IMG/VR virus record: IMGVR_UViG_3300013233_000109
Span: 8,895 to 72,894 of that record
Length of the DNA stretch: 64,000 nt
Strand: one strand, 5' to 3'
Origin: a virus
This document shows, one piece after another, positions 1-64,000 of the stretch. The first letter of the stretch is position 1. Every line of letters starts with the position of its first letter. Below the pieces are notes generated by a model. It had not been told where the DNA came from, did not search any database, and was given only the letters and a program-made list of their open reading frames with translations. A program made the translations under genes and the position numbers.

Positions 1-830
1 GACGTATTGCGCAAAATCATGAACTTTTTTATGTTGCGATTTACTTCATCCCAGCTAGCATTTGTACGCTCGTATTCAAATCGTTTCCCTACGTTATCAA
101 TACTAAATGCGATTTCAACGTGCTTAAAATGTTCCCATACTTTAATGTATTCTTCCGGCCATTGTGTGCCGTTGGTATTGTAATGTATGCTAACATGCTT
201 GGCCCTATTACTATCTACTAGGCGCTGTAAGTACTGAAAATGTTCTTTAATTAAGAATGGTTCGCCACCTGTGAATTCTAAGTATTCTATTTGTGGACTA
301 AGCTGATCTAATTCGTTCCAGAATGCGCTTGCGTTGCGTGGCCATTGCCCGTGCTGTTTCATTTCATAATGAAAGCTTTTCTTTTTATCCCCCGTGACAA
401 ATCTTAGCTCTTCTCCGGCAAAGTTACTTGAACTCCAGCTACCGCATATACGACATTTTAAATTGCATATATTTCCTAGTTTTAAATCTAAAAATGATAG
501 CGTATTACTTTCTGTTGACCATTCTGATTTAGCAATAATGTCGCTAAGTCTATTTTGTGTATTTTGTCGCTTGCTAGTTCTACCGCTGTCTTCTTCATCC
601 CAGCACTTTCTGCAAGTCTTAGGGCGATTTCCTAGTAAAAATTGACCACGTAATTCTGTCATGTAGTTACTATCTTGGATGTCGGCCAACGATGCGGTGT
701 TTAAATCAAATTTATCGCCGTAGTTATCTACTATCTCATCGTCAGCTAAACAGCATGGGCGCACTGTTCCTATTGGGCTCGCTTCAAGTGATAACCACGG
801 TAGAACGCAAAATGTTTTATTTGGTATCAT
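1..830 (-). CDS. Radical SAM protein with N-terminal twitch-like domain (partial, runs off window start)
   Basis: Not in the ORF track. Manual translation from ATG at 830 (ATGA overlap with the stop of the 827..2458 gene): MIPNKTFCVLPWLSLEASPIGTVRPCC...CRKCW...LGNICNLKCRICGS...FTGGEPF...YNTNGT, i.e. CxxxCxxC and GGEP motifs. Confidence 0.9.
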   Translation of the reverse strand, partial: MIPNKTFCVLPWLSLEASPIGTVRPCCLADDEIVDNYGDKFDLNTASLADIQDSNYMTELRGQFLLGNRPKTCRKCWDEEDSGRTSKRQNTQNRLSDIIAKSEWSTESNTLSFLDLKLGNICNLKCRICGSWSSSNFAGEELRFVTGDKKKSFHYEMKQHGQWPRNASAFWNELDQLSPQIEYLEFTGGEPFLIKEHFQYLQRLVDSNRAKHVSIHYNTNGTQWPEEYIKVWEHFKHVEIAFSIDNVGKRFEYERTNASWDEVNRNIKKFMILRNT

Positions 831-2458
831 AAATCTTTTAACTCTGGTATGCCTTCAAAGAATATCTCGTTGCGTATACTATCTAACTCTTCTATGCGTT
901 TACGAAACTCCGGCAATAAATGTGTATTGTCTGTTGCATCTAGAAATGTTATTGCGCTCTCGAATCCTGTAGTGGCACGATTTAATCTGTCCTTGCCTGC
1001 TAGCCATTTGATGTGATCATCAAATGATTTGCGTATTTTATCTTTGTATGCTGGCGTAGCTATGTCTATTCTATAATGTGGAGGATCTTGTAATATATTC
1101 ACATTCAGATCTTGCGGCTTTAATAACCCTTTTTCTACCCAATCCTTGTGAAAGTCGGCTACGTGTAGCGCATTCATTATGCTCACTGTCGGGCTGATGT
1201 AGAAATCTACGCATGGGCATACTTCAAGCATACGTCTTCTATTTGCTTCTACATCAGCCCATTTAGTACCTGTTCGTATATACTCTGCGTGGGTGCCCAT
1301 TGCATCCAAACTCGCACCAACACTAACACTATCAAACTTTTTCCAGTAATCAAATACATCCCGATCTTTCAGTTTAACTTGAGTAAAGTTAGTGTTGTAT
1401 ATCAACCGTACATGAAACATCTCGCGACGTTCTAGTTCGTCTAGAATCTTGTAATGCTCTTCCATTGTCAGTGGTTCACCACCCGCAAAGTATATCTGTT
1501 CAACATGCTCGATGTGTTCCATTACTTGTTCAAACATGTCTGTTTTGTATTGTCCGGCATAATTTAATGCGGTGTGCTTGTCGCCCCAGGTATTATCACC
1601 ATGCAGCTTACTTAACGCAATCTGATCTTTATACCACGAGCTGCTGAATATATGCCCGCAACTTCGACAGCTTAAATTACATAGATTTGAGAATCTTACG
1701 TCCCAGTATGTCATCTCAAATCTATCTAGGTGGCCGTCTGCTTTTGTTTCTGCTACACGTTTTATATGATGCCCGTGGTGCTTATTAGCTGATTTCCTAC
1801 CGCTAAAGAACCCACTTGCTTCTTGCTCGTAGCATTTGCTGCACATCGGGTTATCTGTATTAGACATCATATCTACTCGTAATTGTTTCATTTTTAGCGA
1901 GTTCCATATCGTAGCTAAGCTATTTTCTTTTGTATTACCTACGCTACCGACTTTCATATCACTGTGACAACACGGCCATGTTTCGCCAGTTGGAAAAGTA
2001 TGCAGGTGATTCCACGGATATATACAGAATGTTTTACTTTGTGTTAACATAAATTCTTCGTCGCTAGTTAACTCTGATAACGCAATACCTAGTGGTAACA
2101 CAGAATTATATGTTTGTCTTAATTCACTTGCTGCTACAATTATTGTGTCAGTGGCTAGCTGTACTTCGCAATGCGATTCAAATTTATTGTTTGTTACTAT
2201 TATTATAAAACATGGCGTAATGTCAACTTCGGCTATAAGCGATGCTAGTGTACTATATAAATTAGCATCGCCTTGCACTAACAGTGATATTATTACACGC
2301 TCAGATGGTGTGTACGTTGATCTATGTGCGTTTAATAATTGTGTGCGTAACCATTCGTACCTGGCGTATATGGGCTGCGCAAACCAATTATCAAGATTTA
2401 TTGTAGCTACTATATCATATTCGCTATTTAGTGTTGCTACTATTTGTGATTTATTCAT
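827..2458 (-). CDS. Radical SAM protein with N-terminal twitch domain and an extra ~140-aa N-terminal extension
   Basis: FCIYPW...PCC...CSKCY (twitch-like cysteines) precede SNLCNLSCRSC, FAGGEPL and YNTN. Confidence 0.92.
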   Translation of the reverse strand: MNKSQIVATLNSEYDIVATINLDNWFAQPIYARYEWLRTQLLNAHRSTYTPSERVIISLLVQGDANLYSTLASLIAEVDITPCFIIIVTNNKFESHCEVQLATDTIIVAASELRQTYNSVLPLGIALSELTSDEEFMLTQSKTFCIYPWNHLHTFPTGETWPCCHSDMKVGSVGNTKENSLATIWNSLKMKQLRVDMMSNTDNPMCSKCYEQEASGFFSGRKSANKHHGHHIKRVAETKADGHLDRFEMTYWDVRFSNLCNLSCRSCGHIFSSSWYKDQIALSKLHGDNTWGDKHTALNYAGQYKTDMFEQVMEHIEHVEQIYFAGGEPLTMEEHYKILDELERREMFHVRLIYNTNFTQVKLKDRDVFDYWKKFDSVSVGASLDAMGTHAEYIRTGTKWADVEANRRRMLEVCPCVDFYISPTVSIMNALHVADFHKDWVEKGLLKPQDLNVNILQDPPHYRIDIATPAYKDKIRKSFDDHIKWLAGKDRLNRATTGFESAITFLDATDNTHLLPEFRKRIEELDSIRNEIFFEGIPELKDL

Positions 2459-2459
2459 C

Positions 2460-2708
2460 CTAACTCCATTTTAATTGAAACATTGGTAAACTTGATTCAT
2501 TTGTTAACTCTACTATCATCCCGGTGCGAACTCCTGTGTTTGTTTCTGCTAGCCATTTGTCTAACACATCTTCATTTAATGCCCAGTAGCGCCAATCGCG
2601 TAATAATACAGCGTTGCTGCTCGCCACAAGCATAAAACGTGTTATAGACTCGTGTACCATTCTGCTAAATCGTTCTATTGATCGTCGTAGCTTGTAACTT
2701 ATGTGCAA
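2460..2708 (-). CDS. Small hypothetical protein ending in MFQLKWS
   Basis: Fills the gap between co-oriented genes and ends 1 nt before the next start; start uncertain. Confidence 0.6.
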   Translation of the reverse strand: MHISYKLRRSIERFSRMVHESITRFMLVASSNAVLLRDWRYWALNEDVLDKWLAETNTGVRTGMIVELTNESSLPMFQLKWS

Positions 2709-3333
2709 TTGTTTGACAAGACCATTCCGTGTATAGTTTACGCACTAATTCAAGGTTTAACGCTAGCCCCATAATGAGATTTATTTTTTTAATTTCTGCC
2801 AGAAATAACGTAACGTTAGCGAAACTCTCGTACGGGAAGTTGATTTCCTCTTTTATTTGGGCCATGAGCGGGTGTTTTGATAATCGCTCAATTGCACGCT
2901 TCTCTTTATTTATATCTAGCGAGTATCCTTTAACACGTTGATTATCAAGTAACTTCTGCTCGTCACTTCGACTCACCGAAATGTTAATTATATATTTCCA
3001 AAATATACTTCCGTACAGTACGTCGATGTCATTATCTAAGTCAGTTGGATGTTGAGGCATGATTAGGCCTAGATTGGAGCTTTCGTACATATGAAATGGT
3101 ATATGCCCGTAGTGACCGGATATTATTGTAATTTCGTTACTGTGCCATTTGCCGTTACTAGTGTGGAATGATAACGAATGATTAATAAACCGTTGGGATT
3201 CATTTACTTTATTTCGGTAATCAGTTTGTGTATTGCATGCATCACCGATAACTGTTTTTTCACTTAGTGTTAATGCCTTATATAACAAGTTTCCTGAACT
3301 ACCAGGTAAATATCGAATCAATGCTAATAACAC
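2665..3333 (-). CDS. Hypothetical protein, possibly P-loop/sulfotransferase-like fold
   Basis: N-terminal IRYLPGSSGNLL resembles the motif in 41002..41877; co-oriented within the operon. Confidence 0.55.
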   Translation of the reverse strand: MLLALIRYLPGSSGNLLYKALTLSEKTVIGDACNTQTDYRNKVNESQRFINHSLSFHTSNGKWHSNEITIISGHYGHIPFHMYESSNLGLIMPQHPTDLDNDIDVLYGSIFWKYIINISVSRSDEQKLLDNQRVKGYSLDINKEKRAIERLSKHPLMAQIKEEINFPYESFANVTLFLAEIKKINLIMGLALNLELVRKLYTEWSCQTIAHKLQATTINRTI

Positions 3334-3355
3334 TATTGCAACTCCTGCGATTCTT

Positions 3356-4711
3356 TCATAAGTTCGTGTACCATTCTGCTAAATCCGGGAAGGTTTCTTT
3401 GAAGTTTTTGCCTCTGCGTTTATCGTATTGTTCGAAGAATTTTTTAAAGTCATTGTGCAATGATGGCATATCAAATGTTCCATCGTGCGGTGTCTTTACT
3501 ACATCTAAATAATCTATTAATCGCTGTAATTGATTTAATTCCATTTGGTGTAGCAGTTTATTATCTTTGTTAGTATCTAACCACTTTTGCAGGTCTTCTT
3601 TGTACTTAGTTCTTATATTGTCGGGCAGGATTAATGCGCTCTGGAATGATGGAAAACGTAATATGTTCAACGAGAACGTTGGATAATCTTTGCCATGCGT
3701 TTTCTTTATGCGTAATACATAATTTAAGAAATCTGGTAGTGTGTCTAAACATAACGCATTCACCGTGCACATCATGTGAAATCCTTGTACGCTGCCTTTT
3801 GTTAATATTTTATCTACGTTTCCTGCCCACCGATCCCATACTAAACCATCTCGGATATATTCTGCTTGCTCGAACATGCTCTCATTGCTAGTGTATAACT
3901 GGAAGTTTTTTATTCCGTGACTAGCATCTATTAGCTTATCTATTAACGCATCTTTGGCACCTAGATTGGTATTTATAGCAAACTGCATATCTGTTTTCTT
4001 CTTTGTAAACCATTCTAATAATCTAAACGTGTGCTTTGACATGAGTGGCTCACCACCTGTTAAACGTAGTTCTTGTAATGATTCGTGGAGGTCAGATTCC
4101 CACCATTTAAAGAATGCTTCTACGTACGGATTTGTTTCATCTTTAGCGAATGGTTCTGCGCTGTCGTGCGTGTGTGTAAAGTGATTACGACCGTCACTTA
4201 CTAAGTCCACAAACGGTCCGTTGACTTTTAAATCTTTGACCCATTCTGTACTAAATGCAGGATTACAATAGCTGCAACTAAAATTACATGTGCGGTCAAA
4301 AGCAATTTCCAAAGTCTTAAGATTAACGTCGGTTGATTCTGCTTCCATTTTTGAAACGTATTCTACGTCTTTGTCATCATAAATTACACTCTTATATACT
4401 CTGTCAGATATATTATCGCGGCCGATGTCTTCGACTTTCCAGCAGTACTGACATCCTGCTGGGCGTTCGTTGTTTTGCATCTGCTTGCGTTCTGCTTTCT
4501 TTTGCTGTGTGTTGTGTATTGCTGCTGGATTATCTTTAATTTCATTAATATTTATTTGATGTGGTAGTGGATGATGGCAGCTGGTTGTTTGTCCACTTCC
4601 TAGCCATATAGTGGCATTATACCATTTAGCTAAGCAAAGAGAAGTACTGTATGAATTAAGATAATCTCTTATTTCTAGATCGGTTTTTCTTGTTTCTTTT
4701 CTTAAACTCAT
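3356..4711 (-). CDS. Radical SAM protein with N-terminal twitch domain
   Basis: CLAKW...SCHH...CQYCW, DRTCNFSCSYC, LTGGEPL, INTNL. Confidence 0.92.
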   Translation of the reverse strand: MSLRKETRKTDLEIRDYLNSYSTSLCLAKWYNATIWLGSGQTTSCHHPLPHQININEIKDNPAAIHNTQQKKAERKQMQNNERPAGCQYCWKVEDIGRDNISDRVYKSVIYDDKDVEYVSKMEAESTDVNLKTLEIAFDRTCNFSCSYCNPAFSTEWVKDLKVNGPFVDLVSDGRNHFTHTHDSAEPFAKDETNPYVEAFFKWWESDLHESLQELRLTGGEPLMSKHTFRLLEWFTKKKTDMQFAINTNLGAKDALIDKLIDASHGIKNFQLYTSNESMFEQAEYIRDGLVWDRWAGNVDKILTKGSVQGFHMMCTVNALCLDTLPDFLNYVLRIKKTHGKDYPTFSLNILRFPSFQSALILPDNIRTKYKEDLQKWLDTNKDNKLLHQMELNQLQRLIDYLDVVKTPHDGTFDMPSLHNDFKKFFEQYDKRRGKNFKETFPDLAEWYTNL

Positions 4712-5856
4712 TTACTGTGCCCCGGGATATTGTCCTCAATTAAGAATTTTAGTTCATCTGGTACAGCTAACTTATTCCGTAAACTGAATTGCTTAAAGAA
4801 TGATTGCTGATCTGTTCTAAGATCGTTATTGTACACTGTATTAGTTAACAGATTTATTATAATTTGCAGTAATTCCGATTCATCACTGCTCTTGTGTTTA
4901 ACGCAATCTAGTATCGATTGCGCTTTTATTTTTTCAGAGGGGGTTAAAATCTCAAAACTGTTAACACGCGGTGTTTTGCAATTCTCTAAGCTCCACAAAA
5001 TTCTTCCGGGATATTGTTCCTTTATTTTATATATATATTTATGTAACTCGTTAAGACCCCATACTGTGTGTGCTGTTATCAATGACAGGAACCTTATTTG
5101 GACTGTTGTATTATCTAATAGCCAGTGTAAATTACTATTGAATAAATTAAAATCAAATCCTGCACGAATGTACGATGTAATTCCTGGGCTAGCATCTATA
5201 CTTGGCTGAATTTCAATAATTGCGTCTTTTGATAACAGTGTGTTTATAATCTCTTTGCTTTTAAAGTTAAGATTAGTGGCTACCCGGACGGTAAGACCAT
5301 CTATGTCAATTTGATCTATCAACTCGCTAAACAACGGAGTAATAAATGGTTCGCCACCTAATATAGTTAGCATACTAGCTGGTTTATTGCTATTATAATA
5401 AGATACTAACTTATTAAGGAGCGAACCGGTGTTGCTATGTATAAAATTTAGTTGGTGTGCGTCAAATTTTATGTCGTACGGACCATTTGTTTTAAGGTCT
5501 CCTTCCCACTGCGAACTAAAAGCAGAATTACAGTAAGCACAAGTAAAATTACACAGGTTTCCTATGTTGAGTTGCAAACGATCAATTGCTAAACTCCCGG
5601 CCCACTCTCTGAGTTTAATATGCCGCATTGATTCTTTTCCATTCTCTTCAGTCTTCCAGCAATAATTGCATGACGCGTCCTTAATTCCTGCTAGCAAATT
5701 GCTACGCTGATGTGCTAACGTGTTAGCTACATCTTCGCCCTGCACAGGGATTGCTAGTGCTCGGCAACACCCGTACAAGTAATTTGACCGCGGGTTGTAT
5801 ACCACTTCTTGCCACTTTGCTGGGCAAAATGAATGCTTGTTTTTATCTGTGAGCAT
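4708..5856 (-). CDS. Radical SAM protein with N-terminal twitch domain (divergent paralogue)
   Basis: CPAKW...GCC...CNYCW, GNLCNFTCAYC, LGGEPF. Likely start is the ATG at 5856 (MLTDKN), overlapping the upstream stop. Confidence 0.88.
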   Translation of the reverse strand: MLTDKNKHSFCPAKWQEVVYNPRSNYLYGCCRALAIPVQGEDVANTLAHQRSNLLAGIKDASCNYCWKTEENGKESMRHIKLREWAGSLAIDRLQLNIGNLCNFTCAYCNSAFSSQWEGDLKTNGPYDIKFDAHQLNFIHSNTGSLLNKLVSYYNSNKPASMLTILGGEPFITPLFSELIDQIDIDGLTVRVATNLNFKSKEIINTLLSKDAIIEIQPSIDASPGITSYIRAGFDFNLFNSNLHWLLDNTTVQIRFLSLITAHTVWGLNELHKYIYKIKEQYPGRILWSLENCKTPRVNSFEILTPSEKIKAQSILDCVKHKSSDESELLQIIINLLTNTVYNNDLRTDQQSFFKQFSLRNKLAVPDELKFLIEDNIPGHSK

Positions 5857-7213
5857 AGTATTTACATTCTTCCCAAAATGTTTGTAACTCCGGAAAATAA
5901 TCCAGGAAATTTTCATTGTGTCTATTATCTGCTTCTTTGAAGAAATTATAGAAATTTGCTTTCTTTTGTTCTACATTATCTGTGCTATTACGCATCCACG
6001 CAATGTCTCTGTCTAAGCGGGCTATTTCGTAATCTTTGAATCCATGATAGCGATTAGCACTTGTTTCTATGTTATCTTCCATGAACATTTTAATTTTTTC
6101 TAACTCAGCAGTGTATTGCTCAGGTAATATTTGCATACTTTGCCACTCAGGTGTACGCAATACTGGCGTGTCAAACCACACACGCTGATAATCTTTGCTA
6201 TGTGTTTTGCGTAATAATAAAATACCTTCTATTAATTTGTTGAGATTTTGGATAGATAGATTATTCATTGTTATTATAAATGTAATACTACTGTAATTTG
6301 GCACTTCTGTCAAGTACTGATTTACTCTTTCCCATAATAAATCAAAATCTAGTCCGTGGCGTATATATTCTGCTTGCTTGCCCCAGGTGTCTACAGAGAC
6401 GTATTGCATAAAATGTTCTATCTTCCCTGTAGTTAATTGCTTAACATATCCTAGGTACTTATCCCATAACTTTTGCTCCACTGATAAATTACTTGTTACG
6501 TTTAAGTGTAGATCGCTCTTTGGATTTGCTAATACATAATCAAATACTTTATATGTGTTTTTATCCATTAATGGCTCACCGCCTGTCATTCTAAAATGTA
6601 TTAAATCTTTATATAGTTCCGGCCACCATTCCCAGAACGCATTAACATACGGGTTATCTTCGCTATGTGGAATTACTCTGCGTTTGCCTGTGAAATATTG
6701 CGGATCGTTGTGCGGGGGTTGTGTCGGGTAGGCTCCGTGCTGCTTAACTTCTCCCATCCACTTAGAGGAAAACTGCGGGGAGCAATATGAACAGGCTAAA
6801 TTACACGCATTATTAAAATTAACCTCAACATACGACGGCGTTGTGTTGGCTAGCGGATTAGCTACTATGGTATCAAAATCTTTTGCTGCCCATGGCTCGC
6901 CTGATCTATAATGTCTGTCACTTAGCTTGTTATTATCTTCCATATCCCAGCAATAGCTACATTCTGCAGGGCGTTCGCCATTGATCATTTGCTTGCGTGC
7001 TACTGCTTTTTCTTTAGTGTTATGCAGGGCGCTCGGATCTAATTTTATATCATCTATGCTAATTTGATGTAAAGGGGGGTGATAGCAACTATTATTAAGT
7101 CCGGTGGGCAGATGTAAGCTTAGTTGTTTCCACTTAGCTAAGCACATGCTAGGGCTCACGGTTGCTAGCTTTTCCTTGGCTTTTTCTGCGTCGCTTAGAA
7201 ACTTACTTACCAT
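5843..7213 (-). CDS. Radical SAM protein with N-terminal twitch domain
   Basis: CLAKW...SCYH...CSYCW, NNACNLACSYC, MTGGEPL; clear paralogue of 3356..4711. Confidence 0.92.
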   Translation of the reverse strand: MVSKFLSDAEKAKEKLATVSPSMCLAKWKQLSLHLPTGLNNSCYHPPLHQISIDDIKLDPSALHNTKEKAVARKQMINGERPAECSYCWDMEDNNKLSDRHYRSGEPWAAKDFDTIVANPLANTTPSYVEVNFNNACNLACSYCSPQFSSKWMGEVKQHGAYPTQPPHNDPQYFTGKRRVIPHSEDNPYVNAFWEWWPELYKDLIHFRMTGGEPLMDKNTYKVFDYVLANPKSDLHLNVTSNLSVEQKLWDKYLGYVKQLTTGKIEHFMQYVSVDTWGKQAEYIRHGLDFDLLWERVNQYLTEVPNYSSITFIITMNNLSIQNLNKLIEGILLLRKTHSKDYQRVWFDTPVLRTPEWQSMQILPEQYTAELEKIKMFMEDNIETSANRYHGFKDYEIARLDRDIAWMRNSTDNVEQKKANFYNFFKEADNRHNENFLDYFPELQTFWEECKYYAHR

Positions 7214-8130
7214 CCTTCTTGGTTCCGTATCACGTCGATTTCGCGCACGGTTGCTCCTTTATTATGCCAGTTAGATTGATAGTGATGCTTAAAGAAAGCA
7301 CTAGCACTAGCGTCAGGCGTTATGATGGGAAGATCTAGCTGTGTTTTTAATTCCCTGCCGATTTCTAGTAACATTGTTGGTAAATCAGTTACTTGCGATT
7401 TGTAAATCTCTGCTAGCTTCGCAAAATCTTGTACATCTTTATAATCCCAATCACTTAACATAGTCATTTGTGTTCCCATACGTGCGCCAAGTTGCGCGTA
7501 CAAGCCGTATTCAACATCGCTGCCTACATTGTGCCATATGCTTAAATGATCCATATTACGTTTATGCACACTATCTTTAAAATCAATCAATGATGGTTTT
7601 GTTCCTCTATTTAAACACATTTTTACGCCTTCACGGAAACCTGCGCGCCATGCGTGAAACTTGCTGCCGTTTGGGTATGTTGTGCTATAACAATCATGCA
7701 TTGCCCAGTACAGGGGGTCAAAACAAAACTCTACATCAGTATCATCGCTGCCATCGGATGCTTCATGTGTTTTCATATTATATATAAAGTCTTTAGTCCA
7801 GCAACTAATTCCGCCATTACCATACATTAATCCGTTAATGTGGTTTCTTGCACGCCAACGATACACTGCTTTATTGTACTGGTCGTCTTTGATATCTAAT
7901 ACTAAATTAAAAAAGTACGGGTCGGGAAGATTGTCGCCATCGATTAAAATAAATCTGTCGGTTGTACTAGCGTCAGCTGCGGCTTTATGTGCGGCATCGC
8001 TACCCTTGACTCCGTCTACTCTTGTGGCCCATGGAATCATGTTTTTTATTTTTACCCAGTATTCTTCCTTCTGTGGCTCGTCATAACTTAAATAGATACA
8101 ATCCATGTCTGCGATATCAATCTGTCTCAT
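7207..8130 (-). CDS. GT-A fold glycosyltransferase-like protein
   Basis: YLSYDEP N-terminal strand and FILIDGDN DxD motif. Confidence 0.7.
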   Translation of the reverse strand: MRQIDIADMDCIYLSYDEPQKEEYWVKIKNMIPWATRVDGVKGSDAAHKAAADASTTDRFILIDGDNLPDPYFFNLVLDIKDDQYNKAVYRWRARNHINGLMYGNGGISCWTKDFIYNMKTHEASDGSDDTDVEFCFDPLYWAMHDCYSTTYPNGSKFHAWRAGFREGVKMCLNRGTKPSLIDFKDSVHKRNMDHLSIWHNVGSDVEYGLYAQLGARMGTQMTMLSDWDYKDVQDFAKLAEIYKSQVTDLPTMLLEIGRELKTQLDLPIITPDASASAFFKHHYQSNWHNKGATVREIDVIRNQEGW

Positions 8131-8470
8131 ACGTTTTTGTTTCCCATTGTGTTGTCGAATTATTATCTATTAGTGTAATGTCAGTATCGTTAGTACTAAC
8201 GCCATTTGTGCTCGGTACTAATTTACCTATCGAAATTAAATTTTTCTTGTGAATTTCACCATCTTTAATAAAGATATTTTTGTCGCCTATAGCAAATTGC
8301 TCAGGTGTTATTGTTATATAATCACCTTCTAATTCCTGCATAGAATATGTTACTGTTGATGCTGTATAATATAATCTAAAAAATATACTCTGCTTAACAG
8401 GGGTATTAATTAATTTTTCTGCTTCTCTGAAGAATTTATCATCTAATGTTGTGTTTGTTATATTGTGCAT
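8117..8470 (-). CDS. Hypothetical protein
   Basis: ORF overlapping both neighbours in the operon. Confidence 0.7.
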   Translation of the reverse strand: MHNITNTTLDDKFFREAEKLINTPVKQSIFFRLYYTASTVTYSMQELEGDYITITPEQFAIGDKNIFIKDGEIHKKNLISIGKLVPSTNGVSTNDTDITLIDNNSTTQWETKTYETD

Positions 8471-9254
8471 TAATTACCTCGCTAAATTGTTTTATATTAT
8501 AATGAAATGGATACTGCTGATCTATTGTGTTAATTCTTATATTCGATCCACTAAATTCATAAATCATTTCTTTGGTCCAGTCTTCGGATTGCAGCCAATT
8601 TATTCGCCCTTTCATATGTATCAATGTTGGATAGCTAGTACTTGGTAATGTTACAGTATCTACTCCAATCGCTAGTGCTGCTAACGCATAAACTAAATCT
8701 GTAGTTCCGTGATCTGTTTTGCCTAGCTTTATTTTTGTCTGTACTTCTTCCCAATTCTCAAATAATTCACGTACTGTTGCGAAGAATTTTGCTGCGGTTT
8801 TGCTAAATCTCCAGTACGTTATAGCATTGTATACGTCCGGTAATTTGTTGGCGTCAAATATTTTTCTATAATGGCGCTCGGTTGTTAGCTCATTTTTGTA
8901 ATTACGTGCGCCTATTGTTAATACTACATCGCGTTTCCGTAACATTGTCCACCAGTGATCTATACTATGCGGAATTATCATATCTGCTTCGATTTTTATT
9001 GTCTCGCGAAATGGACTTGCTGCGAATACTTGCCAGTCATTTGCGTACGGATTTTCAGTGTTAACTGGATAGGGGAATTTTATTATGTAATCAAAAATAG
9101 TATTATCTATGGTATCATTTGTTAGTATTGCTATTTTTGCAGCAGGGGTGTGAATCTTTATACTTCTTGCACACGCTATCGCACAATTAACGTAATCTAC
9201 ATCCGCTGTATTACTTGCTACTATTAAATATCCTTGCTCAGCTAATATCGGCAT
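8439..9254 (-). CDS. GT-A fold glycosyltransferase-like protein (GT8-like)
   Basis: GYLIVA...SIK...IAILT, SPFRETIKIEADM (ExD variant of DxD), late IHMK motif. Confidence 0.72.
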   Translation of the reverse strand: MPILAEQGYLIVASNTADVDYVNCAIACARSIKIHTPAAKIAILTNDTIDNTIFDYIIKFPYPVNTENPYANDWQVFAASPFRETIKIEADMIIPHSIDHWWTMLRKRDVVLTIGARNYKNELTTERHYRKIFDANKLPDVYNAITYWRFSKTAAKFFATVRELFENWEEVQTKIKLGKTDHGTTDLVYALAALAIGVDTVTLPSTSYPTLIHMKGRINWLQSEDWTKEMIYEFSGSNIRINTIDQQYPFHYNIKQFSEVINAQYNKHNIR

Positions 9255-10062
9255 TTATCATATCCTCCATTGCGAATTTATTTAAACAGTGAAAATCTGT
9301 TGTTACTATCGATCGCATTAGTCGCATTTTGTTCCTGGACCATTTTTCATATGTTATCTCAAATTCAGTGTCAGATAGCTGTGTGGCGTATATGTCGTTT
9401 AATGCTGTAGGCAAATGCCAGGGGATGGTTGGTATTGCATCTAGTCTGTGACCGTGCATTATTGATTGCGCTATACTTACTGCATAATCATTCCTGTACG
9501 GTAGTGAATTAAATTTATATATATTACTGTAGAATTTATAATTATCTTTTATCATTGTTATTGTATCGAACATTTCTTTTGCGAAGTCACTTTTGCGGAA
9601 ATATAATATAGTTGCCCAGTAATGTGGCATTTTTGTTTGGCCAAATGTTTGATACGCCGATAAACTATTTTTACTGGCTACATCGTATACATTCCTGTGA
9701 CAGAGAAAATCATGTGGATTATTAAATAATTTGTTTAGCTGATCTGAATTAACAATGTAATCACTGTCGATTACTACTGTTTCGTCATATGGGCTAATGT
9801 CGTATGCTTGGTATCGGTTTACATTGTACCAGTGATCTATTTTATCTTTAGTGTGTATATCGAAATTACGCTTAGATTTTGTCTCTGCTTCGGCTATTAC
9901 TATATTATGTTTAATATTTTTATCAGCTAGTGAGTTTGTATCTGTTACTATTGTTGTCGGCTTATCTAAGAAGCGCGAAATGCGATCTGCTACCCACACT
10001 GCTTGCGATAAATAATCTAATGTTTTATTATTAAATGCGAATATTAAAAAGCCTTGGCTCAT
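9238..10062 (-). CDS. GT-A fold glycosyltransferase-like protein (GT8-like)
   Basis: GFLIFA...SPYDETVVIDSDY (DxD), RND motif; paralogue of 8439..9254. Start at MSQGF (10062). Confidence 0.75.
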   Translation of the reverse strand: MSQGFLIFAFNNKTLDYLSQAVWVADRISRFLDKPTTIVTDTNSLADKNIKHNIVIAEAETKSKRNFDIHTKDKIDHWYNVNRYQAYDISPYDETVVIDSDYIVNSDQLNKLFNNPHDFLCHRNVYDVASKNSLSAYQTFGQTKMPHYWATILYFRKSDFAKEMFDTITMIKDNYKFYSNIYKFNSLPYRNDYAVSIAQSIMHGHRLDAIPTIPWHLPTALNDIYATQLSDTEFEITYEKWSRNKMRLMRSIVTTDFHCLNKFAMEDMINADIS

Positions 10063-10355
10063 CGTTGCTTCTGTAATGTTTCGTATTCTGCGTGCCATGC
10101 GTTCAATTGTTCTTGATACCGCATTGCTGCTTCGGTGTGTAATTCGCTTGGTTTAACTTTACATGGATTTCCGTACTCGTCGAGTAATACAATTTCTCTT
10201 GCTGTTCCGTACACTAGCGTTAATGCTAATATTTCAGGGCCGGCTTTCCACATGCCCTCAAATGCTGTAAATAGCATTTTTGCTTCGTATTTTTCCGTAA
10301 GTGTTTGCTTTGCTGCTTCGTGGTCGAATCGTGCTTTTATTGTGTCTGCTATCAT
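10059..10355 (-). CDS. Hypothetical protein, first gene of the GT/radical SAM operon
   Basis: ATG at 10355 lies 5 nt downstream of a TGTAAATA late-type promoter. Confidence 0.75.
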   Translation of the reverse strand: MIADTIKARFDHEAAKQTLTEKYEAKMLFTAFEGMWKAGPEILALTLVYGTAREIVLLDEYGNPCKVKPSELHTEAAMRYQEQLNAWHAEYETLQKQR

Positions 10356-10360
10356 ATTAG

Positions 10361-10408
10361 TATTTACACCTCTTTTACTAGTATAACATAATTTGATACG
10401 CAAGTCAA
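10361..10408 (-). promoter_or_regulatory. Tandem sigma70-type and late-type promoters for the GT/radical SAM operon
   Basis: Minus strand TTGACT-N17-TATACT (10408-10380) with an extended TG, then TGTAAATA (10368-10361). Confidence 0.75.
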
Positions 10409-10437
10409 AATAAAAGAGCTATAAAAGCCCTTTTATT
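10407..10437 (-). terminator. Rho-independent terminator after the tail-fibre block
   Basis: Minus strand AATAAAAGGGCT-TTTAT-AGCTCTTTTATTTT hairpin with U tail. Confidence 0.65.
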
Positions 10438-10462
10438 GTATTACTGTATTGCTAGCTAGATA

Positions 10463-11416
10463 CTATGCTTGTGATACGGTAGCATTTACGTTAGTAGGTG
10501 TTCCCCACGAATTAGCAATTGATGTTGTGCTAGGTTGGCGTAAATCACATTGTGATGTTAGCGTTCCACCTACTATATCTAAAGTTGCGTTAAAAGCTTC
10601 GTCTGCTGCTGCGTCAACAAATTGTACTTCAAATACTACGTTGTTACTTGCTGTTGATTTAACAAATATCTCAATATAGTTAGCAGTATAAGGAGCAGTA
10701 TCGGCAAATTGCTTAAATATTGATACGTTTGAGGCTGTTATATCCGCAATGCCTGTTGCTGCTGCGATGGTTGCTGTTCCGGCACCGCCTATTTTATTAG
10801 TGCCAGTGTAAGCAACACCTGCTATAGTCGCTGTATCAATTCCTAGCGAATATACAATAGTACCTGCTTGCGTACACAAGTCGGTCCATTCGGTATTTTT
10901 GTTATTTACTGTTCCGCCGCTTCGTGCAGTATTAATTGCTATTGTGCCGCCTGCGTTAAAGAAACTTTGCAGGGATTCGCCATCTGTGAATGTAGCAGTA
11001 TGTGTTAAAATTGTGCTTGTTGTCCACTCTCCGGTTATTGTTGCAGTATCTGTAATTGCTGCACCTTGTGCTGCTGCGTTTGATGTGTTAGCAAAAACTG
11101 CATCTACGTTTGCTTGCATTGCTGCTATAGCTGAAATTGTTGTTCCTGCTGTTGGCGCTGCAACCGCAGTAAGGGTAGTACCTTGATGCGTTGCTATTGT
11201 GCTAATGCGGTTTACTAAGTCTGCCCACTGTGTAGCTGATATTGTTGAACCAACTGATGTAGCTGCTAATGTGCCAGATTGCCCGTAGCCTTTAGCTCCG
11301 GTGCCTGCTCCCCATATAGTGTTTACGTTTGCTACAGCATGATTAACTGCTGCTCCGCCTTGTACAAAAGTATTGTATTCTGCGCTGTTGATTGTTTGAC
11401 CTGATGCGTATGACAT
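10463..11416 (-). CDS. Putative virion structural (tail/baseplate-associated) protein
   Basis: Ala/Thr/Gly-rich; lies directly downstream of tail fibre genes. Confidence 0.65.
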   Translation of the reverse strand: MSYASGQTINSAEYNTFVQGGAAVNHAVANVNTIWGAGTGAKGYGQSGTLAATSVGSTISATQWADLVNRISTIATHQGTTLTAVAAPTAGTTISAIAAMQANVDAVFANTSNAAAQGAAITDTATITGEWTTSTILTHTATFTDGESLQSFFNAGGTIAINTARSGGTVNNKNTEWTDLCTQAGTIVYSLGIDTATIAGVAYTGTNKIGGAGTATIAAATGIADITASNVSIFKQFADTAPYTANYIEIFVKSTASNNVVFEVQFVDAAADEAFNATLDIVGGTLTSQCDLRQPSTTSIANSWGTPTNVNATVSQA

Positions 11417-11436
11417 ATATTATTTTCCTATTTAAA

Positions 11437-12879
11437 TTAGTTTATGCGTACAATCGCTTCGACTGTACCTTCTGTTACTGTAGATTTATTTTCTAAAGAT
11501 CTACCTATAACGTTAAAAGCAGTTATTTCATTAATACTTGCTGCTCTTGCGAGACCGTTTCCTGCTGAAACTAATCTATCACCTTTGTTTATTTCACCTA
11601 CTACACGAACTGGAACTCGACCACTTAGCGCAACTGGTGGATGTGTTTCATTTGAGCCTGCTTCGCTATTCATCAAGTAAGCTACGTTTGTGCTTATTAC
11701 ACCAAAGACATTGTCTGTTAAATCTGATTGTACAGCTTGTATCTCTGCTGTTCCACCTAATTCAACCACTGTTCCGGGTGCAAGTACTTCGTTAGATTCA
11801 AATCGTTCAGCTAAATCAGCATACTGTGCTGTTGTTGCTGTGCCTTGGAATATGTTTGCAAATAAATCACCCGACACATCACGTGATGCTACTGTTAATG
11901 CGACTGCAGCTGAATTGCGTGTCTGACCATCTAACAAATCAGCATCTAATCCTGACCCACTACCATCAACAGTTTTAATTGATGCTAGTAGTTGTGCTGC
12001 TGTTTGCCCTACTGTAGCAGCATCGACATAACTTTTGTTAGTAGCATCTGTTGAATTAACTGGATTGCCTACATTAATTACTTGATTCCCACTTAGATTT
12101 AAGTCTGCTACTAGTGCCACAGATCCATCTGCTAATAAAGCTGTTGAGTTACCAACTACATTGCTAACTTGTGTATCAACATATAGCTTAGTTGCTGCGT
12201 CTGTGTCGTTAGCTGGGGCATTAAGTCCTGTTAATTCCCCGGCACTAGTGCCTGATATATTTTGTAAATTTACAATACCTGTAATAGCATCGGCACGTAC
12301 TATGCGATCCGTCTCAAATGTCGCACCACTTAGCGGATCAATTAATGATTCTGCTGCGGTAGCTGTACCTTGAAAACGTGGGTCAAGCCCGGCGCCTAGC
12401 GCATCGTCAGCTGCTAGCGTGATGCCTGTTTTTATTGTTGTAAAACCCGAGACACTCACTGATGGGGTAAATTCGGCATCTGGGCTAATAATGGCAACTA
12501 CTTTATTTCCTGTTACAATTTTTACAATATCGTGCGGCACTGATGATGTATCTAATATTTCCTCATCTAACACACCGGTTGCTAAGTTAATAGGGCGAAC
12601 TGGTACGAACCCAGCTACACCGTCTGATACGTTTAGTTGTTTATTTACAGTGTCGTACCATAATTGCCCTTCTATTGGGTTTGCTGGTGGTGTGATGTTC
12701 GCATGTGACTCCAGTAATCTAACGAAGTTCTCGTTAAATACTTCACCGTAATTAGCAGTATTTTTACCAATTAAAGTGATGCTAGTAGTAGAGTCTGCTT
12801 TGCCGTCTGCTAAGATGCCGTCTGTGCTATTTCCTAGTACAAGTGGAGCACCACTGGTTTTGTTTATTATATAAGCCAT
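11437..12879 (-). CDS. Tail fibre protein with C-terminal ADLAE...GRVPV intramolecular chaperone-like (peptidase G2-like) domain
   Basis: GKNTANYGE...LLE..A...P..GQLWYD anchor, DAATKxYVD repeats, GSGLDADLLDG, AQYADLAE, LSGRVPVRV. Confidence 0.8.
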   Translation of the reverse strand: MAYIINKTSGAPLVLGNSTDGILADGKADSTTSITLIGKNTANYGEVFNENFVRLLESHANITPPANPIEGQLWYDTVNKQLNVSDGVAGFVPVRPINLATGVLDEEILDTSSVPHDIVKIVTGNKVVAIISPDAEFTPSVSVSGFTTIKTGITLAADDALGAGLDPRFQGTATAAESLIDPLSGATFETDRIVRADAITGIVNLQNISGTSAGELTGLNAPANDTDAATKLYVDTQVSNVVGNSTALLADGSVALVADLNLSGNQVINVGNPVNSTDATNKSYVDAATVGQTAAQLLASIKTVDGSGSGLDADLLDGQTRNSAAVALTVASRDVSGDLFANIFQGTATTAQYADLAERFESNEVLAPGTVVELGGTAEIQAVQSDLTDNVFGVISTNVAYLMNSEAGSNETHPPVALSGRVPVRVVGEINKGDRLVSAGNGLARAASINEITAFNVIGRSLENKSTVTEGTVEAIVRIN

Positions 12880-12934
12880 GAATTTTTTCCTGTTATTCGT
12901 TGTTTGTATTTATGCATTTCTAATACTAAGCATA

Positions 12935-13144
12935 TTATGTCGGTGGATTAATATCAGCTTTCATTACTGCTAAATTGTTAGCAAAATCAACTTCTACCGC
13001 ATTTTCCATTGTTGTGTTTATGTAGGTTGTATATTCTAAGTATTCCGGAGTTAGATTTTCTTCACTAGTGAATATAATTTCTACTCCGTCGCTATCTCGT
13101 GTCACGCCAATGATATTATCATTAACCATTATAAATGTATACAT
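12935..13144 (-). CDS. Small hypothetical protein, possible fibre/adhesin chaperone
   Basis: Start overlaps the stop of the adhesin gene. Confidence 0.6.
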   Translation of the reverse strand: MYTFIMVNDNIIGVTRDSDGVEIIFTSEENLTPEYLEYTTYINTTMENAVEVDFANNLAVMKADINPPT

Positions 13145-14016
13145 TATACTGCTACTCCTCGTCTATCGCCATTAACTAACCACGTAACAAAACTCGCACC
13201 GTCAACATAAGCTCCGGCTCGACCAGTATGCCCGGTAGAATTGAAATTACCACCGTATATGCCGTTTTGCCCTAGTGCGCCACCTGTTGCTGGATATGTG
13301 TTGCCGTGTGTGCCAAGTCCGCCGGCAAATTTTGTGCCTCTGGATCCGTAACCAGCAGCTGATGGATAGCCGAAACCGCCGTAACCTGGTACTGAACCTG
13401 CTCCGCCACCGCCGCCGATGGAGTTACCACCGCTGCCATCGCCGCCAGCTCCGCCACCACCACCACCGGCTATTAGATTATTATTAGTAATCGATGTGGT
13501 TAGTTGTATAAGTAGCGCGTCGCCGCCGGCATAATGACCGCCGCGTAAACGTGTAGTAGCATTGGGCGTGAGGTAGGATCCACCACCACCACCTGCTCCT
13601 ATTACTTCACCGTTGTTGATTATTGTTAATGTGGATCCTGCTGGGAAGGTGCCCGATGTTATTGCCGGGCCTGCTATTGTTTGTAATCTATTTTGATTTA
13701 CACCGCTAACTGATACAGCTGACCCTACTACTACACCGGCGTTTATTGTTAATGTTACTGCTGTTGGGCCGGGTAATGCAGCACCGTATAATGCTGTGGC
13801 TGCGGAGAATACGTTATAATTGTTTGTATTGGCGGATATTACTAAATTAAGTGAGATTACACTGGACTCACCGTAGAAGTCACTCCACTTTATTGTGCCC
13901 GACGCTGGTAAACCTGAGGACGCACCGTAGTACTCTGTTGGCGAAAATGGATTTGTGCCGCCGAATTCCCCTGTGATATCAGCTGTATTGATCGGCCCTG
14001 TTGTTTGTAATGTCAT
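13144..14016 (-). CDS. Glycine-rich receptor-binding adhesin (gp38-like)
   Basis: Polyglycine motifs (GAGGGGG, IAGGGGGGAGG), N-terminal SDFYG segment, and position just after an S74-chaperone fibre, as with gp37-gp38 of T2/T6-type phages. Confidence 0.78.
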   Translation of the reverse strand: MTLQTTGPINTADITGEFGGTNPFSPTEYYGASSGLPASGTIKWSDFYGESSVISLNLVISANTNNYNVFSAATALYGAALPGPTAVTLTINAGVVVGSAVSVSGVNQNRLQTIAGPAITSGTFPAGSTLTIINNGEVIGAGGGGGSYLTPNATTRLRGGHYAGGDALLIQLTTSITNNNLIAGGGGGGAGGDGSGGNSIGGGGGAGSVPGYGGFGYPSAAGYGSRGTKFAGGLGTHGNTYPATGGALGQNGIYGGNFNSTGHTGRAGAYVDGASFVTWLVNGDRRGVAV

Positions 14017-14017
14017 A

Positions 14018-15505
14018 TTATTTTTTTAATGCTGCTACGTCTGCTTGAAGCTCTTTAATGGCCTCGATTAATAAACCTACTAAGTTTCCATACGCTACTG
14101 ATTTTAATCCACTCTCGGATGTTGTAACCACCTCCGGCAATACTGCTTCAATTTCTTGAGCAATGACCCCGGCGTAGCGTTTATTATCATTGATGTCGTT
14201 TCTTGTAAATGTTACACCGTTAATTTTACCTAGTTTTGCTAATGCATCAGGTATTGTTTCTATATTATCTTTTAAAGATCTGTCGGAGAATGCTGTGATA
14301 TCACCTGTCGAGACAATTGATCCAGCTACATTCACTACTCCTGTTAATTGTGGATTTGCTTTGTTAGCTTTTAGACTCAAATCTGTTTGTAATGCAAATG
14401 CTGTGGAATCTAATCCATCTAATGTGTCAGCATCTAGTCCTGATCCGCTACCATCTACTGTCTTGATTGCTGTTAAGATTTGCGCTGCTGTTTGCGTTGC
14501 TGAATCAACATAACTTTTGTTTGCGGCATCTGCTGAATTAACTGGATTACCTAAGTTAATTAATCTATTATTGTTGAAACTTAAATTGCCGGTTACAGGA
14601 ATAGTTCCATCTGCTGCAACTACTGTTGCAATTTCAGTATCGACATAACTTTTGTTTGCAGCATCTCCTACATTTAATGGATTACCTACATTAATTATCT
14701 GATTGTTACCTAGGTTGAAATCAGCTGCCATTGCTACAGATCCGTTAGCAAATAATACACCCGACAGCTGGCTTGCTGCTATAGCAGATACGATTTCTGT
14801 GTCGACATATAATTTGTTTGCTGCGTCTGTATTGCTTGCTGGTGTGTTAAGTCCTGTTAGTTCTCCAGCATTGGTGCCTGATATATTCTGCAAATTAATA
14901 ATCCCAGTCGTTACGTCAGCACGTACTATGCGATCAGTTTCAAAGATTGCTCCGTTTACTGGGTCAATCAATGAATATGCTGAATCAGCGGTGCCGGTTA
15001 ATGTAGGGGTTATTCCTAGTGCTAATGAATTATTAGCTACTAACTGAATGCCAGGGGATATTGTTGGAAATCCTGCTATGCTTACTGCTGGAGTAAATTC
15101 AGGGTCTGGGCTGATTATTGCTACAATTTTTCCACCAGCTATAATTTTTACTATCTCGTGCTCTGCTGATATTGTATCTAATATCGTTTCATCTAGTACC
15201 CCTGTTGCTAAATCAAGTGGGCGGACTGGCACGAAACCATTTAATTCATCGTATACATTTAATTGTTTTTTTGTTGTATCAAACCATAATTGCCCAGTTA
15301 ATGGGTTTGCTGGTTCTGTTACATTAGCATTAGATTCTAGTAACTTAATAAAATTCTCATTGAATGCTTCGCCGTAATTGGCAGTATTTTTGCCAATTAA
15401 TGATACACTCATTGACGAGTCGGTTTCGCCATCTTCTAATACCCCGTCGACACTGTTAGTAAGTGTTGCTGGCACTCCGTTGGTTTTGTTTATTATGTAC
15501 GCCAT
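14018..15505 (-). CDS. Tail fibre protein with C-terminal peptidase S74 intramolecular chaperone
   Basis: AFSDRSLKDNI...GVIAQEIEAVLPEVV...VAYGNLVGLLIEAIKEL signature; DAANKxYVD repeats. Confidence 0.88.
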   Translation of the reverse strand: MAYIINKTNGVPATLTNSVDGVLEDGETDSSMSVSLIGKNTANYGEAFNENFIKLLESNANVTEPANPLTGQLWFDTTKKQLNVYDELNGFVPVRPLDLATGVLDETILDTISAEHEIVKIIAGGKIVAIISPDPEFTPAVSIAGFPTISPGIQLVANNSLALGITPTLTGTADSAYSLIDPVNGAIFETDRIVRADVTTGIINLQNISGTNAGELTGLNTPASNTDAANKLYVDTEIVSAIAASQLSGVLFANGSVAMAADFNLGNNQIINVGNPLNVGDAANKSYVDTEIATVVAADGTIPVTGNLSFNNNRLINLGNPVNSADAANKSYVDSATQTAAQILTAIKTVDGSGSGLDADTLDGLDSTAFALQTDLSLKANKANPQLTGVVNVAGSIVSTGDITAFSDRSLKDNIETIPDALAKLGKINGVTFTRNDINDNKRYAGVIAQEIEAVLPEVVTTSESGLKSVAYGNLVGLLIEAIKELQADVAALKK

Positions 15506-15532
15506 GAATTTTTCCTGTGTTTATGTGTGTAT

Positions 15533-16174
15533 TTATGCTGCTGATAGTGATGTTAAAGTCTGTATTCTCACTGTGTAATCTATTTGTATCTGTCTGTTTA
15601 ATGATTTCTGCACTGGATGAAAAACAACATGCGTAATTAAACGTGGATTGTTAACATCGCCTGTATATGATTTAAGCCCTAACTCGTCGAATACAAATTC
15701 GCCATCTAGCTGCGTAGCATTATCAAATGCTTGCTGGCCACTTGGTTCTCCGTAATCTAAAAGACACGACACAAGTATATCAGTGTACACTTTGCCGCTA
15801 GTGTGTAACACTGTTAAATTGTTGCGAGTGGTGTCGGTGTTTGCAGTTGAATTGTCATCTACTACTTTACTATAGGTTTCGCTATACAAATCGGCATTTT
15901 GGCCTGTGCTGTTAGCTGGCAAATAAGTAATAACACCAGTAGGATCTACTGTTGTACCACCGTTTCCGAACGACATTTGATATATGTGACCAATGCCCTT
16001 ATTTGCTAACATTTCAGCTAGTGATTCACTGAAATTCTCGTGATGTATAGCATTTTTCTTCTCTAGTATTACTTCACCGGTGGTTGGATCTGTGATTTTA
16101 ATATGCCCCTGCACATGAAAACCAGCATGCTCGTTAACTGGCTTACTTTCTTTAGACTCTTTCTTATCATTCAT
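15533..16174 (-). CDS. Baseplate/tail-collar fibre attachment protein
   Basis: GHIKI...KNAI, FDELGL, THVVFHPVQKS. Sits between the giant wedge gene and the fibres. ATG at 16174 is 5 nt after GATAAATA. Confidence 0.65.
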   Translation of the reverse strand: MNDKKESKESKPVNEHAGFHVQGHIKITDPTTGEVILEKKNAIHHENFSESLAEMLANKGIGHIYQMSFGNGGTTVDPTGVITYLPANSTGQNADLYSETYSKVVDDNSTANTDTTRNNLTVLHTSGKVYTDILVSCLLDYGEPSGQQAFDNATQLDGEFVFDELGLKSYTGDVNNPRLITHVVFHPVQKSLNRQIQIDYTVRIQTLTSLSAA

Positions 16175-16191
16175 GTTCTTATTTATCACTT

Positions 16192-19100
16192 TTAAATACC
16201 TTCATTTTTAATGAATAATGCTTGCTCCGAGAACTGATCTTCTAGTCTCGGTATTTTAACATTAAAGTCGTACGGTTCAGCTCCGAACCCGACTTCCTCT
16301 GGTGGTGCTAAGTTAATAACAATATTATTAATTATAACAATATTATCATTAAATGGATCAAAACCTAAATTATTAATTTCATACCAGCTATTTGCATAAC
16401 TTATAATATCTATGTACATAATGTCGGTTGGTGTAAACACACCTGGGTCACCAATAAATGATAACTCTATATCCGGTAATAAATTAGCTCTATTAAACCC
16501 ACTAGCTGCTGGATCTTTGACATCCAATGGCTTAGTGCCTACTGCTTTAGTTTGAAATCTATTAAATTTTGCATCATTTAACTTAATTGATAATTTGCCT
16601 GTTCTACCATTAAATCCAGGTAGTACTAAGCTGTATCGTACTTTACCACGCGGAGCTGGCTCTTGTATGAAATCATTTACTGTAAATTCTAGTGCTGTTA
16701 ATACTGTAGTTTTTACTGGCACTTGTGTTTCTCTATTAGCATTATAAATTAGACTACCTGCTAAATGGCCGGTGTCGCTTGCTCCGGGTACCGCCTCGGC
16801 ATCTGCCGTTAGCAATACGTTATCGGCTGTAATACTAGTGTCATTTACTGTAAATTGTTCTGGCGTTGTGATCATTGTTCCGGTGCCGGCTGTTCCTCTG
16901 CGTAAACCATATAATGTAGTAGGCGTTTTATTTAAATATGTAATACGTTCGCCGTTTATTGTTATTATTCCGAATAATCCTTGAGATGGTACTGGCGTAA
17001 ATAAATTACTAGTGTCATCTACGTGTATCACCTCATCGCTAGCATACAACGGTGATGATAGTGTTGCTTCTACTGTTGGATGTAGCGTGTAATGCGCATA
17101 ATTGCCTCGCATATCTTGGAAATATCTAAAATCTACGGTCCTGGCATCTGGCGCTTCTATGAAATTACCTTGGTCGATTGTCCCGAATCGTGTACGCACT
17201 GTTAATAATAATGTGTCAAACATTTGCCCGGGCACTAATTCTTCCGGAGCGTGTGAACTGTACGTGTCTACAAATCCGCCACCTACGACGTCAACGTCCG
17301 ATGGGCGAGTGCCGTTATATTCATCTAGCGAGTCTGAATATCCAACTATTGAATACTCATTATTTGTATACACTGTGTTATCTAATATATTTTGCCCGGG
17401 GAATTTACTAGCATATTCGGCATCTAATATATTCTCGTTAAATGTTGGGAATCCAAGATTATCTAATGTTACGTTATCGTACTTACCGAAATCATACGGT
17501 GTTAAATCGTAGCCATCTATTGTATTAAAATCTACACCGTTTATTTGAACTCCTGGGTATTCTAGTCCATTTATTAGCATCGGTATGTTCAAACCTTTAT
17601 CGTTAGCTCCTGGCTCGTAAAATCCCTGTGTTCTGTCCATTCCGCTTAACTCTTCTATATCAACTAACGTATGTTGCGATGGTATAAATTTTTCATCATT
17701 TATATTTAATAAGCCCGAGTTTACTGTGTATACACTACTGTTATATTTTACTAAAATTTCATCGGATATATTATCAAAGGCGATGGTATCAAACGGAGCC
17801 GTGTCGTATCCTGTTGATATTTGCGAACTACTATTAATTCTAGCTAATCTATCTGCACTGGCATTTTCTTCTATTTTTATATAATCAGCTTCGTTTAGTG
17901 GCCATGTATATACATTCGTATTGTATTCATACCTATCATACTTAATGGTTGTTGTAAATGATCTAACTAAATCATTTTTCGTTACTATTCTAGCTGTTGC
18001 GTCTAATCCATTACCTCCCTCGATTAAAACAGTTGGTGTAGTTGTAAATCCGCTGCCCTGGGTTTCGATGTAAATACTTGTTACTAATCCATCGCTATCT
18101 ATTCTTGCTTTAGCAACAGGCAGAATGTTAGCGTCACCAGTGATGGTTATTGTGGGTATTTCTGTATAATTAATGCCAGGGTTAATTAGTTCTATACTAT
18201 CTATAATAATCTGCCTGTTATTAAACCATTGATTATGCGGGTATGCTGACCATATGCTATCGCTTGCTAGTGTATTGCTATCTTCTGTTAATAATAATGC
18301 TCCGTCGTCTAATACTGGACTAATAAATTTGCTGTATGGAGCACTGTATATTGACGGACAATCGAAATCTGTAATTACATTGTCATTTAAATCTGTTGCT
18401 GTGTACGATAATTTAAAGTCTTTGATTTTTGTATGATACGGTTTTACTTCGTTTATATAATCTATTACATAATCTTGGTTGTCTTTGTTAAACACAGCAT
18501 ACGGCAATAATTCGCGTACTTTGTGATTAACATCTATTAGACTAGTTTTATTTAACCAGTGCACATTTTCTTGCTCTGACAGGATATAATTGAATACTGA
18601 TATTAACAATATATTACGCTCAATTTTTAAATCATTAGTTAGTATTTCTTCGTTAATTGATTTTAATATATTACGCAATTCGCTAAGAGGTTCTTCGTCG
18701 AACTTCTGTACTTCGTATACTTCAAAATCGTACCCATAACGTAATAGGCTGTAATCGTACAAGGCCGCACTAAATTCTAGTGTGCCATCTTGGACTGCTA
18801 CTCTGGTCCAGCTATTGTTGCTATATTGATATAATTCCCATTTACTGGCACTGTTGTCTAATACTTTAACAAATGTTACTACATTAAAATCAACCGAGTC
18901 TAGCTCATTGATTGTTTGTACAGTTAATTGTATTTTCTCAGATTTGGAGCTGGCTGTTTTATACCAATCTACTGTTTTCCAGAATCGCGTAGTATCAAAA
19001 CTCTGCACTCTTGTTAACTTTAATATTTTTGCGGGGGTTACCTCGTGTATTGTCCAGAATCCGCCCACTGATTCATTTGATACTACTAAGTATTTGAACC

Positions 19101-22100
19101 CTGCTGGTACTAACGCTAAATTCTGAAATTCGAGTTCTGTGAGATCTTGAACTTTTATGTCATATGTAGTAGGTGATGGCAATGGCTCCTCGGTCTTTAA
19201 AAGAGGGTACACTTTGTTTTCAGCTGCTGGCGTTGTTATTAGTATCGCATTCACTTTTAAGATGTAATTTTTTAACGCTGCTAGTCTGTCTTTAAACATT
19301 GTCTGGCGTGGGCGGAAATTGACACCGTAACGCTCGCTAGCATTTAATTTAATATCCGGCACTTTGTTACCTTGCGTGTCGGCACCTACAAAACTATCTA
19401 ATAGCTTTTTGTATAATCCTGCTGGTAAGAAATCTGTCTTGTGATTTTCTCTAATTAATTCGTATTCTTGGAAAATATTTGCGTCATTTTTAACATTGTC
19501 GAATTCTACGTGAAGCACTGTCTCATTATCTATGTACTTTGATTTTGTATTATATAATCCTACTGTGTTTTTATTAATTATTGCTGCATACGCGATGCCA
19601 GACGATGATGGGCTCTTAATATACGATGCTATTGCTGATGGGCTTAACGTTTTTTCGCTATTAGTTAGAATCGTGTTGCCGTTTTTTACCCAATAATAAT
19701 ACGTTGTCTCTATTACAGTATCTTTAATTTCACTAAGTGATACAAAATTTGTAGTATCTAACACATCTCCGGCAAATAGGGTAGGTGGCACTTTACTCTC
19801 AGTCCATTGATATACATCTACTGAGCTTCCTTTAAACACTGATCCCCATAGATTTGCTGCTACATTAACATCCTTTTGGAAGTAATCTACAAATCTAACA
19901 GTACTGACATCCCACCAGATTTGACCTACATTCGCTTTGCTCCACAATATGCCCGAGGTTGCTGATCCGTATACTGCTGGATCAGTTGGCGTAATATAAT
20001 CTAAGTTTTGTTGGGCAGCTCCTAATATCTTGCCGTTCAATGGGTCAATATAATCTAATCTGCTTAGTATGTCTTCTGACGAGTTGCTGTAGAGATACAT
20101 AGCATTAATCATATTAATATCAGTTTGCGGTTGTTGTGATCTAATTGATTCCCAGTTACGTGCTTGGCTGCTAGCACTATATAATGTAATATGGCTGCCC
20201 GGTGTACTTACTATGATGTCGCCGTCTACTAACGTAGCTTTATTACCGTACAGCGAATTTGACGTTACTGTTGTATTGTATACTTGTTGTCCAAATGCTA
20301 ACTTGCCAGCACTAAATTCAGTAACGTCTTGTAATATATCGTAGGTGTAAATTGCTCCGGATTTTTCAAAAGCATCGACTAATCTCATTGATTTACCGTC
20401 AAATGTAGTACTTCTATTATCAATTGGCGCCAGCTTCTGTGTAGTTCCTGCGCTGCTAACTAGTAAATGATTTTTATTAATATCAATTTCTACAATTTTG
20501 CCAAAATTAGCATTAATTTCGCTAATAGGCGGACGGATGATCTGTGCTGCGTCGTATACTGTAAAGTTCAAATCGCTAAATGCGAACCCAATACCTGGCA
20601 ACACATCTAGCTTACTAGCAAGCGATGTTAATAACTTATTCTTTAATTCGATCATTATCTGATTATTAAATAATCGAGATGTTACATTAGGTATGTTTTT
20701 AGCATTGATATTATCTACTAGATCACTTAATGTTGTTCCTACAAATACATCAATATTATTAATACGGATAGTATCTGTTGCTGTTAGTGATGTGGTAAAA
20801 TTTGATATTATATACCCGTTCATTCTAGCAGTGTTTATATAGCGTGTTACTGTACCTTCGTTTATGTTCTGTGTACTGTCTGTTGGTGAGCCGATATATA
20901 ACGAGCACTGTGAATTACATAAACTTACACTTTCACCAAATGATGAACCTGTTGTTCCTACGATTGTAGCAATTTCAACGTAATCATTAATGTCGACTTC
21001 TAAGAAATCGCCTACTACCGGATTAGCTAATGTTATTACATTTGCTGCTGCTATATAATCTTCTGTGACTATATTATTAATATGAATTGCTCCGTTGCTG
21101 TAATTTCGCAAGGTGGTGTACGATGGCATATTAGCTTCGACTACAAAACGTTCAACTACTCTACTATACACGCGGACGGTATCGGTGTTGTCACCTAATA
21201 CAATCTGACTAGCATTATCTGATACATCGATTGCTGTTACATTTGTTAACGGGATGGTGCCTTTATTTTCGTATTTCAGTATATTATTTAAATTGTATCC
21301 TGTTACTTCGATTCCGTTACTAACAAAGAACCACCTATTGTCTGCGCTAAGTGCTAGTATCTCACCATTAGCATAGGGGATAGTTTCTACCAATGAATAA
21401 TCAATAGCTTTTTCTGATTCTACGCGAGCTATTATTTGTATTTCTGTACTAGTTAATACAATCGCAGTAGTGTCGTTAAATTTAATATCGATTGCTGCTA
21501 TTGCAAATTGTTCCTTTAATACTAACCCTGTAGCTTTTTTAGTATAAGCATACACCGTGGTGTCATCGGCTACAAAGGCTCCGGTGGTGCCAGTACCTTG
21601 TGCTACTATTTTTCCGTAATTATTATTAATAACAGGGGGTTGTGTTGTTTTACTTTCTGCATATAAATCTTGCTTAGCATATACGTGTGATAAATTATCG
21701 TTAGTGTCTACCCATACTTTATCTGTAGAGAATAATTTGTTATCTAAATCTGAATTAGCAATATCGCTCGGAGTGCTTACTCTACTAGATGTTAATAGGA
21801 AAATATTACCAGTATTTTCTATTTCGATTTGCTCAGCATCTAATGAGCCGGCTATTACTATCTTATAATCACTTAATATAGATGTTATGTTGTGAGCTCC
21901 ATTTATTTGCGGGTCAACGTACTTAATTATTATTTTATCATCTGTTACTAAAGTGTGTGGCGAATTAACGTCTATTGTAATCGTTCCATCTAGATTATCA
22001 CTTACTCTGATTATTTCAGGGTTAATGTGTTTAGTGCGATAAACATTCCAGCTATAATCATTGTCTTTTGCTACCCATATAGTAGATCCGTCTACAATGT

Positions 22101-25100
22101 CATTAACTTGCGATGTTATCTCAGACAAATCATTTAAACTAAAGACTGAAAATGATACTTCGTTTTCTGTCACAAATCCGGCTGTTGGTAACTGGATGTC
22201 TTCGTTGTTGCCTTTGCGCATTGGATATATGTTGTTAGTGCTATGTTTAACACTTTGATTAAATATATCACCGACTAATATTTGCTGAGAAGCAGCACTA
22301 ATTCCATTGGTTATTTGCACTGTTGACGGATTGTCGTTTAACTGGGTTTCGTCTAGCTGTACCTCGACATAGCCCCTGCTATTTGTTGCTCCGTATTCGG
22401 CACGTTTAACTGCCCAGTTTTCAAATATTTCGTAATCTGTTACTGCGTTGTTTATTGTTGTATTGCGGAATAAATCTAAACTACTTGCGGTTCCTTTTGA
22501 TTTAACAATATCTTGATAAACATTAACTTGCGATATATCGCTTAAATCTAAGCTAGTTAGGTATTCACGTGGGCGGAATCCAATTAACCCTAGTGAGAAC
22601 AAATCGTTGTCTTTTTCTAAATTAGCTGTTTTGCTATTATAGAACTGCAGCATCTCATTAGACTTAGTTGCTAAATTTGGCAGGGCACCAGTGGCTACGT
22701 TAGTGTAATCTATTTTAGCCCAGCTGCTTAAATTAAATAATTCTGATGGTGATACTTTTTCTAAAGCAGCATATACACTGTTTTTATAGCGTATCATCTC
22801 ACCTTTGTTATAACTACTTGTAGATGCCCATTCTGCTACATTATCATCATTTAACAGAAATCCCTGGGCATCTACTTGGCCGTTCCAATCTGTACTAGTG
22901 AATCCTACTAATTTAACTCGTGTTTGTCTAACCCCGGTGACCGGATCGTATATCAGATCACTAAAGATACTAGTGTTATCGAGTACTAATATATGCTCAA
23001 AACTAGTTAAATTAAAGTTTAAATAACTAATGATTTTGTCATTAATAGTTGATATTTTAAAGTTATTTTCAATTCTATCAACTACATAATCGCTTGGTAA
23101 TAATAATTGTCTGTTTTGATCTTGTGGCTGCTCATTTACTGCCATATTTAATAAGCTATCTACTACAGTAAACTCGCGTTCAAATTCAAGTGCTTCGGCT
23201 GCTGGATTTAAATTAATTATAGCACTATCGCCCCATCCTTGGTCGCTCCAGTATGTGAACTCCGACGCCATTGATGTCCAATTTACTTCGACGTTATTCT
23301 CTGTATTCTCAAAACGTAGCCCGCGCTCACTTAGGTAAGCTCCATAACTTATTATGAAATCTACCACAGCATGTTTGTTTGTAAATACATAACCATACGG
23401 TATATACGCAATACGATTACTAAATGTTTGTGGTATACGGATAGTAGTAGCATCGCGTGACGTATTGCCTACTACTATCTTTTTAAACTTTCCACCGCTA
23501 AGTGACTGTCTAATTTTAAAGTATGGATCTGTGTTGCTGTTGCCGTATACCGCATATCCGTCTTGTACTTTTTGTACTGTTATAGCCGAATATACTACTT
23601 CGTCAAATGGCTGATTTTTATGTACTAATAAATTGTAACTCTCATCTGGCAGCAATAACGAATTATTTAAACTATCTGGGCTACTTCTGTCAGTGAATAC
23701 TTTTAAATTGTCTTTGTCTGTGAACGCTGCCATTCTGTAACATAAGCTAACATCTAAATTAGCTAAAACGTTAGATAGTTCGGCTGAGCTATTATAACCG
23801 TAGAATTTGTTATAATCGATAATCCAGTTTACATAACTATTTTTATTTGTGGTACTAGCAATCTCTAATTCTTTAACATTTAATCTGCTTCTGCCATCTA
23901 ATAGATACTGATTGTGCTCTTCACTGAATTTATATCGATCTCTATCTGCGTTTAAACTAAAATATTGTGCTGGTTTTGTTAGCGATAATAAACGTTGAAC
24001 CGCAAATGGCCACGCACTACTTTTTCTGAATGCACTTTCTGCAGGACTTTGATCACCTACTTTCCAAGATTGCTGAAAATCAAACGCACTATGTGCTGCT
24101 ACTACATTCTCTAGCGGGGATAATAATCTACCTTCGCTATCAACTGGTATGATTTCTAATAATTGCGGGCGGATGTATTTTTCGGCAATATACGGAGCTA
24201 CCGGATCTTTAATTAATCCTAGTGCTAAATCGTCCCATAGTACTAAGTTACCGCTTGTATACGGTGCAGGGCCATATTGCTGCTGCCACCATATCGGCTC
24301 TAGCGATAATCCTAGCATCTCCCACGGGCGTGTATGCGGGGAATCAGTGTCGTATAAATGATTGTAAATACCGCGCCAGTTTCCCTTTAATATGTTTCCG
24401 TCTAATTTGTTTACTGATTTGCTGTAATTTTTAGTTTTGTCGTTGGTACTATCAAATGCTTGCGTTACATAATCTATTTTATTCCAGCCTAACCAGGATA
24501 CTAGCGATGGCGTTAATATTTCTGTTATTTCCGAGTCTGTATAATCAGTGGTGCGGAATTGTCCTGGGTTTATATCGTTGAACGATAGTGGTGTATCGCT
24601 GTTAACTTTGATATTATTAAAAATACGTTTCTCAAATTCTAATAATACATCATCGCGTATGTCATCGAATGCCACTGTGATACTACCGTCGTGTCCTCTA
24701 ATGACATTAACTGGTGTTACATAAGTGTCATCTAGATATTTCACTGGTTTATATTTTTGGTACATTCCCATTTTAGTAGGCGTACTTGGAATGCCTGATG
24801 CTACAGTGCTATTATACTCCATGAATAATATAACGTCGTCAACTACTAAATCTACTAAAAATGTTACGTTGGGGCTGTCTGCACTTACTGTGTAGTCAAT
24901 ATCTTTGAGCAATATAGTGTCATTTAGATAAACTAATAATGCTTTATTATTTGCTTGTGTAAAATCAAATATATTTACTGTGTTGAATGTTTCCGAACTG
25001 ATTGCAGTCACTAAGTGCTGTGTGGCTTCAAAATCTGTGCCGCTTGGAATCATGTCGCTATTATAAAACGCGCTTGTTGTGCTTTTTCCTACGTTGATTT

Positions 25101-28100
25101 CAGTTAATGCTTGCTCTAGTATTTCTGCCGATGATAATTCAAAGACATCGTGCTTGGCTACCCAGTCCACTAATTGATTTTTAAACTTTTCATAGGCGCG
25201 TGAACTGAATTTTATAGAATCGTAAAAATTATATTCATTTTTGCGTATAAATGTTGATGCTAATGCTACTGGTGCCGATTGCTGAATTATATTTAATCCA
25301 TATGACGGAACTTGACCTAGGTCTCGCAAATTATTGGCACCGTTGATATTACCACTAAAATCTAATATGTTTTGTGCTAACGTAATATAGTGATTCCGTA
25401 TTGTTCCTAGTGTTAATTCACTTGTATTTCCGTTAAAAACGTTCTGCGACAGATTCTGCGGCACTTGGTAATAACCGTTGCTGCTAGCGGTGTTGCTTAT
25501 TATTAATACTTCGACAGGTGTGCCGATTGCAATATTATTGTTTAACGTTATTAATGTTGAATCTGTTATAGATAATGTGTAGTTATCTGTTGTAACAAAT
25601 TGATTATCGGCAATCACTTTAATTGCAGGGGTCTTTAAATCAATGGTCGGAGTAATGTCCACTACTAGTGGCTTTCCTTCGTAAATATAATTAAATATTT
25701 GCGGGATATGTGCTATTTCAGCACTTCTGACCCACCCGGTATGCGATGTGTAGTCAGTTATTGTTTGGTATGTTCTAGCAAAGTGCTTGCTTAAATTATC
25801 GCTAGTGCTTGCAGTAACACTAACATAATCAAAACTATCAGTATATAAATCATTTTTAAATGTGATATCGCCTAGGTTACCGATATTTAAATACTTTAGT
25901 GGAAACCCAAGTACTGTATCATTTTGGCCGGCACCTATAGCATAACTAAATAATTTTGTGCCGATAAATGTCGATGCTGTGTACCGATCTCTATTAGCTA
26001 AGCTAATACCGTCAGTGTCGAATAAATCGAATAATGGTGGCTGATTTACTTTCGTTTTTTCCTGTGATGGTAACCACGTGCTGTTAGCAAATACATATGA
26101 TTTGCCTATTAACGTAGTACCGGAGGTTGTTAATATGTTATGTCCTTCGCTAGTGGCGCTGTCATCTGCTAGCGTTAATACTATTGTTTCATTTCCGTCA
26201 GCATTTAAATCCTCATATGACACTACGAATATTTTGTCTCGGACTGTGGAATCTGTGTCTGCTGCAAAAATAATGCGTGTATTATTTGCTAATTTATAGC
26301 CATCTACAAAATACCCGGGATTTGTTGCTAATCCATTTATATTGCTTAGCGCATCTGTTTCTGTAAAATCTATTACGTCGACTGGTGTTTTGCCTTGTGT
26401 GCCGTGATTAAATAGTTTTAAGTTGGCTTCAAATTCTAAGATAGGACGGTTGGCTCTAAAATTATTGTCTGTTACTACTACAGTATTATTATATTCTGCT
26501 GTTTTTGTTATAACATCAATGTGCGTCCAACGATTAGAACGTGACCACGCATTTCTGTCATTGCTAGCTTTGTTTATTGTTATATAATCAGATGTTAATG
26601 GCGCATCTAAACTGCCGTTATATCCTATTGTATCAAACGGTGATGCTTCGTAAGTATCTAGTATACTATCCGTAAATGGTTCTGGTGTGATGAATTCCGA
26701 CACTGGTAATAATTTTATTGCGGTTCCTACACCTTCGATGTAATATTCTACGTCTTGATATTCTTGTGGACTGGTTTGTCCTCTGAATTGTACTTTTAAT
26801 CCGTTAGTAAATACAACGCCGTTTGCTGATGTGTATACTTTTTTACCTAGTATCTCGTCAATGAATAATACTGCAGACTCATCTTGATCTACTATATTAA
26901 TCTTTCCAAACATTCCTGGATTTGATGAATCTTGATAATATAATGTATCTAGTGTTGCTGTTAATACAGGCACACGTTCGAAGAAGCCTTGGCTGTTTTT
27001 AAAGAAATCAACATTGCTGTATGTGTCGCCGTGTGTTATTGTTACTTTTTCTAATGTGTTAACTGTTTTAAACGGTAGTAAATCTACGTATGGATTTTCG
27101 CCGTTGATATCGTATACTAAATTAATCTTAAATATTTGATATCTATCATTCAGATTGTTTATTTCGCTAAATGTTTCAAATGTATTTGAATCGTAACTAT
27201 CATTATTAAAGCGTGTTTGATTTACCCAGCCGGTGTTTGTTCCTAATCCGGTGGTATTATCTAAAAATATTATTGTTTTTCCTTGTAAATCACCTATGTT
27301 ATTGATACCGTTAGTCAATGATGATACTAAAACATTATTAATGTCGTTATATTTTAAATCTGATGCTAGATCAACTGTTCCTATGTATGTTAATGTTCTG
27401 TAAAATTCTTGCGAGGTAACGTCTGGTACGTGAAATTCTAATATGCCAGCTGGTGTTCCGTTATTAATAACACCGTCTATGTCACGTGACGTGATGTTAC
27501 TAGCGTATGATGTGCTGCCAGATGTGCCTGGCTCGGTTTGAATATATAGATTTCCCGTTGATGTAAATGTATAATTTCCACTGCGAACTAATGTTATTGT
27601 TGGGTTTTCGCCTGCTATGTCTGCAATGTTATACGTGTTTGATAATGTGTTTTGATTAAAATTAAATTCATCACTTAAAAATATGTCTGTGGCTCCGACA
27701 TCAACACTATCCGGTCCTTGCGGCAGCCAGTAATACTGTGAGTAATTTACAAACTTGTCAAAATCAACAAATGGTGACCAACTGTATGTTTCGCTGCTAA
27801 ATAGTCTGTCGTGATTTTGTACATCGGCACCTTTTGTTTCTAATCCGTCAATTAACCCTGGGTATGTTAATACATCCTGTGTGTTATTGTTGCTGTCGTT
27901 AAATATAATTCCAGGTTCAAGTTGATAATTGGCTCTTGTAACGTCATTTTCTACTATATAAGTATCGGTGCTTGATACACTAGGTCCTGTGCGCTTACCT
28001 ACAAATCCTTGTGTGCGTTTAATCTTTGGTTCTTGTATTAATTGATCGAACGTTGATCCGAGAAACTTTTTATTAGTACTAGTTTGAAAGATCTCTGGAA

Positions 28101-28131
28101 GAAAATCTACACTGCGTATTCTATCAGCCAT
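16192..28131 (-). CDS. Giant (3979 aa) baseplate wedge/virion structural protein
   Basis: Single 11.9 kb ORF immediately after the gp6-like gene; FLPEIFQT start, SKGT motif, VKPYHT motif, and PG..YTEIPTITITG / GSGFTTTPTV repeats typical of T4-like wedge proteins. Confidence 0.8.
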   Translation of the reverse strand: MADRIRSVDFLPEIFQTSTNKKFLGSTFDQLIQEPKIKRTQGFVGKRTGPSVSSTDTYIVENDVTRANYQLEPGIIFNDSNNNTQDVLTYPGLIDGLETKGADVQNHDRLFSSETYSWSPFVDFDKFVNYSQYYWLPQGPDSVDVGATDIFLSDEFNFNQNTLSNTYNIADIAGENPTITLVRSGNYTFTSTGNLYIQTEPGTSGSTSYASNITSRDIDGVINNGTPAGILEFHVPDVTSQEFYRTLTYIGTVDLASDLKYNDINNVLVSSLTNGINNIGDLQGKTIIFLDNTTGLGTNTGWVNQTRFNNDSYDSNTFETFSEINNLNDRYQIFKINLVYDINGENPYVDLLPFKTVNTLEKVTITHGDTYSNVDFFKNSQGFFERVPVLTATLDTLYYQDSSNPGMFGKINIVDQDESAVLFIDEILGKKVYTSANGVVFTNGLKVQFRGQTSPQEYQDVEYYIEGVGTAIKLLPVSEFITPEPFTDSILDTYEASPFDTIGYNGSLDAPLTSDYITINKASNDRNAWSRSNRWTHIDVITKTAEYNNTVVVTDNNFRANRPILEFEANLKLFNHGTQGKTPVDVIDFTETDALSNINGLATNPGYFVDGYKLANNTRIIFAADTDSTVRDKIFVVSYEDLNADGNETIVLTLADDSATSEGHNILTTSGTTLIGKSYVFANSTWLPSQEKTKVNQPPLFDLFDTDGISLANRDRYTASTFIGTKLFSYAIGAGQNDTVLGFPLKYLNIGNLGDITFKNDLYTDSFDYVSVTASTSDNLSKHFARTYQTITDYTSHTGWVRSAEIAHIPQIFNYIYEGKPLVVDITPTIDLKTPAIKVIADNQFVTTDNYTLSITDSTLITLNNNIAIGTPVEVLIISNTASSNGYYQVPQNLSQNVFNGNTSELTLGTIRNHYITLAQNILDFSGNINGANNLRDLGQVPSYGLNIIQQSAPVALASTFIRKNEYNFYDSIKFSSRAYEKFKNQLVDWVAKHDVFELSSAEILEQALTEINVGKSTTSAFYNSDMIPSGTDFEATQHLVTAISSETFNTVNIFDFTQANNKALLVYLNDTILLKDIDYTVSADSPNVTFLVDLVVDDVILFMEYNSTVASGIPSTPTKMGMYQKYKPVKYLDDTYVTPVNVIRGHDGSITVAFDDIRDDVLLEFEKRIFNNIKVNSDTPLSFNDINPGQFRTTDYTDSEITEILTPSLVSWLGWNKIDYVTQAFDSTNDKTKNYSKSVNKLDGNILKGNWRGIYNHLYDTDSPHTRPWEMLGLSLEPIWWQQQYGPAPYTSGNLVLWDDLALGLIKDPVAPYIAEKYIRPQLLEIIPVDSEGRLLSPLENVVAAHSAFDFQQSWKVGDQSPAESAFRKSSAWPFAVQRLLSLTKPAQYFSLNADRDRYKFSEEHNQYLLDGRSRLNVKELEIASTTNKNSYVNWIIDYNKFYGYNSSAELSNVLANLDVSLCYRMAAFTDKDNLKVFTDRSSPDSLNNSLLLPDESYNLLVHKNQPFDEVVYSAITVQKVQDGYAVYGNSNTDPYFKIRQSLSGGKFKKIVVGNTSRDATTIRIPQTFSNRIAYIPYGYVFTNKHAVVDFIISYGAYLSERGLRFENTENNVEVNWTSMASEFTYWSDQGWGDSAIINLNPAAEALEFEREFTVVDSLLNMAVNEQPQDQNRQLLLPSDYVVDRIENNFKISTINDKIISYLNFNLTSFEHILVLDNTSIFSDLIYDPVTGVRQTRVKLVGFTSTDWNGQVDAQGFLLNDDNVAEWASTSSYNKGEMIRYKNSVYAALEKVSPSELFNLSSWAKIDYTNVATGALPNLATKSNEMLQFYNSKTANLEKDNDLFSLGLIGFRPREYLTSLDLSDISQVNVYQDIVKSKGTASSLDLFRNTTINNAVTDYEIFENWAVKRAEYGATNSRGYVEVQLDETQLNDNPSTVQITNGISAASQQILVGDIFNQSVKHSTNNIYPMRKGNNEDIQLPTAGFVTENEVSFSVFSLNDLSEITSQVNDIVDGSTIWVAKDNDYSWNVYRTKHINPEIIRVSDNLDGTITIDVNSPHTLVTDDKIIIKYVDPQINGAHNITSILSDYKIVIAGSLDAEQIEIENTGNIFLLTSSRVSTPSDIANSDLDNKLFSTDKVWVDTNDNLSHVYAKQDLYAESKTTQPPVINNNYGKIVAQGTGTTGAFVADDTTVYAYTKKATGLVLKEQFAIAAIDIKFNDTTAIVLTSTEIQIIARVESEKAIDYSLVETIPYANGEILALSADNRWFFVSNGIEVTGYNLNNILKYENKGTIPLTNVTAIDVSDNASQIVLGDNTDTVRVYSRVVERFVVEANMPSYTTLRNYSNGAIHINNIVTEDYIAAANVITLANPVVGDFLEVDINDYVEIATIVGTTGSSFGESVSLCNSQCSLYIGSPTDSTQNINEGTVTRYINTARMNGYIISNFTTSLTATDTIRINNIDVFVGTTLSDLVDNINAKNIPNVTSRLFNNQIMIELKNKLLTSLASKLDVLPGIGFAFSDLNFTVYDAAQIIRPPISEINANFGKIVEIDINKNHLLVSSAGTTQKLAPIDNRSTTFDGKSMRLVDAFEKSGAIYTYDILQDVTEFSAGKLAFGQQVYNTTVTSNSLYGNKATLVDGDIIVSTPGSHITLYSASSQARNWESIRSQQPQTDINMINAMYLYSNSSEDILSRLDYIDPLNGKILGAAQQNLDYITPTDPAVYGSATSGILWSKANVGQIWWDVSTVRFVDYFQKDVNVAANLWGSVFKGSSVDVYQWTESKVPPTLFAGDVLDTTNFVSLSEIKDTVIETTYYYWVKNGNTILTNSEKTLSPSAIASYIKSPSSSGIAYAAIINKNTVGLYNTKSKYIDNETVLHVEFDNVKNDANIFQEYELIRENHKTDFLPAGLYKKLLDSFVGADTQGNKVPDIKLNASERYGVNFRPRQTMFKDRLAALKNYILKVNAILITTPAAENKVYPLLKTEEPLPSPTTYDIKVQDLTELEFQNLALVPAGFKYLVVSNESVGGFWTIHEVTPAKILKLTRVQSFDTTRFWKTVDWYKTASSKSEKIQLTVQTINELDSVDFNVVTFVKVLDNSASKWELYQYSNNSWTRVAVQDGTLEFSAALYDYSLLRYGYDFEVYEVQKFDEEPLSELRNILKSINEEILTNDLKIERNILLISVFNYILSEQENVHWLNKTSLIDVNHKVRELLPYAVFNKDNQDYVIDYINEVKPYHTKIKDFKLSYTATDLNDNVITDFDCPSIYSAPYSKFISPVLDDGALLLTEDSNTLASDSIWSAYPHNQWFNNRQIIIDSIELINPGINYTEIPTITITGDANILPVAKARIDSDGLVTSIYIETQGSGFTTTPTVLIEGGNGLDATARIVTKNDLVRSFTTTIKYDRYEYNTNVYTWPLNEADYIKIEENASADRLARINSSSQISTGYDTAPFDTIAFDNISDEILVKYNSSVYTVNSGLLNINDEKFIPSQHTLVDIEELSGMDRTQGFYEPGANDKGLNIPMLINGLEYPGVQINGVDFNTIDGYDLTPYDFGKYDNVTLDNLGFPTFNENILDAEYASKFPGQNILDNTVYTNNEYSIVGYSDSLDEYNGTRPSDVDVVGGGFVDTYSSHAPEELVPGQMFDTLLLTVRTRFGTIDQGNFIEAPDARTVDFRYFQDMRGNYAHYTLHPTVEATLSSPLYASDEVIHVDDTSNLFTPVPSQGLFGIITINGERITYLNKTPTTLYGLRRGTAGTGTMITTPEQFTVNDTSITADNVLLTADAEAVPGASDTGHLAGSLIYNANRETQVPVKTTVLTALEFTVNDFIQEPAPRGKVRYSLVLPGFNGRTGKLSIKLNDAKFNRFQTKAVGTKPLDVKDPAASGFNRANLLPDIELSFIGDPGVFTPTDIMYIDIISYANSWYEINNLGFDPFNDNIVIINNIVINLAPPEEVGFGAEPYDFNVKIPRLEDQFSEQALFIKNEGI

Positions 28132-31100
28132 TTAATTATTACCTGTTTGTATGTTACTAGCAGTTAACGCATCAATTATGATAATGTCGTCTACTGTTGC
28201 GGCGCTTGTGAATATCTCATTTGGCTGTGATTTTATTTCATATAAATCACCAAATGAGTTTAATGGATCTTTTGATGTAATAACAATTGACGCTACTACA
28301 TCACCTAATTTAGTATGCAAATACGATGATAATTCACTAAAATAGAATGTGTCACCGAAGTCCCAAATACTTATGTCAAAATAATCATTAACTGCTAAAA
28401 TTATTCTGCTTTTAATCTCGCTGTCGCTTGTATTTGAATTTGCTACTTTAACTACTTTTATATATGCTTGTAATGCCGTAGCTGACTTGCTGCCGATGAT
28501 TGGCTTAAATTTAACACTGTTTAATATAACGTTATCGCTTATCATTCTATGTTCTTGTAACTTCCGATATGCTACTTGTAATGAATCAGATGATGGTACC
28601 TCCGGTTCTGACACGGTGTTAGTACTGTCTTGAATATATCTCGTAAATTCATCATAATATGCTGATGTTACTACATAGATGTCGATTATGTTAGATACAC
28701 CTGGATTAATTCTGCGTGTGTTTGGACTGTTGTGCTTATACTGAAATTGCACATTGCCTCTGCCGACTTTAGCAGATAAGTTTGTACGCTGCGTTAATTT
28801 AACTGTTTCGACATTGCTGAATAATTCGTAAAATGTTCCTTCACTGGTGGCGTAAAATACTTGGCCGGTTGCGTACTCGGTTTTTACTCTTGCTATGGCA
28901 TCTAATGTTGCGTATTCTGTGTTTATTGTGCCGGGCTCTAGCGGCAATGTACGCTCTAGATTATCAAAATCGATGGTGTCCTCAAAAAATACATTTTTAG
29001 TCTCAGGCGTTATTAGTGGTGACACAAAAGTATTAAAAAAGTCTGGGTCGTCTGCGATGCCATCACTATCGATATCTGCGAAACTTACTTCTAAATCGAA
29101 ATCATTAACGAAACCATCCGATTCAACTGATTGTGCTATGATATCTAGCGTAATATTGGTTGGCAAAGAACTGCTATTAAGCAGCGTTGGATCAGGTAAA
29201 CCATTTGTTTTTAGAATCTTTATATAATCATTTACTGTCTTTCCTTTCTTTATATCGAATATTTTTGTTGTTTCGTCATGGAAGAATCTTGTTTCTGATA
29301 CGCTAGCAAAGTGGTAATTTAGTGTACGCGCTGTTACTGTATACGTGTTTTCGCTAGCTATAAATTTTATTACCCAGCTACTTTCGCTACTAATCGCATT
29401 ATCGAATGTAGCAATAGATGATTCTGCTACGTTATTTAAATCAATTTCGTACCATGATGCTGTTTCGTTATTGTAGCCTAAGCCGAAATCTTCGTAAGCT
29501 TCAATTTTTAAAACTATTGAGCTTTCTATATCTGCTGCTATGTTGGAGTTAAATGGTAGTATAGATTCGACTGCTACTGCGCCGGTTGGCACAAAGTTGT
29601 TTAGTACCACCGGCCCGATGCCATCTGCTAAGTTACCGGCACCAAAGTTTGTGCCGTCAAATATTTGTGATTTTATACCGGCCCATATCTCTAATTTATC
29701 GCTCGGTGATGTCACTGGTCCTTCTTGTACTTTGTTATTCTCATCAAAATGACTCGGGACTCCAAATAATACAGGTGGTGTAAACTTTACTAACGCACCC
29801 GGTACTATATATTTGTTACTAGTGCTAGTATATGTACCTAGTGGCGTAGGGCTGCTATTTACATCACTAAAGAAACCAGTTGTTTCATTTGTTATTGTAG
29901 TACTTTGATTCCAACTTGTATCGGCTGCTACTGCAAATCTATTAAAATTAGCATAATAGAAATGTAATATACTACGCCCAGATATTAGCGGCTCGACTTG
30001 GTTGTTAATTACAGACTGAATATCGTTGCGGTCGTTAAACGTAAAATTAAATGATTTTTCGCTAGTGTCTTGGTATAATAGTCCGTCATCGCCAAATGTA
30101 TTAATGCTGCTAAACTTTCCTGTTGGATCTACTAAATCTAAATAGCGACTTGCTCCGATGTTACTTCTGTTTACTGCTTTACTTTTTATTATGCTGTTAA
30201 ATGTAGCAAATGGGAAGTTATTATAATCTTCGCCATTTACCATTCTATTTTGTGTGTAATAGCGGGCTGGTGCTCTGCGTTTAATATCACCGAGTGTTTC
30301 TCTATTTTTAGCATTAGAGACTGACACTGTTAAAGACACTGTGAATGTTGCTGTTTCTGTTCTTCCTGTTTTACTAATATAATTTAGTGCCACTTCGACA
30401 TTCTGTATCTCGCTTGTATCGATTACATATTCTAATCCGTTGCTGCTTCTTACTTGCGCTCTATAATTGCCAATTGGCTGTTCTGAAAATACTCCATCTC
30501 CAAAATTTAAAGTAATTTGATCATTTGTTCTACTAGTTAAGCTATATAATTTGCGTTCCGTGGCATCTGTTTGATCGTTATTAGAAGCATATATATTTTC
30601 AACTTGATTCCATTGTTCTATAATACCATTAGTATCTTTAAATAACCACACATCATTTTCGTTGATCCCTGATATATCAATATCAACTGATCTATTAGAT
30701 ATTCTATCACTTAGTGAGAAATCCTGTGTTGCTAATGTTCCTTGCTTAAAGAAGAAAAAATATCCTGTATTTGGACTAGCAAAACCTAAATTGTCATCTC
30801 TGAATAGTAAATTTAATGCTCCATTGGTTACTGGAGTTGGCTCGTATATATAATTAGTATTTTGTGAGGTACCATTGACTATTTCAAAATCCATTGCTAC
30901 GCCATCTACAGTGGAATTAAATGGTATTACTGGTAAGAATCCATCGGCCATGTTAATTTCATATTCGTCGGTTTTGACCCCAACTACTTCTTGTGAATTG
31001 CCTGGCTTACCTATACGCTGACTGTTTACTAATACCGCATTTAATATTGTTGCGAACTGTTCTTGCCAATCATCATTTGTTACATCATCCCATTTTATTG

Positions 31101-31521
31101 TTGTATTGCTAATGCTAAGCTGATTGTAGTCTGATAATTTTTCTGTAGTTTTTACAGATACTAACTTCAAATATCCAGCTGCTGATTCATTGCGCTTTGG
31201 CGTGTAGCCTACTAATTTAGCTAAACGCTCAACGCTGTCTCTACGTTCTGCTGTATCTAGGAAATTTTCACGGGTGTTTAAATCATTTCTGAATGATAAT
31301 GATTGCCCCATGAACGCCATTAAATCTAATATTGCTACAAATTCCGAGCTCTCAGTATAATCATTGAAACTCTCTGGGTGGTGCTGACGTAAATAATCAA
31401 CGAAGGTTTTGCGAATTGTTTCAAAATTATAAGACTGGAAATCTGCTTCTTTATACGTTTTGTATATGCGTTTCCAATCTTCTGTTCCGAAAAGTGCCGA
31501 CTGTCTTGATGTTGTTGCCAT
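28132..31521 (-). CDS. gp6: Baseplate wedge subunit (gp6-like)
   Basis: FNDY.ESS, ENFLDTAERRDSV..LAKLVGYTP, NFGDG, QNRMVNGEDY motifs. Confidence 0.88.
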   Translation of the reverse strand: MATTSRQSALFGTEDWKRIYKTYKEADFQSYNFETIRKTFVDYLRQHHPESFNDYTESSEFVAILDLMAFMGQSLSFRNDLNTRENFLDTAERRDSVERLAKLVGYTPKRNESAAGYLKLVSVKTTEKLSDYNQLSISNTTIKWDDVTNDDWQEQFATILNAVLVNSQRIGKPGNSQEVVGVKTDEYEINMADGFLPVIPFNSTVDGVAMDFEIVNGTSQNTNYIYEPTPVTNGALNLLFRDDNLGFASPNTGYFFFFKQGTLATQDFSLSDRISNRSVDIDISGINENDVWLFKDTNGIIEQWNQVENIYASNNDQTDATERKLYSLTSRTNDQITLNFGDGVFSEQPIGNYRAQVRSSNGLEYVIDTSEIQNVEVALNYISKTGRTETATFTVSLTVSVSNAKNRETLGDIKRRAPARYYTQNRMVNGEDYNNFPFATFNSIIKSKAVNRSNIGASRYLDLVDPTGKFSSINTFGDDGLLYQDTSEKSFNFTFNDRNDIQSVINNQVEPLISGRSILHFYYANFNRFAVAADTSWNQSTTITNETTGFFSDVNSSPTPLGTYTSTSNKYIVPGALVKFTPPVLFGVPSHFDENNKVQEGPVTSPSDKLEIWAGIKSQIFDGTNFGAGNLADGIGPVVLNNFVPTGAVAVESILPFNSNIAADIESSIVLKIEAYEDFGLGYNNETASWYEIDLNNVAESSIATFDNAISSESSWVIKFIASENTYTVTARTLNYHFASVSETRFFHDETTKIFDIKKGKTVNDYIKILKTNGLPDPTLLNSSSLPTNITLDIIAQSVESDGFVNDFDLEVSFADIDSDGIADDPDFFNTFVSPLITPETKNVFFEDTIDFDNLERTLPLEPGTINTEYATLDAIARVKTEYATGQVFYATSEGTFYELFSNVETVKLTQRTNLSAKVGRGNVQFQYKHNSPNTRRINPGVSNIIDIYVVTSAYYDEFTRYIQDSTNTVSEPEVPSSDSLQVAYRKLQEHRMISDNVILNSVKFKPIIGSKSATALQAYIKVVKVANSNTSDSEIKSRIILAVNDYFDISIWDFGDTFYFSELSSYLHTKLGDVVASIVITSKDPLNSFGDLYEIKSQPNEIFTSAATVDDIIIIDALTASNIQTGNN

Positions 31522-31578
31522 TTATTATATTCTCTTCTTAGTTAAATACTATTTATGAAGATGAATAAACGGCTCACT

Positions 31579-31953
31579 TTATACGATATTTAAAGATTCT
31601 GCGTTTTGGTCAAATACTAAAGACATATTCTCGACACTTTGATTAGGTAATACTGTTACTGCTACTTCTGCTATTACTGTATTATGTGATGATGTTATTG
31701 TTAACGATTCGAGATTTAATCTTGGATCGCCGTTGATTATTTTTGTAATTTCTGCTTCCACTGCTTCGAGAATCTCATCTACTAGTGGGTCAAATACATA
31801 GTTCCATATTTCCGTGCCTACATCTGGGCGGCCGGGCATACTGCCTGCTCTTATTAAGAAAGCATTAAGTAAATCTCGCTTTATTAAATCAAAATCTGTT
31901 AATGTGAATTTCTTTACTTGCCCTATTGTGTTTAATCCTCTGAATGTTGCCAT
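31579..31953 (-). CDS. gp25: Baseplate wedge subunit (gp25-like)
   Basis: LIKRDLLN...GS.PGRPDVGT..W.YVFDP...DPR motif and size. Confidence 0.85.
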   Translation of the reverse strand: MATFRGLNTIGQVKKFTLTDFDLIKRDLLNAFLIRAGSMPGRPDVGTEIWNYVFDPLVDEILEAVEAEITKIINGDPRLNLESLTITSSHNTVIAEVAVTVLPNQSVENMSLVFDQNAESLNIV

Positions 31954-34466
31954 TAGAAATAATCCTCGTTAAATGTGTTTGTACCTACGCCTATAGCACC
32001 TGTTACAGTTGATGTTAAATCATTTGATACGTTGCTTGCTAGTTCTGCTAAATTCTTAAACGCTCCTGGCGCTAAGCTTGCTAATTCTGCCTGCAGTGGT
32101 TGTGTTTTTGACCCTAGTCCTTCTGCTTGCTTAACTAACGCACCTATGTCTACTGCCCCTGTTAGTGATTTTGCTGTATTTGCTAGCTGAGTTACGTCTG
32201 GCATTAACTTATCGCCAATTAAATCATTTTGTATAGCATCTAACGCTGAGCGATCTACTGTTCCTACTACGCGCTTGACACCCGACGCTATAGCATCTGA
32301 GGCTACAGCTGCCTGCTCTGTCACAGATGCTGCTATAGGTGCAGCTTGCTCAGCAAATCCTTGACCTGCTTGCTTTAATGAATCTATTACACCGCCAGCA
32401 GTAATGTTATTTAACACCCCGCCTGCTTTAGATACCGCTAATTCAGCAGCGTGAGACGCGGTGCCTGCGGTGCTATTGATCCCGGCTAATACATCATTGC
32501 TTATCGATGTGGTATTGCCTGATGCCCACTTGCTGATTGTACTCGCACCTGCTTCGAAGCTCGCTGCTATCATTGGCATAGTATCTGTTGCTGATTCTAA
32601 TCCTGTTAGTACTCCTGCTTGTTTAAATGAGGTGTATGCTTGCTCCATTGCTTGCTGCGCTATTGCTGTCTGTGCTGGTAAACTTGATGTTAAATCTGCT
32701 AAGCTATTTATACCGCCTTTTCCTGTAAATAGCGAATTATCTGCTAATGCTGATAGTTGTGCTGTTATTGTTGTCAATTTTGATACTACACCTTGAACTA
32801 TTGTCCCAGCAGCTTCTAGATTTGCTACTGGTATGCCTAGCTCGCCTACACCTTTTATTATACCACTGCTTGCTGCTACTGCTACTTCTTCTTTACGTGC
32901 TGCTACTGCCGCTGTTGTTTGCGCTGCTGATACTGGGCCTACTGCTTTAGCTGGAGCGTTTTTTGCCTGTGTTGCTGCTTTTGCTACTGTCACTTTAGTT
33001 ACTGGCGGTGTTGCTTTTACAGCATCAATTACTTGTTGTGTCTGTGGTTTTGCTACTGCAGGGGATAATGTCGGCACGAATGCTATCCCCTCAGGTACAC
33101 CGGTGTTATGCTCAGGGTATGGTTCGTGTGTTGGCGCCCTCGAGACTATGGTTTTATTTATTTTTGCTTCGCTTACTCGCCAGCCTGTTATGTCACTAAA
33201 TTCAGTCTCAGGTAGTAATGATGGTTCGTGATATTCTGTTTTCTTTACTTTACCAGGATCGTATGTGTTTAAATCTATTCTACTGCCTTTTATTGCTACA
33301 TTAGCAGTGGCTCTTATGCGTGTTTGTAATAAACTGTCGCAATGAATAAATCCGTCTGATTTTACTGTTAATTTCTTTTCGCTATATAATGCTACGTGTT
33401 CTTTGCCAATGATATCGAATCTTTTTTCACATTCTTGCTTAATGTTTTCTTTAGCATAGAAATTAATGTTTTTATTACTATGCATGTTAATGTCTTTGTC
33501 GGCGTGAATGTTTATTTCGCCTTGACTACGCAAATTAATACTATTAGAACTATATACGTCCACTGTTCCTTCGTTGCCAAATTCTAGCCATGTTTGCCCA
33601 TTCGCATGTGCTATATACAGTGCTGCGCCACTATCAGACATTGTAATTTGATGCCCTGTTGCTGTGCGTAGGCGGATCAATCTGTCGTTATCTTTAATGT
33701 CACCATCGTCCATTACAAAACTATGGCCGCCTTGTCGTGTTTTTACCGCTTTGTTGCTGCCTTCCTTGACACGTTCTCTACCGGGGGTGCTGATGCCGTA
33801 TGCGTATGACGGGCTTTCGCGTTGCGCTGACGATCCGATTGGTCCGCGTATTGTGTCGCTTATTGTGCCGGCTTGCCACATCTGTGTTGCTGATAATGTG
33901 TGTAGTGGTTTAGGTAGATTCTTGAAATTTGGGTTGTTCATATTCTTATCTGAACGATTAATTTCGCAAGTTGGCAGCTGTGTATTGGCATCTGTGTTGA
34001 ATGCTAATCGCTGTTTCTCTGTGTTAAAGATTACAGTGTCTGCCGCTTTCGCACCAACTGCCGGTATCATGTGATTCATTTGAGGCTGTGGTATACACCC
34101 AACATAATAACCTTGACTTGGGTCGCCATTGACAAAGAAACAAAGTACTTCTACTCCAAGATCCGGCGTAGTGAACCACATACCATATGAATGCGCATTT
34201 TTATTAAAATCTGAATCAGAGGTATCATTTAAATCATGCGACGTATTGCCATAGAACGGTGACAGGTATCGTACATCGCGCCATCCGCTCTCATCATTGC
34301 GATTCTGATTTCCTCGTGTTTTTAGCCATACACTTACTCTCCCTGTTCTGTTAGCATCTATATTCGCCATCACGATCCCAACATATGGCCCGTGTTCTGC
34401 TCTGTTGCCGTTACCGACATCATTGTATATATTTGCACCAGTGTTAGTGCCGTGCATGTTATCCAT
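31953..34466 (-). CDS. gp5: Baseplate hub/spike protein (gp5/VgrG-like OB fold and beta-helix) with long Ala-rich C-terminal extension
   Basis: GIVMANID..RTGRVSV, SYGMW...PDLG..V.C.F..GD...GYYVG, GGHSFVMDDG, RTATGH, PTHEP. Confidence 0.85.
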   Translation of the reverse strand: MDNMHGTNTGANIYNDVGNGNRAEHGPYVGIVMANIDANRTGRVSVWLKTRGNQNRNDESGWRDVRYLSPFYGNTSHDLNDTSDSDFNKNAHSYGMWFTTPDLGVEVLCFFVNGDPSQGYYVGCIPQPQMNHMIPAVGAKAADTVIFNTEKQRLAFNTDANTQLPTCEINRSDKNMNNPNFKNLPKPLHTLSATQMWQAGTISDTIRGPIGSSAQRESPSYAYGISTPGRERVKEGSNKAVKTRQGGHSFVMDDGDIKDNDRLIRLRTATGHQITMSDSGAALYIAHANGQTWLEFGNEGTVDVYSSNSINLRSQGEINIHADKDINMHSNKNINFYAKENIKQECEKRFDIIGKEHVALYSEKKLTVKSDGFIHCDSLLQTRIRATANVAIKGSRIDLNTYDPGKVKKTEYHEPSLLPETEFSDITGWRVSEAKINKTIVSRAPTHEPYPEHNTGVPEGIAFVPTLSPAVAKPQTQQVIDAVKATPPVTKVTVAKAATQAKNAPAKAVGPVSAAQTTAAVAARKEEVAVAASSGIIKGVGELGIPVANLEAAGTIVQGVVSKLTTITAQLSALADNSLFTGKGGINSLADLTSSLPAQTAIAQQAMEQAYTSFKQAGVLTGLESATDTMPMIAASFEAGASTISKWASGNTTSISNDVLAGINSTAGTASHAAELAVSKAGGVLNNITAGGVIDSLKQAGQGFAEQAAPIAASVTEQAAVASDAIASGVKRVVGTVDRSALDAIQNDLIGDKLMPDVTQLANTAKSLTGAVDIGALVKQAEGLGSKTQPLQAELASLAPGAFKNLAELASNVSNDLTSTVTGAIGVGTNTFNEDYF

Positions 34467-37400
34467 TAATTATCATCTCCGTTTAAGAATCTATCGGCAC
34501 CATCGTCTGATATCTCGATACCGTTGAACGCTTGCTTTATATCATCGCCTGTGTCTTCTACTACTGTTACTGCATTATTTATAAAGCGTCCTGCTCCATC
34601 AAATAAACTAGCTGCTACATTCGAGATAGGTGCGGTTACATCTTTAACGACGTTGGCGGCACTTGAGAAAGCCGCTGATACATTCTCTGTTAAGTCTACT
34701 GGATCTACTCCTACTGGGCTAGCAGTAACCGTGGTAAGATTTTCTTCGGCTTCAGTGGGTAGTGTTGTATTTTGTAGTGGTTTTGTAGCTACTGGACTAC
34801 TTATTACTGCGGTTTTGCTATTAGCTGTATTCATACCGCTCATTTCTGCTGCGGTTGTTTTATTATTTTCTTCGCGCTGAACGTCATTTGGCGCACCGAA
34901 TGTGCAACCTTCGGGTATAAACATTAGCGTTCCGCTTAATCGTTGTGTGAATGCTCCGCCGGTTAGTTCTGTGGTTATTGTGTTAGCCCTGTATATAAAT
35001 GAGTGCTGAGATAATCCCGGCTGGCCTGTTGCTAAATCGTATCCTGTGTTTCCTGCTTTAACATCTGCTAATCCTGTGTATAAATCGTAATCTGTTATGG
35101 TATTGAAATTTATAGCGAAATATACCTCAGATACATCGTAATTTATCGACCCATCGTCTAAGAACGGTTTGTGATTAAATGGGCCTCCTATATTTTGTTC
35201 CGGACTATAAAATAATTCACTTTGTGCTATAAAGTCTGGGTCACCTACGATGTCAATCTCTACTACCGCTTGATCGCCCGGAGAATATAATTCGCTTGCT
35301 GCTGCAGCTGATGGATCGTTGCTACCTAATTCGCCGTTTTCTGTATATGATGCTGTCGCTTCCATTGGGTGTAGTGTCTGTATAGTTCGTGCGTCGTGGG
35401 TTTTCCTATTAGGGTCTTGCGGCTTGTCGGCTGTGCCAAATGCTGTATAATACAAATAATTGTAATCTTGTGAGAACTTTATGACCTCGGTGTTTTCGCC
35501 GGTAAACCAGTAATCAAACTTTTTGTGAATATTAAAACATTTATTATTCTCAAAATTATGAATTGATACACTGTCTACTTTGAACGCAGATATGTGATAT
35601 GTGATTTTTGTAGCATAAACGTTCCGTATATCATCTTTCTCTAATTGCTCTACTTGTGTTCTTATTTTAAACCAGGTTAGATTTTGTCTGTCTTTGGGTA
35701 TTAGCTTGCCGCTATTTTCGTCAGTTGCTTTATCGTATTGATCAGTGATAAACGTGCTATTGCGCATTATAGTATCGATTACTCTAGTAATTTTTTTACC
35801 AGCATTACTCTCAAATCGTCGTTGATTTGTTAATGCTGCTACATCGGGGTCATCGCGTGCTGGATCATCTACTTTGTGTATAGGTGTAGCATTAAGGTTT
35901 TGAGTGCCCGGCTTTATTACTGTTATTTTGTCAGGGTCTATTTTTACCATCGTGTCTGTTTCGTCAAACTTTATTTCATACAGATCTTTTTCTTTGATTA
36001 ATTTCTTGTCGTACAAATAATCTTGCCTGGCGTTAAGTGCTTCTGCTAAACCGTATATATTCTTATTACCGCTTTTGTTAGTAGGATGATTGCCAACGAG
36101 CACATCGCGTAATGTTCTCCCTTGCACCTTTGTATTAGCTGGTACTCCGCCGTGAACAAAATCAAGCGGGGCATTACTATTAGGGCAGACTGCTTCGCAG
36201 CTATAATCTATTTTGTTACTGTCTAAGCGAAATGATGCTTTAGTAAACATAAATGGGATGAATTTTTCTGACACTGCTTGTCGATCGCTTAATGTTTCTG
36301 ACGTTTCTAGATCACTTGCGCTAATCTGATTGCCTTCTGCGTCGTAACCGTAAAATCTTACAACCATTAAATAGTTTTGTGCTACATAATTTATATTTTC
36401 TGTTGTGTTTTTAGTAAAATCTCGGACTAATCCTTGTAAGTTTTCAAGAAATGTTAACCCAGCGGGTTCCGTTATGGTGAATTTCATTGTGAATACATTA
36501 TGCGGGGCTTGTGTTGCTGACCCACTTACTAATCCTTCAAACTGAATATGATCTATATAATAATCTAATGGGAAATTTTCTGCACGTTTTGCTCCAAAAT
36601 TATGTGTGTTAGCAGTGCCGGGCTTTGCGCTAATGCCGCCACTTTGCATGAATAATGTTAGCCCCTCAACTGATTTAGTGCCGGATCGCATTAACTCTCT
36701 GTACTCGGGATTGCTTAAAATATATAAACTAATACTATATGTCATTGTCGCAAATGCTTTAAACGGATTTGGCTTTGGTTCCCAGGTGCTGTTGAACACT
36801 GTAGCATCCTCTGGTGATATTTTTCCTTTATTATTTAAAATCGCAAGTGACTCGCTTTCTTCAGCAGGATCAATGCTAGCGTTAGCAAACCTTTGTTTAT
36901 TTTGTACGCCAGGTTCTGTGCTAGCTGCTGGTGCTATAGTATCTGTTTTTTTAGCATTGGCTAGCGTGTCTGCTGATAATGTTGCTGAGGTGGATGCTGT
37001 ATTACTAGGTGGATTATTTGGTGCCGATGATGCTTTTGCTGCATTGCGACCTATGTTTGCGTATTCGTCATTGGACGTGTCGTACCCATCGTAAGATACA
37101 ACCCCATTGTTGAATAATTCACTTGCACCGCCGGCTCCGGATATATGTGCTGCTGCAGCAAATGCGGCTATGTCTGCTTCACTGGATGCAGATGTTAACG
37201 CACCTAGTGATTTTCCTTGACGAAGATTAAATGCTACATTATTATCAAATGCTGTATTTTGTATGCTTTCGCTTTCTAAGAATGCTGATAAATTTGTGGC
37301 TCCGTTTTTGCCTGTCCATACACTAGGATTATTTAATACTGAATTGCCACCGAGTGATGCGCCGGGCGTTATGTATCCATTTGTTTCTAATGCTGACGCG

Positions 37401-37525
37401 CCAAATTGAAATTTACCAACATATCCTAGCGTATTTACTACTGAGATATCCCCGGAGCTTTCTCTTTGTCCTATAGCTTCGCGTAATTGTGATTGCGTAC
37501 CCGACGATAATTTACTTATTGCCAT
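34466..37525 (-). CDS. Baseplate hub protein with N-terminal lysozyme-like (peptidoglycan hydrolase) domain
   Basis: IGQRESSG...N..GYVGKFQFG lysozyme-like motif; FTITEP and IVGDPDFI hub motifs. Confidence 0.75.
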   Translation of the reverse strand: MAISKLSSGTQSQLREAIGQRESSGDISVVNTLGYVGKFQFGASALETNGYITPGASLGGNSVLNNPSVWTGKNGATNLSAFLESESIQNTAFDNNVAFNLRQGKSLGALTSASSEADIAAFAAAAHISGAGGASELFNNGVVSYDGYDTSNDEYANIGRNAAKASSAPNNPPSNTASTSATLSADTLANAKKTDTIAPAASTEPGVQNKQRFANASIDPAEESESLAILNNKGKISPEDATVFNSTWEPKPNPFKAFATMTYSISLYILSNPEYRELMRSGTKSVEGLTLFMQSGGISAKPGTANTHNFGAKRAENFPLDYYIDHIQFEGLVSGSATQAPHNVFTMKFTITEPAGLTFLENLQGLVRDFTKNTTENINYVAQNYLMVVRFYGYDAEGNQISASDLETSETLSDRQAVSEKFIPFMFTKASFRLDSNKIDYSCEAVCPNSNAPLDFVHGGVPANTKVQGRTLRDVLVGNHPTNKSGNKNIYGLAEALNARQDYLYDKKLIKEKDLYEIKFDETDTMVKIDPDKITVIKPGTQNLNATPIHKVDDPARDDPDVAALTNQRRFESNAGKKITRVIDTIMRNSTFITDQYDKATDENSGKLIPKDRQNLTWFKIRTQVEQLEKDDIRNVYATKITYHISAFKVDSVSIHNFENNKCFNIHKKFDYWFTGENTEVIKFSQDYNYLYYTAFGTADKPQDPNRKTHDARTIQTLHPMEATASYTENGELGSNDPSAAAASELYSPGDQAVVEIDIVGDPDFIAQSELFYSPEQNIGGPFNHKPFLDDGSINYDVSEVYFAINFNTITDYDLYTGLADVKAGNTGYDLATGQPGLSQHSFIYRANTITTELTGGAFTQRLSGTLMFIPEGCTFGAPNDVQREENNKTTAAEMSGMNTANSKTAVISSPVATKPLQNTTLPTEAEENLTTVTASPVGVDPVDLTENVSAAFSSAANVVKDVTAPISNVAASLFDGAGRFINNAVTVVEDTGDDIKQAFNGIEISDDGADRFLNGDDN

Positions 37526-37526
37526 A

Positions 37527-37823
37527 TTATATTCCTAGCACTGAGCGTAATGTGTCTATGTGTGGTAACTTTATTGCTGTTCCTAGTTTAAAATCTATTA
37601 GCGGATTAACTAAAATATTTGGATTCCGCATTGCGAATACCCACCATAAATCAGCACTATTATATAAATCGTATGCTAATAAATCTGGACGTTTATCGTA
37701 TGTTGCGTTTATTGTGAATAAAACATCATCGGCTAATTTTGGAATACTTCTATTTTCCATGGTATCTAAATAGAAATCTGTTATAGGAGTGCTTAGATGC
37801 GCACTAGTTTGTCTGTATTTCAT
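37527..37823 (-). CDS. gp53: LysM-like baseplate wedge protein (gp53-like)
   Basis: RPDLLAYDLYNSADLWWVFAMRNP. Confidence 0.82.
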   Translation of the reverse strand: MKYRQTSAHLSTPITDFYLDTMENRSIPKLADDVLFTINATYDKRPDLLAYDLYNSADLWWVFAMRNPNILVNPLIDFKLGTAIKLPHIDTLRSVLGI

Positions 37824-38902
37824 TACCAAAATCCTTTCTTTAATAAACTGCCGTTAGCATATTCTTTCAAGCTAAATTCATTACTAACTTGATCTCTTGT
37901 TTGTATAGGCAGCATTGAGAAATTTATGTCTATCTTTGTAGGCACATACGTTTTACTGTTATATATTTTTGTTAAATCATTAACATCGCCCGAGCTATTA
38001 GATGCATTTGCAGATGCTAATGACGGGACTGCCCCTTTATTAGCACCGGCTCCAGTTAATCTGCTTATAACTGATCCTACTAAATTACTTCCGATGCTGC
38101 CGCCTGCTTCGACTCCAGCAGTTGCAAAAAAGTCTGTTGGATTAGCTCCATCTGGTACACCGGCAGCTATATAATCTACGTCGTTGGGCATATTATAATT
38201 TACCATTGTGATTACTGCTGGGTGATCTTTAAATTGATATTCCCCTAGTCCTTCTAAAAATACCAATGGTGGTGGCATCCCGCGTTGTGTGTCTTGTCCG
38301 TAAAACATTTTTGTACACGATCGTAAGAAGTGCAGTGCTGCTAACATATAATTAGCTTCTTTTGTGTCTTGTGCTGTAAATGTTGCTGTTACTAATAATT
38401 CAATAACGTTACTGCCTTTGTAGAAATATCCCCTGTAATTACTATGTGTTAGATCGTAATTCTCATAATTAGCATTATATTGTACTGCTATCTGTGGAGT
38501 ATACGGAAATATCAATCCTTGTGTTTTTGCTAGTGGCGCTAATATACCCGGGTTTGGGTCACCGTAAAGGTACTTTGCCCCTTTAGCTAGTTTTAATTTA
38601 ACACGCCAATCGTTACTAGGCACGCCAATAGCGGCACCATCTGGGGGAGTGATATTAACTGGCTCATTTGCTACATCAATTGGCGAACCTATAACCGACA
38701 CTGGCTCTGGAGCCGCAAATGTCTGCGCGGACTGTACGGCATCTGCTAAGTTTGCTGGATTACTGAAATTTTCAGTTCCTAAATTAGTACTTTGACCAAA
38801 CCCACCTGTTACTATACTATTAGTAGCAGGCACGGTTATTCCTAGTGCTGCTTCATCTGGGAATGGGGATAATTGCGGTTCGTTCTCTACTGGTATTGGC
38901 AT
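37823..38902 (-). CDS. Tail tube initiator/baseplate protein (gp48/gp54-like)
   Basis: FPYTPQI, THSNY, GMPPPLVFL.G.G.Y.F, YVPT motifs; first gene of the baseplate operon. Confidence 0.72.
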   Translation of the reverse strand: MPIPVENEPQLSPFPDEAALGITVPATNSIVTGGFGQSTNLGTENFSNPANLADAVQSAQTFAAPEPVSVIGSPIDVANEPVNITPPDGAAIGVPSNDWRVKLKLAKGAKYLYGDPNPGILAPLAKTQGLIFPYTPQIAVQYNANYENYDLTHSNYRGYFYKGSNVIELLVTATFTAQDTKEANYMLAALHFLRSCTKMFYGQDTQRGMPPPLVFLEGLGEYQFKDHPAVITMVNYNMPNDVDYIAAGVPDGANPTDFFATAGVEAGGSIGSNLVGSVISRLTGAGANKGAVPSLASANASNSSGDVNDLTKIYNSKTYVPTKIDINFSMLPIQTRDQVSNEFSLKEYANGSLLKKGFW

Positions 38903-38953
38903 AATCGTATTTATGATGTTATATAATCTGCGTAGTTTATAATCTACAAGTGG

Positions 38954-38982
38954 TTGACCATTTTGCTGTACTATGCTATACT
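38954..38982 (+). promoter_or_regulatory. Sigma70-type promoter for the gp55-gp47-gp46 operon
   Basis: TTGACC-N17-TATACT with extended TG; AGGAG RBS before ATG 39005. Confidence 0.8.
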
Positions 38983-39004
38983 AACACATAGGAGAAAACT
39001 AATA

Positions 39005-41005
39005 ATGGCTAGAAAAAAGAAATATCTCAATAATTCGGATATGCTTAAAGAAATACATTTAAGTAAGATTTCATACTGTAAATTTGCCGATAAAGCAAAT
39101 GATCATCAAGAAGATTATATAGTAGAATCAGTAGAAGCAATTAATCAAACAGCGAATGTGCAAGTTTCAAAAGATGAAGCAGGTGAACCTATTATGGGCG
39201 ATGTGCCGGTGATTGAGTTAGCTAGAGCTGCTAGAGCTAAGCGGTTAACTAAACTAGATATTCCTACACTAGTAGAGGATGTGTTAGATACTGATCTTGT
39301 TTTTCGTGTTATGACCACTGAACACATACCACTGGTTCCAAAGAAAAAAGCTAAAAAGAAACCAATCGTTAAGAAATCTGAAGTAGTAGCATTATTTGAG
39401 GATTTAATGGATGAGGTGCCGCTAAAGGAAAATGAAGCTATAATTGACGACGAGGTGGTTGAGATGGTTCCTATGCGTTGTAAATTCCCACCGTTTTTCC
39501 ACTATCGCATAGATGAGCAACAAAAACCTTATATTGTAGGGAAATCGCACTGGAAAGGTAACAGCATAGATGATGGGGAATTTTCTATGGAGCATGGGCA
39601 GACCACCGGGAATCTTGCTATGATGTATATTAAATTATGCGAACGCTACGGCACTAGAAGTAACTGGCGCGGTTACTGCATTCCAGACAATGTCGAAGCA
39701 CTAACAAAGAGAGGATGGTTATCCGAGAGCGACATTAATACAGATGATGAAATTTTATCGTACGATGACGGTAACATGCGGTGGAGTGCTATTAAATCTA
39801 TTTTTAGAGATCATAATTACAACGGAATGATGCACAGTTTATCAAACATGCACATGGATTATCTTGCAACACCCGGTCACAAATTAGTAACCAATAGAGG
39901 TTTAGTGCCAATTGAATACGTTTTAGGGTCAGACCGTGTTATTTTAATGGGCGAAGCAGAGGAAACATCGTTTAGTCAGATTTATTCCGACGCATTTGTT
40001 GAATTATTAGGATGGATTGTAACCGAAGGGACTTATCAATTGCCAAAAAAATCTATTCAAATTTACCAAAATGCTGGCCCTTACGCCGACAGAATTCGTA
40101 ATTGTTTAATTAAATTAGATTATGGATTTAGCGAGGCACCGCACGGTAAAAGTGGTGTTAATATATGCTTCTCATTGAGAAGACCGGCTTCGGCAGAAAT
40201 ATTCAAAATATTGCCAGAAAAGAATTTAAACATGGACTTTATTACATCACTTACCCGTGACCAAAGATTTATACTAATCGATACTATGATTGACGGTGAT
40301 GGGCATCGCCTAAAAAATTATAAAGGATCGCCAAGTAGACGATATGATCAAAAATGCAGTACGCACATGGATTTATTTCAAGCGTTATGTTCGATTTCTG
40401 GCTACCGAACACACAACTACAAAAGACTTATGGAAAATTATAGTAAAACCGGGCACATTACTATGAATCGATTAACTTTTTTGTCTAAAAATAAAAATAC
40501 TACAAACGCAGGAAGTATTGACTTCAATGGTGGTTTAGTTAAAAACCGTGGTGTTAATATAAAAAATAAACATAATCACCCTAACAAACCTACTACTCCG
40601 TATCAAGGTACGGTTTGGTGTCCTGAGACTGAATATGGGTGCTTCTTAGCAAGACGCAATGGCAAGGTTTATTTAACCGGCAATACTTACAATGACGAAA
40701 TGCAAGGACAAGCATTACTACAATTATCGCAAATTGGCTTGCAATTTAACGAATTAAAATCGCAGAATCCATTTGCATATTATACTGCCGCAGTGACGAA
40801 TAGTTTTACCCGGGTGCTGAATATTGAGAAAAAGATGCAAATGATACGTGATGATATTTTAGAGGCAAATGGGCTATCGCCTAGCTGGACTAGACAATTT
40901 GAGAATGATAAGACGGATACTAAGTATCTAGACGACCATGGTATCTTAAAGGAAGATGATTCGTGTGAGGCTGGTGACGTTAAGGTTATATACGAGGAGA
41001 AGTGA
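39005..41005 (+). CDS. gp55: Late transcription sigma factor (gp55-like), intein-containing precursor
   Basis: YLNN.DM N-terminus; spliced core reads SNWRGY/TYNDEM...FNELKSQNPFAYYT...SF.RVLNIEKK, matching T4 gp55 motifs; adjacent to gp47/gp46. Confidence 0.88.
   Translation: MARKKKYLNNSDMLKEIHLSKISYCKFADKANDHQEDYIVESVEAINQTANVQVSKDEAGEPIMGDVPVIELARAARAKRLTKLDIPTLVEDVLDTDLVFRVMTTEHIPLVPKKKAKKKPIVKKSEVVALFEDLMDEVPLKENEAIIDDEVVEMVPMRCKFPPFFHYRIDEQQKPYIVGKSHWKGNSIDDGEFSMEHGQTTGNLAMMYIKLCERYGTRSNWRGYCIPDNVEALTKRGWLSESDINTDDEILSYDDGNMRWSAIKSIFRDHNYNGMMHSLSNMHMDYLATPGHKLVTNRGLVPIEYVLGSDRVILMGEAEETSFSQIYSDAFVELLGWIVTEGTYQLPKKSIQIYQNAGPYADRIRNCLIKLDYGFSEAPHGKSGVNICFSLRRPASAEIFKILPEKNLNMDFITSLTRDQRFILIDTMIDGDGHRLKNYKGSPSRRYDQKCSTHMDLFQALCSISGYRTHNYKRLMENYSKTGHITMNRLTFLSKNKNTTNAGSIDFNGGLVKNRGVNIKNKHNHPNKPTTPYQGTVWCPETEYGCFLARRNGKVYLTGNTYNDEMQGQALLQLSQIGLQFNELKSQNPFAYYTAAVTNSFTRVLNIEKKMQMIRDDILEANGLSPSWTRQFENDKTDTKYLDDHGILKEDDSCEAGDVKVIYEEK
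39677..40684 (+). mobile_element. Intein (336 aa) with LAGLIDADG homing endonuclease domain
   Basis: Starts CIPDNVEALTKRGW (block A), TPGHK (block B), LLGWIVTEG and DTMIDGDG (LAGLIDADG blocks), ends VWCPETEYGCFLARRNGKVYLTGN followed by +1 Thr. Confidence 0.93.
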
Positions 41006-41877
41006 TGGTGAGGAGCGATTGTGTTCCTATTATATATCCGCCTGGGGCGTACGGGCATTATATATTTTGGATATTAAATAATTTTACAGAGCGCGGGAAC
41101 GGAACTAATAAAACTGTACCATTTGACAAATACGGTGGGTCACACGGTCAAATTAAAAGCAAAACCTTTTGTAAAATAGAAGAGTTACAATTTAATAGCA
41201 TGAAAAAACAAAGGTTTTTTCATGCTCATTGCGTGCAGCGGCAAGACATTCCAGTGCATGCTACACAATTTAATATTCTTAATAATTGGTTTAGTAAATG
41301 GATTATTGTTGCAACAGATAAATGTATGTTAACAAGGTATAATAATCTGTTCGAAAAAGCAACAAACTGCGATATTGATGTATTTTCGTCGATTCTGCCA
41401 ACTGTGATGATAGATAGCACAATGTCAGTGTTTGAAGTCAGGGAAATGCTAAGTTATAAATTATTTTACCCGGTTCCTTGGATATCTAGCAACAACATAC
41501 CTGGATCTTTTGATTTAAAACCAGGCTATTTATTATATGATTTTGAAAATACATTAAATAAATTATGTGCTTATTTAGATACTACTATTTCAAGTGATGA
41601 TATGCTGTTTTTGATTAAAACGCACAAAACATTCATGTCATTGCAGCAACATTTACATAAAGATGAAATAGTCGCTAAATTTTTAACAAATTTCAAAGAG
41701 GGTTTAGATGTGCCATTACCTGATAATTTAAGTATTATAGATGAGGCGTACATACAACATTATTTGCGAGATACATTACACTTAGAGATAAAATGCGATG
41801 GGCTAGATGTATTTCCAAGCAGCACAACAAAATTAAGAGAGATAACATATCCAGCGGAGGATTTAATACGTGAGTAA
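41002..41877 (+). CDS. Hypothetical protein, possibly sulfotransferase-like P-loop fold
   Basis: IIYPPGAYGHYI N-terminal motif; overlaps both neighbours. Confidence 0.6.
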   Translation: MMVRSDCVPIIYPPGAYGHYIFWILNNFTERGNGTNKTVPFDKYGGSHGQIKSKTFCKIEELQFNSMKKQRFFHAHCVQRQDIPVHATQFNILNNWFSKWIIVATDKCMLTRYNNLFEKATNCDIDVFSSILPTVMIDSTMSVFEVREMLSYKLFYPVPWISSNNIPGSFDLKPGYLLYDFENTLNKLCAYLDTTISSDDMLFLIKTHKTFMSLQQHLHKDEIVAKFLTNFKEGLDVPLPDNLSIIDEAYIQHYLRDTLHLEIKCDGLDVFPSSTTKLREITYPAEDLIRE

Positions 41878-42883
41878 TTTATTTAAAAAAGCTATGGTTT
41901 TCACAGACATGCATCTAGGTTTAAAAAACAATAGTGAACGGCATAATAAAGATTGTCTAGCATTTGCTACGTGGATGGTCGCGAAAGCTAAGGAGGAAGG
42001 TTGCGAAACTTGCTTGTTTTTGGGGGATTTTCACCACCATCGTGCTAGTATTAACTTACAAACATTAAACTACAGTCTTAAAGTATTAGAAATGTTAAGT
42101 AATAATTTCAAGAATACTTATTTTATCCCGGGCAATCACGATCTATATTATAGAGATAAGCGTGATATACACGGGGTTGAGTGGGCAAAGCATTTACCTA
42201 ATATTACTATTGTAAATGATTGGTTTAAGGAAGGTGATGTTGCTATTGTGCCGTGGCTAGTCGGGGATGATTATAAAAAGCTTACTACTATTAAAGCAAA
42301 ATATATGTTTGGACATTTTGAACTGCCGCACTTTAAAATGAATGCGTTAGTAGAGATGCCGGATCACGGTACTGTGAAATCTGCCCAGATGGCTAACGTA
42401 GGACACGTATTTAGCGGGCATTTCCACATGAGGCAGCAACGTGAGAATATTACTTACATCGGAAACTGTTTCCCTCATAATTTTAGTGACGCCGGTGATG
42501 ACCAGCGTGGATGTATGATTTTAGAGTGGGACAAAGAACCTACGTTCTACAAGTGGGACGATCAGCCTCTTTATCAGAATATTAATTTAAGTGATTTAAT
42601 CGACAAAGGTGAAGACATATTAAAACCTAATATGTCAGTCAGAGTGCAGCTGGATATTGATGTAAGTTACGAAGAGGCTAATTTTATCAAAGAGACATTT
42701 AATGATAAATTCGGATTAAGAGAGATTAGTTTACAAGCGATTAATCAGAATGAATTTGAGGATGATAACAACGAATCTATTTCATTTAATAGTGTAGATA
42801 CTATCATTAGCGAGCAGATTACTGCTATAGACAGTGATATGTATAAGCCGGCATTATTAATGGATATATACAATAATTTATAG
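41870..42883 (+). CDS. gp47: Recombination endonuclease subunit (Mre11/SbcD family)
   Basis: DMHLG, LGDFHH, GNHD, GHFE and SGHFH metallophosphoesterase motifs. Confidence 0.93.
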   Translation: MSNLFKKAMVFTDMHLGLKNNSERHNKDCLAFATWMVAKAKEEGCETCLFLGDFHHHRASINLQTLNYSLKVLEMLSNNFKNTYFIPGNHDLYYRDKRDIHGVEWAKHLPNITIVNDWFKEGDVAIVPWLVGDDYKKLTTIKAKYMFGHFELPHFKMNALVEMPDHGTVKSAQMANVGHVFSGHFHMRQQRENITYIGNCFPHNFSDAGDDQRGCMILEWDKEPTFYKWDDQPLYQNINLSDLIDKGEDILKPNMSVRVQLDIDVSYEEANFIKETFNDKFGLREISLQAINQNEFEDDNNESISFNSVDTIISEQITAIDSDMYKPALLMDIYNNL

Positions 42884-42947
42884 TTCAAAACATTAGGAAA
42901 ACTTTAAAATTGGTAGTATAATTAATGTTTAACAATAAGGAATTTCA

Positions 42948-44858
42948 ATGATTAAGATACGTAATCTCACCTGCAAGAACTTTATGTCCGTAGGTAACGC
43001 TAGTCAAGCTGTGAATTTCGACAGAAGCGATTTAACCCTTGTGCTGGGGGAGAATTTAGATCTCGGTGCGAATGGTTCTAAAAATGGTACGGGAAAAACT
43101 TCTCTGATTAACGCACTAAGTTATGCTTTTTACGGTGAGGCGCTTACTAAGATACGTGTTAATAATCTCATTAACAAGACTAACGAAAAGAATATGCTTG
43201 TTAGTGTTGAATTTGATATCAATAATGATGAGTACAGAATCGAACGTGGACGCAAACCTAATTTATTAAAGTTTTACAAAAATAACCAAGACTTAGATGA
43301 TGCACAGGATGATGCGCAAGGTGATAGTAGAGAAACACAAAAGGAAATTGAAAAATTACTAAATATAAGTCACGATATGTTCAAGCATACTATCGCGCTA
43401 AACACATACACCGAGCCCTTTTTATCTATGAAGGCGAATGATCAAAAGAATATCATTGAGCAATTATTAGGTATTACCGTTTTAACAGAAAAAGCAGAAT
43501 TATTAAAAGATGTTACCAAATTATCTAAAGAAGGAATTAAAGAGGAAGAATTTCGAATATCGGGACTTATTAAAGCCAACGAGCACATTGAAGAGCAAAT
43601 ATCAAATCTGGAACGACGTCAGCGTATATGGCTTAAACAAAACACTTCCGACCAAGCAGATATAACGTCTGCTATTAGCGCGCTCACTGGCGTTGATATT
43701 AATCTAGAAATTGCTGCACATACAGCTAACGCAGAAGCTATTATTAATGCTGATAAAATTAATACTGCTGAGAAATTTGATATCGATAAATGTAATGCTG
43801 AATTTGCTTTACAACAAGATCAAGAGAAAGCTGAATTAACTAAACATACGTTAGCAGTTAACGAATGTAATAAATGGATTGACCGTATAGAACGCGATAA
43901 TAAAACACTAGCACGTAATGTAACCGGCTTACAAAAGGATATTGATTTAATTAAAGATCATAAATGTCACGCTTGTGGGCAGGATTTGCACGATGCTAAG
44001 CAAGAAGAAAACATAGCGTTCAAGGAAAATGAATTACAGAAGATTGCGTTACAATTACTTACTAATCAAGAACAAGAGATGGAACATAAGCAAACACTAG
44101 CAGATTTAGGTGAGGCTCCGCTTGCTATTCCGGACGTGAACGATACTAGAGATTATGCGCCAGTTTTACCTAAAGTTATAGAAACTTTTTATAAAACGGT
44201 AAATGAGGCACATGAGCATAAATCCTCGCTCGCTACGCTCACAGCACAATTAGCTACGGTGAAGGCAGCGGTGGATCCGTACAGTGACCAGATTACAGAA
44301 ATGGCCGAATCTGCTTTACAGGATGTAGATTATACTGAGATGAATCGTTTAACTGAATTAAACGCACATCAGACATTTTTGCTTAAACTTTTAACTAGCA
44401 AAGATAGCTTTATTCGTAAAAAGATTATTGAACAGAATTTAAATTATCTCAATGGGCGATTAACACATTATCTTAGCGAAATTGGGTTACCGCATACTGT
44501 AAAATTCTTATCGGATTTGTCCGTGGAGATTACAGACCTCGGTAGAGAATTGGATTTTGACAATCTAAGCAGGGGCGAGCGTACTAGACTTATTTTATCA
44601 CTATCGTGGTCATTCAGAGATGTACTCGAAAGTATGTACAGTCATATTAATTTGATGTTCGTAGACGAATTAGTAGATAATGGTCTAGATACCACTGGCG
44701 TGGAAGCTGCCATTAAGATTTTAAAGGGCATGGCGAGAGAACGTAATAAATCTGTATGGCTAGTGTCGCATAGAGAAGAATTAATAAGTCGTGTTAATAA
44801 CACGATGAAAGTTATTAAAAGTAATGGCTTTACTAGCTATGAAGGGTTAAACGAATGA
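42948..44858 (+). CDS. gp46: Recombination ATPase subunit (Rad50/SbcC family)
   Basis: KNFMSVGN, Walker A NGTGKT, coiled coil with CHAC zinc hook, LSRGE signature, FVDE Walker B, SH switch. Confidence 0.95.
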   Translation: MIKIRNLTCKNFMSVGNASQAVNFDRSDLTLVLGENLDLGANGSKNGTGKTSLINALSYAFYGEALTKIRVNNLINKTNEKNMLVSVEFDINNDEYRIERGRKPNLLKFYKNNQDLDDAQDDAQGDSRETQKEIEKLLNISHDMFKHTIALNTYTEPFLSMKANDQKNIIEQLLGITVLTEKAELLKDVTKLSKEGIKEEEFRISGLIKANEHIEEQISNLERRQRIWLKQNTSDQADITSAISALTGVDINLEIAAHTANAEAIINADKINTAEKFDIDKCNAEFALQQDQEKAELTKHTLAVNECNKWIDRIERDNKTLARNVTGLQKDIDLIKDHKCHACGQDLHDAKQEENIAFKENELQKIALQLLTNQEQEMEHKQTLADLGEAPLAIPDVNDTRDYAPVLPKVIETFYKTVNEAHEHKSSLATLTAQLATVKAAVDPYSDQITEMAESALQDVDYTEMNRLTELNAHQTFLLKLLTSKDSFIRKKIIEQNLNYLNGRLTHYLSEIGLPHTVKFLSDLSVEITDLGRELDFDNLSRGERTRLILSLSWSFRDVLESMYSHINLMFVDELVDNGLDTTGVEAAIKILKGMARERNKSVWLVSHREELISRVNNTMKVIKSNGFTSYEGLNE

Positions 44859-45389
44859 TTACTTATAGTAGATATCTATAACATTAAACTCAGTGTATAG
44901 CTTATCTAATAATTTTGTTAATTTTTGAGATTTTGGATACACTGGTACTTTCTTCTTGGGATACTTTACTTTAAATAATTTAATCATTTTATTAAACGTT
45001 GATTTTTTTATTTTTGGCTTCTTTGGAACTTCGCTCGGGTGAATAAAATAATCACCGTCCTCTGTATACGCACCGGCTTCTAGGTAATCTGCTAAATTAC
45101 GCAAATAGGTTGGCAAATCTGTTGGGTGTTTTGAAGTATCGGCACTATAATAACGTTTCCAATTGTTAGTGATCTTCCCTTCCATTGCATTTGCCCTGAA
45201 TTCAATGGCGTTGCGTATAGTTCCTTTATCAGTGGCATACGGTTCCGATTTTAGTTTATGTATATGATCTAGTGCCATTTTTTCTACCGGGACAGGAATT
45301 CCAAGCAAGGGGCAGATGCCGTTATTTTCCTTGTGAAGTTTTTCTTTAAGAATTTTAATATCCTTTTGTTTAAGCTCTTTAAATGCCAT
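44859..45389 (-). CDS. gp49: Endonuclease VII-like Holliday junction resolvase
   Basis: NGICP...LDHIH...GTIR...NAMEG...YLRNLADYLE...IHP aligns by eye with T4 gp49. Confidence 0.78.
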   Translation of the reverse strand: MAFKELKQKDIKILKEKLHKENNGICPLLGIPVPVEKMALDHIHKLKSEPYATDKGTIRNAIEFRANAMEGKITNNWKRYYSADTSKHPTDLPTYLRNLADYLEAGAYTEDGDYFIHPSEVPKKPKIKKSTFNKMIKLFKVKYPKKKVPVYPKSQKLTKLLDKLYTEFNVIDIYYK

Positions 45390-45428
45390 AGTAGTATTTA
45401 TATGGTGTTAAATAAGTAGCAATAATAC

Positions 45429-45457
45429 TTGACAGATGAGTTATTATCTACTATAAT
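45429..45457 (+). promoter_or_regulatory. Perfect consensus sigma70 promoter facing an ORF-free region
   Basis: TTGACA (45429-34), N17, TATAAT (45452-57). Confidence 0.85.
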
Positions 45458-45463
45458 ATATGT

Positions 45464-46095
45464 ATATTAAGAAAAAATAGTTATCGAGATTTACGTGATA
45501 ACTACTATTACAAAACAAACATAAGCATGGCAGTACGCGGTTGATTTCTGCCAATCAAGACACTCACTGTAACACGGGGTTTCCGCTGATTAATCGAGTT
45601 TTTGTTGCTCGCTTTAACACACTACCCGAAAGGGCGCCATTAAAATTAAGACCTGAATGTGCATTGTAGCAGTCAGACAATCTTTGCTTTGTGTTATCGG
45701 AATGGTTATTTCTTAGAAATAAGAAGTATTTTAGTGAGTGGGACGTCAAGACGCCATCTAATTTATTAGATACAGTTACCCCACAATGCATTATCATTAG
45801 CTTGGGTATATAAGCTGATAATGTATACGTTGTAGATTAAATTCTAGATTCACATGTAATGGAGAGAACGTTAACCTGCTCCCCTCTAGCGATAGAGTTA
45901 TGCTATATACCCTGTGGCTAAATCTTTAAAGAACTTTTCTTTTGATTTCGTATCATTTAGTAGTTTGATTCTGTGGCTTTAAAATCTTTTAAAATTGCTT
46001 TAAAAAATGAAGTTCTCATTTAACTCTCAGTTCAGGTCTGCCTACTATTCACTACGTTCATAGCAGTCATTGATTCATCTCATCTGAGCTGAGAA
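45464..46095 (+). ncRNA. Candidate large structured non-coding RNA (boundaries approximate)
   Basis: No plausible plus-strand ORF; GNRA-capped hairpins and several perfect 8-9 bp long-range complementarities downstream of a perfect promoter. Confidence 0.55.
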
Positions 46096-46370
46096 TCATC
46101 GATTTACTTCTTTATTTCTTTTAGCTGATATATAAGCAAAAACATATACATCTCTCATATAACAGTCAAAATATATTACAATATCTAAATTAATTAATTC
46201 TGAAAGAATGCTGTACGAGTTAATGAAATTAACGATGTATTCATTCTATACGAGCACAGCGAAGTATAGACATGAAAGAGAATTGCTGCCACAGTATATC
46301 ATTAAACTCTAGTAATGACTAAAGCATCAAGAATATTATTAACCTGTGTTTAAACACCATAAATACAAGT

Positions 46371-46667
46371 ATGAATATAAATGACTTAAAAGGCTCGAGC
46401 GATATCTATTATTTAGGTAGGGCAATGTGGAAAAAACAAGAAAGTGCTACATGGCAAAAGAAAGTTAAAAAATTAGCTAAGACTACTAAAACTCACTGGT
46501 CTGGAAACGCAAGCAATGCCGATGCGTTCAGTGTTTCAAAATCATATAAATTATTCAATGAAAGCACTAACAAAGTAGTAGCAACCATAACAGAATCTGA
46601 ATTAAAAATGCTAAAACACGCTAGTGTAAAAATACGCTCGGAACGTGACGGGATCTTAGACTGGTAG
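46371..46667 (+). CDS. Hypothetical late protein
   Basis: CATAAATA 5 nt before the ATG. Confidence 0.7.
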   Translation: MNINDLKGSSDIYYLGRAMWKKQESATWQKKVKKLAKTTKTHWSGNASNADAFSVSKSYKLFNESTNKVVATITESELKMLKHASVKIRSERDGILDW

Positions 46668-46720
46668 CTAAATACCGACCTACCACAAAATACATCATTT
46701 TTGTAAGGTAGTGATATTTC

Positions 46721-46939
46721 TCAAAAGTACGGAAGCCCACTCTTTTCTGTCGTTTTCATATTCTCTTTAGATAGTTTAGCGATCATATCGCGTTCTGCTG
46801 CAGATAAATTCAAACAATCGTTGTATTGAATACCACCACGCATAGCCCAGGTTAGGCTCATAGCGTTCTCTTTAATGATATTACATTCCTTTTCTAAGTC
46901 ATCAACATAAGCGGAAATAGCCTCGGCATCGAGGGCCAA
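46721..46939 (-). CDS. gp51-like/tail assembly chaperone C-terminal part, probably made by -1 frameshift from the upstream gene
   Basis: W.MRGG..Y.D.LNLS..ER motif; no ATG or RBS at the 5' end; lies in the -1 frame of 46945..47778. Confidence 0.7.
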   Translation of the reverse strand: MALDAEAISAYVDDLEKECNIIKENAMSLTWAMRGGIQYNDCLNLSAAERDMIAKLSKENMKTTEKSGLPYF

Positions 46940-46944
46940 TAACT

Positions 46945-47778
46945 TTACTCGAAAAAAGACGTCATATCCAGTGTAAACGGCTGTTCGTACTTATGTCCGC
47001 AATCATCACACGTAATAGATAATGGTTTAAGATCAGTTTTAGCACGCTCGCTAACAATATGAGATTTGATACCGTTGTAAATAGCTCTCTCACAATTCTG
47101 TAGATACGCTAAAATATGTTCTGGATCATCCACTACGGCACCCGGTACAGCTATATTACTAATATTTTTCACAAGCGTATCTAGTGTGTATTTAGAGACT
47201 TTTTTAAATGCGTCCGATAACAGTTTAATACGCTCCTTCTCAGGAAGTGTATCATCTTGCTTAACAATCATTTGCTGTAATTGCTGTTCTTCAAATTGAA
47301 TCTGATTATTCTCATTCATCTCGAAATAAGTTAACGGTTTAAAAGTAACAGAAATATCACCAGCATCAAACGTATTATGATAATCTGGCGAATGTAAATT
47401 ATCTAGCACATCGTGTAAATTTAGTTCATAATCGGACATTTCGTTGCATTCGGGGCAAGTAGTGCTAATCTCCATATTATGTGAGAAGCTAGCTATACGT
47501 ATCGCAGCTAATATAGCAGTAATATCAATGCTCGGCATTTGCCACGGATCAATTATACTAGGAATACAGCTTTTAATAACATCAACTAGTGCTGAACCAT
47601 TGAATAGTGCATCTGGGGTTCGATAAGTAATTTCGTCCAATGATGTCATAGGATAAACAGGCAGTTCTTTCGTCTCGGGCATATCTAACGTACCCTCGGG
47701 ATAAAAGCTACCTTTGCTCGGTAGTGCTAGGTGTATTGCTGGTTTGCGGAAGTAGCCCGCTAGTGGATTTTCATTCAT
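46945..47778 (-). CDS. gp26: Baseplate hub assembly/tail chaperone (gp26-like)
   Basis: LPSKG.FY, PMT..DE, IR.AS, CPEC and CDDC zinc motifs, ending TSFFE. Confidence 0.8.
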   Translation of the reverse strand: MNENPLAGYFRKPAIHLALPSKGSFYPEGTLDMPETKELPVYPMTSLDEITYRTPDALFNGSALVDVIKSCIPSIIDPWQMPSIDITAILAAIRIASFSHNMEISTTCPECNEMSDYELNLHDVLDNLHSPDYHNTFDAGDISVTFKPLTYFEMNENNQIQFEEQQLQQMIVKQDDTLPEKERIKLLSDAFKKVSKYTLDTLVKNISNIAVPGAVVDDPEHILAYLQNCERAIYNGIKSHIVSERAKTDLKPLSITCDDCGHKYEQPFTLDMTSFFE

Positions 47779-47789
47779 TTTTTAATGTC

Positions 47790-47816
47790 CATAAATAGTG
47801 TATATGAGTATTTATA
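47790..47816. promoter_or_regulatory. Pair of opposing late promoters
   Basis: CATAAATA on + (47790-97) and TATAAATA on - (47816-09) between divergent genes. Confidence 0.7.
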
Positions 47817-47828
47817 GGGATAAAACAC

Positions 47829-50081
47829 GTGGATGATATAAACGACCAAGCTGAAGAATTCATCGAGATGATGACTGAAATGTTGCGCGATCCGCAAGTA
47901 TCAGCAGCTGAATTAAATAGCAAATTCAGAGAATTATCATCTGGCTCCGGGAATACTAGCAGCAATCTTCAAAAGTTAGGCGATGCTGCTGACGAGTTAA
48001 CAGGCTCGATGTCGCAAACATTGAAAGCATTAGGATCCGGTAATACAGAATTCACACAGCTAAATGGTCTAGTAGAGTCGGTTGGATCAGCACTTTCTGG
48101 GCTGCTAGGAAAAATACCACTAGTAGGAGTGGCACTCGAAGCAATGGGCGAAGGTGCCACTGAAGCATTTACTTATGCTATAGAACAAGCACAAATGGGC
48201 TATTCATCATTTATTGAATTAAGTAAAGCTGGTGTAATCGGAGCCGAAGGTGTAACAGGATTAGGTCACGCAGCCGGGCAAACTGGCATACCGCTAGCAA
48301 CATTAACAAAACTATTAGGCGAAAACACAAAAACAATGGCAATGTTTGGCGGATCTGCTTTAGCAGGTGCCAAACATTTCACTGATACTATGACAGTAAT
48401 GCGCACAGGAGTAGAAACTGAATTGCGTAACCTAGGTTTCTCAACTGAAGAAATCGGCGAAACTATAATAGAATTTAAGAAACAACAAATAATGCTTGGA
48501 CTACGCAGTAGTATGTCTGACAGAGAAACCGCTTTAGCAGCCAAAGAACTAGGCATAGAATTAGACTTAGTTGCTAAGTTAACAGGTGTTAGCAGAAAAG
48601 AGCAGCTGGGCATGCGAGAAGCAGCATTATCCGAAGCGAGATTTAACTCATCTTTGCAACTAAAGTACACAAAAAAGCAAGGAGACAACCTCCAGGCGTT
48701 TAACGCTAAATTACTAAGTTTAGGATTAGATGGTGTAGCTAATGGTATGCGAGATTTAACATCGGGATTTATTACAACCGAGGCGTCTCAGCAATTATTC
48801 ATATCATCAAGTGGCAAAGCAGCAGATATAATTAACAGTGTTGCCAAAGGATCGATATCATTAAATAAAGGAATAGAGCAGTTACGATTAGCCACTAAAG
48901 GAACCTACCAAGCTCAGCTTAATTTATCACTAGCATCAGGTGACCAAGCAGGTGTATTTATTAAACAAATCGAAGCATCAAAATTGCAAGGTGCCTCGTC
49001 AACTAAATTAGCCGAAATAGACGCAAAAATAGCACAAGATAAACAAAAAAATTCAAAAACAACAGATAAAAATACTAAGAAATTAAACTCGTCTGTAGTT
49101 AACCTTGAAACTACAGCAGCAAGAATAAATGAATTATTTCTAACCACAGCAGCTGGACCTATTGCGATCAAATCATTTAGCGACGGTCTTGACTTACTAA
49201 CCGCTAAGATTAGCGATATTCTCGGTATTGAAAATAATACGCGAACACAAATCGAACAACATGCAGCTATGGCATCATACGGAGTTGATCGGGTTAGGGG
49301 CGAAGATATTCAAAGTACAAGTAGTATTACTAATGAACAACAGCAAATTGTAAACGCATCCAATAGTTTAAAATCATCAATTGAGTTAATGACGCAACAA
49401 CTAGCAGATGAAAAAGAAAAAACTAACGCAAATTCTAGTGTCATTAAAGGATTAACAGAAGGGATAGAACAACAGCGACAGACATTGCTGCAAGTTAGTG
49501 TTAAAAAAGCTAACTTCGAAGAAACAAGTAAAAAATCAGCCTACGAAATATTTAGTAAATTTGCAGCCGAAAATAGAAAAAACGATATATTTCATTCAAC
49601 TGAAATGAAATCGTTTATCAGCGAAGCAGGGCTGTCAGGCTCATACGGCCCTGAGAAACAAAAAATAATGGAATCCATAATACAAAAATCAATGGATCGC
49701 GGAGAAGAAGGTATATGGACTAAAAATAAAAGTTGGCTTGAGAAGAATATCAACAATGATTATAATATGCCTAGTAGTGTAATCAAAGCACTGCAAGGAG
49801 TCAAGGCACTAGGTGTATCAGCGCCAAAGTCAGTTATAGAGAAGCAAGAAAAACACAAAATTGAAATAATCAAAGATGCCACTAAAGCAGCTACACAAGC
49901 AACACAAGCAAATAACACGCAACCTAACGATATGCTAGCAAAAGAAATGAAAGAAGCTAATAAAGAATTGATATCAAATGGCAAGCAAAATATAACAATG
50001 TTATCTACGCTAGATAGAACCGTGAGAGACTTAGTATTAGCAACTAACAAGCAAACACAGCTAATTGGCAATATCAGTTAA
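47829..50081 (+). CDS. Tape measure-like protein
   Basis: Long alpha-helical, Ala/Gly/Ser-rich, LAKLTG-like (VAKLTGVSRKEQ) motif; next to the gp26-like chaperone and the portal gene. Confidence 0.68.
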   Translation: MDDINDQAEEFIEMMTEMLRDPQVSAAELNSKFRELSSGSGNTSSNLQKLGDAADELTGSMSQTLKALGSGNTEFTQLNGLVESVGSALSGLLGKIPLVGVALEAMGEGATEAFTYAIEQAQMGYSSFIELSKAGVIGAEGVTGLGHAAGQTGIPLATLTKLLGENTKTMAMFGGSALAGAKHFTDTMTVMRTGVETELRNLGFSTEEIGETIIEFKKQQIMLGLRSSMSDRETALAAKELGIELDLVAKLTGVSRKEQLGMREAALSEARFNSSLQLKYTKKQGDNLQAFNAKLLSLGLDGVANGMRDLTSGFITTEASQQLFISSSGKAADIINSVAKGSISLNKGIEQLRLATKGTYQAQLNLSLASGDQAGVFIKQIEASKLQGASSTKLAEIDAKIAQDKQKNSKTTDKNTKKLNSSVVNLETTAARINELFLTTAAGPIAIKSFSDGLDLLTAKISDILGIENNTRTQIEQHAAMASYGVDRVRGEDIQSTSSITNEQQQIVNASNSLKSSIELMTQQLADEKEKTNANSSVIKGLTEGIEQQRQTLLQVSVKKANFEETSKKSAYEIFSKFAAENRKNDIFHSTEMKSFISEAGLSGSYGPEKQKIMESIIQKSMDRGEEGIWTKNKSWLEKNINNDYNMPSSVIKALQGVKALGVSAPKSVIEKQEKHKIEIIKDATKAATQATQANNTQPNDMLAKEMKEANKELISNGKQNITMLSTLDRTVRDLVLATNKQTQLIGNIS

Positions 50082-50144
50082 TAAATCTTAAACGTTTTAA
50101 ATCCATAAATAGCAATAACATATAAAACATTTAGGATTTTAATA

Positions 50145-51854
50145 ATGGCTAGTAAAAGCAAAACCGGGTGGAAAAAGTATTTCAAAGTAGCAAACTCCGC
50201 AGGGACAATGAGCCCAATTAGTGGATCACTGCAGCAAAACAGCGCAACATTTCGCAATTATCAAAGTAATCTGCCAGAAGTATACACCGGTCACCCAAAC
50301 CGCCTCGAACGATATAACCAATACGAGACAATGGATATTGATAGTGAGATTAATGCTTGTCTAGATATTATTGCTGAATTTAGTACGCAAATAAACGAAC
50401 AAAACAATACAGCATTTGATATAACATATAACGAAAAAGCCTCAGACAACGAAATAAAAATTCTAACCGATAACCTAAAACAATGGGTCAAATTAAATCA
50501 ATTTGACAAAAGAATGTTTAAATTATTCCGTAATACAATTAAATACGGTGATCAAGTATTCATACGCGACCCGGAAACATTCGAATTAAGCTGGGTAGAA
50601 ACTAATAAAATAATACGTGTGATTGTAAACGAAAGCGAAGGCAAAAAACCTGAGCAATATATTGTTCAGGACATTAATCCAAATTTCGAAAATCTAACAG
50701 TAGCAGCAAAAACAACAAGTGATTTCCAAAGTAACCCAGTAGGTGGTGGTTATACAGCTCCACAAACTATATCACAAACAGGCGGTGGTGAACAAGGTGG
50801 ATCACGTTTCACAGCCGGTCCAACAGAATCGTGTATTGACGCCGAGCATATTATTCATTTAAGTTTAACCGAAGGACTAGATTATCACTGGCCGTTTGGA
50901 CAATCGATATTAGAAAACATATTTAAAGTATATAAACAAAAGGAATTACTCGAAGACGCTATTCTAATATATCGTATACAGAGAGCACCAGAGCGTAGAG
51001 TGTTCTATATAGACACAGGAAATATGCCAAGTCATTTAGCGATGGGGTTTGTTGAGCGTGTTAAAAATGAGATATACCAGCGTAGGATACCGTCACAAAG
51101 CGGTGGGCAGAACGCAATGGATGCTAGTTACAATCCAATTTCAATGAACGAAGACTATTTTTTTCCCCAGAACGCAGACGGAAGAGGCAGTAAAGTAGAC
51201 GTATTACCGGGTGGACAAAACCTATCCGAGATTGATGATCTACGTTATTTCAACAACAAAATGGCACGTGGACTACGTGTGCCAAGTAGTTATCTACCTA
51301 GCGGACCAGATGACAGTGCTGATTCAAGCAGCCATGGTGATGGACGCTTAGGGACAGCACTAATACAAGAATTTAGATTCAATCAGTACTGTGAACGTTT
51401 ACAAAATCACATTATAACTAATTTAAATGAAGAATTTAAGATGTTCTTACGTTGGAGAGGATATAATATAGATGCTAGTATATTCGATTTAGCATTCAAC
51501 AAGCCGCAGAACTTCGCAAGTTACAGACAATCAGAGTTAGATACAGCACGTATTGGTAATTTCGGTAGTGTAGCAGAAGTGCCGTATTTGTCTAAACGTT
51601 TTGCGTTACAGCGTTTTATGGGACTAACAGAGGCAGAAATGTTGGAAAATGAGGAATTGTGGAGAGCAGAAAATCTCGAGCAAGATGCTACAGAAGCAGC
51701 AGGAGCCGATATGCGCAGTGTAGGCGCAGGCCCAGGGGATTTCGCAGCAGATGCCGAAACAATGGATGATTTTGATGCGGATGATTTAGATGACGAGATG
51801 GAAGATTTCGATGCTGACATTCCCGGACCAGTAGATGACGCAGAGGAATCATAA
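50145..51854 (+). CDS. gp20: Portal vertex protein
   Basis: LLEDAILIYRIQRAPERRVFYIDTGNMP, EDYFFP, GRGSKVDVLPGGQNL. Confidence 0.96.
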   Translation: MASKSKTGWKKYFKVANSAGTMSPISGSLQQNSATFRNYQSNLPEVYTGHPNRLERYNQYETMDIDSEINACLDIIAEFSTQINEQNNTAFDITYNEKASDNEIKILTDNLKQWVKLNQFDKRMFKLFRNTIKYGDQVFIRDPETFELSWVETNKIIRVIVNESEGKKPEQYIVQDINPNFENLTVAAKTTSDFQSNPVGGGYTAPQTISQTGGGEQGGSRFTAGPTESCIDAEHIIHLSLTEGLDYHWPFGQSILENIFKVYKQKELLEDAILIYRIQRAPERRVFYIDTGNMPSHLAMGFVERVKNEIYQRRIPSQSGGQNAMDASYNPISMNEDYFFPQNADGRGSKVDVLPGGQNLSEIDDLRYFNNKMARGLRVPSSYLPSGPDDSADSSSHGDGRLGTALIQEFRFNQYCERLQNHIITNLNEEFKMFLRWRGYNIDASIFDLAFNKPQNFASYRQSELDTARIGNFGSVAEVPYLSKRFALQRFMGLTEAEMLENEELWRAENLEQDATEAAGADMRSVGAGPGDFAADAETMDDFDADDLDDEMEDFDADIPGPVDDAEES

Positions 51855-51862
51855 ATAATACT

Positions 51863-52108
51863 ATGAACGATTTAACTAATTTAAAAAAGAATGCAGGAAT
51901 AACAGAATCAAACGTAGATTTAAATCCTATTGTAGCAATTATACCAAACGGTAACGGACATGCAGACACTGGATTACCGTTAGATGGAAAGACTCCATTG
52001 TATTTAATGCGAGATAGCGATGTAAACGGGTTAATTATTTCAACTGACCCGATTACGCCTGAATTGCAATCTAGATTAATTAAACAACATAGTAAGTGGC
52101 AGAGATAA
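51863..52108 (+). CDS. Small late protein, possible internal head protein
   Basis: CATAAATA 5 nt before the ATG; LKKNAGITE motif. Confidence 0.65.
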   Translation: MNDLTNLKKNAGITESNVDLNPIVAIIPNGNGHADTGLPLDGKTPLYLMRDSDVNGLIISTDPITPELQSRLIKQHSKWQR

Positions 52109-52332
52109 TGATACTCACAGAATTATTTGACCCTGCTATTGAGGGCTATCAGTCAACAGATGACGATAACAGTCAGCAACAATCTTACAACATGAGAAAA
52201 ACACGATTGACATTAATGCAGCTTAATAAGATGCGCAATATCAATGACGTGCGAAACTATGAAATGAAAGTAAAGTTAAAATCAATCCAAGCACAATACG
52301 GCGCACAAGCAGAAAGCGACGAGCCATTCTAG
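52108..52332 (+). CDS. Small head-module protein
   Basis: MILTELF start overlapping the upstream stop; RKTRLTL..LNKMR...QYG; lies between portal and prohead core genes. Confidence 0.7.
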   Translation: MILTELFDPAIEGYQSTDDDNSQQQSYNMRKTRLTLMQLNKMRNINDVRNYEMKVKLKSIQAQYGAQAESDEPF

Positions 52333-52450
52333 AATCCCTCTAAAAAACCCTTTATTGGCCTTTTTTCGTTATAAAAACCCACTATAATAGTGTAACCTGT
52401 TAAATAAGACTATAACAAGTTATAACACACTAAATTTAGGAGATGGTTAA

Positions 52451-53284
52451 ATGAACAAGTTTGAGAAATTAATTGAATACGTCATTAATGACGAAACAGC
52501 AAAAGCGGAAGAATTATTCCATGATATCGTAGTTGAGAAATCACGCGGTATTTACGAAGGTCTTATGGATATGGAAGAGATGGGTGGCGATGCTGCTGAT
52601 TCATACCAGTCAGATATTTCAGCAGACGAAATTGGCGAAGGCGAAGATGATATGGAAATGTCAGCAGAACCAGAAATGGGCGACGAATACGCAGATGACG
52701 AAATGTCAATGGACGGTGACGTATCAGATGAAAACATTGAAGATCGTGTTGTAGACTTAGAAGACAAGTTAGACGATTTAATGGCTGAATTCAACGAGAT
52801 TATCGGCGGTGACGAAATGTCAGCAGAACCAGAAATGGCAATGGGCGACGAGTATGCAGATGACGAAATGTCAATGGAACCTGAGATGGAACCACAATAC
52901 GAGTCAGCAGACGAAGAATGTGATGATGATGCTGAAGAAGTTACAGAAGAAGACGAAATTGATGAAGCTAACGAACTAGATGAAAACGTTTCTTTAACTA
53001 AAGTAACTAAAGGTATTTCTAATAGCTCCGAAGCCGAAGGCACTAACAAAACATCAGTTAATGCTAACAACAGCGGTGCTAAAAATTCATCAGCTAAACC
53101 AGTTACTACCGGCACAAAACCAGCAAATGGCCAACCAACACCATCATACACAGCTGGAACTTCAACTACAGAGCCAAATGAATCAAAGGTTAAAGAACCT
53201 AAGAAGAAAGGTGAAGAAGGCGCTACTAATAAGAAAAGCGTAATCGAAGGCAAGCAACGTAAAACACGTAAGCGTAAAGTTTAA
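52451..53284 (+). CDS. Highly acidic prohead core/internal scaffold protein
   Basis: AGGAG RBS; D/E-rich; sits immediately before the protease gene, like T4 gp67/gp68. Confidence 0.75.
   Translation: MNKFEKLIEYVINDETAKAEELFHDIVVEKSRGIYEGLMDMEEMGGDAADSYQSDISADEIGEGEDDMEMSAEPEMGDEYADDEMSMDGDVSDENIEDRVVDLEDKLDDLMAEFNEIIGGDEMSAEPEMAMGDEYADDEMSMEPEMEPQYESADEECDDDAEEVTEEDEIDEANELDENVSLTKVTKGISNSSEAEGTNKTSVNANNSGAKNSSAKPVTTGTKPANGQPTPSYTAGTSTTEPNESKVKEPKKKGEEGATNKKSVIEGKQRKTRKRKV
52656..52878 (+). repeat. Intragenic duplicated segment EMSAEPEM(AM)GDEYADDEMSM
   Basis: Two near-identical copies at about 52656-52711 and 52815-52876. Confidence 0.85.
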
Positions 53285-53295
53285 CGGTAACTGCT

Positions 53296-53931
53296 ATGAG
53301 TTATTTGAAAGAGAACCTATCATTTGATGCTGCTAAGATTGTCTTAGAATCAGATGGCGATGGTGGCAAAGATTTATACATGAAAGGTATTTTCATCCAA
53401 GGGGATGTTAAAAATGCTAATCAACGTGTATATCCAGTCAATGAAATCAAATCAGCAGTCGCAACACTAAACGAGCAAATCAAAGGTGACTATTCCGTGT
53501 TAGGCGAAATAGATCACCCAGACGATTTAAAAATCAACCTAGACAGAGTATCGCATCTAATCACAGAAATGTGGATGGACGGTGCTAATGGCTACGGTAA
53601 ATTAAAACTACTACCGACACCAATGGGCGAAACAGTTAAGGCTATGCTAACAGCAGGCGTTAAATTGGGCGTTTCATCTAGAGGCAGCGGCAACGTAAAT
53701 GAATCTAACGGTTATGTTAGTGAATTTGAAATCGTCACAGTAGATATCGTTGCTCAACCAAGCGCACCCGGCGCATATCCAGAAGCTATATACGAATCTT
53801 TAATGAATGTTAAAGGTGGGTATAAGGCATTAGGAATTGCTAAGGAAGTGAGTGAAGATATACGTGCTCAAAGATATTTAAAGTCAGAATTAATTAATGT
53901 AATTAATAGACTAAAATGGGATAAAAGCTAA
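53296..53931 (+). CDS. gp21: Prohead protease
   Basis: GIFIQG..KN.NQRVYP, LGEIDHP, GVSSRGSG, DIVAQPSAPGAY. Confidence 0.96.
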   Translation: MSYLKENLSFDAAKIVLESDGDGGKDLYMKGIFIQGDVKNANQRVYPVNEIKSAVATLNEQIKGDYSVLGEIDHPDDLKINLDRVSHLITEMWMDGANGYGKLKLLPTPMGETVKAMLTAGVKLGVSSRGSGNVNESNGYVSEFEIVTVDIVAQPSAPGAYPEAIYESLMNVKGGYKALGIAKEVSEDIRAQRYLKSELINVINRLKWDKS

Positions 53932-54006
53932 ACACTAGCTTAAAGATTTTGCCGCAAGGTGAAAATGCTTATTGAAAAATAAGTTATATTATAGGAGATA
54001 AACATT

Positions 54007-55101
54007 ATGTTAGACGCGATTAAACAGTTGCTAGATAACAATGTCATTAACGAAGATACTTCAGTTGAGATCAACGAAGCTTGGGAAAGTAAACTTTCCG
54101 AAGCAAAAGTTGAACTTAAAGCAGAACTAAGAGAAGAGTTCGCAATGAAGTACGAGCATGACAAAACAACAATGGTTGAAGCTCTTGACAAAATGGTAAC
54201 TGAAGGTTTAAACCACGAGATTAAAGAATTTGCTGAAGAGAAACAAAATTTAGCAGAAGATCGCGTTAAGTTTAAAAAGCAAATGAATGAAAATTCAACA
54301 AAATTTAATCACTTCATGACAGCTAAGCTAGCTGAAGAGATTAAAGAATTGCGCAAAGACCGTCAGATCCAAAATGAAGGCATGGAAAAATTAGAATCTT
54401 TCATTGCTAAACAACTAGCTAAAGAAATTAACGAATTCGCAGAAGATAAACGCGATATTGTTGAAACTAAGGTTAAGTTAGTAGCAGAAGCAAATAGTCA
54501 ATTAACTAAGTTAAAAGATCGTTTTGTTGCTGAAAGTTCTAAGAAAGTTCAAGCTCACATTAATGTTAAGCTGAAAGAAGAATTAACATCTTTGAATGAA
54601 GATATTAAAGCAGCTCGTCAAAATAGTTTCGGACGTCAAATTTTTGAAGCATTTAGCTCAGAATTTACAAATACGCATTTGAATGAAAATGCTATTATCC
54701 GTAACTTAAAAGGCAAGCTACAAAAGCAAGCTAAAACTATTAAAGAATCGAGAGTTACTGAAGCTAAACTAACAGTATTAGCAGAAAGTAAGAATAAAGA
54801 AATCCAACGTATTAAAGATACTAACACACGCAGCGAAACATTAACTGACTTGTTAAGCCCTTTAAACGAAGATAAAGCAAAAATCATGAATAGCTTATTA
54901 GAAAGTGTGCAAACTTCACGTTTACAAAATACTTTTGAAAAGTACTTGCCATCTGTTATGGCTAACGATACAAAAGCTAAGCCAAAAGCTAAGCTAACTG
55001 AATCAGTTAGACGCACATCAGAAGGTAATAAGACTGCCAAGCCACAAAACACTGATACAACAAATATTGTTGATATTAAGAAATTGGCAGGGCTTAAATA
55101 A
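54007..55101 (+). CDS. gp22: Prohead core scaffolding protein
   Basis: Coiled-coil E/K-rich protein between protease and capsid genes; GR.IFEAF motif. Confidence 0.88.
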   Translation: MLDAIKQLLDNNVINEDTSVEINEAWESKLSEAKVELKAELREEFAMKYEHDKTTMVEALDKMVTEGLNHEIKEFAEEKQNLAEDRVKFKKQMNENSTKFNHFMTAKLAEEIKELRKDRQIQNEGMEKLESFIAKQLAKEINEFAEDKRDIVETKVKLVAEANSQLTKLKDRFVAESSKKVQAHINVKLKEELTSLNEDIKAARQNSFGRQIFEAFSSEFTNTHLNENAIIRNLKGKLQKQAKTIKESRVTEAKLTVLAESKNKEIQRIKDTNTRSETLTDLLSPLNEDKAKIMNSLLESVQTSRLQNTFEKYLPSVMANDTKAKPKAKLTESVRRTSEGNKTAKPQNTDTTNIVDIKKLAGLK

Positions 55102-55128
55102 ACAGTTGAAATTAAGGAGACAAATAAA

Positions 55129-56319
55129 ATGTCACAACAACTATTAGAAGGCCGTTGGGATGAAACTAAAGAAGCCCTACTTGAAGGCTTAAACGGTAAC
55201 AAACGAACAACAATGAGCGTAGTACTTGAAAATACTCGTTCTCACTTAGCTGAAGCAGCTTCAATCGGCGCAACACAAGCAGGTAACATTGCTACACTTA
55301 ATCGTGTAATTCTTCCTGTAATCAGACGTGTTATGCCAACTGTTATTGCTAACGAATTAGTAGGTGTACAACCAATGCAAGGACCTGTTAGCCAGATCCA
55401 TACACTACGCGTTCGTTACGGAGATAACGTTACTGATACTTCAGCAGCAGCTACTCCAACAGCAGCAGGCGATGAAGCACTATCACCATTTAAAATTGCT
55501 ACAGCATATTCTGCTGGTAATGGCGCTACACAAGCCGATTACAGAGCAGCAGCTACAGCTGGAATGGAAGGCACAGGCGGTCGTACTATTTCTGTTCAAT
55601 TATTGAAACAAGCAGTTGAAGCTAAGACACGTAAATTACAAGCTCGCTGGACTTTTGAAGCAGCACAAGATGCTAACTCTATGCACGGCATCGATGTTGA
55701 AGCTGAAATTATGGCAGCTTTAGCTCAAGAAATTACAGCTGAAATTGATCAAGAGATTCTTTTATCTTTACGCTCACTAGCATCTACTGAAGAAGCTTAT
55801 GACCAATCAGCAGTATCTGGTACAGCTACTTTTGTTGGCGACGAACACGCAGCACTTGCTGTTCTTGTTAATCGTGTTGCTAACAAAATTGCTACACGTA
55901 CACGTCGTGGCGCTGGTAACTACGCTGTAGTTAGCCCACAGGCACTTACAGTTCTACAATCTGCTACTACTTCAGCTTTTGCTCGTACTACAGAAGGTAC
56001 TTTTGAAGCTCCTACTAACACTAAGTTTGTTGGTACTTTGAACTCTGCAATGAAAGTTTATGTTGACTCTTACGCATCTGATAATACTCCTGTATTAGTA
56101 GGATATAAAGGCTCTTCTGAGGCTGACGCAGCTGCATTTTACTGCCCATACATTCCTTTGATGTCAAGCGGTACTGTACTTGATCCTCAGACGTTTGAAC
56201 CAGTTGTTAGCTTTATGACGCGTTATGGATATGTCGAATTGACTAATACTGCTAGTTCTTTTGGTAACGCCGGCGATTATTTAGGTGAGATCTCAATGGC
56301 TAACTTGTCTTTCTCATAA
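55129..56319 (+). CDS. gp23: Major capsid protein
   Basis: RRVMP..IA.ELVGVQPM.GP, AKTRKL.A.WT.E.AQD, EITAEIDQE, FYCPYIPL, FMTRYG. Confidence 0.97.
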   Translation: MSQQLLEGRWDETKEALLEGLNGNKRTTMSVVLENTRSHLAEAASIGATQAGNIATLNRVILPVIRRVMPTVIANELVGVQPMQGPVSQIHTLRVRYGDNVTDTSAAATPTAAGDEALSPFKIATAYSAGNGATQADYRAAATAGMEGTGGRTISVQLLKQAVEAKTRKLQARWTFEAAQDANSMHGIDVEAEIMAALAQEITAEIDQEILLSLRSLASTEEAYDQSAVSGTATFVGDEHAALAVLVNRVANKIATRTRRGAGNYAVVSPQALTVLQSATTSAFARTTEGTFEAPTNTKFVGTLNSAMKVYVDSYASDNTPVLVGYKGSSEADAAAFYCPYIPLMSSGTVLDPQTFEPVVSFMTRYGYVELTNTASSFGNAGDYLGEISMANLSFS

Positions 56320-56344
56320 GTTATAAACTTACAAGAAAAACACT

Positions 56345-56400
56345 TTAACTAGTGAACTTAAAAATACACTCTTCGGAGTGTATTTTTTTGACTAGACATT
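56345..56400 (+). repeat. 56-bp direct repeat, copy A (contains terminator and -35 element)
   Basis: Matches 57190-57245 with one mismatch. Confidence 0.95.
56360..56389 (+). terminator. Rho-independent terminator after the major capsid gene
   Basis: AAAAATACACTC-TTCG-GAGTGTATTTTTTT (cUUCGg loop, U tail). Confidence 0.92.
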
Positions 56401-56455
56401 TAGTATAACGTATGCTATAATTTACAATGTAGAGCTATCAAACATAAATACTATT

Positions 56456-57193
56456 ATGAATTATAAAAGAATATACTATACTATAACAACGAATGCTGTG
56501 GATCGTAAAATTGAATCATATACAGAACGCCATCACATTGTGCCTAAAAGTCTAGGTGGATCAAACGACGTTAGCAACCTAGTAAATCTCACAGCACGTG
56601 AACACTTTATATGCCATTGGTTATTAACTAAGATGCACACAGGTAAAGATCACCACAAAATGCTTAATGCATTGCGAATGATGCGTGCTGAAAAGAAAGG
56701 TCAAATGCGATATAACACAAAGATTACAAGTAGAGTGTATGAAAACTTAAAAATAGAATACAGCGAATTACAGAGTAAGCGATTTAGCGGTGAAGGAAAT
56801 GGCTTTTATAATCATAGTCACACACCCGAAGCCATTCAGAAAATTAAGGATGCTAATACAGGAAGAATACAACCTACTGCTGAAAAAGAACGTCAAATTG
56901 CAGCTCAAACAGGTCGTACAAGGGCGCCGTTTAGTAACGAATGGAAGGCAAATTTATCTAATAATCATAAGAGTAAACAACCTAGTTTCGACGGAACATT
57001 AAGCGAGCTAACTAAAAAGAAGATAGGCGATAAACTTAGAGGTTCCACACGAGACCCGGCAGTAGTTGCGCTAGTAGCAGAGAAGCTCAAAGGCAAAAAG
57101 CGCAAGAAAAAGTTATGTCCGCATTGTAACAAAGAAATAGCAGTAAACACATACCCGCGATGGCACGGAGATAATTGTAAGCAAAAGAATTAA
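56456..57193 (+). CDS. HNH homing endonuclease with NUMOD3-like repeats
   Basis: ERHHIVPKSLGGSND..NLV.LTAREHFICH.LL; N.FY..SHT.E...KI repeats; C-terminal CPHC...H..NCK. Confidence 0.92.
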   Translation: MNYKRIYYTITTNAVDRKIESYTERHHIVPKSLGGSNDVSNLVNLTAREHFICHWLLTKMHTGKDHHKMLNALRMMRAEKKGQMRYNTKITSRVYENLKIEYSELQSKRFSGEGNGFYNHSHTPEAIQKIKDANTGRIQPTAEKERQIAAQTGRTRAPFSNEWKANLSNNHKSKQPSFDGTLSELTKKKIGDKLRGSTRDPAVVALVAEKLKGKKRKKKLCPHCNKEIAVNTYPRWHGDNCKQKN

Positions 57194-57245
57194 CTAGTGA
57201 ACGTAAAAATACACTCTTCGGAGTGTATTTTTTTGACTAGACATT
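57190..57245 (+). repeat. 56-bp direct repeat, copy B (duplicate terminator)
   Basis: Matches 56345-56400. Confidence 0.95.
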
Positions 57246-57275
57246 CTGATTGCAATATGTTATAATTATGTTTAA
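57236..57275 (+). repeat. 40-bp direct repeat, copy A (sigma70 promoter TAGACA-N17-TATAAT)
   Basis: Identical to 60665-60704. Confidence 0.95.
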
Positions 57276-57293
57276 CAAAGGTAAATACAGTAT

Positions 57294-59039
57294 ATGAATG
57301 AACTAACAGAATTACTTGCTAAGTATAATTCGAAAAATTATACAACATTAATAAAAAACCGCCCTGCATTATTATCATTTCTAACTGACAAATACGGAAC
57401 AGATATGCTAATACCGGAAATGTTATGGTGTTACACTACAAGCCAATCGCCTACTATGTGCCATTGCGGGAATAAAGCTAAATTTAACACATTTAATAAA
57501 GGATATAGGAAAGTATGCTCCCCGGGATGCAAAGGAGCGCATCACACAAACAAGATGACGGAATTCTGGAATAACAATCCCGAAGTAAAAGTAACAATGC
57601 AAGCAGCAAAAGAAAAAACAAATTTAGAAAAATACGGAAATAAAAATGCAGCATTAAATGAAACTGTTAAAGCAAAAACAAAAGCAACAAATCTAAAACG
57701 CTACGGTGCCGAAACTCCGCTAGCATCTAAAATAGTTCAAGCAAAAATTAAAGATACTACGCGAGACAAATACGGTGTTGACTATCCGTTCCAGTCTCTA
57801 GCAATAATTAAAAAAGGGCACAATACTACTACAGAGCGGTATGGCGGATTAATGACACAAGCAAGAAAGGCATCGTACGAAAAATACGGTGGTATTAATC
57901 CGTTTGCTAGTGACGAAGTTAAAGCTAAAAAAGTGTTAACAATGCAACGTAAGTACAATCGAACTCACGCACTACAATCACATTTGTCGCAAGAAATAAT
58001 CAAAATACTAGAAAATAAGAATTTGTTTATTAATAAAATTAAAGGGCTAACTATAGCAGAAGCAGCAGTTAGCATTAATGTAAACGAAGCTACAATAGCA
58101 CGCAGAGCATTGCAGCACGATTGCAAGGATCAATTTGCTAAATCATCAAGGAGTAAATGGGAATATAAATTAACAGCATTCTTATTATCGCTAGGGTTAG
58201 AGGAAAATATTGATTTTGTAAGAGGTGATAGGAAAATATTAAACGGTAAAGAACTAGATTTCTATTTCCCTGTATTAAACGTAGCAATTGAAGTAGGCAG
58301 TTTATTTTGGCATAGTGAGCTAAACGCGGGTCGGACACGGCAGTATCATTATAATAAGTGGAATGATTGTAAAGAAAAAGGAATAACACTTATACAGTAC
58401 TGGGATAACGAGATGTTAGCGCACTGGAATGTTATCGAGAGCAAAATTAGATATTTAGTAAAGCAAGTTAATAACCGGGTAGGAGCAAGAAAAATATCAA
58501 AAATTAAAACTGTTGATGCTGCAACACAAAAAATGTTCTTAAATGCAAACCATATTCAAGGCCAGACAAATGGTAGTAGTTTGTCATTAGGGGCATATCT
58601 AGGAGATGAATTAGTTGCTGTTATGTTGTTTGTTAAGAGAAAGAATGGTACAGAAATAACACGCTATGCAACTTTGCTAGACACAGTATATTCGGGATTA
58701 TTTTCAAAAATGCTTAAAAAAGGTATCAGTGAATTAAATCTAGCGCCAGGGACAAAAATAATATCATATAGCGATAACCGGCATAGTAACGGTAATGTAT
58801 ACAGTGTGAATAAATTTACACAAATAAACACGCCAAGATCGGCGTATTGGTATACTAGCAATTATCATTCTTTGGAAAATCAAAAAAAGTTCTCTAAATC
58901 AAAAATAGCCAGTAAGTTCGATTTTGATATGTCAAATAAGACAGAGTGGGAAGCAATGCAAGAGTTAGGATATGATAGAGTATGGGACGCCGGTAAGATT
59001 AAATGGGAAATGATAGTTGGACTGTTAAATTCCTTTTAG
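57294..59039 (+). CDS. Putative homing endonuclease: KYG repeats, PD-(D/E)xK-like nuclease and C-terminal domain
   Basis: TNLEKYG-type repeats, KELDFY...AIEV.S.FWH, K...C...GITLI..W, ARK...HIQG...YSDNR...RVWDAG. Confidence 0.75.
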   Translation: MNELTELLAKYNSKNYTTLIKNRPALLSFLTDKYGTDMLIPEMLWCYTTSQSPTMCHCGNKAKFNTFNKGYRKVCSPGCKGAHHTNKMTEFWNNNPEVKVTMQAAKEKTNLEKYGNKNAALNETVKAKTKATNLKRYGAETPLASKIVQAKIKDTTRDKYGVDYPFQSLAIIKKGHNTTTERYGGLMTQARKASYEKYGGINPFASDEVKAKKVLTMQRKYNRTHALQSHLSQEIIKILENKNLFINKIKGLTIAEAAVSINVNEATIARRALQHDCKDQFAKSSRSKWEYKLTAFLLSLGLEENIDFVRGDRKILNGKELDFYFPVLNVAIEVGSLFWHSELNAGRTRQYHYNKWNDCKEKGITLIQYWDNEMLAHWNVIESKIRYLVKQVNNRVGARKISKIKTVDAATQKMFLNANHIQGQTNGSSLSLGAYLGDELVAVMLFVKRKNGTEITRYATLLDTVYSGLFSKMLKKGISELNLAPGTKIISYSDNRHSNGNVYSVNKFTQINTPRSAYWYTSNYHSLENQKKFSKSKIASKFDFDMSNKTEWEAMQELGYDRVWDAGKIKWEMIVGLLNSF

Positions 59040-60602
59040 TACCCATCTTATTTTACCGCAATCCCAAACTTTAAGTAAGCCCATTTGTTTTGTTATTTCT
59101 CGCTCAGTTAGCGAAGCATCATACCCTTGCTCCACTAGTTTAAATTTTGCAAAATTATAACGGTGGAACAGTTTATGCACTCTGTGTTTAACATACCAGT
59201 AACTTGGGATAATTTTCTTATCATTTTTAAAACCTAGTTGCTTATATAAATCTCCGTCGCTCCATTCATTGTCTGAGTATGAGATTATTTGTTCAGGATT
59301 ATGATTTTTAATAAAGTGTTTTAAGAGTTTACTAGCACCACCTTGCACTCGTCTACTAGATACAAATCGAATTAATTCATAACCAGGCTCTTTTTTTCCT
59401 ATGCCAGGGCGAGATTTAGTTTCGCTAAATGTCATTAGTGCTACTAATTCATTGTTGTAGCGCAATCCGTATTTTATCTTAGATCTAGTATGCCCTTGTA
59501 TATGATACGTATCTTGAAATAGTTTACTCTCTGTCGCGTCAATTTCAGCTATCGAGCATTTCCGTGCGTAGACTGATTCGCTATTAAGTTGTAATTTTGC
59601 TTTGATTATACTTTTTACTATATCCTTCTTGCCGTGCCAAAAAGTTGAAAATATTGTGATTAGCTGTATTCCTTGTAATTTACACTGTTGATACTTATCG
59701 CTGTGATATGTTTTTGTTATATGCTGTATATCTTCGTGATGCCAATATACTCCGTTAAATTCGATTGCTATATTATAATCTGGCAAATATATATCTAATT
59801 CTTTTGGAGTTATTACTTTTCTCGAATTGCATACTATGTTTTTAATTCCCAAACTTTCTAAATACCCGACAATTTCGTGCTCTTCAGCTGACTTGAATGG
59901 TTGTCGTAATCCGTGCTTGTTTAAGTACTTGTATACAGTTTGGGTGTGTACATTAAACTTCTCTGCTAATTCTATTATAGAGTGTTTTTTGTATAATTCC
60001 TGCATTGATTCTTTATTATTAAGCACAGCAATTTCTTTGTCTTTAAATTTCTCAATCCAGAATCCATTTTGTTCTTTACTAGCAAATGTTTCTTTTATCT
60101 TTGATGCATTATTGTAGTGCTTATCACCATAGCGAATAAACTTTGTTTTTGCTATCTTACTAACTATAGTTGTAACAGCGTCGTTATCGTTATATAATGC
60201 CGCGTGATTTATTTTAGCATTAGGGGTTTGGCCATTATTATTAACACCGTATTTTGCTAATGTTGTCTTTGCTCGTTTCGCATTAGTTGCTTTATTTTCT
60301 TCTTCTGTTTTGTTTTGTTTTGTCATTGATACTTTTGCCGATATTACTACTTTTGCACACTGGCATTTTCCAGTTTTCCCGCAAAATCCGTAACCCCCCG
60401 CAAAAGATTTAAATTTCATAAGATTCCCATTAGCACATTTATTACTAATTTGCGATATAGCACTATATATCATATTAGCATAATTAGGAGATTGCACTAA
60501 CGTATTATCTAATACCCATTCATTTAATTCTAAATTGTTTTTAATTATCCGCGAGTAATGTCGCGGCTTGTTGTTGATTATTTGTAGTATTGTTGACTTC
60601 AT
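59025..60602 (-). CDS. Putative homing endonuclease, paralogue of 57294..59039
   Basis: KYG repeats, KELDIY.P...IAIEFNGVYWH, YARKC...HIQG...SYSDNE...KVWDCG; TATAAATA 5 nt before the ATG. Confidence 0.78.
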   Translation of the reverse strand: MKSTILQIINNKPRHYSRIIKNNLELNEWVLDNTLVQSPNYANMIYSAISQISNKCANGNLMKFKSFAGGYGFCGKTGKCQCAKVVISAKVSMTKQNKTEEENKATNAKRAKTTLAKYGVNNNGQTPNAKINHAALYNDNDAVTTIVSKIAKTKFIRYGDKHYNNASKIKETFASKEQNGFWIEKFKDKEIAVLNNKESMQELYKKHSIIELAEKFNVHTQTVYKYLNKHGLRQPFKSAEEHEIVGYLESLGIKNIVCNSRKVITPKELDIYLPDYNIAIEFNGVYWHHEDIQHITKTYHSDKYQQCKLQGIQLITIFSTFWHGKKDIVKSIIKAKLQLNSESVYARKCSIAEIDATESKLFQDTYHIQGHTRSKIKYGLRYNNELVALMTFSETKSRPGIGKKEPGYELIRFVSSRRVQGGASKLLKHFIKNHNPEQIISYSDNEWSDGDLYKQLGFKNDKKIIPSYWYVKHRVHKLFHRYNFAKFKLVEQGYDASLTEREITKQMGLLKVWDCGKIRWVLKGI

Positions 60603-60664
60603 ATTGTTATTTATACGTTTGAACCGTTAAGTTATTATAGCATATAATAATCAAATAATCAACC

Positions 60665-60704
60665 ACTAGACATTCTGATTGCAATATGTTATAATTATGT
60701 TTAA
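60665..60704 (+). repeat. 40-bp direct repeat, copy B (sigma70 promoter)
   Basis: Identical to 57236-57275. Confidence 0.95.
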
Positions 60705-60705
60705 G

Positions 60706-60963
60706 ATGGAAAACACCGACACAACAATATATTGGAGATTCAGGAATCCTGATAACGACCCGTCAGACTGGCTAGAAGATACCGATTCGGATTCGGTGCC
60801 ACAGGCATTAAGTCATCTTGGCACAGTAATAGAGTACAAAATTAACGAAAAAGTTTACACAGATGCCACTTGTGTTCATTTAATTGAACTGTATAGTAAA
60901 ATAAAGATGTGGAACACATTAAATAATAAAAATCAACAGCAATTATCGGAATTGACAATTTGA
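60706..60963 (+). CDS. Small hypothetical protein
   Basis: ORF just after the promoter; C-terminal KMWNTL motif. Confidence 0.65.
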   Translation: MENTDTTIYWRFRNPDNDPSDWLEDTDSDSVPQALSHLGTVIEYKINEKVYTDATCVHLIELYSKIKMWNTLNNKNQQQLSELTI

Positions 60964-60980
60964 TTGCAATGTGCTATACT
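60952..60980 (+). promoter_or_regulatory. Sigma70-type promoter
   Basis: TTGACA-N17-TATACT; spacer contains the same TGATTGCAAT as the 40-bp repeat. Confidence 0.8.
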
Positions 60981-60985
60981 ATAGT

Positions 60986-61246
60986 ATGATATCTGTATTA
61001 ACAAGAGAAGGAAACTGGGTAAAGCGTCCACCTAACCACCTCGCTCATTTCAGCGTAGAAGAAGTATTAAATCAAATCCGCGGAAAAGTAGCATATAGTT
61101 TACAATCTAACAATACATACACACTGCAAGATAAATACAAAAAAATCCAGATTAACGAAATAATATACGATGATTTCACAACACAATCATTCGAAGACGC
61201 TATTTTAGCAGAACTTGTGTGGTGCAAACTAAAGTACAGGGCATAA
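60986..61246 (+). CDS. Small hypothetical protein
   Basis: ATG 5 nt after the -10 box; C-terminal LVWCKL motif. Confidence 0.65.
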   Translation: MISVLTREGNWVKRPPNHLAHFSVEEVLNQIRGKVAYSLQSNNTYTLQDKYKKIQINEIIYDDFTTQSFEDAILAELVWCKLKYRA

Positions 61247-61255
61247 CAGGGCATA

Positions 61256-61453
61256 ATGTTAGAGATCAAGTTAACCAAATTAAATGGGGGAATGTGGCAC
61301 ACGATTCCCCAAACTACCCCAATACCGGATTCCTTAATAGAAAAATTTTCGTGGCGATTAAATTCGAGAGAACTTAAAAAAAGTTCGCAGGAATTCACTG
61401 ATGCTGTAACAAAGCACAACTTATGGCAAAAATTATCTAAAACATGCGAATGA
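61256..61453 (+). CDS. Small hypothetical protein
   Basis: Tightly packed; C-terminal LWQKL motif. Confidence 0.6.
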   Translation: MLEIKLTKLNGGMWHTIPQTTPIPDSLIEKFSWRLNSRELKKSSQEFTDAVTKHNLWQKLSKTCE

Positions 61454-61764
61454 ATTATTCATTAATAAAAATAAAATCCGACAAAGAGCATGCGTTAGCT
61501 AGATTGAATAAAACAATAGATGATTGCCAGTATGTGATTAAAACATATTGCGGTAAATATTATGATATAAAGTTAAAAACAGGTGAGAGATTACAAATAT
61601 CGTGTTATTTAACTGATCGAGAATACGAAGCAGGAAGACTATTATTAATATTAAAGTACGGATCAATGTTGATAGCATACACAGAAACGATAAAAATAGA
61701 TTCAAAGTTATCAAAGCACGAAGAAAATATAGTATATCGATGGTGCAAGGCGACTAGTTTATGA
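61450..61764 (+). CDS. Small hypothetical protein
   Basis: ATGA-coupled to neighbours; LLILKYG motif. Confidence 0.6.
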   Translation: MNYSLIKIKSDKEHALARLNKTIDDCQYVIKTYCGKYYDIKLKTGERLQISCYLTDREYEAGRLLLILKYGSMLIAYTETIKIDSKLSKHEENIVYRWCKATSL

Positions 61765-61961
61765 ATAGCGTAGAAACATTCTTAATATTAAAGTACGAAA
61801 CATTAGCGACAGCATTTATTAATTATATGCGCTACCCGGATAATTTCTCGTACTCAGAGTTAGATTATTTAAATAAAAATGAAGCAAAATTGCGCAAGTT
61901 AGTAGCTGTTGACCTAGCCACAGAAATAACAAATGCGTTAGTAGAGGTAACATATGAATGA
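61761..61961 (+). CDS. Small hypothetical protein
   Basis: ATGA-coupled; FLILKYE motif. Confidence 0.6.
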   Translation: MNSVETFLILKYETLATAFINYMRYPDNFSYSELDYLNKNEAKLRKLVAVDLATEITNALVEVTYE

Positions 61962-62133
61962 GTTAACAGAAGAACAAGAAAAAATGTGGGATAAATTATC
62001 CACCGTAGTTGCTCCTGGATTACTTTATGCCCCTCCTGTGCCACTAAACGGCAAAGCCGGCGATGTATATCTAGATTCTGATACTAACACAATGCATGTG
62101 TATACAGGCACATACTGGGAAGATATAGCATGA
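61954..62133 (+). CDS. Small hypothetical protein (59 aa, below the ORF-track cutoff)
   Basis: GAGGT RBS; manual translation MNELTEEQEKMWDKLSTVVAPG...YWEDIA. Confidence 0.7.
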   Translation: MNELTEEQEKMWDKLSTVVAPGLLYAPPVPLNGKAGDVYLDSDTNTMHVYTGTYWEDIA

Positions 62134-62303
62134 GCAAAAAAGCCAACAAAGACGAAATGTGGGAAAAGTTACAAGCCCCATTTTTAACAACAGCCGAGAA
62201 GATAAGTTTAATAAGTCAGTATCATTTGCTACAATTTTCTAATAATTTCAAATCTACTGATCTTATTAAGAAAGTAACAAAATATATGGATTCGTTCAAA
62301 TGA
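62130..62303 (+). CDS. Small hypothetical protein (57 aa)
   Basis: ATGA overlap; MSKKANKDEMWEKLQAPFL... Confidence 0.7.
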   Translation: MSKKANKDEMWEKLQAPFLTTAEKISLISQYHLLQFSNNFKSTDLIKKVTKYMDSFK

Positions 62304-62452
62304 ATAAACAGGAAAAAATGTGGGAGAAGTTACAAGCCCCTTACAATCCGCAATCATTTGAAAAAGAACTTTCGTCTATATTTGCTAACGAATTAATAAA
62401 ACACCGCAAAGAATACAGAGAAGTTATGTTTGCTGCAACCAAAAATGACTAA
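62300..62452 (+). CDS. Small hypothetical protein (50 aa)
   Basis: ATGA overlap; MNKQEKMWEKLQAPYN... Confidence 0.7.
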   Translation: MNKQEKMWEKLQAPYNPQSFEKELSSIFANELIKHRKEYREVMFAATKND

Positions 62453-63242
62453 AAAGACTAAAAAAGAGTGGAAACAAACAGAGCGATTATATAACTGCAC
62501 CGGCAATTCAGCGTGGGAGCAAGGACTATTTTACAGCAATATGTACCCCCCTAATATGTCAGTTAAGTGGTTAGACACCGATACCCCTGAAGCTGCACAA
62601 TATGAAAAAGATATTACGTATGAGTTCAATGGCCACGGCTTCAGAAGCGATGATTTTACAGAAACATCGGAAATTAATATTCTAACATGCGGGTGTAGTT
62701 TAACTGTAGGTGTAGGTGTTGATCAACACGAAATATGGCCGTATCGATTAAAGAAGTTAATAGAGGAAGAAACCAGCAAAAGTGTCACAGTGTGGAATCT
62801 AGCAACAAGTGGAGCAAGTGGAGATTATGTTGCTCGCAGTTTATGGAAAGTTAAAACGGAGTTACATTCAGATTTTACTTTTGTGTATTGGCCCCCTAGT
62901 ACTAGATTAGAATTGCCAATGCTAGATCATTATGATTACAAAATAGAGCAAACATTCTTAGAGGACGAACACTACCTACACGATCTTAAAAATAGCACAT
63001 ATTTAGATTATAATACAGATCGTAATATAGTATTAGCTAAATTATTATCAGGCAAGCATCTATTATCGCTCAGCGAAGTAAATTGTGATACACTAGCAAG
63101 AGATGGAATGCATCCGGGCCTAGAATGGCATAATACAGTAGCGCAATTATTCTTAAAACAGTACACAGAAATGGCAAATCTTAAAGAAAAGCACCAGTAC
63201 TATAATTATCAAGTACTTAAAGAAAAATTCAATGATAAATAA
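62445..63242 (+). CDS. SGNH/GDSL hydrolase-like protein
   Basis: FNGHGFRS, GCSLTVG (block I), NLATSGAS (block II), RDGMHP (DxxH). Confidence 0.78.
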   Translation: MTKKTKKEWKQTERLYNCTGNSAWEQGLFYSNMYPPNMSVKWLDTDTPEAAQYEKDITYEFNGHGFRSDDFTETSEINILTCGCSLTVGVGVDQHEIWPYRLKKLIEEETSKSVTVWNLATSGASGDYVARSLWKVKTELHSDFTFVYWPPSTRLELPMLDHYDYKIEQTFLEDEHYLHDLKNSTYLDYNTDRNIVLAKLLSGKHLLSLSEVNCDTLARDGMHPGLEWHNTVAQLFLKQYTEMANLKEKHQYYNYQVLKEKFNDK

Positions 63243-63325
63243 AGCATACGCTAGAATAATCTAGTTTATGCGGCATCCACCGCGTAGCCATTAAAACCGG
63301 TAAATCACAAACAAGGAGATATCCC

Positions 63326-63745
63326 ATGGGACGTCCACTCAATAAAAAATATTTCGGAGAGCCTACACCAACAGGCAATGAAATTAAAGTACAATTCTTC
63401 AACGGAACAGCATCAGTAAATGGCTGGATCATCAAGCAACTAGGCAGCAAACGCTTCCGTTGCACAGATGGCACAGCGATAGCAGATTGCGTATTAACTG
63501 ATTCACCATCTGCTGGTCTTGTAGCAGGACAAATGTCCATTACAGTAAAAGATGACGCAGGAAATATCAAGCAAACAACTAAAATCACCGGACGTAAAGT
63601 TACACTAAACACCGGCGAAGGAATTGCTTGGAATTTTACGTCAGATATTACTGACGCAGCAGTAGAAATGGAAGAAGCTGGTGACGATGCAGTAATTGAT
63701 GCTATCGGCATTGATGAAGATGACTTCGAAGGTGACGACGTTTAA
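63326..63745 (+). CDS. Hypothetical late protein, possibly virion-associated
   Basis: AGGAG RBS, upstream TAAAT-type late elements, own terminator. Confidence 0.75.
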   Translation: MGRPLNKKYFGEPTPTGNEIKVQFFNGTASVNGWIIKQLGSKRFRCTDGTAIADCVLTDSPSAGLVAGQMSITVKDDAGNIKQTTKITGRKVTLNTGEGIAWNFTSDITDAAVEMEEAGDDAVIDAIGIDEDDFEGDDV

Positions 63746-63750
63746 GTAAC

Positions 63751-63782
63751 AAAAATTAGCCCTATTTGTTTAGGGCTTTTTT
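63751..63782. terminator. Probable bidirectional terminator
   Basis: AGCCCTA-TTTGTT-TAGGGCT-TTTTT hairpin between convergent genes. Confidence 0.75.
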
Positions 63783-64000
63783 ACGACTAGCTTTTCTAAT
63801 TCTGCTAAATTGATGTTTCTTAACATTTGCACAGTAACAGTGCCACCAAACGGCGCAAAAAACTGTACAAATCTTTCATTAAACCGCGCTTTAGTTGGAT
63901 GCTTTAGCACATACATAATCAAATCATCCTCGCATAATAAATTAGCAACTTTTATAATATAAATTAATCGCTGTAAAGCTGTATAATAGTTGCTGTATAA
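63770..64000 (-). CDS. 3' end of a hypothetical protein (runs off window end)
   Basis: Open frame of 77 codons ending TAA at 63770-72. Confidence 0.45.
   Translation of the reverse strand, partial: LYSNYYTALQRLIYIIKVANLLCEDDLIMYVLKHPTKARFNERFVQFFAPFGGTVTVQMLRNINLAELEKLVVKKP

What the first reader, a model, noticed from the sequence alone, without database searches (positions are those of the whole stretch)
45429..46095. Candidate large, pseudoknotted non-coding RNA driven by a perfect sigma70 promoter
Seen in sequence: the only ~1 kb gene-free gap in an otherwise gene-dense window begins with TTGACA-N17-TATAAT. It contains GNRA-capped hairpins (CCC-GAAA-GGG 45625-34; CTCTA-GCGA-TAGAG 45884-97) and other local stems. 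It also has perfect long-range complements: CACTCACT 45561-68 with AGTGAGTG 45733-40; TGCATTGT 45660-67 with ACAATGCA 45783-90; the hairpin loop GGGTATATA 45804-12 with TATATACCC 45904-12 (pseudoknot-type); AGACCTGAA 45649-57 with TTCAGGTCT 46031-39; and a shorter ATGGC 45527-31 with GCCAT 45636-40. I could not recognise tRNA, tmRNA, RNase P or intron signatures. Inference: a 450-630 nt highly structured phage RNA, either a new large ncRNA class or a structured replication-primer RNA.
Basis: partly seen in the sequence, partly recalled or inferred. Interest (0 to 1): 0.88.

Follow-up and report, generated by a model that had tools for sequence, protein, structure and literature searches.

The report
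Divergent Polynucleobacter-1-type phage RNA gene
The gene-free kilobase of this uncultured T4-like phage very probably encodes a large, knotted non-coding RNA. It looks like a strongly diverged relative of an orphan RNA motif catalogued in 2010, whose job is still unknown.

Summary
TTGACA-N17-TATAAT at 45429-45457 is the only perfect sigma70 site in the 64 kb. The window alone gives little support. The number of 8/9-mer complements is at chance, folding z-scores run from -0.0 to -2.6, and Rfam finds nothing.

Comparison with sister phages changes the picture. Five of them carry the Rfam motif Polynucleobacter-1 (RF01718: 80.1 and 39.8 bits, three below threshold). In four it sits at the same site and on the same strand, upstream of endonuclease VII; the fifth (L005) has it downstream of an RNase H gene. 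In all five it is embedded in a longer conserved RNA.

Two other sister phages (L024, L079) share a collinear but strongly diverged version with the window. The closing helix, the CCC-GAAA-GGG and CTCTA-GCGA-TAGAG hairpins, a long hairpin and the GGGTATATA/TATATACCC pseudoknot recur at matching positions with different letters.

My reading: a real structured RNA of at least 350 nt (45561-45912, + strand), a new variant of a known orphan family rather than a new class. Covariance models do not place it in RF01718. Function is unknown and expression is unproven. Earlier reports of this scan describe the canonical long form in many other T4-like phages.

The parts
45429..45457 (+). Perfect sigma70-type promoter TTGACA-N17-TATAAT. 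The inferred start of the RNA is near 45464.
   Evidence: This is a consensus match only; no transcript start was seen.
45464..45560 (+). Leader with two hairpins: arms around 45479-45485/45497-45503, and TGGCAG 45528-45533 with CTGCCA 45548-45553.
   Evidence: MFE z is -2.36. No sequence likeness to the leaders of relatives.
45561..45740 (+). 5' domain closed by helix P0 (CACTCACT 45561-68 with AGTGAGTG 45733-40).
   Evidence: Closing helices also occur in L024 (7 bp), L079 (6 bp, register shifted) and the canonical relatives (14 bp). The domain lies 172-351 nt upstream of the endoVII start, against 183-360 nt in L021.
45581..45611 (+). Conserved block TTCCGCTGATTAA, followed by hairpin P3 (CGAG 45595-98 with CTCG 45608-11).
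   Evidence: The block is shared with L024 in 15 of 17 letters at the same offset; CCGCTG is also in L079.
45615..45696 (+). P4 core: TAACAC 45615-20 with GTGTTA 45691-96. It encloses ACTA, the CCC-GAAA-GGG hairpin (45625-34) and a long insert that ends in TTT.
   Evidence: This is the only descriptor match in the window on either strand. The descriptor otherwise hit only the syntenic elements of relatives, in 585,401 nt of 73 records. Random sequence gives 2-4 matches per 20 Mb.
45660..45790 (+). Possible pseudoknot PK1: TGCATTGT 45660-67 with ACAATGCA 45783-90.
   Evidence: Duplex -12.1 kcal/mol. L079 has 9 bp with one bulge at the matching place. The L024 counterpart (7 bp plus a bulge) was read by eye. 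PK1 overlaps the T3 arm.
45789..45823 (+). Long hairpin T3: CATTATCA/TGATAATG plus AGCTT/AAGCT, with loop GGGTATAT.
   Evidence: L024 has 10+4 bp and L079 has 8+3 bp at matching positions with different letters.
45804..45912 (+). Pseudoknot PK2: T3 loop GGGTATATA 45804-12 with TATATACCC 45904-12.
   Evidence: L024 has TGTATAAG/TTTATACA and L079 has AGGTATAA/TTATACCT at matching positions, with flanking pairs changed on both sides.
45833..45897 (+). Hairpin T4 (TAGA/TCTA), conserved block CATGTAATGG (45853-62), helix T5 (GGAG 45861-64 with CTCC 45879-82), and hairpin T6 (CTCTA-GCGA-TAGAG 45884-97).
   Evidence: The best local alignment of window and L024 lies here at equal offsets, 292 against 291. 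T5 and T6 pair in all three sequences with different letters.
45912..45978 (+). The word CTGTGGCT occurs twice (45912-19 and 45971-78) in the unconserved tail.
   Evidence: L024 has ACAGCG twice at matching places. L079 has no repeated word, read by eye. Meaning unknown.
45913..46370 (+). AT-rich remainder of the gap. The 3' end of the RNA is not defined.
   Evidence: No terminator-like site on the + strand. No likeness to any locus. MFE z is -0.33 to -1.26.
44859..45402 (-). Endonuclease VII (gp49-like) gene with TATAAATA (45395-45402) just upstream. This is the conserved neighbour, transcribed divergently.
   Evidence: Pfam PF02945 at 23.0 bits against a cut-off of 23.6, E 7.6e-5. PHROG 423, E 7.5e-22. 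TATAAATA site.
46371..46667 (+). orf98, a small gene downstream on the same strand. It is absent from the sister loci that keep the RNA.
   Evidence: no Pfam family.

Best explanation
The gap holds a stand-alone gene for a large structured RNA on the + strand.

Inferred expression: host RNA polymerase starts at the perfect sigma70 promoter, near 45464.

Proposed fold:
- Two leader hairpins.
- A 5' domain closed by P0 (45561-45740), holding P3 and the P4 core (ACUA, then CCC-GAAA-GGG).
- A 3' domain (T3-T6, to about 45912).
- At least one pseudoknot ties the 3' domain together: the T3 loop pairs with the segment after T6. A second pseudoknot may tie it to the 5' domain.

It is a strongly diverged relative of the long phage RNA whose first part is catalogued as Rfam Polynucleobacter-1 (RF01718). 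Several sister phages carry that RNA at the same place and on the same strand next to endonuclease VII.

Most sister loci have no downstream gene on that strand. I therefore think it acts in trans as a folded RNA, a protein-binding or architectural RNA linked to the DNA-processing gene block, and not as an mRNA leader.

Shown: conserved structure and synteny. Inferred: transcription, RNA ends, the trans-acting role, and any link to DNA metabolism.
For: **1. Context.**
- The window is a T4-like phage fragment.
- The gap lies between endoVII (-) and orf98 (+).

**2. Canonical RNA in sister loci.**
- The sister loci have endoVII 77-83% identical to the window's.
- Four of them keep an ORF-poor gap of about 800-950 nt upstream of endoVII.
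- RF01718 hits on the strand opposite endoVII: L021 39.8 bits (gathering score 37), L015 22.3, L077 21.3, L014 17.3. In L005, a different context, it scores 80.1 bits.
- My model R1, built from L014 and L015, joins them: L077 148, L021 105.7, L005 24.5 bits.
- On their alignment 97% of cells pair. 18 of 43 pairs change on both sides (0 of 500 shuffles reach this), and slid controls pair at 25-45%.
- Conserved islands and two further helices continue about 300 nt past the Rfam model.

**3. Link of the window to the canonical RNA.**
- I wrote a descriptor of the P4 core: a 6-bp helix, then ACTA[AC]CC, a loop of 4-9, GG, and closure within 25-75 nt.
- It matched once in the window (45615-45696, +). 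Elsewhere it matched only the syntenic elements of relatives, in 73 records and 585,401 nt.
- Random sequence gives 2-4 matches per 20 Mb, about 1-2e-4 per gap and strand.
- Model R3 of that core found L079 at its syntenic site (12.2 bits, one of 2 hits with E up to 5 in 69,785 nt). It ranks the syntenic site first in L024 (8.0 bits).

**4. Window, L024 and L079 are collinear.**
- Shared 6-mers near the diagonal, window against L024: 22 against 3.78 +/- 2.55 (0 of 2000 shuffles).
- Window against L079: 27 against 11.14 +/- 4.43 (3 of 1000).
- L024 against L079: 350 of 535 aligned letters identical.

**5. Shared helices with different letters.**
- P0, P4, T3, T5, T6 and PK2 pair at matching positions with different letters.
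- 4 of 5 long L024 helices recur in the window within 14 nt. No shuffle of 1000 reached 4, and 11 reached 3.
- Six G-U pairs on this strand would be mismatches on the other.

**6. Independent occurrence.** One contig of a public run matches 45555-45794 without a difference. The run's kind is only guessed as DNA.
Against: - **No covariance model places the window's element in the family.** RF01718 gives no hit at E up to 10. R1 and R2 do not list it with filters off. R3 gives the site only 6.6 bits, E 7.4, sixth of 11 hits in that stretch.
- **The descriptor was written after I had seen the window**, and its spacing range was widened to include it.
- **The variant group is small.** It has three sequences, and two of them are close to each other.
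- **Some structure was picked by eye.** I chose the helices partly by eye on anchored alignments, and the P0 register differs in L079.
- **Stability is weak.** Single-sequence stability is barely above shuffles and no better on the + strand.
- **Long-range complements are at chance number**.
- **No transcript start, end or terminator was seen**.
- **Canonical hallmarks are missing.** The window lacks the P1 and P2 hairpins, the GCAGUAG-type P3 loop and the CCUAC loop of canonical members.
- **Function is wholly inferred.**
Confidence: 0.68

Rival explanations
1. It is a real large structured RNA but unrelated to Polynucleobacter-1. It would be an independent RNA class that replaced the canonical RNA at the same site in this lineage (window, L024, L079).
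For: Rfam and three purpose-built models fail on the window. There is no significant sequence likeness between the window and canonical members. P1, P2 and the conserved loops are absent. This intergenic site is variable: other relatives carry ORFs there.
Against: The site, strand and distance from endoVII are the same. The P4-core descriptor match has a chance rate near 1e-4. R3 hits L079 and L024 at the syntenic spot. The L024 leader is 77% identical to those of L014 and L015 over about 58 nt. The overall layout is the same: a closing helix, then a tail of about 170-220 nt with helices.
Confidence: 0.17
2. It is a DNA-level element, such as a replication origin or recombination site rich in inverted repeats, beside the junction-cutting and hairpin-cutting enzymes. 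It may involve an RNA primer made from the promoter.
For: The neighbours are endoVII and SbcCD-like genes. In L005 the canonical RNA lies next to an RNase H gene, and in phage Phosso an RNase HI gene flanks the equivalent gap. The fold is equally stable on both strands. The tail is AT-rich and carries a repeated word.
Against: G-U pairs and pseudoknots fit only one strand. Rfam and R1 hits in relatives are strand-specific: the other strand scores 14 bits against 259-263. No direct-repeat families occur in the gap. The cumulative GC-skew turn is near 38-39 kb, not here.
Confidence: 0.06
3. It is a long structured 5' leader that controls orf98 in cis (riboswitch-like or attenuator).
For: It is on the same strand as orf98, there is no terminator-like site between them, and a single promoter lies upstream. 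The 2010 paper's table marks the motif as probably cis-regulatory (table row seen).
Against: L014, L015, L021, L077 and L024 keep the RNA but have no orf98. The next gene on that side is convergent. About 460 unconserved nt separate the conserved part from orf98.
Confidence: 0.05
4. It is non-functional spacer or decayed gene remnants. On this view the promoter match and helices are chance.
For: Complement counts and folding energies are near chance. A perfect promoter appears in 17 of 100 shuffles of the window.
Against: Collinear blocks and position-matched helices are shared with L024 and L079 far beyond shuffles. There is no protein-level likeness in any frame.
Confidence: 0.04

Closest known systems
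Polynucleobacter-1 RNA motif (Rfam RF01718; Weinberg et al. 2010, PMC2864571; I saw only its table row)
   Same: - Same genomic site and strand as bona fide or near members in sister phages.
- A P4 helix followed directly by ACUACCC, a small capped hairpin closed by CC/GG, and UUU before the 3' strand.
- Enclosed by a long-range closing helix and followed by a structured tail.
   Different: - No Rfam or custom model hit.
- P1 and P2 are missing: only about 26 nt lie between P0 and P3.
- The P3 loop and the P5 hairpin are unlike the consensus, and P5 is replaced by a 56-nt insert.
- An extra hairpin lies before the closing helix.
- It is driven by a sigma70-type promoter, whereas three relatives have TATAAATA on the RNA strand.
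'Full-length / extended Polynucleobacter-1 twin-box phage RNA'
   Same: - An RNA of several hundred nt in uncultured T4-like phages, with pseudoknots.
- It sits beside a small DNA-cutting enzyme gene.
- The Rfam motif covers only the 5' part. I confirmed this for L014, L015, L021, L077 and L005.
   Different: - The reports describe it directly downstream of a GIY-YIG nuclease gene. Here it is divergent from endoVII.
- The twin-box feature is not reproduced across the variant group (window 8-mer twice, L024 6-mer twice, L079 none).
- The 5' third here is not recognisable by Rfam.
Large ornate RNAs often found in phages and prophages (ROOL, GOLLD; recalled, not from a call)
   Same: Several hundred nt long, many helices and pseudoknots, no known function at discovery, encoded in phage DNA as stand-alone genes.
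   Different: No Rfam hit to either family. No shared motifs were seen. The size here is unproven beyond about 350-450 nt.

Membership tests
Rfam RF01718 Polynucleobacter-1 | Covariance-model score at or above the gathering score (37 bits) | tested here: not met
   The window has no hit at gathering threshold. There is none at E up to 10 on 45300-46450, and none in the whole 72.9-kb record. Relatives score: L005 80.1, L021 39.8, L015 22.3, L077 21.3, L014 17.3 bits.
Rfam RF01718 Polynucleobacter-1 | P1 and P2 hairpins 5' of P3 | tested here: not met
   Only about 26 nt (45569-45594) lie between P0 and P3. They hold the block TTCCGCTGATTAA and no two hairpins.
Rfam RF01718 Polynucleobacter-1 | P3 hairpin with conserved GCAGUAG-type loop | tested here: not met
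   A hairpin is present at the matching place, but its loop is TTTTTGTTG.
Rfam RF01718 Polynucleobacter-1 | P4 helix enclosing ACUAYCC, a small hairpin closed by CC/GG, and UUU before the 3' strand | tested here: met
   TAACAC / ACTACCC-GAAA-GGG ... TTT / GTGTTA at 45615-45696. The descriptor is specific. However, the core model R3 gives only 6.6 bits.
Rfam RF01718 Polynucleobacter-1 | P5 hairpin with CCUAC loop inside P4 | tested here: not met
   It is replaced by a 56-nt insert without that loop.
   With filters off, the window's site is not listed at E up to 10 (R1) or E up to 1 (R2).
   L005 is an exception to the locus rule: its RNA lies downstream of an RNase H gene.
'Twin-box' long form (earlier scan reports) | One short word present twice in the tail, identical within a genome | tested here: inconclusive
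   The window has CTGTGGCT twice and L024 has ACAGCG twice at matching places. L079 has no repeated word there, read by eye.
tRNA, tmRNA, RNase P, group I/II introns, ROOL, GOLLD and all other Rfam 15 families | Rfam or ARAGORN match | tested here: not met
   0 matches at gathering score in 64 kb. Only 4 weak, unrelated matches at E 0.53-9.6. 0 tRNA or tmRNA genes.
Sigma70 promoter | Both hexamers at consensus with 17-nt spacing; actual transcription start | tested here: inconclusive
   The sequence criterion is met. Transcription is not testable here: no RNA holder was listed.

The most novel reading that the evidence does not exclude
The window, L024 and L079 carry a distinct, uncatalogued class of doubly pseudoknotted phage RNA of at least 450 nt. 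It would share only an ancestral P4 module with Polynucleobacter-1. It would work together with the neighbouring DNA-processing enzymes (endoVII, SbcCD, and RNase H in relatives). Two possible modes are a structured R-loop-forming primer RNA of a replication origin, or an RNA whose repeated single-stranded word pairs with phage messages that carry its complement.
Probability: 0.1. Interest if true: 0.85.

Novelty: new variant of a known kind. Interest (0 to 1): 0.5.

Why it matters
Polynucleobacter-1 has been an orphan motif since 2010. This locus makes three points.

- **The RNA evolves fast.** In T4-like phages the RNA around the motif is much longer than the catalogued part. In one lineage it has changed so far that Rfam no longer sees it, so database scans undercount the family.
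- **The variant narrows down the essential core.** The stripped-down form keeps P4 with ACUACCC and a capped hairpin, a closing helix and a knotted tail. It has lost P1 and P2.
- **It is easy to test at the bench.** A perfect sigma70 promoter should allow expression in E. coli for probing, structure work and partner pull-downs, without a cultured host for the phage.

Tried and rejected
**Searches and models that gave nothing**
- DNA search of the gap against 50,697 phage records found no match.
- blastn and tblastx of the gap against 35 fetched loci found nothing better than E 0.054 and 0.084.
- Models R1, R2 and R3 do not place the window.
- The gaps of phages 121Q and Phosso show no match to any model or Rfam family.

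**Pattern scans for more members**
- GGCARTAGCGG..ACTAYCC in viral contigs gave 36 loci. Only L051, on the contig of L015, is real.
- TTCCGCTGAWTAA..ACTACCC in viral contigs gave 0. In genome contigs it gave 8 chance matches.
- ATGTAATGGRGAG..AACCTGC in viral contigs gave 1 match, inside a 270-aa ORF, so a chance match.

**Ideas tested and dropped**
- Coding reading: the 77-aa ORF of the window and the 99-aa ORF of L024 match only themselves.
- A first, wrong inference of mine: that only about 200 nt are conserved in relatives and the tail is junk. It came from a BLAST cut-off and was overturned.
- RNAalifold on the anchored pair alignment gave a messy structure that I did not use.
- Twin-box idea: inconclusive (see the membership table).
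- CTGTGGCT over-representation (6 against 1.31) and the antisense orientation of the outside copies: possibly composition skew, not pursued.

**Sequencing runs**
- No RNA holder was listed.
- The RNA run X2 and run X3 laid nothing.
- In X1, all of 44859-46945 outside 45555-45794 was without cover, apart from two 37-nt pieces with 6-7 differences.
- These blanks say nothing about expression.

**Tools and papers not available or not used**
About 30 sister loci behind proteins P0002-P0036 could therefore not be fetched.
- Supplementary files of Weinberg et al. 2010, which describe the motif, are closed. I saw only the table row.
- Literature: 'Polynucleobacter-1' occurs in 1 paper and 'RF01718' in 3 papers of the held library (listings only for the other two papers). 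None describes the long form.
- Not used: structure prediction, complex prediction, atlas search.
Full report
**What is there**

The window is part of a 72.9-kb fragment of an uncultured virus. Its genes are T4-like:
- a gp55-like late sigma factor;
- SbcD- and SbcC-like gp47 and gp46;
- endonuclease VII at 44859-45389 (-);
- a gp26-like baseplate hub at 46945-47778 (-);
- a gp20-like portal.

The nearest named phages are only 28-39% identical in these proteins. Between endoVII and a small + strand gene (orf98, 46371-46667) lie 981 nt without an ORF of 90 aa or more. TTGACA-N17-TATAAT at 45429-45457 is the only exact sigma70 consensus in the 64 kb. Shuffles give 0.17 on average, and 17 of 100 have at least one. 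A T4-late-type TATAAATA on the minus strand at 45395-45402 sits just upstream of endoVII.

**The window on its own is weak evidence**

- Rfam finds nothing at gathering score in the window, and only four unrelated weak matches in the gap.
- There are no tRNA or tmRNA genes.
- The number of perfect 8-mer and 9-mer inverted complements equals that of dinucleotide shuffles: 10 against 6.07 +/- 3.11, and 2 against 1.46.
- Folding energies are at most 2.6 sd better than shuffles and no better on the + strand.
- No terminator-like site lies in the gap.
- No direct-repeat family was found.

**Sister phages: the canonical RNA**

I fetched loci around relatives of the hub and endoVII genes: 9, 8, 16 and 24 loci. 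Among loci with endoVII 77-83% identical to the window's, several keep an ORF-poor gap of about 800-950 nt upstream of endoVII. Others carry divergent ORFs there. No fetched locus resembles the window's gap by blastn or tblastx.

Rfam hits the motif Polynucleobacter-1 (RF01718) in these gaps, on the strand opposite endoVII, which is the window's + strand:

| Locus | RF01718 bits (gathering 37) | R1 bits |
|---|---|---|
| L005 (different context, downstream of an RNase H gene) | 80.1 | 24.5 |
| L021 | 39.8 | 105.7 |
| L015 | 22.3 | 259 (used to build R1) |
| L077 | 21.3 | 148 |
| L014 | 17.3 | 263 (used to build R1) |

Sources. R1 was built from L014 and L015 with a 14-bp closing helix P0 around the motif.

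- On the resulting alignment 97% of cells pair.
- 18 of 43 pairs change on both sides, and 0 of 500 shuffles reach this.
- Slid controls pair at 25-45%. The alignment was fitted to the model, which favours it.
- Conserved islands continue about 300 nt past the Rfam model.
- Two further helices pair at 90%, against 27-62% when slid.

In these phages the catalogued motif is therefore the 5' part of a longer RNA. Earlier reports of this scan say the same for many other T4-like phages. Those notes made me test the tail.

**The window's version**

Neither Rfam nor R1, R2 or R3 places the window's element. Three observations still tie it to the family.

1. **Position.** Its closing helix spans 172-351 nt upstream of the endoVII start, against 183-360 nt in L021, on the same strand.

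2. **The P4 core.**
   - TAACAC / ACTACCC-GAAA-GGG ... TTT / GTGTTA (45615-45696) has the layout of the motif's P4.
   - A descriptor of that layout matched once in the window and otherwise only the syntenic elements of relatives, in 585,401 nt.
   - It matched 2-4 times per 20 Mb of random sequence.
   - I wrote the descriptor after seeing the window, so the true odds are weaker than that rate suggests.

3. **Two bridging loci.**
   - L024 has endoVII 81% identical to the window's, and L079 77%.
   - R3 hits their syntenic sites: L079 at 12.2 bits, one of two hits at E up to 5 in 69,785 nt; L024 at 8.0 bits, its top hit.
   - The L024 leader is 77% identical to those of L014 and L015 over about 58 nt.
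   - Both loci are collinear with the window. Shared 6-mers near the diagonal number 22 against 3.78 +/- 2.55 for L024 (0 of 2000 shuffles). For L079 they number 27 against 11.14 +/- 4.43 (3 of 1000).
   - L024 and L079 are 65% identical to each other.

**Conserved structure in the variant group**

These helices pair at matching offsets from the closing helix in window, L024 and L079:

| Helix | Window | L024 | L079 |
|---|---|---|---|
| P0 | 8-9 bp | 7 bp | 6 bp, shifted about 4 nt |
| P4 | TAACAC/GTGTTA | CAATTG/CAATTG | AATTG/CAATT |
| Capped mini-hairpin | present | present | present |
| T3 | CATTATCA/TGATAATG | CATTAAACCA/TGGTTTGATG | CACATAAC/GTTATGTG |
| T5 | GGAG/CTCC | GGGG/CCCT | GAGG/CCTT |
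| T6 | CTCTA/TAGAG | TTCGT/ACGAA | CTTAGT/ACTAAG |
| PK2 (T3 loop with segment after T6) | GGGTATATA/TATATACCC | TGTATAAG/TTTATACA | AGGTATAA/TTATACCT |

- Four of five long L024 helices recur in the window within 14 nt. Of 1000 shuffles none reached four and 11 reached three.
- Six G-U pairs fit only this strand.
By eye it also has one in L024.
- AGACCTGAA/TTCAGGTCT has no counterpart.
- I chose these helices partly by eye, and there are only three sequences, so the fold needs a larger set.

**Extent and expression**

- Conservation with L024 and L079 runs from about 45581 to 45912.
- The leader from the inferred start (near 45464) and the AT-rich 45913-46370 are unconserved.
- One contig of a public run, whose kind is only guessed as DNA, equals 45555-45794 without a difference. 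It shows that this piece exists elsewhere, not that it is RNA.
- Three canonical relatives have TATAAATA on the RNA strand 125-205 nt upstream of P0 (sequences printed), whereas the window has a sigma70 site. The timing of expression may therefore differ.

**What it does**

The function of the family is unknown. The only paper in the held library that treats the motif lists it as a probable RNA, probably cis-regulatory, from Burkholderiales and fresh water or estuary (table row; supplements closed). In L014, L015, L021, L077 and L024 the next gene on the RNA's side is convergent. A leader role therefore does not fit those phages.

I commit to a stand-alone, trans-acting folded RNA, possibly linked to the DNA-processing block beside it (endoVII, SbcCD-like; RNase H in L005 and next to the equivalent gap of phage Phosso). 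That link is inference only. The rivals are an unrelated RNA class at the same site, a DNA-level origin or primer element, an orf98 leader, and chance. They are weighed in their own section.

**Verdict**

This scan has met the canonical long form many times before.
- Interest is moderate.

Noticed in passing
L002 4546-5383 (Escherichia phage 121Q) and L003 6232-7247 (Sinorhizobium phage Phosso): Both distant jumbo phages also have unannotated gaps of 840-1000 nt directly upstream of their endoVII / Holliday-junction resolvase genes. In Phosso the other flank is an RNase HI gene. No Rfam family and none of my three models match there.
   Followed up: partly
window 8071, 13794, 27687 (+), 61916 (-), 45912, 45971 (+): The 8-mer CTGTGGCT occurs 6 times against 1.31 expected (0 of 100 shuffles). 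Two copies lie in the RNA tail. At the other four the local message would carry the complement. Composition skew of the coding strands may explain the orientation.
   Followed up: partly
   Followed up: partly
L014, L015, L021, L077: 50-100 nt upstream of P0 on the RNA strand: A further conserved hairpin (CACCCAG ... stem ... UGGGA, with stem letters differing between loci) precedes the closing helix. L014, L015 and L024 also share a CUCC-GCGA-GGAG-type hairpin further upstream. The canonical RNA may therefore start well before the Rfam model. Read by eye.
   Followed up: no
window 16192-28131 (-): A single 3979-aa ORF. I first took it for an N4-type virion RNA polymerase, but the neighbouring genes are T4-like. 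It was not analysed.
   Followed up: no
window 45555-45794: A coded public run from a microbial-mat sample holds one 251-nt contig identical to this piece, followed by adapter letters. The run's kind is only guessed as DNA.
   Followed up: partly
L016 2173-4000, L017 2633-3839, L018 and L019 upstream of endoVII: In these relatives the same intergenic site holds divergent ORFs (87-473 aa) instead of the RNA, so the site is a variable insertion spot.
   Followed up: partly
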